Below, one piece after another: positions 1 to 58,934 of a DNA stretch of 58,934 nt (its first letter is position 1; every line of letters begins with the position of its first letter). The notes under the pieces are model-generated. The model searched no databases. It was not told the DNA's origin and saw nothing but the letters and a program-made list of their open reading frames with translations. A program made the position numbers and the translations under genes. The DNA is taken from contig JBMFMB010000009.1 of assembly GCA_049970895.1 (NCBI GenBank), positions 1,010 to 59,943 on the forward strand, read 5' to 3'. Source of the stretch: Candidatus Bathyarchaeia archaeon. GTDB taxonomy: Archaea; Thermoproteota; Bathyarchaeia; Bathyarchaeales; Bathycorpusculaceae.

Positions 1-356
1 GCTTTTTCCTCATCCTTTTTAGAGGGCATGAAGTCTATGTATGGTCTTCTGCCAGTCATTACAAAATCGTACACTGTTAGCATTCCTGTCAAGTGGATGC
101 TCTGTGGAACAATCCCCATCCTTTTAGCTACTTCCCGCAATGGTATTTCGCTCAAAGATTTTTGGTTGAGATATACTGTTCCAATTTTGGGTTTTAAAAT
201 TCCATTTATTACTTTGAGAAGTGTGCTTTTGCCGGCGCCGTTCGGCCCAACAATTGACAATATTTGGCCGCTTTTTACGTATAGGGAGACTCCGTCGAGG
301 GCTTTTACGCTTTTATAGTGCACTTTCACACCTTTAACTTCAACCTCTATGACCAT
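1..356 (-). CDS. Fe/Co/Ni-complex ABC transporter ATP-binding subunit (3' end runs off window)
   Basis: Manual translation from ATG at 356: MVIEVEVKGVKVHYKSVKALDGVSL...IVGPNGAGKSTLLK (Walker A)...GIVPQ; overlaps the permease stop. Confidence 0.9.
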   Translation of the reverse strand, partial: MVIEVEVKGVKVHYKSVKALDGVSLYVKSGQILSIVGPNGAGKSTLLKVINGILKPKIGTVYLNQKSLSEIPLREVAKRMGIVPQSIHLTGMLTVYDFVMTGRRPYIDFMPSKKDEEK

Positions 357-1386
357 GTTTTCCTCCCTTGATTAAAAGATAAACCAGAAGAGGGACGCCA
401 ACAAGAGAAGTCATTATCCCAACGGGAATTATTGTGGGTGCGATAATAGTCCTTCCCATGGTGTCAGAGAGCGTTAGTATTAGCGAGCCCATCACCATTG
501 ATGTGGGCATTAGATATCTGTGGCCTCCGCCTACAAGCAGTCTTGCCGCGTGAGGTGCAATGAGGCAGACAAAGCCTATAACGCCGACGAAGGATGTTGC
601 AAGAGCTGTTCCAAGAGCCGCGACAATTGTTGTTTCCAGCCTAATCCTTTCTGGGCGAACTCCAGAAGACTTGGCTAATTCATCTCCACTTAGAATTAGG
701 TCATAGTCTAGGCTTCTATAGATGAAGTAAGGAAAGACTATTGCGATTGAGGTCAGGGCGACAAGGTCAAATTCTGTCCACGCTATTCTTCCTAAATCGC
801 CGAACGTCCAGAAAACCACTGTTGAAACAAGTATTTCGTTTAGGTAAAGATACTGCAGCAAATAGAGTATGGCTTGGTAAGAGAACGAAATTGCTATAGC
901 GGAAAGAACTAAGGCTCCAGCGCTCAAACCTGCCTTATACGCTAACAGAAGAATTATTGAAACTTGGAGTAGCGAGAAAATAAAGGCGAAGGTTGACACT
1001 AAGAATGGGTTGTAAACGTAAATTTGGAAACGCTGGATTGCGCCTCCTTGAAGAATCAGAAGCGCCACCGCCACACCTAAAGAGGCAGCAGAGGATAGAC
1101 CGAAAGTAAACGGGGAAGCTAGCGGATTTCGCATGGAAGCCTGTATTGCGGCGCCTGCGCCTCCAAGAATTGCCCCTATAACTATTGCAGCTAAAATCCT
1201 CCTAAGCCTCAAATCCCAAACAACCGTTGACAATGGGCTTTTGTCCGGCATGAAAAGCACACGTAGAATATCCAACAATGAAGCCTTATACCATCCTAAA
1301 GAAATGGATATTGGAACTAGGATAAACGTGAGAAAAATGAGGGAAAGTAGTATGAGCTGCTTCTTGCGTATTGAATGTTTCATCAT
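340..1386 (-). CDS. FecCD/BtuC-family ABC permease
   Basis: RNPLASPFTFGLSSAA, FWTFGDL, GVIGFVCLIAPHAAR and IPVGIMTSLVGVP motifs; multiple TM helices. Confidence 0.93.
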   Translation of the reverse strand: MMKHSIRKKQLILLSLIFLTFILVPISISLGWYKASLLDILRVLFMPDKSPLSTVVWDLRLRRILAAIVIGAILGGAGAAIQASMRNPLASPFTFGLSSAASLGVAVALLILQGGAIQRFQIYVYNPFLVSTFAFIFSLLQVSIILLLAYKAGLSAGALVLSAIAISFSYQAILYLLQYLYLNEILVSTVVFWTFGDLGRIAWTEFDLVALTSIAIVFPYFIYRSLDYDLILSGDELAKSSGVRPERIRLETTIVAALGTALATSFVGVIGFVCLIAPHAARLLVGGGHRYLMPTSMVMGSLILTLSDTMGRTIIAPTIIPVGIMTSLVGVPLLVYLLIKGGKHGHRG

Positions 1387-1389
1387 CGG

Positions 1390-2544
1390 CTACGACGCCT
1401 TAAACATTTCAGATAGGCATTTGAATCCGCCGTAGGCTTTCGCGTATTCTTGGTAAAGCTGTTTCCCGAGGAATGCGCTGAATATTTCGTTGGCTTTTGC
1501 TTCAGGGTCGATGTCGCCGAATCTTTCTGGATACAAGACTTTACCTATGTAATAGGCGTCGGCCAAAGCAACCGCAATATTTGTATGGTAGTAATTGTAT
1601 GGTAGTGTTCCGTAGACCTTTCCCTCTTGAAAAGCTTTTAGTTGCATGTACTTGTCTGGATCTTTGTCAAAATCCTGCTTAACTGTCGCCAGATTGCCTT
1701 CGTCTATAAAAACGATGTCTGGTTGTTCAGCTATTATGGCTTCAAAATTCCAGAAGAAGACGCCGGTTGTGTTAGAGTATTTGTCCGCGATGGAGGGTGT
1801 GTTTAGAAGAGTTAGGGGTGGAAACGGCGTTTGAGTTGTTGTAAAGGGCTGGGCTCCCTTGTAGGATACTGCGCCGACATATACTTTAGATGTTGAGTCC
1901 AAAATTTTAGTTCTCTGGTTCAAGTCGCTACAGATATTTCTAATGAAACTGATGAGCTGCTCTGCTCTTTGTTTGCGGTTCAAGGCTTCTCCAAGAATAT
2001 TTAAGGCATTTGCGAGGGCTTCCATGTCAAGTTGTCCGGCTGGTCCATAATCCATGACAATAACGGTGGCGTTGGTTTCAGCTTGCAGTCTATCTGGGTC
2101 GTAGAAGTCGCAGTATATTCTAGACATTATAATCAGGTCCGGCTTAACAGCAAGGATCAACTCGGGTGCTGGAGGTTTGCCAGGTCCACCTGGACCTATA
2201 ATTGGCAAGTTTCTAAAGGATTCACCATAGGCCATTGCATAGTCTCTTCCCGTAAATCCCCAGTTTGTTTCGCTCTGTTCAACGCCTACAAGCATGTCCG
2301 TTGCGTTTAAATAACATACCAGCCTAAGCATTCCAGGGCCTATTGCAACTATTCGGCTGACAGTTTTGGGCAGTGTGACATTTCGTCCGACAATATCCAC
2401 CACATAGCGTGCAGAAGGACTCTTTTGTTGGGGACTATAATAACGCATCACTATTGAGAAGGCTGCAGCAGCAGCTACAGCTATCAAAACTATTAAGATT
2501 ACTGTCTGAACTTTGGTTAAGCCTTTCCTGTTCATGATCTTCAC
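1390..2544 (-). CDS. Metal-chelate ABC substrate-binding protein (Peripla_BP_2 type)
   Basis: N-terminal membrane anchor, VDIVGRNVTLP..RIVA, ELILAVKPDLII, EAIIAEQPDIVF. Confidence 0.9.
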   Translation of the reverse strand: MKIMNRKGLTKVQTVILIVLIAVAAAAAFSIVMRYYSPQQKSPSARYVVDIVGRNVTLPKTVSRIVAIGPGMLRLVCYLNATDMLVGVEQSETNWGFTGRDYAMAYGESFRNLPIIGPGGPGKPPAPELILAVKPDLIIMSRIYCDFYDPDRLQAETNATVIVMDYGPAGQLDMEALANALNILGEALNRKQRAEQLISFIRNICSDLNQRTKILDSTSKVYVGAVSYKGAQPFTTTQTPFPPLTLLNTPSIADKYSNTTGVFFWNFEAIIAEQPDIVFIDEGNLATVKQDFDKDPDKYMQLKAFQEGKVYGTLPYNYYHTNIAVALADAYYIGKVLYPERFGDIDPEAKANEIFSAFLGKQLYQEYAKAYGGFKCLSEMFKAS

Positions 2545-3218
2545 CTCCTCGCCTTTAATGGTACTTTAAAATTCGGCACTATACCTCTCCCAACAACAGC
2601 CGTGCATTCGCCTAGGCAGCCTAGGCAAACTGCTTTGCCGTCAACTGTGCGAATTCTTGTTTTCATGGCGAGTTCTCCACACTTTTCGCATTTAACGCTC
2701 TCAAATATTGGAGCCCTTTCAATCTCCGCAACTTCAACTTCTTCGATTTTGAACAGGTCCTCCGGAATGTTCATCATGGACCACCCAATTTCAGTCCACA
2801 TCTTTTGCAGCCTTTCATGGTCTTTGCATGTTCCCTGTCTCTTCACAACTACTTTCTCAAAAAGCTCAATAGCCTCTTTCTTGAAGTATTTGTTTCTGAG
2901 CTTCTCAGAATCAAAGTAGACTCTGACGCCTCTCCATTCGCCTCTTTTAACCAGCGTAACGGCGTTTTTTCCAGCATCCATGTAGATTAAGCTGTTATTT
3001 CCAAGAGTACATCCCGTTGCTACCTGCACGCCGTCAGCGAAACAGTTGTTACATTCCACGATGGCTAGAATTTCCTCGCCTACAGTTTCTGCTTCACCCG
3101 CTTTTGCTAGACCGAGTTTCTGCATGGCTATTTCGGAAGCCCTCAAGCCTAAAACAACGAATGGACAGATGTGTCCATGAAAATCTTTAGCTTTTTCAAC
3201 CAAAGCTTCGTTAACCAT
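2541..3218 (-). CDS. fmdE: FmdE/FwdE-family protein with C-terminal Zn finger
   Basis: FHGHICP, C..DGVQVATGCTLG, C-terminal CEKCGE...CLGC. Confidence 0.9.
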   Translation of the reverse strand: MVNEALVEKAKDFHGHICPFVVLGLRASEIAMQKLGLAKAGEAETVGEEILAIVECNNCFADGVQVATGCTLGNNSLIYMDAGKNAVTLVKRGEWRGVRVYFDSEKLRNKYFKKEAIELFEKVVVKRQGTCKDHERLQKMWTEIGWSMMNIPEDLFKIEEVEVAEIERAPIFESVKCEKCGELAMKTRIRTVDGKAVCLGCLGECTAVVGRGIVPNFKVPLKARR

Positions 3219-3227
3219 GCAATCACC

Positions 3228-3255
3228 GTATTACTTTTTTTAAAGAATGTAATAC
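3228..3255. promoter_or_regulatory. NikR-like operator
   Basis: Perfect GTATTAC-N14-GTAATAC, 28 bp with AT-rich spacer, 9 bp upstream of the fmdE ATG; same geometry as E. coli NikR GTATGA-N16-TCATAC. Confidence 0.7.
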
Positions 3256-3377
3256 CGAAGCTTATTAAGCTTTGCTCAAAAGAAGCAAAGAAAATAACGA
3301 TAAAAACTCCTGAAAACGACTACTCTAAGACGTGCTAAAACGCTAGTTTTCTTTCAATTTTGGCTGTTCTTTTGCTC

Positions 3378-3756
3378 CTACTTACCTATATTCCATGGGA
3401 CAATGTAGATTTTTGTTCCCTCCTTCTGTCCCCTAATTAGTTCAAGATGACGTAGAATTGCAATTTGAACTCCAACCCCCGCCGTGAAAAATTCTTCCAC
3501 CGTCACTTTTTCCTTCGACGTGACAAGATTATATATGGCCTTCTGTGTTTCTGTAAGTTTTCTTCAGTTTTCACCCCAGCCATTTTCAAAGTTTGTTTGG
3601 CAGAATAAACAGCCAGCGGTCACACGTTCTCACGTGAAAAGCTCTATCAAAATAGCAGTCCTCACAGATTCTAAGCCCAGACCAAACATGAGTTTCTTTA
3701 ATGGAAACCTCTTGTCTACACAGTTGGCAATCCGCTTTTTCAACAGTCTCATTCAT
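3378..3756 (-). pseudogene. Frameshifted Zn-finger + wHTH protein
   Basis: GGAGG RBS then MNE..CQLC..CEDC..RTCD; restoring one base at about 3618 and one at about 3559 gives (P)LAVYSAKQTLKMAGVKTEE(K)LTETQKAIYNLV...ILRHLELIRGQKEGTKIYIVPW, stop at 3378. Confidence 0.7.
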
Positions 3757-3847
3757 ATACGCTCCTCCAAATCCAGAATTAATGATGACCGCCGAAACGT
3801 TGAACCTTTCCATAAAACATGCGGCAATGTTTTTCAGCAATATTTCC

Positions 3848-3878
3848 ATTACAGTGGACAAGAGGTTTCCACTGTAAT
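3848..3878. repeat. 11-bp perfect inverted repeat (hairpin)
   Basis: ATTACAGTGGA-N9-TCCACTGTAAT. Confidence 0.85.
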
Positions 3879-3967
3879 ACCTTACATTACAACATCGTCG
3901 TGTATTATTATTGGAAGATAAGTCTTATCAAAACATGTTTTGGATTCTTGCTTGTACGTTTTGTGGA

Positions 3968-4309
3968 TTATATTAGGGCTGGGTTTACTTCATATGTTAG
4001 TCCTTCTTTTGTTGGGTTTGTTATGTTTGGGCTTATTATTCCTCCGCCTTTGAGTTCGACTATAAGCTTGTTCATGTTCACATTTAATCCCTGTTTCTCG
4101 GCTGCCAGTTTTATTAGGTTTGGTTTGATTTTAAAGGTTGAGGGTTGTTTAGAGTGGATTATTTCTTGCCTTATTTCCTTGAAGACTGCCAGCATTTTTT
4201 CGGCTTCTGGTTCTGCTATCTCTTCCAAGTATTTTTTAACTGCGATTTCGGGGTTCCATTCGCCTGTTTCTCTCGTATGGTTTATTAGGTGTCTTATTAC
4301 GTTTGGCAT
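3968..4309 (-). CDS. Hypothetical protein with wHTH-like C-terminus, possibly a gene fragment
   Basis: 113-aa ORF ending LIVELKGGGIISP...LTYEVNP. Confidence 0.5.
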   Translation of the reverse strand: MPNVIRHLINHTRETGEWNPEIAVKKYLEEIAEPEAEKMLAVFKEIRQEIIHSKQPSTFKIKPNLIKLAAEKQGLNVNMNKLIVELKGGGIISPNITNPTKEGLTYEVNPALI

Positions 4310-4346
4310 TTCATATGTTTCGCCAGCCTTAGCGGTGCTTTTGTAA

Positions 4347-4430
4347 AAATCGTGACTTATATGAATTGTTCAATTCGTGACCGAAACTCTTACCTTCGCC
4401 GTAAACATCTTTTATATACAATTCGTGACC
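4347..4430. repeat. Direct repeats CAATTCGTGACC x2 plus a partial third copy
   Basis: Copies at 4371-4382 and 4419-4430; TCGTGAC also at 4350-4356; inverted repeat GAATTG-TT-CAATTC at 4363-4376. Confidence 0.75.
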
Positions 4431-4497
4431 TGTTGACTAACATATAGAAGAATGCATTTTTACTGCAAAAATTGAGGCTTTCATTCAATCGAAGCCC

Positions 4498-4791
4498 TCA
4501 ACCTTTTAAAATTCTTCTTAAAAATCTGATGACGTCGTTATTCATAAGTAAATCGTGCATAATCTCGCCCCTTTTTGTCTTTTTGTAATATCTGAGCGTT
4601 CTTTTTCCAACGTTCTTTTCCACACAGTCGACCAATCCAGCCGGTATTAGAATGCTATCAAACCACCTGCGGAACGCTTCCTCGTTACCCAGTAATTTTA
4701 TTAAATCCCATCTTAAAGCTTCGCCTTTCCTGTTCAATACTCTGAGAAGATGGAGGCAAATATCACGTGACGTTCTACGAGCCAGCGCCAC
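4498..4791 (-). CDS. Winged-helix DNA-binding protein
   Basis: Small basic ORF with LIPAGLV...YYKKTKRG wing pattern. Confidence 0.65.
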   Translation of the reverse strand: MALARRTSRDICLHLLRVLNRKGEALRWDLIKLLGNEEAFRRWFDSILIPAGLVDCVEKNVGKRTLRYYKKTKRGEIMHDLLMNNDVIRFLRRILKG

Positions 4792-5161
4792 TAGTCGATG
4801 TCTCCTGCAATCTCTTCTTAATTTCCCTCAGCTCCTTCTCAGCATCTATTAAGCCTTTATACTCTTTGACTGTTTCAAGGTAGTCCCGCCATAGAAGAAC
4901 CGCATATATGATGTTTATTCCGCAGATTGTCAGAAGAGATAAAGCTACTGCGAAGTTTTCCGGTAAGCGTAGGAAGTAAAGGCCTAATGCCATAAATACG
5001 CCGCTGTATATGGCAAGGGTTACACAGAAATACTTAAAGTTTCTAGCCTTCTTAGCAACTCCTTTCGCAAAACTTATGGCATCTTCAGCAAATTTAACGG
5101 CATCTTCCCTAAGTTCCTTATAAATTTTGCTAAGCTCTTCTAACTCTAGTTTTTCTCCCAT
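4775..5161 (-). CDS. Hypothetical 2-TM membrane protein with coiled-coil ends
   Basis: Two hydrophobic helices between charged helical termini; overlaps the wHTH start. Confidence 0.6.
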   Translation of the reverse strand: MGEKLELEELSKIYKELREDAVKFAEDAISFAKGVAKKARNFKYFCVTLAIYSGVFMALGLYFLRLPENFAVALSLLTICGINIIYAVLLWRDYLETVKEYKGLIDAEKELREIKKRLQETSTSGAGS

Positions 5162-5236
5162 AAAACGAAGTTTGAATCACAACACTATAATAAGTTTAAT
5201 CCCCGCTACCTCGCTATGATAAAGATGTGCTATGAC

Positions 5237-5277
5237 GTAAGTTCTAGAACTTACTATAATTCTAAGTTCTAGAATTT
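5237..5277. promoter_or_regulatory. Tandem palindromic operator in a divergent intergenic region
   Basis: Perfect 18-bp palindrome GTAAGTTCTAGAACTTAC (5237-5254) and near-copy TAAGTTCTAGAATTT (5263-5277). Confidence 0.6.
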
Positions 5278-5310
5278 TGCCTAAAAGGTGAGTCCTTACA
5301 CCAGTTACTT

Positions 5311-6804
5311 ATGATGGATGTCTATAACAAGGTGCAAAAGTTCTGTCCCAATTGTGGTAGTGCTGACATTAAGCCGAAAGGATACGTTATCACTAAGAGT
5401 TTAGGATTGGTTAGGCAGTTAGAGTGTAGGGCTTGTAAGCATCGCTTCCGAGATAGGTATTGTGGCAGGTGGAAAGCCACAATGTTGCCAGGCAACTTGC
5501 TGACACTTTGCCACAAGAAATCAATTTCTGAAATCATCAAAGATCTTTCTGGCAGTGTGAAAGTATCGCGTTCAACGGTTTACTTGGAGATACAGCGTAG
5601 GCTCCAAGATATCCCTGACTGGAGAAAGTTACTGTACGATGAAGAAGTTAGGCGGATGTGGGGCGGAATAATGGGCATCGACACGACAAAAATTAATGTT
5701 GGTAATGAGGAGCACACATACTTACACGTCGCCGATAATCCCTCAGGACTGCCGTTAGCCTACCAGGTGTTAGAGAGGGAGACCGCAACCCTCATTACGG
5801 CGGTTTTACAAGAAGTACGCCATGCAGGCTACTGGCCAAGGCTGATAGTAACGGATCTGGCGGCTGAACTGTTGGATGCTGTTAGAGGGGTTTTTCCCAA
5901 AGTTCCGATACAAGCGTGCCCGTTCCACTTGCTCCGTTGGCTTAATGAGCAGCTACCGACGAAGCGCAAAAAACTACCGCCTTGGCAGCGCGCAATACGG
6001 GTCCAAATCAAGAAAAAGATCATTATGGCAGCTTTGGCTCTTACGGTCGAAGACCGCCGAGAAATAATGGAGAGCTTATGCAAATTGCAAAGCAACCTAG
6101 TGGGCGCTGAGAGGCAGGTTATAGAGCAGTTCGCCAGTAGACTTGAAGCTGGATATTATCACACGTTGAAAGAGTTGGCCGCACTGAGTTGCGAACCAAG
6201 ATACGCCTATAACAATGTTTGCGAAAGAAGTATGGAGTTCGTTAAAGATTTAGAGCGCCGTATGCGAGGCTTCAAAAAAACTGAGAACGTGCAGGGATAC
6301 ATAAACTTACTATGGTATTACAGGATTAAGGAGAGAATCGAGAAACCCTCAAGCATCGAGTACTGGAACAGCAAGCATATGGCTAAGCAAATACTTGAAC
6401 TAGCGTCAAAAGGAATAGTGGACATTGTGAATCTTGAAGATACCTCTAGAATAACTAAAATTCCACTCGACATAATCAGGAATATGTCCAGCCAGCTTGG
6501 GCTAGTTACAGTGTCAAAGTTCGCTTTTTCAGCGCGCTATATGAGGAGACTATATAGAACACTGCTGAGAAAGAAGCCAGCTACAATTAAGGAGGCTGCA
6601 GTTGTTGTTGAATTAGATACACAAACGATTGTTGAACTTTTACCCAGGATAGGCTTAAAAATAAGATTTAGGGCGCTTGATCCCGCAAATATTTATATCG
6701 TTTATCCAGAAAGTAACTTCAGTGATACTATCATGGAAGACTTCAAAAGCCAGAGCTATGCAGCGCCAATAAACTTAATGTACTGGCTTAAAAATCCGAG
6801 CTAA
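5311..6804 (+). CDS. DDE transposase, IS256/MULE-like, with N-terminal Zn ribbon and C-terminal extension
   Basis: CPNCGS...CRAC ribbon; GIDTT (D1), IVTD (D2), QACPFH (CxxH), NNVCER (E), then RGFK. Confidence 0.8.
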   Translation: MMDVYNKVQKFCPNCGSADIKPKGYVITKSLGLVRQLECRACKHRFRDRYCGRWKATMLPGNLLTLCHKKSISEIIKDLSGSVKVSRSTVYLEIQRRLQDIPDWRKLLYDEEVRRMWGGIMGIDTTKINVGNEEHTYLHVADNPSGLPLAYQVLERETATLITAVLQEVRHAGYWPRLIVTDLAAELLDAVRGVFPKVPIQACPFHLLRWLNEQLPTKRKKLPPWQRAIRVQIKKKIIMAALALTVEDRREIMESLCKLQSNLVGAERQVIEQFASRLEAGYYHTLKELAALSCEPRYAYNNVCERSMEFVKDLERRMRGFKKTENVQGYINLLWYYRIKERIEKPSSIEYWNSKHMAKQILELASKGIVDIVNLEDTSRITKIPLDIIRNMSSQLGLVTVSKFAFSARYMRRLYRTLLRKKPATIKEAAVVVELDTQTIVELLPRIGLKIRFRALDPANIYIVYPESNFSDTIMEDFKSQSYAAPINLMYWLKNPS

Positions 6805-6832
6805 GCGGGGGGTTCTGCGTGGTGAGTGAGAG

Positions 6833-8158
6833 TTAGTCGTTTGCGGTTTCATGGGCTTTGCTTTTAAGCTTTTGTGTGCTTGTTCCTTGGTGGTTTAATG
6901 ACCGAGGAATTTGTTGTTGTTCGGCGGGCTGATCTGGAGAGGTTGTTGCAGGAGTTGGATGGTTTGAAGAGGCTTTTGGCGGAGAGGCGTTCTGACCGTT
7001 TAGCAGGGAGCGGACAAGCTGCTCCAGCTGCTCGATCCTAGCCATTATGGCCTCATCTTTTCTGCGCTCCTCTTCCTCCATTTTTTCCGCAAGCCTCCTA
7101 TCCAATACTAAGCCGCAGAAATTGCATCTTACCGCGTCAGGCGCGTTTCGCGTCTTGCATCTTGGACACTCGGCGGTTTTCAGCACGTCTTCATGCCTTT
7201 TACCCTCTTCTAGTCCGTGTAGTTGGAGGATGGCCTCTTCAAGGTCGCGTGCTGAGAAGTGGACGTAGCGCCTTGTCATCCTCGATCCTTGAACCCAGCC
7301 AGCGTAAAGCTCAAGCCTAGCCTCTGTCAGGATCTTCGCCATGTTGGTTAAAGCGGTGTGTCGGAAGAGGTATGGCCAAACATCTTTGGCTATGCCCGCC
7401 TTCTTAGCAAGCCTCTTGAGGAGCCTGCGTAGGTATGCGTAGCTTACGCGTCCGCCCTTCGAGTTGTTGCTTAGGGATGCCCAAAGCGGCGCTTTTGGAT
7501 CGCCCCTTTCAGGATGCTTTTGAAGCCAGTCGATTAGGGGTTTAAAGCTTGCCACTAGGGGAATCCTCTTCACGCCTGTCTTGCCGACAACGGATATTAG
7601 GCAGTAGCCTTCCTTGAACTGGACGCTTCCAATGGTCATTCCGAGAAGCTCTCCTGGACGGAGGGCGGCTTCGAACAGGACGCTGACAAGCGCCCTATCC
7701 CTCTCGTTTTCGGCAGCCGCCATCATGCGCTTAACCTCGTCGATGGTTAGGAGGTTTTCAGGCTTCACCCGGCTGTCCCTGTCGTCCCTCGTCCTAACGC
7801 TGAACCATGCAACCTCAGGAGGCACAGGCGTCTTCCTGGCGCAGCTTCCAAGCTTAGCGTACTGGACAATCTTCCTGACAACAAGCCTCAAGTCGTCCTT
7901 CGTGCTCGACTTATAGGGCTGATTGTTTATCCAGCCTACGACGCCCTCGACATCCCTAACCGTAGCCTTTGAAGGGTTGAAGGGACAGCTCCTAAACAAT
8001 GTGCAAAGGTGGTTGGCGACTTTGGCAACCCTACCCTCAGAAAGCCCCAAAGCCAACAAATGATCAACAAAGGCCAATAGCAAATCAGAATGCCTGAGCT
8101 GGGTAAGCCTCCGCCTAGCGCTCTGAAGCCTCCTGGAGTACCCGTGGACGTCAACCAT
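6833..8158 (-). CDS. Tyrosine recombinase/integrase with C-terminal Zn ribbon
   Basis: ALRPGE, GKTG, PYLFRH, AGW, RRYVH catalytic set; CPRC...CNFC; likely start MVDVHG at 8158 with TTTTTAAG box about 25-30 bp upstream. Confidence 0.92.
   Translation of the reverse strand: MVDVHGYSRRLQSARRRLTQLRHSDLLLAFVDHLLALGLSEGRVAKVANHLCTLFRSCPFNPSKATVRDVEGVVGWINNQPYKSSTKDDLRLVVRKIVQYAKLGSCARKTPVPPEVAWFSVRTRDDRDSRVKPENLLTIDEVKRMMAAAENERDRALVSVLFEAALRPGELLGMTIGSVQFKEGYCLISVVGKTGVKRIPLVASFKPLIDWLQKHPERGDPKAPLWASLSNNSKGGRVSYAYLRRLLKRLAKKAGIAKDVWPYLFRHTALTNMAKILTEARLELYAGWVQGSRMTRRYVHFSARDLEEAILQLHGLEEGKRHEDVLKTAECPRCKTRNAPDAVRCNFCGLVLDRRLAEKMEEEERRKDEAIMARIEQLEQLVRSLLNGQNASPPKASSNHPTPATTSPDQPAEQQQIPRSLNHQGTSTQKLKSKAHETAND
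6898..7041 (+). CDS. 47-aa small helical protein antisense to the integrase tail
   Basis: GGTGG then ATG; MTEEFVVVRRADLERLLQELDGLKRLLAERRSDRLAGSGQAAPAARS*. Confidence 0.45.
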   Translation: MTEEFVVVRRADLERLLQELDGLKRLLAERRSDRLAGSGQAAPAARS

Positions 8159-8229
8159 TTCAAAGGCGTATGAACCTGAAGACTTAAAAATGCCGTCTAT
8201 GGTCAGCGCACCAGAACTAGAGGTATTAG

Positions 8230-8335
8230 TGCGGCCGCCGGGATTCGAACCCGGGATCGCAGGCTTGGAAGGCCTCCACCGTTGCAAGCAGTTTCTTGCA
8301 GCGTCTGTGTCCTAACCAGACTAGACGACGGCCGC
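8230..8335 (-). tRNA. tRNA-Gly(TCC) with 31-nt intron at position 29/30 (8274-8304)
   Basis: Acceptor GCGGCCG/CGGCCGC; T-arm CCGGG TTCGAAT CCCGG; anticodon stem CAG^GC/GCCTG with loop CTTCCAA; CCA not encoded. Confidence 0.93.
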
Positions 8336-8389
8336 ACGACCACTTTCTAAATTCAAAACGGATAGATAAAAATTCTTTCACCCAGCTTT

Positions 8390-9010
8390 CTATTTGAAAT
8401 TTCCCCTAAGCTTTTTGGGAGCAATTCTCTGTCTCTCCAAGTTTTTAAGCCGGGCGTAAAGTTTTGCAATCTTTGTTTTTGAAGGCTTTTTGCGACGGAT
8501 AACCCTTAATGGTGGTGGTGTAAAAGGCTTTTTAGATTCCTCAGCTTCCTTACGCTTTTTAAAAACCACCATTTGAGGAGATTTCACTTTTTTGAAGATT
8601 ACATAGCCTTCCTTTAGGTTTACTTCGCTGGTTCCCCATCCAGCTTCAAGCCAAGCCCTCGCATGCACAATGTTTGGGGAGTTTACCCACCAGTTTTCAG
8701 AGCGGTAAGCCTCCATGGGCAGGTTATCTCCAATAATCCCATCTATTTGGGCGAAGGAAAGCTTGACGGAGTCGGTGAAGGCCGCCCTAAACTTCAAATA
8801 GCCCTTAAGCGGCTCGTACTTGGCTTTAGGCTTTGGAGAGACAATCCGCCTAGCACAGTTAAGACAAAGAAGCCTTGAAGCGTCACCCGTTGTCACTTCT
8901 GGAACCATACAGTCAATGCAGAAGAGTTTGCCACACTTCCAACAGCGCCTAAGATAATTGTAGGGAAGAACCCTTCCACAAAGGCTACACTCATCTTTGA
9001 AAGGCATCAA
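8390..9010 (-). CDS. Cys-rich Zn finger fused to a DUF7662-like domain with basic tail
   Basis: Four CxxC pairs, then KYEPL..YL...LSFAQID.IIG..LP..A...WW.N...HARAWLEAGW. Confidence 0.75.
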   Translation of the reverse strand: MMPFKDECSLCGRVLPYNYLRRCWKCGKLFCIDCMVPEVTTGDASRLLCLNCARRIVSPKPKAKYEPLKGYLKFRAAFTDSVKLSFAQIDGIIGDNLPMEAYRSENWWVNSPNIVHARAWLEAGWGTSEVNLKEGYVIFKKVKSPQMVVFKKRKEAEESKKPFTPPPLRVIRRKKPSKTKIAKLYARLKNLERQRIAPKKLRGNFK

Positions 9011-9231
9011 ACCACTTTAGCCTTTAAACGCAAACGACTAAAACACAGCTCCACATATAGATTTTTCTAAGTCCTAAGCCTTTTAACAAGTGCTAAAGGC
9101 GGTTAAAGCGTGCAGAATTCGGAGGCCTCCTAGAAAACAGTATCAACTGTTGAAAACAGAATGGTCCCTAATAATACCTACCATTTGACGCCGCACAAGT
9201 GGGAAAAATTTAATTTGGAGAAAGGTAAATT

Positions 9232-10815
9232 TTGGTTAGAATGGCTTGGAAATTTCTTGTTAGGGTATCCGTGTTTTTTGTATTCGCGTCGTTAGTTGGC
9301 TGTATGCTCTTCAATTTTGGAGTAGTTTGTCCAATGAGTGTTGTATGGGAGGGACGTGGGATTTGGGTTTGGGGCTTTAAGCTTCAGTCAGATCCTGCAA
9401 TTGGGCCTTTGCAGATTCGAAATGCTTTTAGGAATTTTTCAGAGATTGGGCTTAACTTTATACTCTTTCTTGTAAAGAGTGATAGCGGGTGGCTATTCTA
9501 TAATAGTAGCATCGGTCCCGTTGACTCGCGTTATGGTTGGGATCCACTTAAGGTTGCGGTTGAGGAGGCACATAATTTTGGCCTTGAGTTGCATGCTTGG
9601 TTCTGTGTCTTCAGGGATATTCGACTGGCCAATGTGACAAGGCCTGACTTAGCCATGATTAGTATTGACGGTGAACGTTCTGAAGAGTGGGTTTGTCCGA
9701 GGAATGAGGAGGTTCGCATGTACGTGAAGAGCTTGATAGCTGAAGTTGTCTCCAAATATAATGTTGATGGGGTCCATGTAGATTACATCCGTTATCCAAA
9801 TAGAACCTACTGTTACTGTGATAGATGCCGACAAAATTGGATAATTGAACATCCTGAAATTCCATGTCCCCCAGACCCAAACAATCCTGAATGGATAAGG
9901 GTGAGGCAGAATGTCATTACAAGCTTTATCGAGGAAACCCGTATGATGATTAAGGGCATGAAACCTAACATTAAACTTTCAGCAGCTGTCTACCCAATTC
10001 CAGACGACGCCATCAACAATAGGATGCAGAACTATCCAGAATGGGCTGAGAAGGGCATAATAGACTTCATAACACCAATGACCTACACTGACAAGCCAAG
10101 CCTTTTCGGCGACTGGCTTAAACAAATTTTAAGGGCTGTGAAAGGTAAAACGCTTGTATATCCTGGTATTGGACTTTACAAGTTTTATGAACTCTCAAAC
10201 GCGACAGAAATCCTTATAGAACAGATTAATAAGACTCGATGCCTCAACTTGACCGTTGACTGTTTAACATTGAAAACAGACGGATACGTGCTGTTCCGTT
10301 ACAAGTTTTTAAATCAATTCATTGAAACCATAAAACAGTTAAACGGTCAGAAAGCGCAAACACCGCATAGCGAAGAGTTCCCACCTGAAATTGGTGAACC
10401 AAACCGTCAGCCCAAAGAGGTTGAGCCACTCCAAACCGTGAACATAACAGTCAATGTAATAGACTATCCAACAAGGGTTAGAAGCGTGACGTTATGGTAT
10501 AAAGCTAACAATGGCACTTGGTGGTCTACGACCATAAAGCAGACATGCCAAAACACTTATCAGGCGACAATACCCGGATACGAATACTGCACATGGATTC
10601 ACTATAAGATAGAGGCTTACGACATAGTTGGAAACAAAGCCGTTAAAGAAGAAAGCTATCACGTAATACCAGAGTTCACATCAGACACCATCACACTTTC
10701 AATTATGATTATTTCCGCTATAACCATTGCCCTTATAAGAAGAAAATGCCAAACGAAGGAGCACACGTTTTCTAAACGTGGCTTAAATGTTAATGCTTCA
10801 ATGCTTAAATATTAA
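9232..10815 (+). CDS. Secreted glycoside hydrolase-like family 10 (DUF187) protein with PEF-CTERM anchor
   Basis: DPLKVAVEEAHNFGLELHAWF, YNVDGVHVDYIRYP, IDFITPMTY; VIPEF + TM + RRK. Confidence 0.85.
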   Translation: MVRMAWKFLVRVSVFFVFASLVGCMLFNFGVVCPMSVVWEGRGIWVWGFKLQSDPAIGPLQIRNAFRNFSEIGLNFILFLVKSDSGWLFYNSSIGPVDSRYGWDPLKVAVEEAHNFGLELHAWFCVFRDIRLANVTRPDLAMISIDGERSEEWVCPRNEEVRMYVKSLIAEVVSKYNVDGVHVDYIRYPNRTYCYCDRCRQNWIIEHPEIPCPPDPNNPEWIRVRQNVITSFIEETRMMIKGMKPNIKLSAAVYPIPDDAINNRMQNYPEWAEKGIIDFITPMTYTDKPSLFGDWLKQILRAVKGKTLVYPGIGLYKFYELSNATEILIEQINKTRCLNLTVDCLTLKTDGYVLFRYKFLNQFIETIKQLNGQKAQTPHSEEFPPEIGEPNRQPKEVEPLQTVNITVNVIDYPTRVRSVTLWYKANNGTWWSTTIKQTCQNTYQATIPGYEYCTWIHYKIEAYDIVGNKAVKEESYHVIPEFTSDTITLSIMIISAITIALIRRKCQTKEHTFSKRGLNVNASMLKY

Positions 10816-10835
10816 TCGTGTTGGTTGAATGTTAA

Positions 10836-11207
10836 GTGGGAGGTTGCTGTTTGAATCGTCAGCTTTACATGTTTGGCTTTCTCCTGCTTGTTGCCGGCGG
10901 CTTCCTAATTGTCCGTGGAATAGACTTTCCGGGTTTTACGCTTTTCATAATAGGCCTATTTTCAGCTATTTTCGGGTTTGCAGTTCCAGAGGATGAGACA
11001 AAAACGGCGTTTAAAGCAATAGCCTCATCCACACTAACAATAGGACTATTATACGTGGCGGCCATCATTCACGTCTTAACCCTTCCCAAAGGCTCCCATG
11101 TTGAGATTCAGCCCGCCATAATCCCGACAGGCGTAATCTTCATAATCCTAACATGCGTCTACTACACCATCTTCCACTATGCTAAGAAAAGAAAGAAAGT
11201 TCAATAA
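10836..11207 (+). CDS. Hypothetical 4-TM membrane protein
   Basis: Four hydrophobic segments and a basic tail. Confidence 0.6.
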   Translation: MGGCCLNRQLYMFGFLLLVAGGFLIVRGIDFPGFTLFIIGLFSAIFGFAVPEDETKTAFKAIASSTLTIGLLYVAAIIHVLTLPKGSHVEIQPAIIPTGVIFIILTCVYYTIFHYAKKRKKVQ

Positions 11208-11261
11208 AACGCACACATGTAAAAATTACGCGAAAACAAAATTTTGATAATGTGAACTTAT

Positions 11262-11444
11262 ATGCGCGCGACAGAACGTAAACAGTTTAAGCTCTTCCTA
11301 AACCCAACCATTTACAAGGCTTTCAGGCTTAGGTGCAGGCTTAAGAAACGTAAGCCAAACGTTGTTGTTGAAAACTTCATGGTCGCATGCCTTGGAAACC
11401 CCATGCTTATAGACCTAACCGAGCGCCTCACACATAAAAAATGA
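11262..11444 (+). CDS. Small ribbon-helix-helix-like protein
   Basis: RKQFKLFLNPTIYKAFRLRC...PNVVVENFM fits a strand-helix-helix pattern; lies just before the integrase remnant. Confidence 0.5.
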   Translation: MRATERKQFKLFLNPTIYKAFRLRCRLKKRKPNVVVENFMVACLGNPMLIDLTERLTHKK

Positions 11445-11456
11445 AACGTGAAACAA

Positions 11457-11890
11457 ATGCAAGGGGAAACCAGAGAACCATCAGGGCTTAAATGCCCCCA
11501 ATGCAAATCAACAAAAGTTTGCAGAGATGGAATACGCTACCTAACAAACGGAAAGACTAAATTGAAAGGCAGATTTTAAATTCGCCAAACACCCATACTA
11601 ATTATTGCCAAGGGAGCTGTGAAGCCTTCTCAGGTGGAGCGTCCACCAGCAGGCGAAAGCCACAATGGAATACATTGCACAAAAAACATTAAATGGGTCC
11701 AGCAACTCTTGGGGCATAAGAGACTTGAAAATACAGACCTCTACACCCAACTTATAAATTTTGAAAGTGACGAATGGCATGTGGCAACAGCGAAAAACCT
11801 TGAAGAGGAAAAGAAACTCATTGAGGCGGGATTTGAATTTGTCCGCTACAGCGAAAAAACGAAGTGGCTATATACCGCAAAAGAAAATAA
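11457..11890 (+). pseudogene. Internally deleted, frameshifted tyrosine integrase
   Basis: N-terminal CPQCKSTKVCRDGIRY; then KATMEY /shift/ HCTKNIKWVQQLLGHKRLENTDLYTQL...LIEAGFEFV /shift/ EVAIYRKRK*. Confidence 0.8.
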
Positions 11891-11913
11891 AATCTCCAGT
11901 AGTATAGTTCAGG

Positions 11914-11991
11914 GCTCCGGTAGTATAGTCCGGTCAAGTATAGCGGCCTCTCGAGCCGCGGACCCGGGTTCAAATCCCGGCCGGAGCACCA
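11914..11991 (+). tRNA. tRNA-Glu(CTC)
   Basis: Acceptor GCTCCGG/CCGGAGC; anticodon arm GCGGC CTCTCGA GCCGC; GGTTCAAATCC; encoded CCA. Confidence 0.95.
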
Positions 11992-12117
11992 TACACGCTT
12001 TTATACACAATCCGACACTATTTAGCCTCAAGCATATAAAAAGTAACCATAAATCAGCAGATAAACCGACAGATTTAAATAGTACTTTTGACGGAAATGT
12101 CTCTGTGGATGCAGCGT

Positions 12118-13575
12118 ATGTCGGAAAGGGACTTTAAGAAACCCGAGACTCGTGAAGATTTCATCAGAATTTTGACGGATGCTGCTAGGAAGGAGGCTGA
12201 GGCTCGTAGTCTTTTGTCGGGTAAGCCTTCCAAGCCTACGGTTTCTGGCACAGCTAAGATTTTGGGGATTCATAGGGACACTCTTTATTCTTGGCTTAGG
12301 GAATTTAATGTCGACTTTGAAGAGGTTACATCCGGCATTTCTGCTGTTGAGGTGTCGGGTATTCGACAGCCTTCTAAGGGATATACGTACCTTATCGGGG
12401 AGGCTCTTGTCGGAGAGGGGAATGAGGTTGCTCACATAGACCTTTTGATAGGCGACAAGGAAGGCCCTGTCGGAGAGGCTTTTGCAAATGGTTTGGCTCA
12501 TCTTTCTATGGGGCATACACCACTTTTGGCTGTTATTAGGCCTAATCTTCCGCCCAAGCCTCACACTCTGCTTGTGCCTAAGGTAACTGTGAGGAACTTT
12601 GAGGATGCCAACAAGGTTTTCGGTCCGGCTCAGGCGGCTGTTGCGAAGGCTATCGCCGATGCTGTTGAGGAGGGCATAATTCCAAAGGATAAGGTTGACG
12701 ATTGGGTTGTGGTTTGCAGCGTCTTCGTTCACCCGAAGGCAAGTGATTATAGGAAGATATACCATTACAATTACAGTGCAACAAAATTGGCTTTGAAAAG
12801 GGCTATGGCGAGGTATCCATCGCTTGAGAAGGTTTTCTACGACAAGGATAGGGCTAAGCATCCAATGCTGGGTTATAGGGTGCCACGTCTCTGGAGACCG
12901 CCGTATTTGCAAATTTCGCTTGACATCCCCGACTTGGAGCGGACTAAGAAGATTATCATGCAGATTCCGAGGAGCGACAGGATAATTTTGGAGGCTGGGA
13001 CGCCCCTTATAAAGCGTTATGGCACCAAAGTGATAAGCGAGCTCAGAGAGGTTGCCAAAGACATATTCTTTATGGCGGATTTGAAAACCCTTGACGTCGG
13101 AAAGGTGGAGGTGGACATTGCATATGAGGAGACGGCTGACGGCGTAATAGCCGCTGGTTTAGCGCCTACAGAAACCCTTGATGCCTTCATCTATGAGGCA
13201 AAGCGGCTTGGGATTTATGCGGTTGTTGACATGCTTAACGTTGAAGACCCACTTAAGAAACTGAAAAGCCTCAGAGACTTTCCGGATGTTGTCATAATCC
13301 ATAGGGGTATAGATGAGGAAACTGGCAAAACAATTGGGTTAGAGCTTATACAAGAGCTTAGGCAAACGTTCAAGGACAAGAAGTTCTTGATTGCCGTGGC
13401 TGGTGGCATAATCCCAGAAACCGCAAAAGAGGCTTTGGAGAAGGGTGCCGACATAATTGTTGTTGGACGTTATGTAACACAGTCAAAAGACATCGAGAGG
13501 TCTGTAAGGGAGTTCTTAGAGTTAACACCAGAAATGCGGGAAGACATAGACGTTTACAGAGTTCATGTAGAATAA
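12118..13575 (+). CDS. fae-hps: HTH-fused bifunctional formaldehyde-activating enzyme / 3-hexulose-6-phosphate synthase
   Basis: GEALVGEGNEVAHIDLLIG and FGPAQAAVAKA (Fae); LEAGTPLIK, ADLKTLDVG, IHRGID, AVAGGI, VVGR (HPS); N-terminal VSGTAKILGIHRDTLYSWL. Confidence 0.9.
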   Translation: MSERDFKKPETREDFIRILTDAARKEAEARSLLSGKPSKPTVSGTAKILGIHRDTLYSWLREFNVDFEEVTSGISAVEVSGIRQPSKGYTYLIGEALVGEGNEVAHIDLLIGDKEGPVGEAFANGLAHLSMGHTPLLAVIRPNLPPKPHTLLVPKVTVRNFEDANKVFGPAQAAVAKAIADAVEEGIIPKDKVDDWVVVCSVFVHPKASDYRKIYHYNYSATKLALKRAMARYPSLEKVFYDKDRAKHPMLGYRVPRLWRPPYLQISLDIPDLERTKKIIMQIPRSDRIILEAGTPLIKRYGTKVISELREVAKDIFFMADLKTLDVGKVEVDIAYEETADGVIAAGLAPTETLDAFIYEAKRLGIYAVVDMLNVEDPLKKLKSLRDFPDVVIIHRGIDEETGKTIGLELIQELRQTFKDKKFLIAVAGGIIPETAKEALEKGADIIVVGRYVTQSKDIERSVREFLELTPEMREDIDVYRVHVE

Positions 13576-13600
13576 AAGTGCCTTTGCCTAAAAGTATAGT

Positions 13601-14025
13601 TTAAAAGAAACGTAAGCGAGGAGGAAAATTACACCGCCAATAGGAACACATAGATGAAACCCAAGTTTGAGCAGTAAGTGGACCTATAAAGGCGCCTCCA
13701 GCACTTCCTAAACTTACAAGCACATCAAATAAGCCTGCTTCCCTGCTGGTATAAGTTCCATTGAAAGGAACGCACGTAAACATGGTATAAGGCGTAAGCA
13801 AAGCCCATCAAGGTTAAAATTAACGCGGCTAGAGTTATTGTGTAAACGTTTAAAATGGTAAAGACTGCTAAAAGAAAGACAAGGAAGCCCCTTGCTGAAA
13901 CGATTTTTGTAGGTGCATTTTCTCTTCTTCTTGTTCGAGCTTGTTTCTCGCCATGAAATATCCGATGGCGTTAGCTGCTGAGTTGAAACGTAGATGGCGT
14001 AAACTATGCTTGTGAGTAAGCACAA
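13601..14025 (-). pseudogene. Degraded C-terminal remnant of an MFS transporter
   Basis: Fragments in shifting frames: LSMELIPAGKQ / AGLFDVLVSLGSAGGAFIGPLTAQ. Confidence 0.55.
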
Positions 14026-14127
14026 ATCTTTGAGGAAAAGATGGGTAAACTATATGCGTTCAAGTTTTCACACAACCCTTAATAGTTAGAGATTCAAATT
14101 CATAATCTCCGCTGGAGAGATAAACTG

Positions 14128-14553
14128 ATGGCTAAATTCAAGGTTATAGTGTCCGACCCTGAAAATGGAACTTCAAAAACTGTTGAATTGGAGGATGCTC
14201 GGGCAGTTCCATTGATTGGAAAAAAGATAGGCGACATTGTAGATGGTTCAGTTGTGGGTTTGCCTGGTTTTAAGGTGCAGATTACTGGCGGTTCGGATAA
14301 GGATGGCTTTCCAATGAGACCTAACGTGCATGGTGGAGTTAGGAGAAGTGTTGTTTTGAGCGGCGGGGTTGGCTTTAACCCCCAGAATGAGGGTGAGCGG
14401 AGACGAAAAAAGGTTCGTGGGAATGTTATCACAGACGAGATTGTTCAGGTTAATATGAAAATAGTTGAAAAGCCAAAGGGCAAGAAGACTGGAGAGGTAA
14501 AAGAGAAGACTAAGCCAGCTGAAGAAGAGCAGAAAGCGGAGGGGAAAGCCTAA
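14128..14553 (+). CDS. rps6e: 30S ribosomal protein S6e
   Basis: ITGGSDKDGFPMRP, GERRRKKVRGN. Confidence 0.97.
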   Translation: MAKFKVIVSDPENGTSKTVELEDARAVPLIGKKIGDIVDGSVVGLPGFKVQITGGSDKDGFPMRPNVHGGVRRSVVLSGGVGFNPQNEGERRRKKVRGNVITDEIVQVNMKIVEKPKGKKTGEVKEKTKPAEEEQKAEGKA

Positions 14554-14638
14554 AAGCGAAACGCGTTTTGCTTAACGTTTATTAACTTGCGAGGCAACAT
14601 CCTTCAATAATTGCAGTTGCAAAGGGAAAACAAGGGAA

Positions 14639-15889
14639 ATGAGCGAAGAAAAAACTGTTGTCCTGCCACGGCAGCCAGAAATAAACATTGGTACTATAGG
14701 GCATGTTGACCATGGAAAAACAACTTTGGTGCAGGCTTTAACTGGTATTTGGGCTTCCAGACACAGCGAGGAACTCAAACGAGGCATAACAATAAAGTTG
14801 GGCTATGCGGACATGCCCGTCTACAAGTGTCCAAAATGTGAACCTCCAAAAAACTATTCAAAGGAACCCATCTGTCCCCACTGCGGTTCTGAAACAACCT
14901 TCATTAGGGCTGTAAGCTTTGTTGACGCCCCAGGGCATGAAGCCTTAATGGCTACAATGCTTTCTGGAGCTGCAATAATGGATGGAGCTATACTTGTAAT
15001 TGCCGCTGATGAACCTTGCCCACAACCCCAAACGAGAGAACATCTAGCGGCAGCGGAAATCATTGGAATTAAAAACATTATCATAGCGCAAAACAAAATT
15101 GATATTGTGACTGAGGAGAGAGCCAGGAAAAGCTATGAGGAGATTAAAAATTTTGTTAAGGGAACAGTTGCCGAAAATGCGCCGATAATTCCAGTTTCAG
15201 CTCAGCGGGGCGTTAACATAGACGCCTTAATCCAAGCCATGGAAGAGTTTATTCCAACCCCTAAAAGGGATGAGTCAAAACCTCCATTGATGTATGTTGT
15301 GCGCTCCTTTGACGTTAACAAGCCTGGCACTCCCATAGAGAAGCTTAAGGGCGGGGTTATAGGCGGAACAATTTTGCAGGGAAAATTTGCAGTTGAAAAC
15401 GAGATAGAGCTCCGCCCAGGAATAAGCGTTGAAGAGGAGGGCAAAACCGTTTACAAACCCCTTTTAAGCGAAATCACCAGCCTGCATGCAGGTGGAAGAA
15501 ACGTTAAAGAAGCCCGTTGTGGCGGCTTAGTTGGGGTCGGAACCCTTCTGGACCCTTCGCTTTCTAAGGCTGATGGTTTAACCGGAAACATTGTTGGGAA
15601 GGCTGGAATGCTTCCCGAAGTCCTAACAGAGCTAAATTTAGAGACTTTTATCCTTGAGCGGGCTGTTGGAACTAAAGAGCTTGCGAAGGTTGAAAGCATA
15701 AGCAAGGATGAAACATTATTGCTTCACGTGGGCGCCGCCATAACTGTTGGAAAAGTTGTTTCGGTTAAAGGCGAAATGACCACGCTTAAGCTTACGAGAC
15801 CAGTGTGCGCGCTCGCGGGTTCAAGAGTTGCCATAAGTAGGAAGATTGCTGGAAGATGGCGACTAATAGGATATGGAATGATAAAGTGA
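14639..15889 (+). CDS. eif2g: Translation initiation factor 2 gamma subunit
   Basis: GHVDHGKTT, RGITIKLGY, DAPGHE, NKID, RWRLIGYG. Confidence 0.98.
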   Translation: MSEEKTVVLPRQPEINIGTIGHVDHGKTTLVQALTGIWASRHSEELKRGITIKLGYADMPVYKCPKCEPPKNYSKEPICPHCGSETTFIRAVSFVDAPGHEALMATMLSGAAIMDGAILVIAADEPCPQPQTREHLAAAEIIGIKNIIIAQNKIDIVTEERARKSYEEIKNFVKGTVAENAPIIPVSAQRGVNIDALIQAMEEFIPTPKRDESKPPLMYVVRSFDVNKPGTPIEKLKGGVIGGTILQGKFAVENEIELRPGISVEEEGKTVYKPLLSEITSLHAGGRNVKEARCGGLVGVGTLLDPSLSKADGLTGNIVGKAGMLPEVLTELNLETFILERAVGTKELAKVESISKDETLLLHVGAAITVGKVVSVKGEMTTLKLTRPVCALAGSRVAISRKIAGRWRLIGYGMIK

Positions 15890-16317
15890 AATGTCCCACA
15901 ACACAAAAGGAAAAGTTGAGGGTTATTCTGGATTCAAACGCCTTCTTCGTCCCTTTAAAGTTTAAGATTGACATATTTGAGGAGTTAAAGAACCTTTTGA
16001 GTAGAAATGTTGAATTTGTATTGCTTACGCCAGTCAAAAGGGAGTTGGAAACGCTTGCTGCTAAGGGTTCGCCGAAAACAAGAAAAGAGGCAGCCTACGC
16101 CCTAATGCTTGCTGAAAAGTGTAAGCTTGTAGATTTGGGCGAAACATTTGAAGGTTATCCGGATGATGCCATTGTGAAGGTTGCAGGTGAATGGAAAAGT
16201 CCGGTTTTCACCAATGACAGAGCCCTCCGGAAGAGGTTAAGAGATATAAATGTGCCAGTTATTTATGTGAGGCAAAAGTCTAGGCTTGAAATTGAGGGAG
16301 GATGCAAACTTGTTTAA
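15856..16317 (+). CDS. PIN-domain protein (Fcf1/Utp24-like)
   Basis: VILDSNA, DDAI, FTNDRALRKRL; conserved position after eif2g. Confidence 0.88.
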   Translation: MATNRIWNDKVKCPTTQKEKLRVILDSNAFFVPLKFKIDIFEELKNLLSRNVEFVLLTPVKRELETLAAKGSPKTRKEAAYALMLAEKCKLVDLGETFEGYPDDAIVKVAGEWKSPVFTNDRALRKRLRDINVPVIYVRQKSRLEIEGGCKLV

Positions 16318-16909
16318 GCTCATAACTATGGAGGACACAATTCGTATTCCCCCAGAAACCTTTGGCAACCCGCTGGATGAGGTTGGACATCAGCAAGTTA
16401 AGGCAAAATATGAGGGGGTTGTAGACGAGGTTTTAGGCTACGTCATAGCCGCAACAAATGTTAAAGTGAGCCCCATAGGGAAAATAATTCCCGGAGACGG
16501 GGCAACCTACCATAAGGTAACTTTTTCTCTTTTGACTTTTTATCCCGAACTCCAAGAAGTCGTTGAAGGTGAGGTTGTTGAAATAGCTGATTTTGGCGCT
16601 TTCGTGCGCATAGGACCTGTTGACGCCCTGCTCCATGTCTCACAGCTAATGGACGACTTCATATCCTACGACGAAAAACAGGGAGCTTTAATAGGGAAAG
16701 AAACCCAGAGGAGGCTAGCGGCAGGCGACAGAGTTCGCGTCCGCATAACAGCCGTCTCCCTAGGCAGGGTGGGCGGCTCGGCAAAGATAGGCGTAACAGC
16801 CAGACAGCCCTTCTTGGGGAAGCTGGAGTGGATAGAGCAGGACCTACAAAAGTTAAGGGAGGCTTCTGAAAAGAAGAAGGAAAAAGAGGGGGAGAAGGCT
16901 AAAGAATGA
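16286..16909 (+). CDS. rpoE1: RNA polymerase subunit E' (Rpo7)
   Basis: GKIIPGDGATYH, S1 domain FGAFVRIGPVDALLHVSQ, QPFLGKLEW; true start probably TTG near 16310. Confidence 0.96.
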   Translation: MKLREDANLFKLITMEDTIRIPPETFGNPLDEVGHQQVKAKYEGVVDEVLGYVIAATNVKVSPIGKIIPGDGATYHKVTFSLLTFYPELQEVVEGEVVEIADFGAFVRIGPVDALLHVSQLMDDFISYDEKQGALIGKETQRRLAAGDRVRVRITAVSLGRVGGSAKIGVTARQPFLGKLEWIEQDLQKLREASEKKKEKEGEKAKE

Positions 16910-17091
16910 GTGAAAAAGCTTGCACCACATGCCACACAATAACAACCAGCAACGTTTGTCCAAAATGTAAGACCCCAACCCTAAGCGACGACTTCAGCGG
17001 ATTAGTAATAATATTTGACCCAGAGGGCTCAGCTATTGCAAAGGCGATGAACATTAAAGAGAGGGGACGCTACGCCCTAAAGGTCAGATAA
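16906..17091 (+). CDS. spt4: Transcription elongation factor Spt4 (RpoE'')
   Basis: KACTTC...CPKC...GLVIIFDPEGS.IA...GRYALKVR. Confidence 0.95.
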   Translation: MSEKACTTCHTITTSNVCPKCKTPTLSDDFSGLVIIFDPEGSAIAKAMNIKERGRYALKVR

Positions 17092-17619
17092 ATGAGCACC
17101 GCATATGCACTGCCATTGACGCTTCGTAGAAGGCTAAAAAAGCCCCTCGGCGTGCTGATTAGAGGCTCCTTTGAAGAAACTGTCAAAAAGTTTAAGCAGA
17201 TTGCGGAAGTGGAAAAGCCGCCAAGCATAATTTCTGTCGGGGACACGGTCTCAAAGAACCTTGTGGAAAATGGAATTTATCCAAACCTCTTAATAGTTGA
17301 CAACAGAGTTATGCGCAAGAATATAACTCCAGTGCCACTTAACGCGGATGTGGAGAAGCACGTTAAAAACCCGTCAGGAACGATAACCTTTGAAGCCTTA
17401 AACGCCATTAAAGAGGCCTTAGAGGCTGGTCATAAGACGAAGATCGTTGTTGATGGGGAGGAGGATCTTTTGGCTTTATGTGCCATTTTGTATGCGCCTG
17501 AAAACTCCTTTGTGGTTTATGGTCAGCCCCGTGAGGGCATGGTGGTTGTTAAAGCCACAAAGCAGAAGAAGGAAGAGGTTGCCAGAATATTAAGGACTAT
17601 GGAGATTGCGAAAGGCTAA
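17092..17619 (+). CDS. GTP-dependent dephospho-CoA kinase (DUF359)
   Basis: SVGDTVS, VKNPSGTIT, VDGEEDLL, YGQPREG. Confidence 0.92.
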   Translation: MSTAYALPLTLRRRLKKPLGVLIRGSFEETVKKFKQIAEVEKPPSIISVGDTVSKNLVENGIYPNLLIVDNRVMRKNITPVPLNADVEKHVKNPSGTITFEALNAIKEALEAGHKTKIVVDGEEDLLALCAILYAPENSFVVYGQPREGMVVVKATKQKKEEVARILRTMEIAKG

Positions 17620-17664
17620 ATAAGGGAAAAATGGTATCAAGTCAGACACCACAAGGGAAACATC

Positions 17665-17976
17665 ATGGAAGTTAAAATATTGTCTGAAAACGAGAATCCG
17701 TTGCTGAAACGTAAAGAGGTTATTTTCCAAGTGGACCACAACCAGACTGGGAGCACCCCCCAAAGATTGGAAGCGAAAAATGGCATCGCAAAACTATTGA
17801 AAACTGACGCGAACCTTGTCTTCATTAAAAAGTTGGAGACTAAGACTGGCACACGAAAAGCCATAGGGTTGGCTAATGTTTACGACTCCATTGAACACGC
17901 AAAGCTTATTGAGCCCGAATACATTGTAAAGAGAAACATGCCACCCGAAAAACCAAAGGAAGAGGGAAAAGAGTAA
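17665..17976 (+). CDS. rps24e: 30S ribosomal protein S24e
   Basis: NPLLKRKEV, TPQR, IEPEYI. Confidence 0.95.
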   Translation: MEVKILSENENPLLKRKEVIFQVDHNQTGSTPQRLEAKNGIAKLLKTDANLVFIKKLETKTGTRKAIGLANVYDSIEHAKLIEPEYIVKRNMPPEKPKEEGKE

Positions 17977-18222
17977 ATGGCTGAAAAAACCGAAGAAGCC
18001 CCAGCAGAAGAGGCTGTACCAAAAGCGGCGCCAAAGAAAGGCAAGAGGGAGAAGAGAAAAAGGGAGGAGAAAGGCATCCACTCCATCTACAAAATTGAAG
18101 GGGAAAAAATTGTTAGGCTTCGCCCAACATGTGAACGCTGTGGACCAGGACATTTTATGGCTGACCATGGCGACAGATACGCTTGTGGACACTGTGGCTT
18201 CACGAGGTATAAACACACTTAA
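17977..18222 (+). CDS. rps27ae: 30S ribosomal protein S27ae
   Basis: CERCGPGHFMADHGDRYACGHCG. Confidence 0.95.
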   Translation: MAEKTEEAPAEEAVPKAAPKKGKREKRKREEKGIHSIYKIEGEKIVRLRPTCERCGPGHFMADHGDRYACGHCGFTRYKHT

Positions 18223-18256
18223 ATTGCACGAGCATCATAGTTTATGATGGTCTAGA

Positions 18257-18682
18257 ATGATTAGGGTGAATGTCCAAATAACAAACGTTTCTGGCGAACG
18301 TTTCTGGGACATAAAAAAACCTATGCCGCCAATTCAGATAAACACGAATCTTAACCTTGTTGAGGTTGAGAAAAAGTCAGATGACACCCTTGAGGTTCCC
18401 TTTGTTTTAACGGTTAACTACAATCCTTCAATAGCCCAAATAAGCCTAAAGGGAAGAGCCTATGTGGCTGGAAGCAAAGATGAAATAGCAAAGATTTATT
18501 CGGATTATAAGGATAAAAAGCCACCACCACCAGTTATTGTGCAGTCAATCTCGAACATTGTTTTCGTGGAAAGTGTAATCCTTTCCAGAACATTAAACAT
18601 TCCGCCGCCGATACCCCTGCCTCAGATCCCGCCAGCAAAAGAGGCTGAGAAAAAGCCCTCTGGTGTGGATTACACAGCTTAA
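18257..18682 (+). CDS. Conserved archaeal protein, probable SecB-like fold
   Basis: Four beta strands plus helices ending LNIPPPIPLPQI. Confidence 0.6.
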   Translation: MIRVNVQITNVSGERFWDIKKPMPPIQINTNLNLVEVEKKSDDTLEVPFVLTVNYNPSIAQISLKGRAYVAGSKDEIAKIYSDYKDKKPPPPVIVQSISNIVFVESVILSRTLNIPPPIPLPQIPPAKEAEKKPSGVDYTA

Positions 18683-18709
18683 TGGACGAGAAACAAGAGG
18701 AGAGGTCTT

Positions 18710-19114
18710 CTACTTTAGTGGAACATACATTGAAGAGCGAGAAGCGCCAATTCCTGGCGTTCCATGCTTAACCGGCTTGTTGGTTATTGCAAACTCGCCT
18801 AGGTAGTGCCCAATCATTTCCGGTTTTATGTCGACCGGAACGAATTCTTTGCCGTTGTGAACGTGGATTGTTAAGCCTACCATTTCTGGAAGGATTATCA
18901 TGTCTCGGCAGTGAGTCTTGATAGTTACATTTCCGCCTTTCCGCATGGTTTCCTTTGCCCTCCTAATGTTTTCCAGTAGGGTTCGCTGCTCTGGAGACAA
19001 TCCTCTATGAAGGCTTCTCCTTTGTCTTGATGGAAGGAGCATTATGAACTCGTCCATTGACATGCTTTGCAATTGTTTAAGCGTGTACCCGCGGTATGTG
19101 AATTCCCTCGGCAT
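18710..19114 (-). CDS. rps19: 30S ribosomal protein S19
   Basis: [23 protein letters not shown]. Confidence 0.98.
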
Positions 19115-19161
19115 GGCACATCACCATTTAAATTTTGAGCGTAGTGCTATAAACCTTCTGA

Positions 19162-19905
19162 TTACTCGCTTTCCTCCACCCTCTTCTTCTTGCGTCCCGT
19201 ACCCCTTGCAGCTATAAGACCAACCTTCTTCCCAGGCGGAGCGTTGCGTGAAACAGTTGTCACCTTACGGGCACTTCTCTTGCTGCTTCCATACGGGTGA
19301 ACCGCCGCAACCATGGCTCTTCCACGAGTTCTCGGATATTTTCTCCCCCTAGCACGCATAAGGTGGAATTTTGCTCCAGCTTTGAGGAACGGTTTTTCTG
19401 TTCTGCCAGCACCAGCAACAACGCCTATAGTGGCCCTGCAGTGATCGCTTATGTACTTGGTTTTGCCTGAAGGCAACTTTATTAGGGTTCCCTGCGCCGT
19501 GTGAGCCACTATGGTAGCGTAGGCGCCAGAAGACTTTGCAATTTTCCCGCCGTCTCCTGGTTTAAGCTCTATGTTGCAGATCATTGTGCCTTCCGGTATT
19601 TTCCCAACAGGTAGAATGTTTCCAACATCAACGCTTGCCTTTCCACCCATCTGTATTTGCTGCCCAGTGTAGATGCCTTCGGGAACAACTGTGTAGCATT
19701 CTTCTCCGTTTTCGAATCTTATTAGGGCTAGTGGAGCGCCTCTACCAGGGTCGTGGAGAATTTCCTCAACAATCCCCCTCGTGACAGTGTCAAAGAGTTC
19801 CTTTGTCGCTGGCGGGTAGCATGCTGGGGCTACCCTTTTATGGGTTGCAGCTCTGAAGGTTGGTCCGCCGCGCCCCCGCCTTTGAACACGAATCCTCTTT
19901 CCCAT
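19162..19905 (-). CDS. rpl2: 50S ribosomal protein L2
   Basis: MGKRIRVQRRGRG, HDPGRGAP, IELKPGDGGK. Confidence 0.98.
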   Translation of the reverse strand: MGKRIRVQRRGRGGPTFRAATHKRVAPACYPPATKELFDTVTRGIVEEILHDPGRGAPLALIRFENGEECYTVVPEGIYTGQQIQMGGKASVDVGNILPVGKIPEGTMICNIELKPGDGGKIAKSSGAYATIVAHTAQGTLIKLPSGKTKYISDHCRATIGVVAGAGRTEKPFLKAGAKFHLMRARGRKYPRTRGRAMVAAVHPYGSSKRSARKVTTVSRNAPPGKKVGLIAARGTGRKKKRVEESE

Positions 19906-19925
19906 AACATCTCACCATGCGAGTT

Positions 19926-20186
19926 TTACAGTATTCCAAGCTTTATGGCCACATCCGCCGCCTTATAATCTGGATGGAGCTTTACAAAGGCTTTCTTTAG
20001 ACCTTTAGGCGTTATGACAATGTTTACTTTTTCAACTTTAACTTCGTAGAGTTTCTCAACGGCCCTTTTCACGTCTTCCTTTGTGGCTTTAAGGTTTACT
20101 ATGAAAACCAGCTTGTTTTCCCTCTCAACCATTAGGCTGGCAGACTCAGTCATTAATGGGTAAAGTATAACATCGTATGGGTCCAT
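19926..20186 (-). CDS. rpl23: 50S ribosomal protein L23
   Basis: TES...ENKLVFIV...KKAFVKL. Confidence 0.97.
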   Translation of the reverse strand: MDPYDVILYPLMTESASLMVERENKLVFIVNLKATKEDVKRAVEKLYEVKVEKVNIVITPKGLKKAFVKLHPDYKAADVAIKLGIL

Positions 20187-20974
20187 TAGGCTTCCTCACC
20201 TCTGCAATAAAGCCTATCAAGGGTTTCTATGGCGCTTGCCGTCCAGATTGTCAGCCTCCCCGGATGGGTGCCAGGCGCTAGAACTTCAGCGTTTAAACTT
20301 TTAACTGGAACGACATCCACACCTGGTATGTTTCTTGCAGCTTCGCCTAAGCCTTTGTCTTCAGCCACAACTATTAATGGCCCAACAGCATGCCTTATTC
20401 TTCGTCCCCGCATTTTTCCCTTTCCAGCCCTAACTTTTATGCTTTCTCTAACTCTGTATAGGTCTGCCAGAACCCCGAGTTTTATAAGGGCTTCTTCAAC
20501 ATCCCTCGTCTTCTTCAAGCTTTCAAGCTCATCGGTGACAACCAACGGAATTTGTGGTATTCCTTCCACCGCATGTCCCCTGGAAACCACCATCTCCTTT
20601 GAGGCCGTGGCAGCTATGGCTGAGAAAAGCGCCAAACGCTTCTCCTTCTTTGGAATCCTCTTAACAATTTTCTTTTCTGGGGTTGGTGGATGAGCAAGCC
20701 TACCGCCCACTGTTCCGGGCGCAAAGGCTCCTCTTCCAACGGGTCCTTTGATTCTCGGTATTCTAGCTATGCCTAAACCCACACCTCTGGACTCTGCTGA
20801 TGTTCTTTTCCCAGCCATGGGGTCTCTGCCTTGAGGCTGAAAACGTGTTGATTGTATGGCTAGGACTGCGCGTTTTATGACGTCTGGTCTTATGGGCGTT
20901 TCAAAGATTGGCGGCAACTTTATTTTTCCAACGGGTTTTCCGTTAAGATCGAAGACTTTCACAGTTTTAGCCAT
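20186..20974 (-). CDS. rpl4: 50S ribosomal protein L4
   Basis: RPDVIKRAV, TSAES.G.G, RAGKGKMRGRR, LAPGTHPGRL. Confidence 0.98.
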   Translation of the reverse strand: MAKTVKVFDLNGKPVGKIKLPPIFETPIRPDVIKRAVLAIQSTRFQPQGRDPMAGKRTSAESRGVGLGIARIPRIKGPVGRGAFAPGTVGGRLAHPPTPEKKIVKRIPKKEKRLALFSAIAATASKEMVVSRGHAVEGIPQIPLVVTDELESLKKTRDVEEALIKLGVLADLYRVRESIKVRAGKGKMRGRRIRHAVGPLIVVAEDKGLGEAARNIPGVDVVPVKSLNAEVLAPGTHPGRLTIWTASAIETLDRLYCRGEEA

Positions 20975-20990
20975 AGCACTTCACCATTTC

Positions 20991-22004
20991 CTACTTGCCT
21001 TGCGGAGACTCTAGGGACAAGTACGTTATTTGTGGGGGTTCTTCTGGAGCTTCTTTTGGCGGTCTTGCTGGATAACGCAGTTTTATTGGGCGTTTTTCTG
21101 GTCCGGGTATGCTTCCCTCTATGAGGATATAGGGTCCTCGGACAATACCATATCGTATGAAGCCGCCTTTCGGTGTTACTTCTTTGCCATCTTTGCCTAT
21201 CTTCAAAATTCGTTTGTTATATTCTGTTCTCTGGTGGAAGCCCATCTGCCCAGCCCGTGGAACGGTGTATAATACGCGGTGGGGGTTCCAAGGTCCAAGG
21301 GTGGCAACTCCCCGCTTTGTCTTTCTGCCTTTGTGCTGAAGGATGGCTACCCCCCAGCGCTTCACTGGTCCCTGGAAGCCCTTGCCAGTTGTGACTGCTA
21401 TCACATCCACGTGCTGTCCTTCCTTGAAAACGTCTGAGGAGTTCACAGTTTTCCCCAAGAGGCTTTTTGCATACTCGAATTGTTGCTGTATTGTTCCTCC
21501 ACCGATTTCTATTTCAGCTACGTCTGGCTTTTTCTTTGGCACGCTTGCCTGTTTGGGCTGGGTTATGGCTATAACGCGGATGTTTGAGATTTTGTCCAAA
21601 TTAGCCTCAATCTTCTTCAGATTCTCCTCGGTGTTAAACTTCTCTGGGAGGGTCAAAACCTTATCAAGCCCTTCCGGAGGTTTTTCCATCCAAGCTTCAC
21701 AAAAAGTTTGAAGCCCATAAGGCGTCTTCCTATAAGCCCTTATGGCACATATGAGAAGAGGTGGGGTTTCCAAAACTGTGACTGGGCGGATTACCTCTTT
21801 CCCAAAGTTTGGGGAACGCTTTCGGTCTTCAACAACCATGGCGTAGGTCATTCCCGCCTTATAACCAACAAAACCGAGAAGTCGCGGCGTTTCAGCCTCT
21901 ATTTTGGGCCAGTAGCGGATTCTGGCCAATATACGTTTAGCACGTTTCCTAGGCAAATAGGCGAGCGAACCGCGTTTTGGAGCGTGTTGTTTCCTGTGAC
22001 CCAT
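20991..22004 (-). CDS. rpl3: 50S ribosomal protein L3
   Basis: PKRGSLAYLPRKRA, GYKAGMT, GKGFQGPVKRWG, GQMGFHQRTEYNK. Confidence 0.98.
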   Translation of the reverse strand: MGHRKQHAPKRGSLAYLPRKRAKRILARIRYWPKIEAETPRLLGFVGYKAGMTYAMVVEDRKRSPNFGKEVIRPVTVLETPPLLICAIRAYRKTPYGLQTFCEAWMEKPPEGLDKVLTLPEKFNTEENLKKIEANLDKISNIRVIAITQPKQASVPKKKPDVAEIEIGGGTIQQQFEYAKSLLGKTVNSSDVFKEGQHVDVIAVTTGKGFQGPVKRWGVAILQHKGRKTKRGVATLGPWNPHRVLYTVPRAGQMGFHQRTEYNKRILKIGKDGKEVTPKGGFIRYGIVRGPYILIEGSIPGPEKRPIKLRYPARPPKEAPEEPPQITYLSLESPQGK

Positions 22005-22143
22005 TGTTTCTCCGCTTCGCGTCTTCTAGGAATGAGACATTTAAGTTATAAACGTTACCATTCCAGCAACACTATAAAGGATTTACTCGCAATGTCAATT
22101 TTAGGCTAGTGACTTTTGCTAAATTGGATACCCCTCTGGAATT

Positions 22144-22695
22144 TTAGGCATACCACCTGCCAATAATAGCCTCCAATATTTTGTGGGCTGCCTCCTCCGG
22201 TGTGCACTCAGCAGTATTAATGGTTACCTCTGGGTTCAATGGCGGTTCGTAGGGTTGCCCAACACCGGGGACTGTCGGCGCCTCGCCTTTCAAAGCTCTT
22301 TCATAGATTTGTCGCGGAGCTTGGCGAGTTTCAGCCCTTTTAGACTCCCGTTCAATACAGACTTCTAGGGAGCATTCAAGGTAGGCTTCTATAAACTTTT
22401 GAATCTGGTTTCTGGCATTTTCCCTATAACACCTCAAATTGCCAGTGGCGTCAATAACCACGTTCACGCCGTTTTGGGTTAGAAGCTTGGCAATGTAGAC
22501 GAGGGTTGCGTAAACAATGTCGCGTTCTTCAAGCGAGTAAGTGGGCTTCGGAGTCAAAACCTTGCGCAAAGCGTCAGAAGATAAGAGTTGGGCGCGTATG
22601 CCTCTCTGAAGCAAAAACTTGATTAGGGTTTCAGCTACAACGGATTTGCCACTTCCAGGTAAACCAGTAATCCAGACACACCAGCCCTCGCCCAT
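22144..22695 (-). CDS. Adenylyl-sulfate kinase-like P-loop kinase
   Basis: WITGLPGSGKS, VPGVGQPYEPPLNPE. Confidence 0.85.
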   Translation of the reverse strand: MGEGWCVWITGLPGSGKSVVAETLIKFLLQRGIRAQLLSSDALRKVLTPKPTYSLEERDIVYATLVYIAKLLTQNGVNVVIDATGNLRCYRENARNQIQKFIEAYLECSLEVCIERESKRAETRQAPRQIYERALKGEAPTVPGVGQPYEPPLNPEVTINTAECTPEEAAHKILEAIIGRWYA

Positions 22696-22777
22696 TTATG
22701 GTACGCTCTTAAAGCATGTTTCTGTTTAATGCTCGAAATACATTTTATTTTCCACAACATTTATTTTAGTTGCTGTT

Positions 22778-23581
22778 TTGCACTGTTTGAAAGGTGGAAC
22801 GCTTATGCTAATTGTTCAGATTTCAGATGTTCACTGTGGACCGATGTTTAATTATGGGATTTTCCGTACAGCCATGGATGAGATTAACGCCCTGTCGCCC
22901 GACGCTGTAGTGATAACTGGCGACATAACTGAGAATGGCATACTGTCAGAGTTTAAGATGGCTGCAGACGAGTTTAAGCGTTTGAAAACCAGAAACGTCA
23001 TCTACATAAGCGGAAACCATGATTATCGTTCAACTGGCTATTTGCTCTTCAAACAGTTTTTTCCATTCAACCAAGTGACAGAGGTTGACGATGCTGTAAT
23101 AATAGTGCTGAGCAGCGCCCGCCCAGACAGGGACGACGGCGAAGTTGGGCATAGGCAAAACCTCTGGCTGGAAAACACATTAGAAAACTACAAGGACCGC
23201 GTTAAAATTGTGGCTATACACCACCACATCATACCAGTTCCAGACACGGGCGCAGACCAAATCATAATAGTTGATGCTGGCGACGTCCTAAGAAGCCTAA
23301 TAAAAGGTGGTGCAGATTTGGTGCTTTGCGGACACCGCCACAGACCATGGAGATGGCGAATAGAAAACATGCAGGTGGTTCATGCTGGAAGCATCTCATG
23401 CGAAAGGCTGAGGGGTTTCTTCCTCAACTCCTACAACGTCATAGAAGTGAAAAACAAGAAAGTTGAGGCTAAACTGAAAATTGTCGGCGGAGACTACATG
23501 AGCTTCGAAGAAGTTGTCAAGAGAAGGGAAATCCTCCAAACATCAGACGTCTCCCAATACAGCGATTCACTGGCAAGATAG
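22778..23581 (+). CDS. Calcineurin-like metallophosphoesterase
   Basis: ISDVH, TGD, GNHD, HHH, CGHRH; start probably 22805. Confidence 0.92.
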   Translation: MHCLKGGTLMLIVQISDVHCGPMFNYGIFRTAMDEINALSPDAVVITGDITENGILSEFKMAADEFKRLKTRNVIYISGNHDYRSTGYLLFKQFFPFNQVTEVDDAVIIVLSSARPDRDDGEVGHRQNLWLENTLENYKDRVKIVAIHHHIIPVPDTGADQIIIVDAGDVLRSLIKGGADLVLCGHRHRPWRWRIENMQVVHAGSISCERLRGFFLNSYNVIEVKNKKVEAKLKIVGGDYMSFEEVVKRREILQTSDVSQYSDSLAR

Positions 23582-23992
23582 TGGTAGGATAAAGGGCTTA
23601 AAACCCAATTTTAGACACGCAGCCTCCAAGTCACGGAGATTGTTAAAAAGGAAAAGGTGGCTTCTACACTTACAGTCGGAACAGCCGAACCCCTCAACTG
23701 GAAAGCCAAGGGTGCTTAGGCTTTGGGCTGTTTTACACTCTTCCGCCTTTTCAGCCTTCTTATAAAAAGCCTCTACAACGCTTACAGAGTCCATGGCAAG
23801 CAAGTGGTCTATATGCCAAAAACGCCTTTTACCCGTCTTCCTAAAATGCCTCATCAAACGCTTTTCAAGGAATTTCTGAGCAGAACCCACATAAGCATAA
23901 AAACCAGTTTCCAAGGAAAACTCTTTTCGTGCACAAACCTTAACGTTTAGGCTTTTGTTGACAGATATTACCAGAACGTAAACTCCCTTCAA
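23567..23992 (-). CDS. DUF123 GIY-YIG (Uri) superfamily protein
   Basis: KGVYVL, YAYVGSA, WHIDHL, FGCSDCKCRSHL. Confidence 0.88.
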   Translation of the reverse strand: MKGVYVLVISVNKSLNVKVCARKEFSLETGFYAYVGSAQKFLEKRLMRHFRKTGKRRFWHIDHLLAMDSVSVVEAFYKKAEKAEECKTAQSLSTLGFPVEGFGCSDCKCRSHLFLFNNLRDLEAACLKLGFKPFILPLSCQ

Positions 23993-24128
23993 GGCGCCCT
24001 TCCGCCTTCAAGCCTCCATTTTTATACCATTTCAAAATTTCTTCAACAGCCCTTTCGGAATAACCCATTTGCTTAAGCATTACCCGCAATTCTGACTTTG
24101 AATTTTCGTTCAACCATATGCACCGCAT
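23940..24128 (-). CDS. Small hypothetical protein
   Basis: LKQMGYSERAVEEILKWY helical motif. Confidence 0.4.
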   Translation of the reverse strand: MRCIWLNENSKSELRVMLKQMGYSERAVEEILKWYKNGGLKAEGRLEGSLRSGNICQQKPKR

Positions 24129-24175
24129 TTAATGCAATTTTAAAGTTCAAGAGGATATTTAGCTTTTTAGACTGC

Positions 24176-25312
24176 TTAACCGGGTCGAAGATAAGAGTTT
24201 ACAGCGTCCAAGTCAAATTTCTCATACTGCATCACGTTGTGCACAAAGTTTAGCAGTTTCCTTCGAACATCGAGGCTTAGGTCTGGGTACCATATTGGCG
24301 AAGCCACAACTAAGCCACGCCAAGCATAGAAGGGCTGGACAACCTCCAAAATCTCCCAGTCCTCAGTCTTCCGTAGATAATTTTCCCAGAAAAGCCTAAA
24401 TAACCGGTCAAAAACGCCGGCAAGTTCGCCGTATTTCTGCAGTGAGTAGAATATGTAGTTTATTGTCATGGCTGTGACATCGTCTGCTGGTTCACCCCAC
24501 TCGCCTCTGCTGCGGTCTAGAACTGTGAAGTCTGTGCCTTCCCTGAACATTATGTTCCATGGGTGAAAGTCGCCGTGAACTTGGCTGAGTCGATGGGCTT
24601 TCCTTTTTAGACGCCAACGCCAAACAACACAATCCCTTTCAATGTCGATTAGCTCGTTTTCCTGAACAAAGTCAAGTTGCGGCGGGTAACTATCAAGCAA
24701 CCCCATTATACACTCGCCATGCCCAATAAGCTCCCGCGCCCGCCTAACATAAAGCCAAGGAGCATCACGCTTCACGCTGTGAATATTCGCCAAGTAGTCT
24801 GAAAGTGCCAAACAACGTTTCTCGTCTAAATCGGTCATTTCGCCCTTCGCCTTTATGCGGTCCAGGTCAAAATGGTAGAGGGTGCCATCAACATACTCGG
24901 TTAGAAGGAAAAACTCGCCGCACTTCCCGAGAGATTTCATCTCTTTGCCGTTAACAGTGAAGGCGCCAACATCAATCGACTTCACATGCTTTGGAAGTTT
25001 GTTAAAAGCGGAGTGTTGCCAGAGGAGGATTCCGGCTCGGTCTGATGGAAAATCGTGCCCGAAACCCTCTGGACGCATTGTTTCCAAAACAACACGCCGA
25101 GTTTCACCTCTAACTTTGAATTCGATGACGTATGGCACGCCGTAGCCAAACCCTTTTAAGTCTTTGACGCCCTTGTCTTGTTCTTCGCCAAGCCTCCAAA
25201 CACCACAAACCTCAACTTCAGAACTATACAAGCCCGAAAGGTACTCAAGCAACGCTTCCACAGAAAAATCAATGCGAGCAGTACCACCGTGTTCTCCTTC
25301 AGTCATATCCAC
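24176..25312 (-). CDS. APH/choline kinase-like phosphotransferase
   Basis: HGDFHPWNI, VLDRSRGEWGEPADD. Confidence 0.88.
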   Translation of the reverse strand: MDMTEGEHGGTARIDFSVEALLEYLSGLYSSEVEVCGVWRLGEEQDKGVKDLKGFGYGVPYVIEFKVRGETRRVVLETMRPEGFGHDFPSDRAGILLWQHSAFNKLPKHVKSIDVGAFTVNGKEMKSLGKCGEFFLLTEYVDGTLYHFDLDRIKAKGEMTDLDEKRCLALSDYLANIHSVKRDAPWLYVRRARELIGHGECIMGLLDSYPPQLDFVQENELIDIERDCVVWRWRLKRKAHRLSQVHGDFHPWNIMFREGTDFTVLDRSRGEWGEPADDVTAMTINYIFYSLQKYGELAGVFDRLFRLFWENYLRKTEDWEILEVVQPFYAWRGLVVASPIWYPDLSLDVRRKLLNFVHNVMQYEKFDLDAVNSYLRPG

Positions 25313-25390
25313 ACCAGAACAAACATACAGTGGAAGACGTACTTAATATAAATTGAGGAGCCCCCTATAGAAGACTCTAAGGGTTCAAAA

Positions 25391-25783
25391 TTGGAAAGAC
25401 ATGACCGGCTATTTTCCTTCACAAAACCTTACAGAAGCCTAACAGAAGTGCTGACAGACCACAAGTTGGCTGCTTTAGGTGATGCTTACATAAACTTCGC
25501 CTATTCATTGGCACTTTCCATAAAAAAGGGTCAACCCCATGGAGCAAAAGTTAAAGGCGCAGTGCTGGCGGAAGCCTTCAGAAAAGCTGGTTTAAGAGAG
25601 TACATGCCATCAAGAATTTCAAGCCACATGTTGGCTGACGCCGCCGAAGCCCTAATAGTTTACGCTTGGCTTTGTGGATACATGCCTCTAGACGAATGCG
25701 TGAAAATACTGCGCAATGCAGAGGATTCCGTTGAAGGTTTCACCCAGCTATTATCGACAATAAGGGATAGAATCACTTTTTGA
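25391..25783 (+). CDS. Archaeal RNase III-like (Mini-III-type) protein
   Basis: LAALGDAYINF...ADAAEALIVYAWL. Confidence 0.8.
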   Translation: MERHDRLFSFTKPYRSLTEVLTDHKLAALGDAYINFAYSLALSIKKGQPHGAKVKGAVLAEAFRKAGLREYMPSRISSHMLADAAEALIVYAWLCGYMPLDECVKILRNAEDSVEGFTQLLSTIRDRITF

Positions 25784-26057
25784 GGGCTTTTTGAAGGGCT
25801 TTTCCAAACTCCTCGTTCATTTCCATGGCTTTTTCCAAGGCTCTAAGCAAGGCTTCTTCTGGTTTTACCTTGCCTTTTGTCCGCACATAGATTACAGGTA
25901 CGGGTGTCAGTGGATGCGGAATGTCATAGCCAGCCAGCTCCACATTTTCATCTTCAAGAAGCCTCTTCTGTAAGAGGTTGCAGATGGTATGTCCAACCCC
26001 CTCAACCTCAATTTTAAGCTCGTTTTCCGTTTTCTTCAAAATAGTAACTTTCATCAT
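25773..26057 (-). CDS. rpoL: RNA polymerase subunit L (Rpo11)
   Basis: GHTICNLL, AGYDIPHPL. Confidence 0.95.
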   Translation of the reverse strand: MMKVTILKKTENELKIEVEGVGHTICNLLQKRLLEDENVELAGYDIPHPLTPVPVIYVRTKGKVKPEEALLRALEKAMEMNEEFGKALQKALKK

Positions 26058-26070
26058 GCTTCACCCAGTT

Positions 26071-26664
26071 TCAGATTATTCCTCTCCCATAGTCTATGGC
26101 TGTTTTGCGCTTTTCAATTTTCCCACATCTTGGGCATTGCAAGCCTCCACGACCCTTCAGCTCCAGCACCTCGCCACATTGGGAGCAGAACGCGTAGATA
26201 ACGCCTAAGCTTTTATCCTTTGTTGTCAAGTGGTAAGCCCTATTCTTCTCGCTTATTACTTTCGCGCGCAGTATGTCGCCAGGCTTGCAGACGTCGAACA
26301 TGGACTCGACAAACCTTAAGTGCACATCGGAAACGTGGAGTATTCCTGTGAAAAATCCTGATAGAAGTCTTTTTCCAATTTTAAATATGCGAGCCGTCGC
26401 CATTTGAGTCTGAACGTTTGAAACTTGCCCTATAACAATACTTCCAACATTTGGAACTCTGGCTCCATGAACAAGGGGAAAGACTGAAACCCGCTTGTTT
26501 AGAAGGTCTAGGAGAGAACGCCCTACAACTTTGGAGTATATCACCCCATCCTTAACGTATGTGCCAGTGTCTGGAACAAACTCTTCAATAACGCCTAGGG
26601 GTTCTCCGGGCAGAACCAGTTGCCCGCTGTCCCGTTTTGATGGTTGGAAACTCATTTTCAGCAT
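26071..26664 (-). CDS. csl4: Exosome RNA-binding protein Csl4
   Basis: VLPGEPLGVIEEF, S1 domain, LGVIYAFCSQCG...CPRCG..EKRK. Confidence 0.95.
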   Translation of the reverse strand: MLKMSFQPSKRDSGQLVLPGEPLGVIEEFVPDTGTYVKDGVIYSKVVGRSLLDLLNKRVSVFPLVHGARVPNVGSIVIGQVSNVQTQMATARIFKIGKRLLSGFFTGILHVSDVHLRFVESMFDVCKPGDILRAKVISEKNRAYHLTTKDKSLGVIYAFCSQCGEVLELKGRGGLQCPRCGKIEKRKTAIDYGRGII

Positions 26665-26700
26665 CCCAGTTACAAGGTTATTAGAATACTCTAGAACGGC

Positions 26701-26928
26701 TCAATAAACCTTTCCCAGCTCGCTGTGGGCTTGTAACACTTTGGCAATGTACCGTGGGTGCAGCCTCTCGTGGTCTACAAGCCTTCTTAAAACTTTTCTG
26801 GCAGTCCAAAGATTCGCCAGAGCACTTTCTGGAGAGCGAACCAAAAAACCAGCATCCTGGGCATTCTGTAACAAGGCCGTCTGTTCTTGCAAGCCAACTT
26901 CGAGGCAATCTGCTATCTTCCTTGTCAT
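26701..26928 (-). CDS. Hypothetical protein
   Basis: 75-aa ORF filling the gap between dph2 and csl4 without overlap. Confidence 0.45.
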   Translation of the reverse strand: MTRKIADCLEVGLQEQTALLQNAQDAGFLVRSPESALANLWTARKVLRRLVDHERLHPRYIAKVLQAHSELGKVY

Positions 26929-26937
26929 ACGTTTTGT

Positions 26938-27933
26938 CTAGAAAAATCCCCTTTTGCAAAGTTCCCTCCACGAAATCTCGCCTACAACCACAAGTGCCTC
27001 ATTTAATGTTAGCATTGGCTTTTGAAACTTTGAAGGCGCGTCAATGGATATGCGTGGGCATGCCGTGTTAACATAGGCTTCCACCGTGGGAAAGTTCATG
27101 ACTATTTCGGGTGCTATTTCTCTGACGGCGAAAAGGTAGGGGTCCTTTCCGACTTTTTCAAGCTTTTCCCTTATGGTTAAGGCTTCTTCAAACCTTTTTT
27201 GCCCGGGCTTAAGTCCAACGAGAACTGCGAAGGTTTTTGCTTTCTGGGCTTCTTGAATGCTTGCCCACCTCTGTTTCTGAACTTTTTGTGCTTCCTCGTC
27301 TATCTGGTAAGCCCTTTTCTCGTAGGGGTCTGCAACCACTGTTGGTTTTGATGTTGAAAGAGCCAAGCCTAATGCGTGGAAGTGTCCGCCACCTATGAAT
27401 AGGAAGCCTTCAACGTCCTCAGCTATGGATTTGGCGTTGCTGTAGTCGCATCCAACAACTTGCCCCGGATAGTTTAGGCGTCCAGCGTCGCCAACCATGA
27501 CAGTTTTTCCTGCGCGGACTAGCATTTCCTTCGCCTCATCAAGGGTTTGCACATGCTGGACGGTTGTGGCTAAGCCTATTTTATGCCAATTTTCCATTAA
27601 GGGTAATGCTTTTTCAACGGCTTCTGTTATGCTTATGATTGCTCGTGCCTCAATGTATATGGTGGGCACTTTCTCATATTTTAGAAGCTTTGCATGTCCA
27701 TAATGCACTATGAGGTCTGCGTCTAAGCTTTCAGCCTCAGAGGTTGCCAAGTCGCATGCGCCATAGCATGGGTCTGCGGAAACTATTGGCAATGCACCAG
27801 CTTTTTCAACAACTTTTGCGAGGCGTGGAGCCTCACCTTTTAGTCCTTCTGGTAATTGTATTAAAACCCGTTTGGCTCCAACTTTGATAATTTCTTGTCT
27901 CAGCCTTTCTTCTTCAAAATCAAACATTTCCAA
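26938..27933 (-). CDS. dph2: Diphthamide biosynthesis radical-SAM enzyme Dph2
   Basis: QLPEGLK, PCYGACD, GQVVGCD, TACPRI. Confidence 0.96.
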   Translation of the reverse strand: MEMFDFEEERLRQEIIKVGAKRVLIQLPEGLKGEAPRLAKVVEKAGALPIVSADPCYGACDLATSEAESLDADLIVHYGHAKLLKYEKVPTIYIEARAIISITEAVEKALPLMENWHKIGLATTVQHVQTLDEAKEMLVRAGKTVMVGDAGRLNYPGQVVGCDYSNAKSIAEDVEGFLFIGGGHFHALGLALSTSKPTVVADPYEKRAYQIDEEAQKVQKQRWASIQEAQKAKTFAVLVGLKPGQKRFEEALTIREKLEKVGKDPYLFAVREIAPEIVMNFPTVEAYVNTACPRISIDAPSKFQKPMLTLNEALVVVGEISWRELCKRGFF

Positions 27934-27981
27934 TGCGGGACACCAACATTTACGATTGGAGAAATGAAGCTTAAGCGAAGG

Positions 27982-30468
27982 CTACTTTATGTTTTCATCC
28001 CATTGGGGCGTCCATTCCCAGTCTTCTCTTGGCTTTTTAACCTGGCGCCCTAGGGCTCGCTCATGCTGTTCGGCAAGCTTTTCTAGAATTATTTTCTGCT
28101 CTATGCTCGCCACAAGCCTCTTTGTGGCTATTACTGCGTCTGGGTTTACGGATATGCTGTCTATTCCAGCCCTCACCAGGAATTCTGTGAAGTCTGGAAG
28201 GTTTGAAGGCGCTTCGCCGCAAATAGAAACTGTGCAGCCGTTTTCATGTGCTACCCTGATTAGGTGGGCTATTATCCTTTTTACTGCTGGGTCTCTCTCG
28301 TCGAAGTAGCCCATCTGCCCGAGGCGTTCTGAGTCTCTGTCAATCATTAGTATGCCTTGTGTCATGTCGTTGGAGCCTATGGAGAAGCCGTCGCAGAGCT
28401 TCGAAAACTCGTCGGCTAGAATGGCTATTGAAGGCGTTTCAGCCATGAACCAGACCTTAAAGTCCTTCGACCTTTCCAAGCCTTCCTCCCGCATTATCTC
28501 CAAAACCTTTTTGGCTTCCCAAACGGTGCGAACCACTGGAAGCATGACCCAAACGTTTTTCAGTCCCCACTCCTCACGGCATTTTCTTACGGCTTGGCAT
28601 TCAAGGCGGAAAGCCTTCTCATACCATGGGCTTATGTAGCGGCTGCAACCCCGCCAGCCCAACATTGGGTTGCTCTCAACAATTTCATATTTTTCTCCGC
28701 CTTTCAGCTCTCGGTACTCGTTTGTTTTGAAGTCGCTGAAGCGCACCACCACTGGGCGGGGCTGGATAGCCCTAGCAACAGTGGCTATGCCCTTCGCAAG
28801 CTTGTCAACAAATTTCTGGCTTTGCCCAATCTCTATCAAGTATAGTGGATGCTCTCCAATGTAGCTGGCTAGGATGAATTCGATGCGCATTAGCCCAATG
28901 CCTTCAAAGGGCAAGTCCTTATAATCCTCTATTTTCTCTGGAACGCCGAGGTTCATGTAAATTTTTGTCGCCGTCACAGGAACGGACTGGAAGACTCCTC
29001 CGGCAAAGGACGCTGGAGAACCAGATGCTCCAAAAGATGTCGCAGCCGAATGCTCAGTCATGGCTGAAACTATGCCTTCATAGACAACTCCAATTCTCGC
29101 ATCAACAGTGTACTCTTCACCACTAACCATAAGCTTCGTGGCATTTTCAGTGCCAACAACACATGGTATGCCAAGCTCACGGCTCACAATGGCTGCATGA
29201 CAAGTTATGCCACCCTTGTCGGTGACTATGGCGCCTGCAAGCCTCATGAAAGGCACATAATCCGGATTAGTCATGTCGGTAACGAGGATGTCGCCCTTCC
29301 GCATAACTTTCGCAGCTTCCTCAGGGTTTAGGACAACCTTTGCCACTCCGAAGCCTATTCCCCTCTTGCCAGCTGGTATGCCCTTAACAACAACTTTTAA
29401 TGCCTCTTCTGGCTTTGCTAAACCAGCCTCAACCTTCTTTTCTGGAGCCGTCTCAGCAGCTTTTAGGCTCCAAACGGTTTCTGGTCTGGACTGCACGATG
29501 AAAACATTTTCCGGAAAGCCTAATTCGCTGTCAATAGCCCATTCGATGTCTTGCGGCTTGCCATAGTGCTCTTCAATTTTTTTAGCTAACTCCGCTAGCT
29601 TAAGAACCTCCTCATCTGTTAAGCATGGAATATTCTGCTTTTCGGCGGGCACTTCCAAGTGCATGGTCTTGCCCGTTTTCGGGTCGCGGGCGTGCATCAC
29701 TTTCTTGGTGGCAATGCGTCTCTCAATGATTTTCATGGTTCTCTTGTCAACGATAAACTCGTCTGGAGTGACAGCCCCGGAAACAACAGCCTCACCTAAG
29801 CCATAATTGCCCTCAATAACAATTTGGTTTGGGTCGCCGGTGACGGGGTTTATTGTGAATATGACGCCTGCGGCTTTGGCGTTAACCATCTTTTGAACGC
29901 CGACACTAATGAGAACCTTTTCATGGGCGAAGCCCTTCTGGGTACGGTAGAATATGGCGCGGGGCGTGAAAAGACTAGACCAACACTTAACGGTTTTCTC
30001 AATAACCTCGTCCTCGCCCTTAACATTCAAGTATGTTTCCTGCTGCCCAGCGAAAGAAGCATCTGGCAAGTCTTCAGCCGTAGCGCTGGACCGCACAGCC
30101 ACAAAAACATCATCCACGTTTAGCCGCTTGCACAACTCTCTGTAGGCAACGCGGATAGCCTCTTCAATATCTTTAGGCATGAGCGTGGACTCGATTAAAG
30201 CACGAATCTTCTTTGAGGCTTCCTCATACTGCTTAGGGTCGTTCGGATCTTTAACAGTCTCCTTTATAATTTTGTAAATCTCGTTGGCTAGTCCAGTTTC
30301 CTCAATAAAGCGTTTGTAGGCGTAGGCTGTTATTGCGAAACCATGCGGAACTGGAATGCCAGCGCTTAGCATCTCGCCTAAATTCGCGTTTTTCCCCCCA
30401 ACAAGGGATATGTCCGCCTTCCTAAGGTTTTCAAACCATATAACGAGATCTCTCTCCATCTCAACCAC
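27982..30468 (-). CDS. ppsA: Phosphoenolpyruvate synthase
   Basis: VGGKNANLGEM, VRSSATAEDL..ASFAGQQETY, GGITCHAAIVSRELG, SIGSND. Confidence 0.97.
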   Translation of the reverse strand: MVEMERDLVIWFENLRKADISLVGGKNANLGEMLSAGIPVPHGFAITAYAYKRFIEETGLANEIYKIIKETVKDPNDPKQYEEASKKIRALIESTLMPKDIEEAIRVAYRELCKRLNVDDVFVAVRSSATAEDLPDASFAGQQETYLNVKGEDEVIEKTVKCWSSLFTPRAIFYRTQKGFAHEKVLISVGVQKMVNAKAAGVIFTINPVTGDPNQIVIEGNYGLGEAVVSGAVTPDEFIVDKRTMKIIERRIATKKVMHARDPKTGKTMHLEVPAEKQNIPCLTDEEVLKLAELAKKIEEHYGKPQDIEWAIDSELGFPENVFIVQSRPETVWSLKAAETAPEKKVEAGLAKPEEALKVVVKGIPAGKRGIGFGVAKVVLNPEEAAKVMRKGDILVTDMTNPDYVPFMRLAGAIVTDKGGITCHAAIVSRELGIPCVVGTENATKLMVSGEEYTVDARIGVVYEGIVSAMTEHSAATSFGASGSPASFAGGVFQSVPVTATKIYMNLGVPEKIEDYKDLPFEGIGLMRIEFILASYIGEHPLYLIEIGQSQKFVDKLAKGIATVARAIQPRPVVVRFSDFKTNEYRELKGGEKYEIVESNPMLGWRGCSRYISPWYEKAFRLECQAVRKCREEWGLKNVWVMLPVVRTVWEAKKVLEIMREEGLERSKDFKVWFMAETPSIAILADEFSKLCDGFSIGSNDMTQGILMIDRDSERLGQMGYFDERDPAVKRIIAHLIRVAHENGCTVSICGEAPSNLPDFTEFLVRAGIDSISVNPDAVIATKRLVASIEQKIILEKLAEQHERALGRQVKKPREDWEWTPQWDENIK

Positions 30469-30980
30469 TACGCTTTTGCTTCCCCAACCTGCAATTTCTC
30501 AACAACTATTCTGCACGGTGTTGGAAGCTTTGCGGCACCTCGCCTTAAGGCTTCTTTTGCGACTTCAACGCCGTTGGCGTTCACCCTAACCGTCATAATT
30601 GTCTGGTTTGGCTCCACTCGCGCTGCAGTGCCAATTGGTTTTCCAAAAGCCCTTCTCATGCCGTCTTGAAGGCGGTCTGCATGAGCCCCAAAAATCATTT
30701 TGTTTTCCCGAAGGATAACATGGGGGTAGGGGTGAACTTGCAAAAAGTAATTGTTTGAAAGCTTATCCATTAGGAGGCGGTTTGTCGCCACACGGGCAGC
30801 CTCCAAGGCGTTATGCCTAATTTGAGCTCTTTCTAGGGCTATAAGCCTAGCTTCATACTCGAACTTGGCGTTGGGGTCGCCCATAGTAAACTTAGTTATC
30901 TTAGGTGGAGGAAAACCTTTAACAAACTCTCTTCTAGTGTAGGGTTGCCCTTTAACCTCTCTGTAGTTGCGTGCACGCAT
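30468..30980 (-). CDS. rpl10e: 50S ribosomal protein L10e (uL16)
   Basis: RHNALEAARV, ADRLQDGMRRAFGKP. Confidence 0.97.
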   Translation of the reverse strand: MRARNYREVKGQPYTRREFVKGFPPPKITKFTMGDPNAKFEYEARLIALERAQIRHNALEAARVATNRLLMDKLSNNYFLQVHPYPHVILRENKMIFGAHADRLQDGMRRAFGKPIGTAARVEPNQTIMTVRVNANGVEVAKEALRRGAAKLPTPCRIVVEKLQVGEAKA

Positions 30981-31100
30981 AATTCATCCCTTTCAGCATA
31001 TGGAATGGCGGTATTTAAGCAATTTGTCAAACACACATAAATGCTCGATATTTGATTAAGATTATGAATCTCAAATCCAGTTTAGGACTGTGAAGGGCAG

Positions 31101-31670
31101 TTATGGGGGCAACGGTCTATTTTTGAACCATATCTTCGCCAGCTCATCATAATTCGGAAAAACACGCTTCAAAATCGGAATGTACATCTTCACTTCATCG
31201 TCAGTTAAGTATTGAAACTGGTACTCGCCAATGTATGGTGATGGCTCCCCTTCTCTTGTTATGAACTCTATGTGCATGAAGGGGTCACCCCGCTTGATAG
31301 TTATGGGACAGCGGTCATTGCTTAAGTTCACAATTTCGAGAGCGAGTCTGCCTATAAAGCCGCTGTGAACTTTAGCCGCATTAAGGAAGGATAAACCCAT
31401 TCGTCCGTACTTGCTTTTGGCTGTCAAATGGGCTACATAATTCGGCGGTGTGAAAACTATCTCGTAGGATATTAGGTTTTTATGCTCCAAATAATTCAGC
31501 GTAGTCTCGTCCTTAACTGTTAGCACATAGCTGTCTCCATCGAGGAGGTTGTAGTCGTATGGGTATATACACTTATAATTTTCAATAAGCTCCTTCAACT
31601 TGTCCTTGCCAATTATGCACATGAATGGCTTGCCTCCAGCGGTGTTTTCTAGCAATAGTAAAGCCTTCAC
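31101..31670 (-). CDS. dCTP deaminase/dUTPase-family protein
   Basis: AKSKYGRMG, VHSGFIGRLALEIVN, PY.GEYQ.Q; start probably near 31622. Confidence 0.8.
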   Translation of the reverse strand: MKALLLLENTAGGKPFMCIIGKDKLKELIENYKCIYPYDYNLLDGDSYVLTVKDETTLNYLEHKNLISYEIVFTPPNYVAHLTAKSKYGRMGLSFLNAAKVHSGFIGRLALEIVNLSNDRCPITIKRGDPFMHIEFITREGEPSPYIGEYQFQYLTDDEVKMYIPILKRVFPNYDELAKIWFKNRPLPP

Positions 31671-31721
31671 GTTATATAGTTTTTCAACAAAATCCTATAA
31701 AGCAGTTGAAAAACGCTATTC

Positions 31722-32753
31722 TTGAAAATGGGGGACAAAAACTCCATAGAAACATTCATTAGAGAAATTCCGAAGGCGGAGCTTCATTTACACATTGAGG
31801 GAACCCTTGAGCCTGAACTAATGATGGAAATCGCGAGAAGAAACAATACCAAACCAAAATATGGCAGCGTGGAAGGGGCCAAGGCAGCCTACGATTTTAA
31901 AAAACTCCAAGACTTTCTGGAGGTCTACTATGAAGGAGTGAAAGTTCTGCAAAGGGAGCAGGATTTTTACGACTTAACATGGGCATATCTGGAAAAGGCG
32001 CGTTCCCAAAACGTTTTACATGCTGAAATATTCTTTGACCCCCAAGCCCACACGAGAAGAGGTGTAAAATTCGACACCGTTGTAACGGGCATACATGAAG
32101 CCCTAAAAGACGGCGAAATGAGGCTTGGGATTTCAACAAGGCTGATAATGTGCTTTTTAAGGGATTTAGACGTTGATTCAGCCTTCAAAACATTGGAGGA
32201 GGCTTTACCCTACAGAGATTGGATCGTAGCTGTTGGACTTGATTCAGCCGAGGTTGGCAATCCACCATCAAAATTCCAGAAAGTCTTTGAAAAAGCCATG
32301 GAAGAGGGCTTTTTAACAGTTGCCCATGCAGGCGAGGAGGGTCCAGCAGAATATGTTTGGGAAGCTATAAGACTTCTGAGAGTTTCCCGCATAGACCATG
32401 GAAACCACGCGCTTGATGACGAAAATCTGGTTAAGGAATTAGCAAGGCGAAAAATTCCATTAACGCTTTGTCCTCTTTCAAACTTGAAGTTGGGTGTTAT
32501 TAAAAGCATGAAGGAGCATCCGCTAAAAAAGATGCTGGAAAAGGGACTCGTCGTAACTGTAAATTCCGACGACCCAGCATACTTTGGAGGCTACATAAAC
32601 GAGAATTATATGGCGGTGCAGAGGGCGCTGGGCTTAAATGCCCAGCACATATATGAGTTGGCAAGAAACTCTTTTCAGGCTTCATTTTTAGGCGAAAGTG
32701 AAAAGCGGGAAACACTCGCACAACTGGAAAGATTTAAGGTTGCAAAGAGTTAG
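31722..32753 (+). CDS. add: Adenosine/adenine deaminase
   Basis: PKAELHLHIEGTLEP, HAGEE, RIDHG, CPLSN, NSDDPAYF. Confidence 0.93.
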   Translation: MKMGDKNSIETFIREIPKAELHLHIEGTLEPELMMEIARRNNTKPKYGSVEGAKAAYDFKKLQDFLEVYYEGVKVLQREQDFYDLTWAYLEKARSQNVLHAEIFFDPQAHTRRGVKFDTVVTGIHEALKDGEMRLGISTRLIMCFLRDLDVDSAFKTLEEALPYRDWIVAVGLDSAEVGNPPSKFQKVFEKAMEEGFLTVAHAGEEGPAEYVWEAIRLLRVSRIDHGNHALDDENLVKELARRKIPLTLCPLSNLKLGVIKSMKEHPLKKMLEKGLVVTVNSDDPAYFGGYINENYMAVQRALGLNAQHIYELARNSFQASFLGESEKRETLAQLERFKVAKS

Positions 32754-33363
32754 CTTTCGCTTCGATGAGCACTATTGTTTCGAAGGAGGGAAGATCTAAA
32801 CTTGCAACAATTTTCGCCCTTAAACCTTTGCCCTCCAAAATTTTCATGGTTTTGTCCACGTCCGCGAGAGTGGACTGCATCAGCAGAACACAACCACCAA
32901 TTTTAATATGTCCACCTATTCCTTGCAGAAAGCGGTCTAGGACTGTTCTGCCACTTGCCCCACCCGCCCACGCCCGTTCAATTAGGGTTTTGCCTTCAAG
33001 TGGTTCGGTTGGCAAATAGGGTGCGTTGAAAAGGATTAGGTCGAATTTTTCTTCCGCTTTCAGTGGCGTGAACAGGTCGCCTTGAACGAAGAACATTTTG
33101 TCAGCGACGCCGTTTAGTTTGGCGTTTTCTTTTGCACATCGCACCGCCACTGGGTTTATATCTATAGCAACAACAAGCGAAGCGTTTTCTGCGGCTATTA
33201 TGCCTAGGATGCCGCACCCAGTTCCCATGTCAAGAACTTTTTCGCCTTCCCGCACAGCTAAGTTTTCAGCAAAAAGGAAGGAGTCTTCTGCTGGTTCGTA
33301 AACGTCTTGCCAAACATCAAAAACATGCTTGCGGAAGAACACTCGCTTAGTTGGTGAGGGCAT
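32734..33363 (-). CDS. HemK2/PrmC-family methyltransferase
   Basis: VYEPAEDS, LDMGTGCG, FNAPY; start reassigned to ATG 33363. Confidence 0.92.
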   Translation of the reverse strand: MPSPTKRVFFRKHVFDVWQDVYEPAEDSFLFAENLAVREGEKVLDMGTGCGILGIIAAENASLVVAIDINPVAVRCAKENAKLNGVADKMFFVQGDLFTPLKAEEKFDLILFNAPYLPTEPLEGKTLIERAWAGGASGRTVLDRFLQGIGGHIKIGGCVLLMQSTLADVDKTMKILEGKGLRAKIVASLDLPSFETIVLIEAKANSLQP

Positions 33364-34162
33364 TGGCAATTTCACCAAAGTCTTCTGGTGCCAGTTCCCG
33401 CACACGCCTATCATGAAAGGGAATAGAATCAGCCGTCTTGGCAGTTGCCTTGGAAACAGCACGCTCTCTCCTCAAGAAGGGTTGGATGGCGTTTCTAACC
33501 TTCCTGTTGCGCTGAGTGAAGAGGGCTTGCACAAACTTTGCAAAGAAGACTTCATCCTTCACCCTAAAAGGCGGCGGTTTCGGTTTTAACTGGACAATTA
33601 TGGAGTCTATTTCAGGCTGTGGATGGAAAAAGCTCTTCGGCACATCATCCAAAAGCTCAACGTCAAAGTGGTAATATGCCATAACTGTTAGCCAACCATA
33701 ATCCTCGCTTCCAATAGGAGCCACAAGTCGTTTAGCAAATTCTTTCTGAAAAACCAGCACTGTACACTCGGGCTTCTTGCTGAAAAGCCACTGGATTAAA
33801 GCCGAAGAAATGCCATAGGGCGGTATGGAAACAACCTTGTTAAAATCTGGAAGCGAAATTTTCAGCACATCGCCCTCGATAATCAAGGCGTTTGGCAAGC
33901 CCTTAAGTTGTTCACGCAAAACTCTAACAAGACTATTGTCCAATTCAACAGCCAGGACCCTTCCACATTTTTCGGCTAAAAAGCGTGTCAGAAAGCCCAA
34001 ACCAGCGCCAATGTCCAAAACAACATCGTTTTTGCTGAGCTGAGCGTAGTTGGCTATAACTTGAAAAATTGATGGTTCAACCATAAAGTGCTGTCCAAGG
34101 CGCTTCTTCGGATAAATTCGATATCTTCGAAGAAGGAGCTTCGCTTCCTCAATTAGGCTCAT
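33347..34162 (-). CDS. ksgA: 16S rRNA dimethyladenosine transferase
   Basis: KKRLGQHF, DIGAGLG, FQKEFAKRL, YGWL. Confidence 0.95.
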   Translation of the reverse strand: MSLIEEAKLLLRRYRIYPKKRLGQHFMVEPSIFQVIANYAQLSKNDVVLDIGAGLGFLTRFLAEKCGRVLAVELDNSLVRVLREQLKGLPNALIIEGDVLKISLPDFNKVVSIPPYGISSALIQWLFSKKPECTVLVFQKEFAKRLVAPIGSEDYGWLTVMAYYHFDVELLDDVPKSFFHPQPEIDSIIVQLKPKPPPFRVKDEVFFAKFVQALFTQRNRKVRNAIQPFLRRERAVSKATAKTADSIPFHDRRVRELAPEDFGEIANALTN

Positions 34163-34183
34163 AGTGATGTTTACCAGCCAAAT

Positions 34184-34756
34184 TTAACGGGCTCTTGTGA
34201 AAAGCCTATACTTGCTCTCGCCAGCCAACTCCTCCAAAATCCTCTTTGTGAGGAGCTTAACAGGGTTGGGAATTTCCGTCCGCTTCTGCAGGTCTTCAAA
34301 ACTTTCGAAAGGCTTTTTCTCCCGCTCTTTAATAACCTGCCACATGTACTTCTTGCCTATGCCTGGAATAAGCTCCAAGGCGTGCATTCTTGGGGTTATT
34401 GCTTGCGCCGTGTTGAAGAAGTTGACAAACCATTTCTCACGATTGAGCACTATGCGGCTAATGACCGCTGGAAGCTCCATTTTGGCGGCTGAAGTCAACT
34501 CTTCATAGCCTATCCGCCCAATTATGTAGGTTATCTCTTCACGAGCCTCCTTCCCAACATAAACACGGTCGTGGGGCTTTAATGTGACACCTTCCTTAAC
34601 AAGAGCCTCCAGAAGAGTGAAGAATTCCTCCCCGACAAGCTGGACTAGGGCGCCGGCTCTATAGCCAGCCCTCCCGGTTATCCGGACCCCGGGACGCCCA
34701 TGAGGGAGAAAGTCTAGGACGTAGGCGTACTCTTCGTAGCGTTTCTCCTTCTCCAT
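34184..34756 (-). CDS. DUF655 RNA-binding protein
   Basis: EEYAYVLDFL, RMHALELIPGIGKK. Confidence 0.92.
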   Translation of the reverse strand: MEKEKRYEEYAYVLDFLPHGRPGVRITGRAGYRAGALVQLVGEEFFTLLEALVKEGVTLKPHDRVYVGKEAREEITYIIGRIGYEELTSAAKMELPAVISRIVLNREKWFVNFFNTAQAITPRMHALELIPGIGKKYMWQVIKEREKKPFESFEDLQKRTEIPNPVKLLTKRILEELAGESKYRLFTRAR

Positions 34757-34803
34757 TGTATTCCCTTTTTAACTCCTCACATTTTAAAATACGGTTTCAA
34801 GAG

Positions 34804-35151
34804 CTATTTCAATTTATGTTCGTTTAAAAGTTTAACCATAGCTTCCAATTTAGAGGATTCGATAATTTTGCGACCGCCCCCAAGAAAAACCCTTAGCTCC
34901 TCCACGGTGCCGGGCATACAATTAACTATCTGGACGGCTTCAGCTTCTTCCAAACCATACTCCTTAACGAGTTTTTCCACAAGCATTTCGGCTGTTTCGG
35001 CGTCAACCTTAGAAAACTTTGAAGCATAATCAAGCACCCGCCTCTGGAACTGGTCCAGTTTTTCTTCGCCGAGTTCCTCCAGCAGCTTTTTGACTTGCGG
35101 TATGGTAAGGTTTTTCTCCTTAACCCTTTCAGTTTCAGCCTTTTCCAGCAT
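34804..35151 (-). CDS. rpoF: RNA polymerase subunit F (Rpo4)
   Basis: LDYASKFSK, QIVNCMP..VEELR; context between rpl21e and DUF655. Confidence 0.92.
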   Translation of the reverse strand: MLEKAETERVKEKNLTIPQVKKLLEELGEEKLDQFQRRVLDYASKFSKVDAETAEMLVEKLVKEYGLEEAEAVQIVNCMPGTVEELRVFLGGGRKIIESSKLEAMVKLLNEHKLK

Positions 35152-35152
35152 T

Positions 35153-35449
35153 TCAACCACCCTCATAAGGCTCCAAATGCTCCGGTCTAACAATAATTTC
35201 CTTAACAGCATCGCCCTGCGTAACGCTTACTATGTAGCTTTTTCCACGCGCGCCAACTATTTTGCCAACTTTTCCATGATAGCGCCTGTGAGGCATGCCC
35301 TTCTGGACGCTTGGGTCAATTTTTATGACCACGCTGTTTCCAGGTTGGTATTCGTGGAGCAGTTTGCCCAGTCGCATTTTGCCCCTTTCCCTAGGGCTTT
35401 TTCTAAGGAGACGCCGCGTCTTTGACCGATATCCCTTTGACTTCCTCAA
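35153..35449 (-). CDS. rpl21e: 50S ribosomal protein L21e
   Basis: SKGYRSKTR, KGMPHRRYHGK, RPEHL. Confidence 0.97.
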   Translation of the reverse strand: MRKSKGYRSKTRRLLRKSPRERGKMRLGKLLHEYQPGNSVVIKIDPSVQKGMPHRRYHGKVGKIVGARGKSYIVSVTQGDAVKEIIVRPEHLEPYEGG

Positions 35450-35452
35450 CTT

Positions 35453-36790
35453 TTAACCATCCTTCACAATTACTTTTAGAACGTCAAGTTTTATAGGCTT
35501 CGCTTTATTTCCGAGAATTTCTGAAACACTTGGAGTTGTTCTTCCTTCATCACCCGTCACCAGCTCTTTTACATATAGCCCTCCTTGACATCTAACCTTC
35601 AGTTCAGCCCTATTCGGTGACAATCTCTTAGCTTTAACCTTATATATGTACTTTTCCCGCGTTAAATCCGCCCGCCTATGCAAAACGCGTAACGGTGTCC
35701 TTTGCTTAACAACAGCGCCCGTTAGTTTTTCCTCCAACAGTTGCAAATCCACATCCGAGACCTCTTTTTCAAATTCCACAGTGACGCGGTACTCTTTTTG
35801 CGCCGACTCAGCCCTTTTCAGCTTCCGCACAAAATCCTTGTCGACAAAGCGGAGCCCAGAAACTTCAACCTTGCCCTTTGCATGGGCGTTCACAGCCTCT
35901 TCAACTCGTTTAAGGTCTAGGAAACGCTTTTTTGGTTGAGCTACTTCTATAACGAAGGGTCTTCCTTTTCCAAGCATGCGGGCGTCCACGTCTTCCCTTC
36001 CGGAGGCATGAAAAGAAGTTTTGGTGCCGCATGTCGCCCTCAAAATTGGCTCGCTTATCAGTTCCTCAACGGATTCCGGATACTTTTTACCTGTCCAGTT
36101 GCACTTTTCGCATCCCTTACCATAGCAGTTGGTGCAGAACCATTTTGATTGGGGTAAGCCCCTAACAAGCTTCTTGTAGCGTCCAGCAATGTAGAGGGGG
36201 TTAACCTGAACCCTCACTTCGCCGGTCATGGGGTTTATAAGCGCAACCACGTCTGGTTTTCTATATTCAACAGTTTTTTGGCTGTAAGCGGCTATTTTCT
36301 TGCCTAAAATTCGTCCAAATTCTAGCCTAATATTTTCGCCGTACTCCACGTTAAATCTAGCCTTAAACTCGTCCTCGCGTTCCTCAACCCCAACAGGCAG
36401 TTCTATGCCGACCAAAAAGTTGGCGTACTCGTATTCAGCTAACTTCTCAACAGCCCTTTTCGCTAGATCATCAACATTTTCGAAGCGGTTTTCACATAAA
36501 AAACATGCTTTCGCCATTTTCTGCCTAAAAGTGCGTTTTCCCATTTTTCGGAGGATTTCCGCGGCGTCCTCACGGAAGCCATTTGACGAAAGGATTTTTA
36601 GGATTCTTAAACCTTCACCTTTCTCAGCGCGGGCAAGTGCTTGGGCTTCCATTAGCAAAACGTTCTTTATGGCTCTGCCTCTTTCATCATTCTCCATTCC
36701 ATACCCCAAAAAAGCGAATTGCCTACCCAAACAGTGGTCGCATAAGGGGTGCTTTTCAAGCATTTTTAGGGCTTTTTCCAGTATGCCCAT
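35453..36790 (-). CDS. pus10: tRNA pseudouridine(54/55) synthase Pus10
   Basis: LCDHCLGR, GREDVDARMLG.GRPF, GGLYVKEL. Confidence 0.96.
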   Translation of the reverse strand: MGILEKALKMLEKHPLCDHCLGRQFAFLGYGMENDERGRAIKNVLLMEAQALARAEKGEGLRILKILSSNGFREDAAEILRKMGKRTFRQKMAKACFLCENRFENVDDLAKRAVEKLAEYEYANFLVGIELPVGVEEREDEFKARFNVEYGENIRLEFGRILGKKIAAYSQKTVEYRKPDVVALINPMTGEVRVQVNPLYIAGRYKKLVRGLPQSKWFCTNCYGKGCEKCNWTGKKYPESVEELISEPILRATCGTKTSFHASGREDVDARMLGKGRPFVIEVAQPKKRFLDLKRVEEAVNAHAKGKVEVSGLRFVDKDFVRKLKRAESAQKEYRVTVEFEKEVSDVDLQLLEEKLTGAVVKQRTPLRVLHRRADLTREKYIYKVKAKRLSPNRAELKVRCQGGLYVKELVTGDEGRTTPSVSEILGNKAKPIKLDVLKVIVKDG

Positions 36791-36829
36791 AAAAACTCCT
36801 TTTAAGCACATCTTCGTTTGAGAAAGGGC

Positions 36830-38164
36830 TTAGCCCACATCAACGGACAGTCCCTTCCCAAAGAAGGGAAGCCTCTTCTTTCGCCTTAAGGTTTTCAACA
36901 TTTTCCGCATGAGAACATACTGTTTCAAAAGCTCCTTCACATCTTTCTCACTTGTTCCAGAACCACGCGCCACACGTCTAATTCTTGAAGCGTTGAAGAT
37001 TTTGGGGTTTTCCCGCTCAGCTGGAGTCATTGACTGAATTATGACCCGCCACTTTTCCAGCTTGTCCTCAGCCGTGTCGAGCACTTCTTCTGGTATGTTG
37101 TAAGACATGCCTGGCAACATCTTCAAGAGTTTGCGGAAGGGCCCCATGCCCTTCATGGCCTCAAACTGTTCATACATGTCCGTGAGCGTGAATTTGCCGC
37201 TTAAAATAGCCTTAGCCTTCTTTTCTGGAACCTTGATCTCTGCCTCGCGAACCTTCTCAATGAGGGTTTCCAAATCTCCCATGCCGAGGAGTCTGCCAAC
37301 AAACCGGGACGGAACAAAGGGCTCAATATCCTCAACCTTTTCGCCAGTGCTTATGAACTTTATCGGTGCTCCAGTAGCCACAACAGCTGAAAGGGCGCCA
37401 CCACCCCTGGCTGAACCATCAAGTTTTGTCACGAGTATTGAGCCTATGGATGTTGCCTCGTTGAAGGCCTTGGCTTGAACAAGGGCTTGTTGACCGATGG
37501 TTCCGTCGATTACCAGCATGACTTCGTCTGGCTTGATTTTCTCCTCGAGCATTTTCATCTCTTTGATGAGTTCGCGTTCTTCCTTGTGGCGCCCAGCTGT
37601 GTCAACTATGATTATGTCCTTGTCGCTGAACTGTTTTAAGCCTTCCAACGCTATTTTAACCGGGTCTTTCGCTTTTGGGTCGCCGTAAATTGGTACGTTT
37701 ATTCTGTTGGCGAGTTGCTGAAGCTGTTCAAAGGCGCCTGGACGATATGTGTCAGCACATATCAGGGCGGGTTTTAAGCCCCTCTTCTGGAAGTATCTTG
37801 CAAGCTTAGCCGCAGCTGTGGTCTTCCCAGAACCTTGAATGCCAACAAGCATTAAAACCTTCCTTTTTCCAGGCTCAACCTTCAACAGAACCGGTTTTTC
37901 CCCCAGAAAACGTGTCAACTCTTCATAGACAACCTTGATCACGTGCTCGCGGCGTGAAATCCCCGGCGGAACTTTCTCCTTAAGGGCTCTGTCCTCTATT
38001 CGTTTAGAAATGTCCAAGACAAGCTGAACGTTCACGTCCGCTTGCAACAGTGCCCGCTGCACATCCCTAACGAGTTCTTTGACTGCAACCTCGTCGACAA
38101 CGGCTGTTCTGAAAAGCTTCCTTAAAGCCTCGTGAAGGGAAGCGCCAAGCCTCTCTAAAGCCAT
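36830..38164 (-). CDS. srp54: Signal recognition particle protein SRP54
   Basis: GIQGSGKTT, DTAGRH, TKLDG, RIRRVARGSG. Confidence 0.98.
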   Translation of the reverse strand: MALERLGASLHEALRKLFRTAVVDEVAVKELVRDVQRALLQADVNVQLVLDISKRIEDRALKEKVPPGISRREHVIKVVYEELTRFLGEKPVLLKVEPGKRKVLMLVGIQGSGKTTAAAKLARYFQKRGLKPALICADTYRPGAFEQLQQLANRINVPIYGDPKAKDPVKIALEGLKQFSDKDIIIVDTAGRHKEERELIKEMKMLEEKIKPDEVMLVIDGTIGQQALVQAKAFNEATSIGSILVTKLDGSARGGGALSAVVATGAPIKFISTGEKVEDIEPFVPSRFVGRLLGMGDLETLIEKVREAEIKVPEKKAKAILSGKFTLTDMYEQFEAMKGMGPFRKLLKMLPGMSYNIPEEVLDTAEDKLEKWRVIIQSMTPAERENPKIFNASRIRRVARGSGTSEKDVKELLKQYVLMRKMLKTLRRKKRLPFFGKGLSVDVG

Positions 38165-38240
38165 GATGTTCTCCAGATTTAAGACCGCTTACAGACTTAA
38201 ATACATTTAAACATTCACAGCAACTAACAAATAAAATATG

Positions 38241-38909
38241 CTATTGCTGCTCCAAACCTGGATATTTTGTGTCCAAAACCTCTATTATGGCTTGAACAGT
38301 CTTTTCGCCCAAACCTTTAACGGACAGCAGTTCCCTCTTTGAGGCTTGAAAAACGCGTCTAACACTTCCAAAACGCCTCAAAAGTTCTTCTGCCCTTTCT
38401 GGGCCAATCTTTGGTAGGCTTTGCACCGCGAGGAGTTGCCTCTGCCTCAGCGTGTAAGTTTTCGGCTTGTGTTTTACGGCTATTTTTCGCCTCTCCTCCT
38501 CTTGCAGTTTTTTGGCTAAAGCGCACAGAAACATGGCTGTGTGCTCCTCGTTGGGGGTGAAAACCACTGAAATGCCATGGTCAGCCATAACCTTTGAAAG
38601 TGCTCCCCAGAAAGCCTGCGGAGTGCGAACATATTTCACAGCGTTGACGAAATCTCCCTCTACGATGAGGCAGGCGTTCTCATAGGTTTTTGCAAGCCTT
38701 TCAGCTTGTTCGAAGAGTCTGCCGTCGAAAACTGAGCGGAAAAAGTCGTGAAGCTCTTTCCTTTCAACAGCGTAGTCTTCAGCCACCACATAGTCTGCTG
38801 GAGCCAAAGCCTTCTCCACAACCTCGCAGCCAAGCTCCTTCAAGTGGTCTTTTACATCCATGCTCTCCCGAACATCCGCAATGACTATTGGCTTAAACTC
38901 GTTCGCCAT
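38241..38909 (-). CDS. xpf: Short XPF/ERCC4 nuclease with HhH2 domain
   Basis: ADVRE, ADY, VERK, DGRLFEQ; two HhH motifs. Confidence 0.92.
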   Translation of the reverse strand: MANEFKPIVIADVRESMDVKDHLKELGCEVVEKALAPADYVVAEDYAVERKELHDFFRSVFDGRLFEQAERLAKTYENACLIVEGDFVNAVKYVRTPQAFWGALSKVMADHGISVVFTPNEEHTAMFLCALAKKLQEEERRKIAVKHKPKTYTLRQRQLLAVQSLPKIGPERAEELLRRFGSVRRVFQASKRELLSVKGLGEKTVQAIIEVLDTKYPGLEQQ

Positions 38910-39033
38910 CGCCAGTGCACCTCAATCAAGTATTGGCTTGGGCTGAACTTAAACCTAACATTACTGGTAAAGGCTTAATTAGGCAAACTTCTTTTACCAC
39001 AAAAGGATTTAGTGGACTTAGTGAAGCCTCAAA

Positions 39034-41148
39034 ATGGAAGCAGCTTACATTTGCCGCCGATGCGGAAAAACCTATTCCACAGGTGGATATTTGAGGAGCC
39101 ATTTCTATGGAAACTGTGGAACCCTTTTAATGAGAACATCCGCATACCGAGCAGCGATGGAGAAGAAAGCTGCGGAAAGCGAAGAAAACTTTGAAAGCCT
39201 TGTTAAGGAGTTCTTTCCATACCAGAGTTTCCGCCCCTTCCAGTTAAAAGCCATAAAATTCGCCTACCAAACAATCAGGGAAGGAAAAATTGGTTTGCTA
39301 TGCTCCCCATGTGGCACTGGGAAATCCATCTCTGTTTTAACAGCCTTTTTCGCGGCTAGAGAGCAAAACCCTTCAATTGGAAGGCTCATAGCCCTAACTA
39401 GAACCAAAAATCAGCTGGAAATCTACTCAAGGGAGCTAAAAAACATAAAAGACCATTGTGGCGCAAGCTTTGCAGCATCAATTTTCAAGAGCAAGAAGGA
39501 GATGTGCCCCCATGCCTTCGAAGACCCTAAGCTTAGGGACATCGCCTACAGAGACTTCCTCTACTATTGTAAGGGATTGAAGGAAGGCTTGTTCGGTAAA
39601 ACATGCGAATACTATGAAAGGACATATGACGGCTTGAAGCGGAGCTGGCAAGCCTACAATTTGGTGGGCAAGATAAAGAAGATTGGACCCCTACTGCCAG
39701 AAGAGGCTTATGAGATGTGCCGCGATGCGGGATTATGCCCATATGAAGTTACAAAGATTCTGACACGTTATGCGGATATTGTTATAGGCAATTACAATTA
39801 CATTTTGGTGGACGCCATACGTGGCTCAATTTTGGGAAAGGCTGGAATCCGCACAAAGGCAATTAACTGCATCTTTGACGAGGCGCACAGCCTACCATAC
39901 TATGCAAGCGGCATATTTTCAGAAGAGCTCTCATCAAGGTCTGTTAGAAGAGCATACAAAGAGGTAAGGAACTTTGAGATCGACGATTTAGGCTTTTTGG
40001 AAGCTCTATACAGTGTTGTGGTGAATTTTGGGAAGAGGGTTTATAAGAACTATGGGGTGGACGTAGAACACATAATTGATGGAGAAGCACTTATTAGGGC
40101 TTTAGCAGAGAAGCTTAAAGTTAGCTGCGAAAAACTGGGCAAAGTGCTTCAGGAACTTGCTGACAAGGGCGAGCAAATCCGCGTCGAAAGGAGCGAAATG
40201 GGAAAAAGCCCAATATCATATCTCTCGCGTTGTGTGGAATTTCTCTCCAACTGGATGGAATTGACTGGTTCAAGCTATGTGAGATATGTTAAAGTTGAAG
40301 TTGACAGAGACCGGAAAAAACGTGTGCGGCTTGGAATTAGATGCCTCGACCCTTCTTTGGCGGCTAGCATAATCAATGAGCTTCGCTCCACCATCCTTAT
40401 GTCTGGCACCTTGTGGAACATGGACTACTATGTGGACGTTTTAGGGCTCGACAGAAAACGTTGCCAAAGCCTAGAACTCCCAAGCCCCTTCCCGCCCGAG
40501 AATAGGCTCATACTTGTGGATGAGGCGGTTACAACAAAGTTTGAGAAACGCAACGAAATCCAATATAAGCGAATAGCAGCCCACCTTACCCAAATAATCC
40601 AAAAGGTTGGCGGAAGAGTTGCCGTATACTTCCCATCATACGAGGTTATGCGGGAAATAGCCCAACTAGTCAAGCTGGAGCAGCCACTACTAGTGGAGGA
40701 GAAGAAAACAAGGATTTTAGATGTCCTCAATTTTTTGCAAGAGAATGGAAACTGTGTTGTTTTCGGCGTGGCAAGAGGGAAAATAAGTGAGGGCGTTGAC
40801 ATGACAATGGAGGGCAAAAGCCTACTATCTGCAGTCATAATTGTCGGTTTGCCTTTCCCCAAAAGGACGGAGCTCCAAGCAGCCTTATACAAGTATTTTA
40901 AAGAGAAGTTTGGGGATAAAGCTATCGAATATGCCAACAACATGCCATGCCTAAACGCCTTAGCCCAATCCGCTGGCAGACTCCTACGCAGCCCAGAAGA
41001 TAGGGGCGTAATAGTAATCATGGATAGGCGCGCCGCTGGAAGATTCAAACGTAAGCTTCCGACAGAGTGGCAAAATGAGATGAAGGCCCATTTTCAAATA
41101 GAGAAAATTTTGACGAGAATAGAACAGTTCATGGCTAATAAACCCTAA
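39034..41148 (+). CDS. xpd: XPD/Rad3-family Fe-S helicase
   Basis: PCGTGKS, Fe-S cysteines, DEAH, MSGTL, QSAGRLLR. Confidence 0.92.
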   Translation: MEAAYICRRCGKTYSTGGYLRSHFYGNCGTLLMRTSAYRAAMEKKAAESEENFESLVKEFFPYQSFRPFQLKAIKFAYQTIREGKIGLLCSPCGTGKSISVLTAFFAAREQNPSIGRLIALTRTKNQLEIYSRELKNIKDHCGASFAASIFKSKKEMCPHAFEDPKLRDIAYRDFLYYCKGLKEGLFGKTCEYYERTYDGLKRSWQAYNLVGKIKKIGPLLPEEAYEMCRDAGLCPYEVTKILTRYADIVIGNYNYILVDAIRGSILGKAGIRTKAINCIFDEAHSLPYYASGIFSEELSSRSVRRAYKEVRNFEIDDLGFLEALYSVVVNFGKRVYKNYGVDVEHIIDGEALIRALAEKLKVSCEKLGKVLQELADKGEQIRVERSEMGKSPISYLSRCVEFLSNWMELTGSSYVRYVKVEVDRDRKKRVRLGIRCLDPSLAASIINELRSTILMSGTLWNMDYYVDVLGLDRKRCQSLELPSPFPPENRLILVDEAVTTKFEKRNEIQYKRIAAHLTQIIQKVGGRVAVYFPSYEVMREIAQLVKLEQPLLVEEKKTRILDVLNFLQENGNCVVFGVARGKISEGVDMTMEGKSLLSAVIIVGLPFPKRTELQAALYKYFKEKFGDKAIEYANNMPCLNALAQSAGRLLRSPEDRGVIVIMDRRAAGRFKRKLPTEWQNEMKAHFQIEKILTRIEQFMANKP

Positions 41149-41201
41149 AAACTGGCAAAGTTTTATCCGCAAGGTTTTTACAGCATGTCCAACAAAACAC
41201 C

Positions 41202-41963
41202 TTGAGAGGGTTAAGTTTGAGTGAAGATGTTAAAATTATTGAGAGGAAGGAAATTCCAAAAGGGGCTGTTATGATTTTCGGCTTTCCAGACGTGGGGCTT
41301 GTCGGCGTTATAGCGGCTTCCCACTTAATCTTGGAGCTTGGTTTGGAGGAGGTTGCCTATGTAGATTCAAGGCTTCTGCCACCAGTAATAGTTTTGCATG
41401 AGGGGCTACCCCACTCACCCATAAGAATTTTCGGAAACCACCAAATTCTTTTGGCAGTCTCAGAAACAGCCCTAAGAGAGGATCTAATCTACCCAATAAT
41501 GCACGCATTAATCGACTGGGGAAAAAACAAGGGAGCAAAAATGATGATTTCACTGAGCGGCATACCGGTTCAGGATAGGCAGGACCTTGACGAATTGAAG
41601 GTTTTCGCGGCTGCCTCAAGCCCGGAAATGCTGAAAATGGTTCAGGATAAAGGCTTGGAAGTTTTGAGGGAGGGCTACATGGTTGGTCCTCAGGCGGTTA
41701 TGCTTCAATACTGCGCCACCCTGGGAGTGCCAGCCCTAACGCTTTTGGCACAATGCTTCTTCAACTATCCTGATCCAGAAGCTGCAGCCAAAGCACTAGA
41801 ACATCTAGCGAACCTTACTGGTGTTAAGGTGGATGTTTCAAAGCTTCTGGAGAAAGGTGAGGAGATACGCCTAAAAGCAAGAGACATGATGAAAAGAACA
41901 CAGCAAGAACTGGCGAAGATGCGGAAGACACAGGAATACGACATACCATTATACATTTCCTAG
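41202..41963 (+). CDS. Proteasome assembly chaperone PAC2 family
   Basis: GFPDVGLVG, YPDPEAA. Confidence 0.9.
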   Translation: MRGLSLSEDVKIIERKEIPKGAVMIFGFPDVGLVGVIAASHLILELGLEEVAYVDSRLLPPVIVLHEGLPHSPIRIFGNHQILLAVSETALREDLIYPIMHALIDWGKNKGAKMMISLSGIPVQDRQDLDELKVFAAASSPEMLKMVQDKGLEVLREGYMVGPQAVMLQYCATLGVPALTLLAQCFFNYPDPEAAAKALEHLANLTGVKVDVSKLLEKGEEIRLKARDMMKRTQQELAKMRKTQEYDIPLYIS

Positions 41964-41977
41964 GAGGCTGATGAAAA

Positions 41978-42427
41978 ATGTCAGAATACAGCCGAAGAAG
42001 ACGCTCAATCTTTGACATAATAGACGAGTATTTTGAAAGCCTTGAGGCTTGGGCTGAAAGGGTCAGAGAAACAATAATGGAAAGACCAAGCTGGAACTGT
42101 AGAACATGCACAATGGAACCCCTACGAGATGTAATGGTGACAGCCGACGAAGTCATAGTGACCGTGGATCTGCCCTACGCTGAGCAAAACACCATAGAAG
42201 TTAAACCCGTCGGCAAAGACACCATTGAAATTTCGGCGAAGATGAGGCGAAAAATAAGCTTTGACGATTTTGGCATAACCCATCATAGGGGAGAATTCCA
42301 AAGATTCCACTGTCAGACAAGGATTCCAGTGCCAGTCTATATGGACCGTATGGAAATCCGCTTCAAGAGGGGCATATTGGAAATTCGACTGCCAAGAAAA
42401 CACGAATACGAGATTCCAATAGAGTGA
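41978..42427 (+). CDS. Small heat-shock protein (Hsp20)
   Basis: EPLRDV..VIVTVDLP...FKRGILEIRLP, IPIE tail. Confidence 0.9.
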   Translation: MSEYSRRRRSIFDIIDEYFESLEAWAERVRETIMERPSWNCRTCTMEPLRDVMVTADEVIVTVDLPYAEQNTIEVKPVGKDTIEISAKMRRKISFDDFGITHHRGEFQRFHCQTRIPVPVYMDRMEIRFKRGILEIRLPRKHEYEIPIE

Positions 42428-42489
42428 AGCCTCAGCTCTCCTCAGATGTCGTCACAATTCAGACGGCTCTTCTCGCATCATCGGCTTCA
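42425..42489 (-). ncRNA. Box C/D guide sRNA
   Basis: 7-bp terminal stem TGAAGCC/GGCTTCA; C ATGATGC; 12-nt guide; D' CTGA; C' GTGACGA; 13-nt guide; D CTGA. Confidence 0.8.
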
Positions 42490-42582
42490 AATGAAGTAAA
42501 AGCGGAACAGCCAAATAAGCTTAATGAAAAACCTTAAAACGAAAAGGCAGTTAAAACCTTAGGTTCGGCTGGTGAATGTTGA

Positions 42583-42783
42583 TTGACTGCTGAAAGGGCA
42601 ATACAGTTCGCCATGTTCATCTTAATTCTCGTGGGCTTATGCGGGTTAAGCGCTTGGGCAAGCTACACCTACCTAAGCGGAAACGTAATTCTAGAGGTTG
42701 CGGCAATAGCCCTAAGCTGGGGCGTCATCCTCCTAATACTATACGTAGGCTTCAAAAAGCTTGACTGGGAATGGTGGCGATAA
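42583..42783 (+). CDS. Small 2-TM membrane protein
   Basis: GGTGA RBS and two hydrophobic helices. Confidence 0.6.
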   Translation: MTAERAIQFAMFILILVGLCGLSAWASYTYLSGNVILEVAAIALSWGVILLILYVGFKKLDWEWWR

Positions 42784-42796
42784 AGATATTTTTCAC

Positions 42797-43318
42797 TTAA
42801 GCAAACAATCCCATAACAAGCTCATCGTGATATTTTCCGTCCTCGCCGAAATACGCATTCTTCATGACGCCTTCAATTTTAAACCCTAGTTTCTCGTATA
42901 AGTGGACGGCTCGCTTATTGTCTGCCACAACTCGTAATCCTATTCTATGCAAGCCCTCCATTTTCGCGAGTTCTATTAGCTTGGTAAGCATAGCAGTAGC
43001 CAATCCAACGTTCTGGAAGTCTTGATGAATATACGTTAATAAATCAGCTGTTCCCTTCCGCCTTGGGTGGGGATTCTTAAAAATTTGAGCATGCCAAACA
43101 ATTTTATCGCCATGAAAGGCTACCATTGCTGTTATGTTCTGAAGATTCCTAAACTATCCCTCTTTTAATTTTTCTCTTGTGTAGGGCGGCATACCCCAAC
43201 GTAGGGCATCATTCGAAAGAGGCTCATAAAATGCAACAAGTTTATCCTTATCCTCTGGCTTGAACAACCTTAATTGAATAATTCTCCCATCCTTCAACTT
43301 CACATCGAAGATTCTCAA
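42797..43318 (-). pseudogene. RimJ/RimL-type GNAT with an in-frame TAG at 43154-43156
   Basis: MRIFDVKLKDGRIIQLR...WGMPPYTREKLKEG*FRNLQN continues in frame into ...NKRAVHLYEKLGF. Confidence 0.75.
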
Positions 43319-43349
43319 AACAGTTCTACTCAGAATGGAAAAGTGCCGG

Positions 43350-43742
43350 CTACTTAGTCCTTACAATCTTAACTTTGCCAAGGATTTTCCAATACTCTAT
43401 TTCAACGCCGGGAGCCAGCTTAGCCTTAAGCTCCTCTTCCTCTGGATATGGCGCATCCAGATACTCGTATGTTTCCAAATCCATAATCTGGACGTTTGTT
43501 GGTGTAACAGCGAAGATCTGTCCGCTCCTCTTTTCAATTATGGGAACTTCGGCTGTGGCATCCACTGGTTTAACAATGCTTCTCTTAACGCCGTCAAACA
43601 CGCCTATGGCAACTATCCTCGCCTTCGCCGAGCCATGTTTTCCCGGCTTGGACTTTGTTATTTCAACTATTCGGCATGGTTCACCATCAACTATAACGTA
43701 GCCGCCTTCCCGAAGACTTCCAACATCAACAGGCTTGCTCAC
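43350..43742 (-). CDS. eif5a: Translation factor aIF5A
   Basis: KSKPGKHGSAKAR hypusine loop. Confidence 0.98.
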   Translation of the reverse strand: MSKPVDVGSLREGGYVIVDGEPCRIVEITKSKPGKHGSAKARIVAIGVFDGVKRSIVKPVDATAEVPIIEKRSGQIFAVTPTNVQIMDLETYEYLDAPYPEEEELKAKLAPGVEIEYWKILGKVKIVRTK

Positions 43743-43833
43743 CCATTCACCAGCTTAACATTTCACCACAGCAATTTTAAACAATACCCATATATAAATT
43801 GAGTTTAAAGATTTCGCTGTCGAAGGGAATGAA

Positions 43834-44682
43834 ATGTTCAAAAGTGTCGGCATAGTAGCCCGCTACGACAAGCGAAAAGCCATAAAACTCGCAGAAAACC
43901 TAGCAGCACATATAGGGAAAAAAGGTTTAGAAGTCTACATAGAAGAAACATTAAAGGGAAAAGTGAAAGTTGGAGGAGATTTCCGCCAACTAGAAGAGAT
44001 GAGAACAGACCTAATAATAACGGTTGGTGGAGACGGAACAATATTAAGGACGTGTGTCGCAATTCCAAAACCTGAACCCCCAATCTTGGCAATAAACATG
44101 GGTGTTCGAGGCTTCCTAACAGAAGTCGCACCAAAAGAGGCTTACACAGCTATTGAAAGATGCCTTAAAGGCGACTACGTAACGGAAAAATGCTCAAAAC
44201 TCGCCATAACAGCAGACAACACAAAAATTCCAGACGCATTAAACGAGGTTCTCATAACCGTGGATGAGCCAGTAAAATTACTATACGCCAGAGTTTCAAA
44301 AAACGGCGAGCATGTTTTAGACTGCCAAGCAGACGGGTTAATGGTGGCCACCCAAACAGGGTCAACGGGCTATTCGCTTTCAGCTGGAGGACCAGTCCTA
44401 GACCCGCACGTGGATGCCTTTGTTTTAACGCCCATATGCTCCCTAAGCGTTTTACGCTCACTAGTTTTCCCAAGTGACTCAAAAATCACCATAACAGTGT
44501 TGAGGCCGAAACGGATAATGGTTGTTGTTGATGGTGCGTATAAGCATGTTTTAGAGTCTAAAAACCCGTGCATAACGGTTACGCGTTCAAAAAATGAGAC
44601 AACCTTCATCAGGTTTAGAGAGAACTTTTACAACCGTTTGAGAAGTAGGCTTATTTTTCGAGGATTTGGAGGAAAAGTCTAA
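43834..44682 (+). CDS. nadK: NAD kinase
   Basis: GGDGT, LNE, ADG, TGSTGYSLSAGGP. Confidence 0.96.
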   Translation: MFKSVGIVARYDKRKAIKLAENLAAHIGKKGLEVYIEETLKGKVKVGGDFRQLEEMRTDLIITVGGDGTILRTCVAIPKPEPPILAINMGVRGFLTEVAPKEAYTAIERCLKGDYVTEKCSKLAITADNTKIPDALNEVLITVDEPVKLLYARVSKNGEHVLDCQADGLMVATQTGSTGYSLSAGGPVLDPHVDAFVLTPICSLSVLRSLVFPSDSKITITVLRPKRIMVVVDGAYKHVLESKNPCITVTRSKNETTFIRFRENFYNRLRSRLIFRGFGGKV

Positions 44683-44690
44683 CGACAACT

Positions 44691-45239
44691 ATGGGCAAAA
44701 GGGTTGTTGTCTTAGACACCTCGGCTTTTGTAGCTGGTTTTGACCCACTCTCAATAAGTGAAGAGCAATACACGGTTCCAATTGTTAGGGAGGAAGTAGC
44801 CGGAAGTGCCATAGCCCGCATAAGATTCAAAGTAGCCATTGAAAGCGGACGCCTAAAAATTCAGACACCCGCAAAAGCCTTCATCGACCGAGTTAAGACG
44901 GCCGCAAAAGCCGTTGGCGATGCTTTTTGGCTTTCCGAAACCGACATACAAGTTTTGGCTTTGGCATTACAATTAAAAATGCAAGGCTGTACGCCGCTGG
45001 TGGCTACAGACGATTATTCAATACAGAATGTTGCTCGGCATTTGGGCATCGAGTTTGCACCGCTAGCAACTTTTGGCATACGCTCGGTGCTGATGTGGGT
45101 TAGGTACTGTCCAGCATGCCACAAGAAATATCCAGCTGACTATAAGTCAAAGAGGTGCCAAGTCTGCGGCACAGAGCTTAAAAGGAAGCCCCTAAGAAAA
45201 ACCTTACAAACGAAAAAAACTGGTTATGGTGAGGTATGA
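44691..45239 (+). CDS. nob1: Nob1-like PIN endonuclease with Zn ribbon
   Basis: VLDTSAF, LSETD, TDDYSIQNVA, CPAC...CQVCG. Confidence 0.92.
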   Translation: MGKRVVVLDTSAFVAGFDPLSISEEQYTVPIVREEVAGSAIARIRFKVAIESGRLKIQTPAKAFIDRVKTAAKAVGDAFWLSETDIQVLALALQLKMQGCTPLVATDDYSIQNVARHLGIEFAPLATFGIRSVLMWVRYCPACHKKYPADYKSKRCQVCGTELKRKPLRKTLQTKKTGYGEV

Positions 45240-45814
45240 TGAGCTATTTTGAAAGAAAAGTTGCATACTTCAAAAGTGCTGGAAGAGCGAACACAGACAC
45301 GCTGTTAAAGATTGTTAAGGAATACGCTGAAAAGGAAGGCATAAAAGATATAGTTGTTGCGTCGACAACTGGGGAAACAGGAGCTAAAGCAACAAAAGTC
45401 TTTAAGGGCTTTAATGTTGTCGTTGTAACCCATCATGTTGGTTTCCAGAAACCCGGAGAAACCGAACTTAAAGAGGAGTTTAAACAAGAAATCTTGAACA
45501 ATGGCGGCAAAATTTTCACGGGAACCCATGCACTTAGCAGTGTTGAGCGGGCTATCCGCAAGGATTTTGGAACCCTACAGCCCCTTGAGCTTATCGCAAA
45601 TGTTCTTAGGCTTATGGGTGAAGGCGCAAAGGTATGTGTGGAAATTGTTCTAATGGCTGCTGATGCTGGACTAATCCCGGTGGACAGAGATGTCATAGCA
45701 ATAGCTGGAACTGGCAGAGGTGCTGACACGGCGTTACGCATAAAACCAGCTAACAGTGCAAGATTCTTCGACCTAAAAATAAGGGAGGTTATTGTAAAAC
45801 CGTCCGACTTCTAG
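45236..45814 (+). CDS. Stand-alone pyruvate kinase C-terminal-like domain protein
   Basis: G..NT, VVASTTGETG, KVCVEI.LMAADAG, GTGRGADTA. Confidence 0.85.
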   Translation: MMSYFERKVAYFKSAGRANTDTLLKIVKEYAEKEGIKDIVVASTTGETGAKATKVFKGFNVVVVTHHVGFQKPGETELKEEFKQEILNNGGKIFTGTHALSSVERAIRKDFGTLQPLELIANVLRLMGEGAKVCVEIVLMAADAGLIPVDRDVIAIAGTGRGADTALRIKPANSARFFDLKIREVIVKPSDF

Positions 45815-46239
45815 ACATCGTTGGATTCGCGTTTACTAAAGTAGATTATGTCGCGGTGCTCCACATAACCACATTTTCTGAAAAGCCTTTTGGAAGCCTC
45901 ATTCCCATCCTCGATTAGGGCGCAGAAAATTCTGATACCATGTTTTCTAAGCACCCTTTCAGCCTCAGCGACCAAAGCACGTGCAACACCGCGACGCCTA
46001 AAGTCCGGGTCTACAGCCAATCGGTTAATCCAACCCTTCCGCCCATCAGAGCTTACAATAACTGCGCCGATCAGCCTTCCGTTTTCAAAAGCCCCTAAGA
46101 AGAATTCCGGATTAGCATCCATTTGCTTTGCTATGGCTTCTTTGCTGTCTCTGCCCTTTGGCTTGAAGGGCAATCCTGCCATGCGCCAAAGGTTGACAAG
46201 TTCTTTGTATTGGTCTATTGTTAGTTTTTGAATTTGCAT
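45811..46239 (-). CDS. GNAT acetyltransferase
   Basis: GWINRLAVDPDFRRRGVA, N.AS..LF.KCGY. Confidence 0.9.
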   Translation of the reverse strand: MQIQKLTIDQYKELVNLWRMAGLPFKPKGRDSKEAIAKQMDANPEFFLGAFENGRLIGAVIVSSDGRKGWINRLAVDPDFRRRGVARALVAEAERVLRKHGIRIFCALIEDGNEASKRLFRKCGYVEHRDIIYFSKRESNDV

Positions 46240-46255
46240 AAACCGCTTTTAGCCT

Positions 46256-47605
46256 CTACTTCTCCTTCTCAACCTCTTTCACGACGTCCTCGATTATTTC
46301 CAGTCCAGCGTCCACGAGTTCCCTTGTGATGTTGAGGGGCGGCATAATTCGCAGGGTTGAGATTCCACAAGTGATGACGGCTACCCCACGTTTCCATGAC
46401 CGCATCATAACCTCACTCGCCTTTTGGGGCGCCGGTTTCTTGCTGTCTTTGTCCTCCACAAACTCAACACCGATCATTAAGCCCTTGCCTCTAACGTCCC
46501 CAACTATCTCGCTTTTCTCCTTCAGTTCCTCAAGCCTTTTTAGGATGCGAGTTCCCTGCTTGATGGCGTTTTCCAACAGCCGCTCCTCTTTGATAACGTC
46601 TATAACGGCTATTGCTGCAACACATGAAAGGGGGTTTCCACCAAAAGTGCTTGCGTGGGAACCTCCAACCCAGTCCATTATTTTCGCCTTTGCAATGGTG
46701 GCGCCTAAGGGCAGTCCGGAGGCTAAAGCTTTGGCACTGCATATTATGTCTGGCTCAACATTCCAGTGTTCAATGGCAAACCATTTTCCAGTTCTCCCAA
46801 TCCCAGACTGAACCTCGTCGTCTATCAGCAATATGCCATATTTGTCGGCAAGCTTCTTTAGACGTTGGAAATATTCAGGCGGTGGAACAACATATCCGCC
46901 CTCGCCTTGTATTGGCTCGAAAACAATTGCTGCGACATCTTCTGGTGGTGCATACTTTTGCAGAACAAACTCGTCTATGAAGTCAACACACCAGTAGTGG
47001 CATTCGGGGTAAGTCTGCTTAAAAGGGCAACGGTAACAGTATGGGTATGGAACATGGTTTACACCGGGCATTAATGGGAAGAAGTAACGCCTCTGCGTTG
47101 GTTTACTCGCTGTAAAAGACAGGGAGCCTATTGTCCGCCCATGAAAGGCGTTAATAAAAGCTATGAAGAGCTGTTTCCGCGTGTGCCACTTAGCCAGCTT
47201 AATCGCCGCTTCCATAGCCTCTGTCCCACTGTTGCCAAAGTAAACCTTCTTCTCAAAGTTTCCAGGCGTAATTTCTGTTAGCTTCTCGGCAAGCGCGATA
47301 ACCTCGTTGTAATAGAAGTCCGTGTTTGAGTAGTGAAGGAAGCGGTCACACTGCTTTTTAATGGCTTCAATCACTTTTGGATGGTTATGCCCAACGTTTA
47401 AGCATGCCAGCCCAGAGTTAAAATCGATATACTCGTTTCCGTCAACGTCACGGACTATGCAACCCTTGCCAGACTCCACAACGAGAGGGTAGAAGCGCAC
47501 GTAGGAAGGTGAAATAAACCTTTCATCTTTTTTTACAAGCTCCCTAGCTTTGGGTCCCGGTGGAGTTACAACAATTTTTGGATAATCAGCCATATGCCTC
47601 ACCAA
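46256..47605 (-). CDS. Class-III PLP aminotransferase (ornithine/GABA type)
   Basis: SGTEA, FHGRT, EPIQGEGG, DEVQSGIGRTG, AKAL, STFGGNP. Confidence 0.93.
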   Translation of the reverse strand: MVRHMADYPKIVVTPPGPKARELVKKDERFISPSYVRFYPLVVESGKGCIVRDVDGNEYIDFNSGLACLNVGHNHPKVIEAIKKQCDRFLHYSNTDFYYNEVIALAEKLTEITPGNFEKKVYFGNSGTEAMEAAIKLAKWHTRKQLFIAFINAFHGRTIGSLSFTASKPTQRRYFFPLMPGVNHVPYPYCYRCPFKQTYPECHYWCVDFIDEFVLQKYAPPEDVAAIVFEPIQGEGGYVVPPPEYFQRLKKLADKYGILLIDDEVQSGIGRTGKWFAIEHWNVEPDIICSAKALASGLPLGATIAKAKIMDWVGGSHASTFGGNPLSCVAAIAVIDVIKEERLLENAIKQGTRILKRLEELKEKSEIVGDVRGKGLMIGVEFVEDKDSKKPAPQKASEVMMRSWKRGVAVITCGISTLRIMPPLNITRELVDAGLEIIEDVVKEVEKEK

Positions 47606-47747
47606 ACGGGATTAACCATTTAGCTAAAAAATGTTATATATAACTATCTGTAAAATCCGCCAGAAAAGCACCATTTACAGTATAAAATAGTCAGCTAGCA
47701 ATGGCGTACGATTTATGTGCTAAGTTCGCAGTGTTTTTACAAGCCTT

Positions 47748-48080
47748 TTATGGCTTTGCTACCGTTATTTCGATGGTTGAAACGTTGGTTTTTTGTCCCT
47801 CGCCGCGAGTGACTTCCTCTGTGCCTATCTTGATTTCCTTCAACTGCAAGTCTTTCATGAAAGCCCTTCTTAATAACTCAACAGTGTCGACGGCTCTGCT
47901 GATCGCCCGCCCCCTTGCCTTCACAACAATTTGCTGAGCGCCAGAATTGAAGAAGGTTAGGCATGCGACCACATAGTTCATTATTGGTTTCTTACCGATT
48001 AGCACAGTGTTCTCATTTACTTGTGCTGGTTTGGCGGCTTTTTCCTCTTTTGCAGCTTTCTTAGGCTTTTCCTCTGACAT
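47748..48080 (-). CDS. albA: Chromatin protein Alba
   Basis: IGKKPIMNYV, KARGRAISRAVD, NVSTIEI. Confidence 0.96.
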   Translation of the reverse strand: MSEEKPKKAAKEEKAAKPAQVNENTVLIGKKPIMNYVVACLTFFNSGAQQIVVKARGRAISRAVDTVELLRRAFMKDLQLKEIKIGTEEVTRGEGQKTNVSTIEITVAKP

Positions 48081-48177
48081 TTTCAACCTCCTTTTTGGCA
48101 TCTAAACTCTGTGGCGGCAATTGTGTAATGGTATCATTATTATGTTGAAGTTCTTATATTTTTCCGTGCGGGGGGAA

Positions 48178-49089
48178 TCAGACAAGCTCATTTGAGGCTA
48201 ATTTTCGGTAGTATTCCCAGTCTTCGTCAACCCATTGTTGAATCTTTTCAATTTCAGCCTCTGTTAGGTGGCGGAATCTCTCTTGCATAGCCAAGTACTC
48301 CTTCACTGGTTTGCGTTTAGACTTGTCAACTAGTCGGTCGCTTGGGGGGTTAAGCCTAAACCTTCCATATTCAATCTCGTAAAGAGCCCATATACCAGTT
48401 TGAACAGCCAGCCGCCCAATCTCCACTGTTTTGCTGGTGTCGTAGCGCCAGCCCGTTGGGCATGGAGCCAAAACATGAATGTACTTAGTTCCCTTAATCT
48501 CTTTGGCTTTCCTCAACTTGTTTACAAAGTCCACCGGATATGAGGGGCATGCAGTGGCAACATAGGGTATTTTATGCGCCGCCATTATTAGGGGCATGTT
48601 TTTCTTCCGCTCCTTCTTACCTGTAGGTGTTGTGGTTGTCCATGCACCATAGGGCGTAGCACCACTGCGTTGAAGTCCCGTATTCCCATAAGCCTCATTG
48701 TCGTAGCATATGTAAATGAAGTTGGTTTCCCGTTCAGCGGCGCCAGATAGGGCTTGTATGCCTATGTCCACCGTGCCTCCATCGCCAGCCCACCCCACCA
48801 CTGTTATGTCCTCTAAACCTCGAATTTTTAGTGCTGCCACTATGCCAGAACACGTTGCGCCAGTTGCCTCAAAAAGCATGTTCTGGAGGGGAACAGCAAA
48901 AGAAGTGTATGGATATGGTCCCTGAATAACGGTGGTGCAGCATGCCGGCACAACCATAATGACTTTGTTTCCAAGGGCTTTGAAGAGAAGGCGAAGGGCT
49001 ATTGATGGACCGCATCCAGCACAAGCCGCGTGTCCCTTGAGCAGATACTCTTCTTTCGGAAACTCTTTAATTGTAACCATCATTTTCAC
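48178..49089 (-). CDS. porB: 2-oxoacid:ferredoxin oxidoreductase beta subunit
   Basis: ACAGC, GDGG, DNEAYGNTG, PCPTGW. Confidence 0.93.
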   Translation of the reverse strand: MKMMVTIKEFPKEEYLLKGHAACAGCGPSIALRLLFKALGNKVIMVVPACCTTVIQGPYPYTSFAVPLQNMLFEATGATCSGIVAALKIRGLEDITVVGWAGDGGTVDIGIQALSGAAERETNFIYICYDNEAYGNTGLQRSGATPYGAWTTTTPTGKKERKKNMPLIMAAHKIPYVATACPSYPVDFVNKLRKAKEIKGTKYIHVLAPCPTGWRYDTSKTVEIGRLAVQTGIWALYEIEYGRFRLNPPSDRLVDKSKRKPVKEYLAMQERFRHLTEAEIEKIQQWVDEDWEYYRKLASNELV

Positions 49090-50264
49090 TCCCTCAAATC
49101 AACCCACACAGTTTCTTTTTCAACCCTCCCCATTTCCATCCATTTCAACGATTTTTTGGCAATTCCCTCAATAGTTTTGAACGTCACGTCCCGCCCGCCT
49201 AAGCCGGCAATGAAGCCGGCAAGCAGTGGCTTATCTTCCATGTGGTAAAGCGAAGCCTTAATCTCCGATGCGAGGAAGCCCTCCATTCCGAAGGATATGT
49301 GGCGGTCTATTGTGGCGATAATTCCCGTATTTTCAGCAAGTTTTCTAACCTCTTCAACCGGGAATGGACGATAAACCCTAATCCTCGCAGCACCAACCTT
49401 CAAGCCTTCTCTCCTAAGGTTGTCAACGGCTATTTTGGCTTCGCACCCCATAGTTCCCATTGTGCAGATAATCAAGTCTGCATCATCGCATCGGTATTTG
49501 TCGATGAGACCGCCATATTGGAAACCAAAACGCCGACCATATTCCTTGTCGATTTCTGGTATTAGCCGCTTGGCGTTTTCCATAGCCTCCTGTATCATGT
49601 AGCGGAACTCCATGTACCACTCTGGTGAGACAATGTTGGCGTGGGAAAACGGATTGTTTACGTCTAAAATCCATCCAGTCTTATACGGAGGCAGAAAGGC
49701 ATCAATCTCCTCTTGATCATAAATTTTTACAGGCATATACGTGTGGGATAGAATAAAGCCTTCTAGGCAGATCATAGCTGGCAGAAAAACCCGCTCATCC
49801 TCACATAATCTGTAGGCTTGTATAATAGTATCAAAAACCTCTTGGTTGTCAGCACAGTAAAACTGAATCCATCCAGTATCCCGCTGCGAAAGCGAATCAC
49901 TGAAGTCTGGCCATATGTTCCAAGGTGCGCCCATGGCACGATTAACAACAGCCATAACTATTGGTAGGCGGGCGCCCGAAGCCCAGTGCAAAGCCTCATG
50001 CATCAAAGCCAAACCATGGGCTGAGGTTGCGGTAAAGGTTCTGACGCCGGCTGCTGCGGCACCTATGCAAGCGGCCATGGCACTGTGCTCGGATTCCACA
50101 CGGATGTATTCGGCGTCCATCTCGCCGCTTTCAACAAACTCGGCAATTCTCTCCACAATGGTTGTTTGTGGGGTTATGGGGTATGCAGCCACTACCTTAA
50201 CCCTTGCAGCCTTAGCGGCGTAGCCGGCGATATGATTTGCCGTGTCGATTACTATTTGCGCCAT
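49086..50264 (-). CDS. porA: 2-oxoacid:ferredoxin oxidoreductase alpha subunit
   Basis: AYPITPQT, VESEHSA, GLGGRD. Confidence 0.93.
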   Translation of the reverse strand: MAQIVIDTANHIAGYAAKAARVKVVAAYPITPQTTIVERIAEFVESGEMDAEYIRVESEHSAMAACIGAAAAGVRTFTATSAHGLALMHEALHWASGARLPIVMAVVNRAMGAPWNIWPDFSDSLSQRDTGWIQFYCADNQEVFDTIIQAYRLCEDERVFLPAMICLEGFILSHTYMPVKIYDQEEIDAFLPPYKTGWILDVNNPFSHANIVSPEWYMEFRYMIQEAMENAKRLIPEIDKEYGRRFGFQYGGLIDKYRCDDADLIICTMGTMGCEAKIAVDNLRREGLKVGAARIRVYRPFPVEEVRKLAENTGIIATIDRHISFGMEGFLASEIKASLYHMEDKPLLAGFIAGLGGRDVTFKTIEGIAKKSLKWMEMGRVEKETVWVDLRE

Positions 50265-50545
50265 TACTCTTCCTCCCTCTGCATGGTTATCGCCTTAACC
50301 GGACACTCATTTGCACATATGCCGCACCCCTTACAATAGTCGTAGTCAATTTCTGGAGAGTCATCCTCACGTCTTGTTATGACCGCATCTGGACAGTAAA
50401 CCCAGCAGAGCGTGCATTTTGTGCACTTTGAATAGTCTATTACAGGACGGAAGGTTCTCCAAGAACCGGTCTTTCCCATACTACCTAATGTTGGATAAGA
50501 TATAGGAGTGAGGGGCATATCCCTACGCGATTTAGGAACAGTCAT
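50264..50545 (-). CDS. porD: 2-oxoacid:ferredoxin oxidoreductase delta subunit
   Basis: TGSWRTFRP, two 4Fe-4S motifs. Confidence 0.93.
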   Translation of the reverse strand: MTVPKSRRDMPLTPISYPTLGSMGKTGSWRTFRPVIDYSKCTKCTLCWVYCPDAVITRREDDSPEIDYDYCKGCGICANECPVKAITMQREEE

Positions 50546-50549
50546 CCTT

Positions 50550-51107
50550 TCACCACCCTTTAATTAGGCGTTCGTAGGCAAGCTCAGCGGCACGGGCATT
50601 CTTTTCCCCAGCACTACCTCGCCAATTCTCCTTTATGGCTTTCAAGACGCTTTCCAAACGAACCTCGCCTGTGGCACCAGCGAAAGCTCCCAAAATTGAG
50701 GTGTTCACAACCGGTAAGCCTGCCACCCGAAGGTTTAGTTCAAGGGCAATGCCCGTTGCATCAACAGTGGCAACTCTCCAGCCCTTAAACCACAACTCTT
50801 CTGGCTTTTTAGTCGTGTTCACAACGATTATTCCATCTTTTTTGAGGCCTTCAGTGACATCTATTATTTTGTAGAGCTGTGAGTCTAAAACCACCACGTA
50901 ATCTGGGTTGTAAACTTGGCTGTGAAGCAGAATGGGAGTGTCGCTTATTCTGGCGAAGGCTTTAACTGGGGCGCCTCTGCGTTCAGCCCCGAAATGTGGG
51001 AATGCTTGAACATGTTTGCCCTCAATGTGAGCCGCGAGAGCTAACAGTTGTGCAGCGGTTACAGCGCCTTGCCCTCCTCTACCATGAATCCTAATTTCCT
51101 TAAGCAA
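50550..51107 (-). CDS. porG: 2-oxoacid:ferredoxin oxidoreductase gamma subunit
   Basis: [16 protein letters not shown]. Confidence 0.93.
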
Positions 51108-51164
51108 GCTTCCAACCCTTCTCGAGAATTGGAGGTTTGGGAGACTCCTCTTATTAGTGTTTGG

Positions 51165-52997
51165 CTAAAAATAGGGTAAAATCAACATCAAAATCAGCAT
51201 TAAAATGAGGAATGTTGCACCAAACAAGGGAATAACTATTCTCTTTCCAATCTTAAGAGCATCGTCCGTTAACCTGCACAATTTCTCTAATGGTTTCCGT
51301 CCAATAACCCTCACTTGTGGAATAAGGGTACTCCGGTATCCAAACTTGGCCGGCTCCAAGCCAGCTAATGCGTTCTTCGCGGCTTCAACTATGTACCCTA
51401 TCAACTTCTCATGGCTTATTACCTCGCCCACGGGGTGATATCCCCTTTCATTGAACGTTACAGCATTAACAGCGTGCGTATCCGTGGTGAAAACTTCACC
51501 GTCATCAAATCCCATGGACTTAAGCTTGTTCAAAATCTTTTCCCGTAAGCCGGAAACCATGTTGTTCCCATCAACAACCACGTAGGCAGTTTTCTGAGAA
51601 CTCACCTCAATAGCTACCACGGTTATACCGCCCGGACCCATGCCATCCTTAAGGCTAAAATCCTTTGGAACAATATTGGCAGCGCCAATCTTAAATGGAG
51701 CAGAGCGCGAGGAGACCGCTTCTTTTAGGCAAGCAATAGCAACACGCTTCAAAGCATCTAATGCGGTTTGTGCATCCACAACGCCGTCTATACTGTTATG
51801 GGCGTTAATGGCGATGCAAGCCTTTAAACCCAGCTTTTCAGCCTCCCTACGGACGGTTTCACCCAATTCTTGCGGAAAGTCCTCAGTGGTTTTTGGAGCG
51901 AGAGAGAATGAGATTAAGGCTGTTTTCCCAAAAATTTGACAACAAGCAGTAGCCAATCCATCACTAACCTTAATGAAAGGGGTGGCTTTGGCCTCTTTCG
52001 CTTCAAAGTCCGCTGATTCAAGGGTGCCAACAATTATTTTTTGAAGCTGGCTTTGAGAAGTTACATCAAGCTCGTGGCCCAGCAATCCAAGCGGCACACA
52101 TGCGGTGCCTCCAAATTTTTGTTCTAAAGCCCTTTTAAGCATAAAAGGCAGAAGGCTGCTTCCAACATTTTTGAAGGGGCCAGGATGCACCGATGGAACG
52201 ACTATGAATGTTTTAGAATTTGAACCATCAAAGCGTACTATTGAAACTTCAATGTCTTGTTCCTCGCTTAATTTTTCAAGGAAAACTTCAAAGGGAGCAT
52301 TTAGGTCTGCCACCCAATTCAGCAGAAAAGCCCTAAAAATGGGAATCGATTGCTCACCAACAGAGCGCTTCCCGACCCGATTTAAGGCTGAAATAAAGGA
52401 GAAACTTGAAGCAAAAGCAACAGCTAATGCAATAACTGAAAAACTCAAGATGGTCACAACATTAACTTTGTTTAGCCGCCACAGAGGCACAAATGGAACA
52501 AGCCACAAAAAAGGCGGAAGAACGGAGGCTAACAAAAAGCGCGGATAATCCAAAGAGAAAGTTGAGTATAAGGCGATGATACGAAATATCAGAACAGCGG
52601 CAAATCCCAAAAGACAAAGCCCAACTGCCCAAACGGGAAAACCGGTGAAAAAAGCCGCTACAAAGCCCATAATGATAAAGGGGAGCCAAAAAACCCAACA
52701 GAATAAGGATAGGGCAGCAGTTCTCCTTAAGTCGTAAATGGGATCCGCTCTTAATACAAACAGTGCCAAGGAATAGTTCACAAGCAATGTTAAGGAAAAC
52801 GATGCAAAGCCCAATAGTAGCCCATAGACCAGTTCAAGGGGTGAAAGGGCGAAACTGAAAGCTAATAAGAAACCACAGGCCATACAGAACACGAACGAAA
52901 ATAGGATAGTTCTTTTGTATGTTGGAAGCTTGAAAAGTAATGAATAGTGCCTAGCCGCTTTATCCAAGTACTGGTTGAAAGAGGCGTTGTTGGCCAA
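51165..52997 (-). CDS. DUF2070 membrane protein
   Basis: N-terminal TMs; VHPGPF..VGSS, AHN, DGNN, TTDTH. Confidence 0.88.
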   Translation of the reverse strand: MANNASFNQYLDKAARHYSLLFKLPTYKRTILFSFVFCMACGFLLAFSFALSPLELVYGLLLGFASFSLTLLVNYSLALFVLRADPIYDLRRTAALSLFCWVFWLPFIIMGFVAAFFTGFPVWAVGLCLLGFAAVLIFRIIALYSTFSLDYPRFLLASVLPPFLWLVPFVPLWRLNKVNVVTILSFSVIALAVAFASSFSFISALNRVGKRSVGEQSIPIFRAFLLNWVADLNAPFEVFLEKLSEEQDIEVSIVRFDGSNSKTFIVVPSVHPGPFKNVGSSLLPFMLKRALEQKFGGTACVPLGLLGHELDVTSQSQLQKIIVGTLESADFEAKEAKATPFIKVSDGLATACCQIFGKTALISFSLAPKTTEDFPQELGETVRREAEKLGLKACIAINAHNSIDGVVDAQTALDALKRVAIACLKEAVSSRSAPFKIGAANIVPKDFSLKDGMGPGGITVVAIEVSSQKTAYVVVDGNNMVSGLREKILNKLKSMGFDDGEVFTTDTHAVNAVTFNERGYHPVGEVISHEKLIGYIVEAAKNALAGLEPAKFGYRSTLIPQVRVIGRKPLEKLCRLTDDALKIGKRIVIPLFGATFLILMLILMLILPYF

Positions 52998-53169
52998 GGG
53001 AACCCGCTCAAAGAGTTTTGAAGAGGCTTAAGGCATATTAAAGTGTTGCATAAATCCTTCAAAAACTGCAAGGCTTGGAAAAGAGAACGTCCCTCATAGT
53101 TACACCTAATGTTATTTGGAAGAGCAAGTGTTTTATCCTCGAACCGCACTTTAAGTTTCTGCTGGTGCC

Positions 53170-53457
53170 ATGCCGGAGCAAACTCTACCCCCAACAATAT
53201 TTCACATGCTTGAGAAAAACCTAGGAAAAAGCGTCCGCGTTATTCTAGACCCTTCCTACGGTTTTGAAGGAGTTTTGGCGGCAGTAACCCGTGAACCAGC
53301 AGGTATATGGCTTTCAAACGCTGAAGCAATAGTTTTACGTGCAACTATTGCCCAACCTATTCCGCAAGTTGCAAGTAGAGAGGAACGCAGTGAAATATTC
53401 ATTCACCTAAATTCGGTTCAGAGAATAGAGATTCTACATTCAACTTCTCGCCGCTAA
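53170..53457 (+). CDS. Divergent Sm/Lsm-fold protein
   Basis: LGKSVRVIL...FEGVL...IWLSNA (Sm1) and IFIHLNSVQRIE (Sm2). Confidence 0.65.
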   Translation: MPEQTLPPTIFHMLEKNLGKSVRVILDPSYGFEGVLAAVTREPAGIWLSNAEAIVLRATIAQPIPQVASREERSEIFIHLNSVQRIEILHSTSRR

Positions 53458-53627
53458 TGAAAGAATAAGCGCGCTAAAATGCATACAATTATTAGGGTTA
53501 TGGCTGCAGCTATTAGAATCTCCGGTCTCACTTTAACGCCTTCTGTTTCCTCTTCAAAAAACCTCAGCAATCCAGCGCTTGCGGCTGGCATGGGCGCTGA
53601 CTCGCTTTTCTTCTTTTTCTTACTCAT
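53454..53627 (-). CDS. secG: Preprotein translocase subunit Sec61beta
   Basis: Manual translation MSKKKKKSESAPMPAASAGLLRFFEEETEGVKVRPE + TM; 57 aa, below the ORF-track cutoff. Confidence 0.9.
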   Translation of the reverse strand: MSKKKKKSESAPMPAASAGLLRFFEEETEGVKVRPEILIAAAITLIIVCILARLFFH

Positions 53628-53714
53628 CGTGAAGCTTTCTCCACTTACTTTTGCATTTTAACATGCGGGCTTCTCCATTATTAACCTTGCGTCGCTGTTC
53701 AAAACAGTTTTATT

Positions 53715-55064
53715 TTGGTAAGGATGATAATCGAGCGAGGTATGTTAATGCCAACTCCACGGGAAGAATATCAGTTTGTGTTGGACGCTTTGCAGAAGCA
53801 TCACACGTGGTTTCGGGAATGTATACCCCTAATAGCAAGTGAAAACATTCCAAGCCCAGCGGTGCGCGAAGCACTAACAACAGATTTTGGAAACAGATAC
53901 GCCGAAGGCTGGCCTGGAGAAAGGGTTTATGCTGGATGCCGCTTCATAGACCAAGTTGAGTTTAAGTGCATTGAGCTTATGAAGAGGCTTTTTGACGCGG
54001 AGTTTGTGGATGTAAGGCCCATTTCCGGAGTTGTGGCAAACCTTGTTGTTTACACGGCTTTCACCGAGCCGGGCGACGTGATGATGGCCTTGTCCATACC
54101 GTGCGGCGGACATATTACAATGGGCAAGAAGGAGCTTGGAGGTACGGCTGGGACTGTTCATGGTTTGGTGGTTGAGTACTTGCCTTTAGACTATAAGGAG
54201 TTAAACATTGATGTGGATAAGGCGAAGCAGCGGATAGAGAAGCTTGCAGCAGAGGGCAAGCCCCCAAAACTGGTGATGTTTGGGGCTAGCGTCTTCCCGT
54301 TTCCCCATCCGGTTAAGGAACTAGCAGACACGATACATGCTGTAGGCGGAACTGTTGGTTATGATGCCGCCCATGTTGCTGGGCTAATTGCTGGGAAATG
54401 CTTCCAAGACCCGCTTAGGGAGGGCGCAGACGTTGTAAGCCTAAGCACCCACAAAACTTTTTTCGGACCCCAGCACGGTGGAGTCTTGTCATGGGAGAAA
54501 TACGCCGAAAAGATAAAGCGAGCCACTTTCCCCGGAATGGTGAGCAACCACCACTTGCACGCAGTGGCTGGTGTGGCAATAGCGGCTGCAGAGCTTCTTG
54601 AGTTTGGAAGGGAGTACGCACGCCAAGTTATTAGAAACGCGAAGGCTTTAGCCCAAGCCTTGTATGAGAGAGGCTTCAATGTTTTAGCCGAACATAAAGG
54701 GTTCACTGAATCCCACGTAATCCTAATTGACATAACAAAGTATGGCGATGGAGGAACAATAGAGGAGACTTTGGAAAAGGCGAACATAATAATTAACAGG
54801 AATCTTTTGCCATGGGACATTAAGGAGGGACGTCACTTCCAGCATCCAGGTGGCATAAGACTGGGAGTATCGGAAGTTACTAGGCTTGGTATGCGGGAGT
54901 CAGAGATGGTGGAAATAGCAGAATTCATAAAACGCGTAGTGATAGATAAGGAACCACCGGAAAAAGTGGCGGCGGACGTGGCAGAATTCAGAAAAGACTA
55001 CCAGAAGGTGCACTACTGCTTTGAGAACGCAACAGAAGCCTACCAGTACATAAAAATCCGATAG
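53715..55064 (+). CDS. glyA: Serine hydroxymethyltransferase
   Basis: LIASEN, RYAEG, YDAAH, STHKTFFGP. Confidence 0.97.
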   Translation: MVRMIIERGMLMPTPREEYQFVLDALQKHHTWFRECIPLIASENIPSPAVREALTTDFGNRYAEGWPGERVYAGCRFIDQVEFKCIELMKRLFDAEFVDVRPISGVVANLVVYTAFTEPGDVMMALSIPCGGHITMGKKELGGTAGTVHGLVVEYLPLDYKELNIDVDKAKQRIEKLAAEGKPPKLVMFGASVFPFPHPVKELADTIHAVGGTVGYDAAHVAGLIAGKCFQDPLREGADVVSLSTHKTFFGPQHGGVLSWEKYAEKIKRATFPGMVSNHHLHAVAGVAIAAAELLEFGREYARQVIRNAKALAQALYERGFNVLAEHKGFTESHVILIDITKYGDGGTIEETLEKANIIINRNLLPWDIKEGRHFQHPGGIRLGVSEVTRLGMRESEMVEIAEFIKRVVIDKEPPEKVAADVAEFRKDYQKVHYCFENATEAYQYIKIR

Positions 55065-55072
55065 GCTTATCG

Positions 55073-55513
55073 ATGGAAGAACAGCTAACAGTCTGGACTA
55101 TTGGACATAGCAATCGCTCCATAAACACCTTCATGGAACTGCTAAAGGAACATGAAATACAGGTTTTGGCGGATATCCGCCATTTCCCAACATCAAAAAT
55201 TGAACACTTCAAAAGAGAGCAGATGGAGAAGTGGCTGCCAGAAAATGGAATAGAATACGTATGGCTTGGAAAAGAGTTGGGAGGCTACCGGAAAGGCGGA
55301 TACCAGAGGCATATGCGAACAAAACTTTTCAGAGAAGGCATAAAGAGGCTTCTCGAAATCGCCTCTCAAAAGAGAACATGCCTAATGTGCATGGAACAAA
55401 ACCCAAAATATTGCCATAGACAGTTTATAGCCGCCTACTTGGAAAGGAAAGGCGTGAAAGTTATTCACATAACGGCGAAAGGGCAGAAAGCCTTACTTAA
55501 CTTTAAAAGCTAA
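55073..55513 (+). CDS. DUF488 family protein
   Basis: TIGHSNR, DIRHFP, LGG, LMCME...CHR. Confidence 0.9.
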   Translation: MEEQLTVWTIGHSNRSINTFMELLKEHEIQVLADIRHFPTSKIEHFKREQMEKWLPENGIEYVWLGKELGGYRKGGYQRHMRTKLFREGIKRLLEIASQKRTCLMCMEQNPKYCHRQFIAAYLERKGVKVIHITAKGQKALLNFKS

Positions 55514-55537
55514 AAGCAACACAAGCCTAATTGGCTG

Positions 55538-55837
55538 GTGCATGCGAAAATGCATATACACGAGTTTCAGGAGATGATGCGTACCCTATACTTCTACAGA
55601 GACTCACAGCGTGGTGTTGAAAAGACTTTTGAATGGCTTGTAGAAGAAGTGGCAGAGCTTGGCGAAGCCCTAAAAACAGATGATAAAAAGGCCTTGGAAA
55701 ACGAGTTTGCAGACGTCATCGCTTGGTTGGCTTCGCTGGCAAACACAACTGATGTAGACTTGGAAAGGGCTGCCCTCGGCAAATATAATGGAAAATGTCC
55801 AAAATGTAGGCACTCGCCATGCCAATGCACCTTTTAG
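55538..55837 (+). CDS. MazG-like NTP pyrophosphohydrolase
   Basis: EEVAEL, EFADV.AWL.SLAN, KY...CPKC...PC.C. Confidence 0.9.
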   Translation: MHAKMHIHEFQEMMRTLYFYRDSQRGVEKTFEWLVEEVAELGEALKTDDKKALENEFADVIAWLASLANTTDVDLERAALGKYNGKCPKCRHSPCQCTF

Positions 55838-55841
55838 AGGG

Positions 55842-56153
55842 CTAGCCTAAACGCTTTTGCCCAAGCCCAGTTAAAGCCCAAACAGATGGGCGTTTGCTCC
55901 CCCTCTTCACGATTCCTCTGGATTCCATAAGTTTCAGGTGATGCACAACCACGTTGTAGGGCAAGCCGGTCTCTTTTGCAACAGTTTTTGCATCAGCGGA
56001 AGACCTTTCCAGAAAATTTAGTATGAGGGTTCGCGCCTTCAACCCAAGCTTAACGTTTCTAAAGTCAGTCAAGTAAGCGTTGGGATGATACACTACACGG
56101 GGCATAACCACATCAAAAAGCATTTTGCAATGAAGGAGTAGAAAAGGTTTCAC
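55842..56153 (-). CDS. Winged-helix (ArsR-like) protein
   Basis: AKTVAKETGLPYNVVVHHLKLMESRGIV; start probably near 56105. Confidence 0.8.
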   Translation of the reverse strand: MKPFLLLHCKMLFDVVMPRVVYHPNAYLTDFRNVKLGLKARTLILNFLERSSADAKTVAKETGLPYNVVVHHLKLMESRGIVKRGSKRPSVWALTGLGQKRLG

Positions 56154-56154
56154 T

Positions 56155-58934
56155 CTAAGCGAAGTCTATTAGGCTAATTTGCTTTGGTTTTTTACCCTCA
56201 AAAAGTGAGTTAATCTCCTCCCGTACAAGCATAATCCTTTGGCTATAATAGCGAGGCAAATCATACTTCCTAATTATGTGCTCAGCAGCCTCAAGATACT
56301 TCTCTATACCGCCCCGATAAACTGTTAAGGTTAATTCTCCACCGCATATTGGACACTTACCCCGCAGTGGCAAACGGCGGAAACGCTTATTGCAAGCTTT
56401 ACAACGGAAGCCCTGCGTCGAGAAAGCCCGAAGATTTCCGGAGATGTCACGGATAAAATGCTTCACCAAGACCTTTAGGGCAACTTTTCTGGCATCTACA
56501 GCCTCAATTTTCTCTGCAAGAGACAATTGCCCATTAAGCTTTTCCACCATGGTTTTGAAGCGTTTGTAGGCGCTTTCCTCATTCCCCATATTAATATTTG
56601 AAACGGGAACTGTGAAGCGGAAGCCCTCAAACTGTGCTTCTGTTCCAAGGCGATATTCAACAAGGTCGATTAGTTGGCTTAAGTGCTTCGCCTCTGCCTG
56701 CTCCAAGGTTTTTTGGTAAAACTCTAATGGATAGGTATCAGCCACATCAAAGTCGTGGGCTTGCCTTTGCACCTCTCTCGGATTAACTATGGGGATTAAT
56801 AGAAGAGGCGCGTCCATTATGCCGCCAATTTGGGCTGGTAGGAAAACTCTTGAGAAGTTTAGAAGAGTATCTAGTGCAAGCATCAGGGCGTCCTCGTCGC
56901 CGTCACAGTCTCTGCGCTTGGCAGAGTGCCAAATTGGATGGGCATAGCAAACATTCAAACTTGTAAAGCCAATTATCCGCCCGAGAATGCCAACAGACGT
57001 GTGGGGCGCCAAGCCGATGATCAAGTGCCCAACAAGGTCTTCGACTCGCTTAACGTTGTAATATGGTGGCAGTCCGTAAACCTTCACTAAAAGTTCATCA
57101 ACAAAATTTGCCACGCGCACAAAGTATTCTGCACACTTACTCGGGATAATAACGTCTTGGATTTTCAGTTCGCATATTTGGTCCGAGCTTGTTAGAGAAT
57201 TGCCATAAGCATCAGTTGTGTAACCAAGCTGGACAAGTTTTTCGACTGAAACTCCGATTTCAGATGGTTTGAAATGGGTTAATGGAGCGTTTGTTGCATC
57301 AAAGCGAATTGTGCCATCCTTATAAACGGACAAGTCATATTTTACCCGCAAAACACCTTTCTCAAGAATCTCTGGAGTCTTAGTCTCATTCGTTAGACCT
57401 TTAACGCCCTTGAAAACCTTCAGACCCGAAACTCCCAGGCGGGCACACGCCTCATCAAGCAACTCTTTAATGTTAATTTCTTGCCGCATATAGGAAACAG
57501 CGGAAACCTTACAAACTGGGCAATCACCACCACCGTTAAGGGTTCTCCCACATCTTGGACAAACATACTCCAGAACAGTCTTAGAACCACATACCGGACA
57601 CTTAATTCCAAGGGCATCTACCTTACATGACGGACATTTCCGCTTAACAACTTCCACTTTAACCCTTTCGCGCCTAGCAGCCTCCAAAAGATCCCTTTGA
57701 GAACCACCAGCCAAACCCACAGGGAACAAAACATGCACTAGGGGCTTCATTTCCCGTCTCTTGGCTTTCTCTGGACGCCCCATCCTCGCGCCGACAAAAG
57801 TTGACGCTTTATCCTTAATAACCACACCACAAAGCTCCTTAACAGCCTCCAAAATATCTACGCTTTGACGGAAATCGATGTTTGAGTTTTTGATGCCAAG
57901 ACAGAAGGCGAAGGCACACGCGTCATCTCCCTCGATATTTATTTTGCCATCTGAGACCTTATGGGGTAGGCATATAGCCTCCAACGCCCTCTTAACACGC
58001 TCATCCATCATGCCAACTACGCGTTTGACGAAGCCCTCATTGTCATATTCCATTTCAGCCGTATTCAACCATTCCCTAAGAAGCTTAAGCTCCTCAACAG
58101 AGCCTAAACTAGACCAGAAAAATATGAAAGCCGGATGAAGCGGAACACCAACATTTAACGAAAGGGCTATGGCTTCTTTGCATGTAGGCTTATTCACAAA
58201 CGGATTTTCCAGAAAACTTCTAAGCTTCTCGATGGATATCCCAGTAGCGGTTGCCACCTTCTCAAAGTCTCCTCCAAACTTCTCAGCGATGGCTTTCCTT
58301 AAATCTTCAACCCACCACTCTTCCACGTAACCGGCGGGAACAAGTCTCTTACCTTGATAGAGGAAATCTCCAAAGCTTACAAGAATGTCGCCCAAGAATA
58401 GGATTTTCTCAATTCTATCCTTAACACCTCTGAAGTTTTCCATAGTGACACGAACAACCGAGCCATCCCTCAATTTCACTATCGGCGGCTCTATGGTGTC
58501 AACTGGCACGGCAATGCCGCCCTTCCCAGGAAGTTCCAAGCGAAGTTGGGTGCCCACCGCAATGAAGCCTTGAAGGACGAGCATTGTGGCTGGATGGATG
58601 CCAATGGCTGTCAACCCCGTGTTTCTAGCCCTTCCATAGCGTAGGCGAAAACCACCACGCCTAGCTGGAAAAGAAAATATGGGGCGCCCAGCGACAATGT
58701 CGTCCATGAAGCCGGCAGACTTCTTTTCCGACATCTTCCTAATTTCCTTAAGCCAATCCCAACCTTGAATGCCCAGTTTTTCCACAATAGCCCAAACCTT
58801 CGAAGCCCGCCCAACAATTCCATCGTTAACCACACGTAGAGCCCCGCCCCTAACTCTATTAGTTTCGATGCGTGGCAGATTCCGATAAGAGGAAACCTCC
58901 ACGGGGTCGGATTCTGTGCCAGTAACCTCCACGG
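56155..58934 (-). CDS. polC: DNA polymerase D large subunit DP2 (5' end outside window)
   Basis: GGFRLRYGRARNTG, GARMGRPEK, KDGTIRFD, AKRRDCDGDED, Zn fingers, C-terminal PIP box QISLIDF. Confidence 0.98.
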   Translation of the reverse strand, partial: VEVTGTESDPVEVSSYRNLPRIETNRVRGGALRVVNDGIVGRASKVWAIVEKLGIQGWDWLKEIRKMSEKKSAGFMDDIVAGRPIFSFPARRGGFRLRYGRARNTGLTAIGIHPATMLVLQGFIAVGTQLRLELPGKGGIAVPVDTIEPPIVKLRDGSVVRVTMENFRGVKDRIEKILFLGDILVSFGDFLYQGKRLVPAGYVEEWWVEDLRKAIAEKFGGDFEKVATATGISIEKLRSFLENPFVNKPTCKEAIALSLNVGVPLHPAFIFFWSSLGSVEELKLLREWLNTAEMEYDNEGFVKRVVGMMDERVKRALEAICLPHKVSDGKINIEGDDACAFAFCLGIKNSNIDFRQSVDILEAVKELCGVVIKDKASTFVGARMGRPEKAKRREMKPLVHVLFPVGLAGGSQRDLLEAARRERVKVEVVKRKCPSCKVDALGIKCPVCGSKTVLEYVCPRCGRTLNGGGDCPVCKVSAVSYMRQEINIKELLDEACARLGVSGLKVFKGVKGLTNETKTPEILEKGVLRVKYDLSVYKDGTIRFDATNAPLTHFKPSEIGVSVEKLVQLGYTTDAYGNSLTSSDQICELKIQDVIIPSKCAEYFVRVANFVDELLVKVYGLPPYYNVKRVEDLVGHLIIGLAPHTSVGILGRIIGFTSLNVCYAHPIWHSAKRRDCDGDEDALMLALDTLLNFSRVFLPAQIGGIMDAPLLLIPIVNPREVQRQAHDFDVADTYPLEFYQKTLEQAEAKHLSQLIDLVEYRLGTEAQFEGFRFTVPVSNINMGNEESAYKRFKTMVEKLNGQLSLAEKIEAVDARKVALKVLVKHFIRDISGNLRAFSTQGFRCKACNKRFRRLPLRGKCPICGGELTLTVYRGGIEKYLEAAEHIIRKYDLPRYYSQRIMLVREEINSLFEGKKPKQISLIDFA

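What the first reader, a model, noticed from the sequence alone, without database searches (positions are those of the whole stretch)
12118..13575. DNA-binding HTH fused to Fae-Hps: candidate formaldehyde-sensing trigger enzyme
Seen: about 85 extra N-terminal residues with a clear HTH (TVSGTAKILGIHRDTLYSWLREF) in frame with complete Fae and HPS domains. Known: the Fae-Hps fusion of methanogens links RuMP formaldehyde release to H4MPT and begins at the Fae domain. Inference: an oligomeric enzyme that also binds DNA could couple C1 flux to transcription. I do not know of a description of this three-domain form.
Basis: partly seen in the sequence, partly recalled or inferred. Interest (0 to 1): 0.7.

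Follow-up and report, generated by a model that had tools for sequence, protein, structure and literature searches.

The report
Self-regulating formaldehyde-handling enzyme with DNA-binding head
An archaeal sugar-and-formaldehyde enzyme carries an extra DNA-binding head, and its own promoter holds a conserved array of matching short DNA boxes, so the enzyme most likely controls its own gene.

Summary
Window 12118-13575(+) encodes a 485-aa protein: a ~70-aa helix-turn-helix (HTH) domain, a ~20-aa variable linker, then complete Fae and HPS domains. The organism is a Bathyarchaeia MAG. The start codon and N-domain are conserved in all 31 orthologues inspected, and relatives occur in 364 species genomes.

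New here: the gene's promoter carries a conserved array of CCGACA boxes. One abuts the TATA box (92 of 97 unique promoters). An inverted copy overlaps the start codon (91 of 97). A distal copy is present in 63 of 97. Box plus TATA is nearly unique to this promoter genome-wide.

Other Bathyarchaeia clades carry different DNA-binding heads on Fae-Hps, each with its own promoter boxes: a ribbon-helix-helix with GTGACAC boxes, and a second HTH with TGCGGCA boxes. The cross-tabulation is clean.

Best reading: an autoregulatory, probably self-repressing, bifunctional enzyme/regulator. Sensing of formaldehyde or any metabolite is untested. I found no description in print. It is a new variant of the "trigger enzyme" kind.

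The parts
12118..13575 (+). Complete CDS of the HTH-linker-Fae-HPS protein (485 aa plus stop)
   Evidence: Full-length orthologues at 68-95% identity in 30 relatives. More than 120 database clusters of 468-527 aa, 118 of 120 covering 100% of the query.
12118..12327 (+). N-terminal HTH-like domain (residues 1-70): helix ETREDFIRILTDAARKEAEARSLL, then KPTVSGTAKILGIHRDTLYSWLREFNVDF
   Evidence: Sub-threshold HTH matches. Weak profile matches to a phage TerS-like protein 2ao9 (E 0.021) and an NtrC-family DNA-binding domain 4l5e (E 0.11). HRDTLY.W is kept in 96 of 97 orthologues.
12328..12390 (+). Variable linker (residues 71-91)
   Evidence: Not alignable between families. Only 49% of codon differences are synonymous.
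12394..12867 (+). Fae (formaldehyde-activating enzyme) domain, residues 93-250
   Evidence: Pfam PF08714 E 6.3e-72. TIGR03126 261 bits. PDB 1y5y/1y60 E 1.4e-45.
12901..13512 (+). HPS (3-hexulose-6-phosphate synthase, OMPdecase-fold) domain, residues 262-465
   Evidence: Pfam PF00215 E 6.1e-32. PDB HPS entries 9lj9, 3f4w, 3ajx.
12012..12017 (+). Distal CCGACA box (-106 from the ATG)
   Evidence: A distal box is present in 63 of 97 unique orthologous promoters.
12066..12071 (+). Proximal CCGACA box, 2 nt upstream of the TATA box (BRE position)
   Evidence: An exact box at -48..-57 in 92 of 97 promoters.
12074..12081 (+). TATA box TTTAAATA (predicted; the transcription start is inferred near 12104)
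   Evidence: Read. A TATA-like heptamer at -38..-48 in 96 of 97 promoters. The start site is not measured.
12119..12124 (-). Inverted box (TGTCGG on the + strand) overlapping the start codon (ATG TCG Gnn)
   Evidence: Present in 91 of 97 promoters. Codon 2 is TCG in 29 of 31 orthologues although TCG is the rarest Ser codon in this genome (9.1%). Residue 3 varies among E, D and G, all with G-initial codons.
12215..12473 (-). Four further inverted boxes inside the 5' coding region (12215, 12353, 12408, 12468)
   Evidence: 7 of the window's 29 CCGACA hits lie in 12012-12473. Across 83 orthologues the N-domain/linker coding region holds 157 boxes against 23.0 +/- 4.4 in synonymous-codon shuffles. 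Positions differ between families. Their function is less certain.

Best explanation
The gene encodes a working Fae-Hps. HPS splits hexulose-6-phosphate into ribulose-5-phosphate and formaldehyde, and Fae condenses the formaldehyde with H4MPT. Its N-terminal HTH domain, on a flexible linker, recognises the short asymmetric box (W)TCCGACA. Boxes lie upstream of the core promoter, against the TATA box at the BRE position, across the start codon and in the first ~350 nt of the coding region. They are spaced by roughly whole helical turns (54 and 53 bp here). The enzyme is expected to be an oligomer, since its Fae and HPS relatives crystallise with several chains. It would therefore present several HTH heads, occupy the array and hinder TFB/TBP/RNA polymerase. 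The enzyme would thus set its own level by negative autoregulation. Shown: the architecture, its conservation, the box array and its specificity to this promoter, and the co-variation of box type with DNA-binding-domain type. Inferred: that this HTH is what binds the boxes, that the effect is repression, and that a substrate or product modulates binding.
For: (1) The domain is real and translated.
(2) The box array is conserved. In 97 unique promoters the counts are proximal 92, start-codon 91, distal 63 and TATA 96. That is 2.74 boxes per 152-nt promoter against 0.149 per 152 nt in the rest of the same loci.
(3) There is a DNA-level constraint at the start: TCG at codon 2 in 29 of 31 orthologues, with a variable third residue.
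(4) The box is not a general promoter element. CCGACA followed by TATA occurs 3 times in the 1.34-Mb genome. In five near-complete relatives there are 8 pattern hits; the two G428 hits at the fae-hps promoter overlap, leaving 7 distinct sites, 5 of them (one per genome) at the fae-hps promoter and 2 elsewhere. In 3 genomes the fae-hps site is the only hit. Reversed-pattern controls give 4-10 per genome, both strands.
(5) Box type co-varies with domain type. CCGACA/TGTCGG occurs in 95 of 97 HTH-class and 0 of 11 RHH-class promoters. GTGACAC/GTGTCAC occurs in 0 of 97 and 10 of 11. A third HTH class (2 genomes) has TGCGGCA/TGCCGCA boxes flanking the TATA box.
(6) Natural variants fit. The paralogue L032 has HRD changed to QLD in the putative recognition helix and has no boxes. 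L131 has lost the HTH, and its boxes are degenerate (CCGGCA, ATGTCAGG).
(7) The upstream neighbour (tRNA-Glu) is not conserved beyond the closest relatives, yet the boxes are.
(8) The RHH heads match ParD/CopG DNA-binding proteins (profile E 9e-5).
Against: No experiment or structure shows DNA binding. The HTH reaches no Pfam or NCBIfam gathering threshold. Another regulator confined to the same clades could bind the boxes. Orthologous promoters are related by descent, so the counts overstate independence. Only part of the in-CDS boxes are conserved (13 of 30 and 6 of 30 at two positions). In the RHH class the boxes lie 15-33 nt upstream of the TATA box rather than on it, which fits activation as well as repression. 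No transcription start site or expression data were obtained. No other target genes were found, so a role in wider C1 regulation has no support.
Confidence: 0.66

Rival explanations
1. Metabolite-sensing trigger enzyme. DNA binding by the fused head is switched by formaldehyde, H4MPT/methylene-H4MPT, hexulose-6-P or ribulose-5-P, so that transcription follows C1/pentose flux. This refines the best explanation rather than excluding it.
For: Fusion of a DNA-binding domain to this one enzyme arose in three forms on the enzyme tree, which suggests selection for coupling enzyme state to expression. The precedent RbkR shows substrate and product control of DNA binding in Archaea (abstract of PMC5397151).
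Against: Nothing here bears on ligand dependence. Plain concentration-dependent autorepression explains all observations. No regulon beyond the gene itself was found.
Confidence: 0.3
2. The boxes are bound by a different, separately encoded regulator. The N-terminal domain serves another purpose, such as oligomer assembly, tethering to the nucleoid or a partner protein.
For: The HTH is below family thresholds. There is no direct binding evidence.
Against: It would require three unrelated trans-acting regulators to track three unrelated fused heads clade by clade. It would also require the boxes to decay exactly where the head is lost or mutated (L131, L032). No conserved neighbouring regulator gene exists.
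Confidence: 0.1
3. The fused head activates rather than represses its own promoter, or mainly regulates distant genes.
For: Distal boxes at -82 to -126, and RHH-class boxes upstream of the TATA box, are at positions used by archaeal activators (positional rule recalled).
Against: In the HTH class one box occupies the BRE position and another covers the start codon. In the third class a box lies just downstream of the TATA box. Box plus TATA is almost unique to this promoter.
Confidence: 0.12
4. The extension is an annotation artefact: translation starts at the Fae domain and the upstream frame is open by chance.
For: Canonical Fae-Hps (NF009833) starts at Fae.
Against: Aligned start codons in 31 of 31 orthologues, with stops directly upstream in several. 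Invariant residues and mostly synonymous change. No conserved start codon near the Fae boundary.
Confidence: 0.02

Closest known systems
Bifunctional Fae/Hps of methanogens (NCBIfam NF009833; Goenrich et al. 2005, seen only as reference 39 in PMC8407382, content recalled)
   Same: Same two catalytic domains in the same order. Equivalog score 579.5 against a cut-off of 274. Presumed role in the reverse RuMP pathway for pentose synthesis, as assumed for Bathyarchaeia (passages of PMC8407382).
   Different: The canonical protein begins at Fae (392-position profile). This one has a 90-residue HTH and linker in front, plus a matching operator array.
RbkR, archaeal riboflavin kinase fused to a winged-HTH regulator (PMC5397151, abstract read)
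   Same: A metabolic enzyme and a DNA-binding domain in one archaeal polypeptide. Lineage-variable operators were found by comparative genomics. The gene regulates itself.
   Different: Unrelated enzyme and DNA-binding fold. RbkR controls a multi-gene regulon and its ligand control is proven. Here only self-targeting is seen and nothing is proven.
PutA, BirA and NadR, the bacterial 'trigger enzymes' (recalled)
   Same: An enzyme with an N-terminal RHH (PutA) or HTH (BirA, NadR) that represses its own pathway genes. The RHH-Fae-Hps relatives parallel PutA's layout.
   Different: No homology. Bacterial promoters. Palindromic operators bound by dimers, against an array of single asymmetric boxes here.
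Small terminase (TerS) / GP3_package and Fis/NtrC-type HTH domains
   Same: Nearest sequence neighbours of the N-domain. GP3_package matches 19 of 22 members and terminase small-subunit PHROGs match up to 7 of 22. Weak matches to 2ao9 and 4l5e. P0173 and P0177 share PT..G.A..L.(I/V)HRDT(L/V)YAW. TerS rings also present many HTH heads to repeated sites (recalled).
   Different: All matches are below curated thresholds. There is no terminase core and the context is cellular metabolism.
HxlR, the formaldehyde-responsive activator of the Bacillus subtilis hxlAB RuMP operon (recalled)
   Same: Transcriptional control of an HPS gene.
   Different: A separate regulator protein of another family. Bacterial, and used for detoxification.

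Membership tests
Bifunctional Fae/Hps (NCBIfam NF009833 / PRK13307) | Whole-protein score above the curated cut-off, covering the model end to end | tested here: met
   579.5 bits against 274; model positions 2-390 of 392 on residues 91-484.
Bifunctional Fae/Hps (NCBIfam NF009833 / PRK13307) | Fae domain followed by an HPS (OMPdecase-fold) domain | tested here: met
   PF08714 at 93-250 and PF00215 at 262-465. PDB Fae 1y5y and HPS 9lj9/3f4w/3ajx.
Bifunctional Fae/Hps (NCBIfam NF009833 / PRK13307) | Protein begins at the Fae domain (two-domain architecture) | tested here: not met
   90 conserved residues precede Fae. It is a member with an added domain.
Bifunctional Fae/Hps (NCBIfam NF009833 / PRK13307) | Catalytic activities (H4MPT hydro-lyase; hexulose-6-P synthase/lyase) | not testable with these tools
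   Only sequence conservation; 77% mean column identity across 21 orthologues.
Curated HTH families (Pfam HTH_28, HTH_23, HTH_29, HTH_8, GP3_package; NCBIfam) | Score at or above the gathering threshold | tested here: not met
   Best for the window: 22.7 bits against 25 (HTH_28), 19.4-20.9 against 29.4 (GP3_package), 15.7-16.1 against 22 (HTH_8). No NCBIfam match is significant.
Curated HTH families (Pfam HTH_28, HTH_23, HTH_29, HTH_8, GP3_package; NCBIfam) | Helix-turn-helix fold with a recognition helix | tested here: inconclusive
   Recurrent sub-threshold matches on residues 40-65 in 18-21 of 22 members. No structure model could be made.
Trigger enzymes / bifunctional enzyme-regulators (functional class) | Enzyme and DNA-binding domain in one polypeptide | tested here: met
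   on the condition that the HTH is a DNA-binding domain.
Trigger enzymes / bifunctional enzyme-regulators (functional class) | Specific operator sites at regulated promoters | tested here: met
   Conserved CCGACA array at its own promoter. Box type co-varies with head type. This is comparative inference, not binding data.
Trigger enzymes / bifunctional enzyme-regulators (functional class) | DNA binding controlled by the enzyme's substrate or product state | not testable with these tools
   No data.
Ribbon-helix-helix (CopG/Arc/MetJ, ParD) - applies to the heads of Fae-Hps in other Bathyarchaeia clades, not to the window | Significant profile match to solved RHH proteins | tested here: met
   Profile of 11 heads against PDB: ParD 3kxe E 9e-5, 7b22 E 2.2e-4, 8c24 E 1e-3. 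Single sequences are near Pfam thresholds.

The most novel reading that the evidence does not exclude
A whole enzyme particle acts as a multivalent, flux-sensing repressor. The oligomeric Fae-Hps uses several flexible HTH heads to occupy seven phased boxes over about 460 bp of its own promoter and 5' coding region. It releases them when engaged with hexulose-6-P, formaldehyde or H4MPT. The same solution was reached three times in Bathyarchaeia with unrelated DNA-binding heads, which would mark the formaldehyde-releasing step of pentose synthesis as a control point. It would also give the first formaldehyde/C1-flux-responsive transcription switch in Archaea.
Probability: 0.22. Interest if true: 0.8.

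Novelty: new variant of a known kind. Interest (0 to 1): 0.66.

Why it matters
Bathyarchaeia are abundant and uncultured, and almost nothing is known about their gene regulation. This finding gives a concrete protein-operator pair that can be tested entirely in vitro. It has built-in natural controls: three head classes with three box types, a paralogue with a mutated recognition helix and no boxes, and a natural head deletion. It extends the short list of archaeal enzyme-regulator fusions to central C1/pentose metabolism. It suggests that the level of the formaldehyde-generating enzyme is tightly self-limited. It also shows that database annotation ([quoted passage not shown]) hides a third, regulatory domain in hundreds of genomes.

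Tried and rejected
1. "Standalone" N-domain. A hit in G025 with an 89-aa open frame looked like a free-standing HTH, but the contig ends 20 nt after the match. It is a truncated fusion, and I rejected it.

2. General promoter element. I considered that CCGACA next to the TATA box was simply this lineage's BRE. I rejected this because only 3 such composites exist in the genome, and 7-mers before TTTA[AT]ATA show no common word.

3. Regulon. A PWM/box scan of the genome found 430 boxes, 45 of them non-coding, with roughly 14% of the genome non-coding by rough ORF calls. The top non-coding sites are single and lack the array. No boxes precede phi (C1:106903-107475) or the DHDPS-Fae gene. Candidates not pursued: a box with a TATA-like run before an aldehyde:ferredoxin-oxidoreductase-like ORF (C6:33542) and before a radical-SAM-like ORF (C2:74043).

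4. In-CDS boxes at 12408 and 12468. These are conserved in only 13 of 30 and 6 of 30 orthologues, so I do not count them in the core architecture. The overall 5'-CDS enrichment does stand.

5. Wider homology of the N-domain. A profile search of 1.84 billion representatives gave 101 hits at E <= 1e-3. Of the 12 hits whose sequences I fetched, four (P0122, P0124, P0129, P0131) were fragments of the same fusion, five (P0135, P0136, P0146, P0150, P0151) were tandem-HTH repeat proteins, two (P0173, P0177) were TerS-like and P0155 was another multi-HTH protein. No full-length 485-aa representative was listed, presumably because of 50% clustering with plain Fae-Hps.

6. RNA evidence. No RNA holder was listed.

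7. Complex prediction. No verdict, because the job was never accepted.

8. Literature. Searches found no description of a DNA-binding domain on Fae-Hps. One search (CCGACA) returned only noise. Supplements were closed, so Data Set S2 of PMC8407382 could not be checked. It holds gene tables and is unlikely to describe domains.

9. Tree. The careful treekit search did not finish; the quick IQ-TREE result was used.

10. Rows dropped.
- 1 of 80 loci (L080) had too little upstream sequence.
- 110 promoters collapsed to 97 unique.
- 91 of 97 had a full CDS.
- 83 of 97 were used; the rest were truncated or had a stop in the first 1440 nt.
- The 20 loci were chosen by open-frame length, not at random.
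Full report
**What is there**

An ORF runs 12088..13575(+), and the ATG at 12118 gives a 485-aa protein. Pfam places Fae at residues 93-250 (E 6.3e-72) and the OMPdecase/HUMPS fold at 262-465 (E 6.1e-32). The NCBIfam equivalog for the bifunctional Fae/Hps enzyme (NF009833, 392 positions) aligns end to end with residues 91-484, at 579.5 bits against a cut-off of 274.

Residues 40-65 give only sub-threshold HTH matches (HTH_28, HTH_23, HTH_29, GP3_package, HTH_8). These matches recur in 18-21 of 22 orthologues, and HTH_8 in 8 of 22. Terminase small-subunit PHROGs match up to 7 of 22. A profile search of the PDB gives only weak matches: a TerS-like phage protein (2ao9, E 0.021) and an NtrC-family DNA-binding domain (4l5e, E 0.11). 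The head is therefore an HTH-like domain that belongs to no curated family. The record titles of related loci name the organisms as Candidatus Bathyarchaeia/Bathyarchaeota MAGs.

**Is the extension real?**

Yes. The best 120 database clusters are 468-527 aa long; 118 of them cover 100% of the query (two cover 99% and 96%), at 77-95% identity. Where a source names them, the name is just the bifunctional enzyme. Full-length matches occur in 30 of 40 relatives' genomes, at 68-95% identity.

In 31 orthologous loci an ATG or GTG aligns with 12118, and several have a stop codon immediately upstream. The N-terminus reads MS(E/D/G)..KKPETREEF in nearly all. Fourteen residues are invariant across 22 heads that are 43-92% identical to the window's head. 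Among close relatives, synonymous changes make up 68% of codon differences in the head, 49% in the linker and 89% in the enzyme part. There is no conserved start codon near the Fae boundary.

The head is confined to part of the class. A whole-genome search of 401 genomes of the phylum found it in families f1 (24 of 25), f6 (4 of 4), f7 (6 of 6), f2 (1 of 1) and f15 (1 of 2). It always lay in a 477-612-aa open frame. The one apparent free-standing copy is cut by a contig end. In the species-level genome collection, 364 stretches encode a relative.

**The promoter**

When I aligned the upstream regions by eye, I saw a repeated CCGACA word. In the window it lies at these places:
- 12012-12017 (+).
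- 12066-12071 (+), two bases before TTTAAATA at 12074-12081.
- 12119-12124, inverted as TGTCGG, overlapping the start codon.

The spacings are 54 and 53 bp, about five helical turns.

Across 97 unique orthologous promoters (110 loci before removing duplicates) the counts are as follows:
- An exact proximal box at -48..-57 in 92.
- The start-codon box in 91.
- A distal box in 63: direct near -105 in family f1, inverted near -84 and -125 in f6, f7 and f2.
- A TATA-like heptamer in 96.

That is 2.74 boxes per 152 nt, against 0.149 per 152 nt in the rest of the same loci.

The start-codon box is held at the DNA level. Codon 2 is TCG in 29 of 31 orthologues, although TCG is the rarest serine codon in this genome (9.1%). 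Residue 3 varies among E, D and G, whose codons all begin with G.

The box is not a general promoter element. CCGACA followed by a TATA-like run occurs 3 times in the 1.34-Mb genome. In five near-complete relatives the same pattern gives 8 hits, two of them overlapping at the G428 fae-hps promoter, so 7 distinct sites. One site per genome is at the fae-hps promoter, and in three genomes it is the only hit. Reversed-pattern controls give 4-10 per genome on both strands together. The upstream neighbour, tRNA-Glu (11914-11991), is shared only with the closest relative examined, while the boxes persist.

**More boxes inside the gene**

Seven of the window's 29 CCGACA hits lie within 12012-12473. 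The two upstream boxes are on the + strand. The five from the start codon onward are on the - strand, so the two groups face each other across the core promoter.

In 83 orthologues the region coding for the head and linker holds 157 boxes, against 23.0 +/- 4.4 (maximum 33) in 200 synonymous-codon shuffles. The Fae region holds 67 against 14.6, and the HPS region 57 against 30.5. The positions differ between families, which argues against simple inheritance. But the sequences are related, and two of the window's internal boxes are kept in only 13 and 6 of 30 orthologues. I treat this as a real enrichment of uncertain function.

**The decisive comparison**

Fae-Hps is widespread in the class: 76 of 151 sampled genomes have a match over the cut-off. 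I fetched 20 further loci, chosen by open-frame length. They fell into four groups:
- Eleven carry a different head, M..EKGL.RAPGRIT.EQY.FLE..V..GRF.S.SEAVRAAI. Its profile matches ParD/CopG ribbon-helix-helix proteins (3kxe E 9e-5, 7b22 E 2.2e-4).
- One, plus a second found later, carries yet another HTH.
- One has lost the head, keeping MSGTEVKKPENR joined to Fae.
- Seven start at Fae.

The RHH form occurs in 40 of 301 sampled genomes (f73 30 of 71, f19 5 of 6, and others). It occurs in none of 66 genomes of f1, f6 and f7.

Their promoters carry other words. Ten of the 11 RHH-class promoters have GTGACAC-type boxes, paired about 11-12 bp apart just upstream of the TATA box. Seven of the 11 also have a further copy about 51 bp upstream of that pair. 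The eleventh has a different palindrome. The third class has TGCCGCA/TGCGGCA copies flanking the TATA box in both genomes.

The cross-tabulation is clean:

| Box type | HTH-class promoters | RHH-class promoters |
|---|---|---|
| CCGACA/TGTCGG | 95 of 97 | 0 of 11 |
| GTGACAC/GTGTCAC | 0 of 97 | 10 of 11 |

On a quick maximum-likelihood tree of the enzyme part alone, each head class needs a single change. The HTH clade has SH-aLRT 91, the RHH group 78 and the third class 97. The headless forms fall outside (the careful search did not finish).

Two natural variants nest within the HTH clade:
- The paralogue L032 has HRDTLY changed to QLDTLY, the only such change among 97, and has no boxes at all.
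- L131 has lost its head, and its boxes are degenerate.

**Mechanism**

The simplest account is that each fused head binds the boxes of its own gene. In the window's class one box sits where TFB contacts DNA (the BRE position; rule recalled). Another covers the start codon, about +15 to +21 from a transcription start that I infer near 12104 from the TATA position (not measured). In the third class a box lies just downstream of the TATA box. These positions favour repression.

The box is short and asymmetric, which fits one HTH per box. The enzyme's relatives crystallise with several chains: Fae 1y5y/1y60 has 10 chains in 2 entries, and there are several HPS entries. That Fae is a pentamer is recalled. 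A particle with several heads on about 20-residue linkers could therefore bridge boxes half a hundred base pairs apart.

The enzyme makes formaldehyde from hexulose-6-P and traps it on H4MPT. Bathyarchaeia are thought to use this reverse RuMP route for pentoses (passages of PMC8407382). The genome has a phi gene. Self-limitation of such an enzyme is plausible. Whether any substrate or product changes DNA binding is unknown.

**Limits**

- No binding, structure, transcription start or expression data could be obtained.
- The promoters compared are related by descent.
- In the RHH class the box position would also fit activation.
- No target other than the gene itself was found, so a wider C1 regulon is unsupported.

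**Comparison and novelty**

The protein is a member of the Fae/Hps equivalog with an added domain. Functionally it resembles enzyme-regulator fusions. These include archaeal RbkR (abstract of PMC5397151) and bacterial PutA, BirA and NadR (recalled). It is unrelated to them in sequence.

Seven full-text searches found no description of a DNA-binding head on Fae-Hps. The Bathyarchaeia comparative-genomics paper mentions only the pathway. Supplements could not be opened. I rate it a new variant of a known kind. Its interest comes mainly from the three independent head captures with matched operators, which make the hypothesis directly testable in vitro.

Noticed in passing
G000 contig C5, locus L002:487-1989 (+): The genome's second Fae domain is fused to the C-terminus of a DHDPS/DapA-family aldolase-like domain (500 aa; PF00701 at 12-299, PF08714 at 339-496). 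In at least 15 of the relatives' genomes a second Fae match lies in an open frame of ~490-540 aa, consistent with the same fusion (not domain-checked there). It has no CCGACA boxes upstream.
   Followed up: partly
L115-L125, L133 (other Bathyarchaeia families): Fae-Hps with an N-terminal ribbon-helix-helix head and GTGACAC-type promoter boxes. L124 (family f81) instead has the palindrome GTGGTAC-N4-GTACCAC upstream of its TATA box.
   Followed up: partly
L119/L143 and L144 (family f13): A third Fae-Hps head: an HTH with an ECF-sigma/region-4-like match (E 9.6e-5). TGCCGCA/TGCGGCA copies flank the TATA box in both genomes.
   Followed up: partly
L032 (G225:C94) and L131 (G267:C5): Natural variants within one genus. 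One is a second gene copy whose head reads QLDTLY instead of HRDTLY and whose promoter has no boxes. The other is a copy whose head is deleted (MSGTEVKKPENR joined to Fae) and whose boxes are degenerate.
   Followed up: partly
P0135, P0136, P0146, P0150, P0151 (database proteins): Proteins of 314-641 aa built from 6-9 tandem copies of an HTH unit similar to this head (...EIAKKLGI...TLY.YL...NV...). Their origin and function are unknown.
   Followed up: no
window 11619-11897 (+), just upstream of tRNA-Glu 11914-11991: An open frame containing LLGHKRLENTDLYT, which recalls the C-terminal motif of tyrosine recombinases. This hints at an integrase fragment beside a tRNA gene. Pfam gave no match at E <= 0.01, so it is unconfirmed.
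   Followed up: partly
window 8230-8335 (-): A tRNA match spanning 106 nt (Rfam 43.8 bits), longer than a plain tRNA and so possibly intron-containing.
   Followed up: no
L107 (OY970176.1, complete chromosome): The orthologue's reading frame from the conserved start is only 138 aa, so it may be frameshifted or a pseudogene, although the promoter boxes are intact.
   Followed up: no
window 13576-14127: About 550 nt lie between the Fae-Hps stop and the S6e gene with no long + strand ORF and no Rfam match. The downstream order S6e then aIF2-gamma is conserved in families f1 and f7.
   Followed up: no
G000 C6:33542 and C2:74043: Single CCGACA boxes next to TATA-like runs lie upstream of an aldehyde:ferredoxin-oxidoreductase-like ORF and a radical-SAM-like ORF. 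These are possible extra targets, not checked in other genomes.
   Followed up: no
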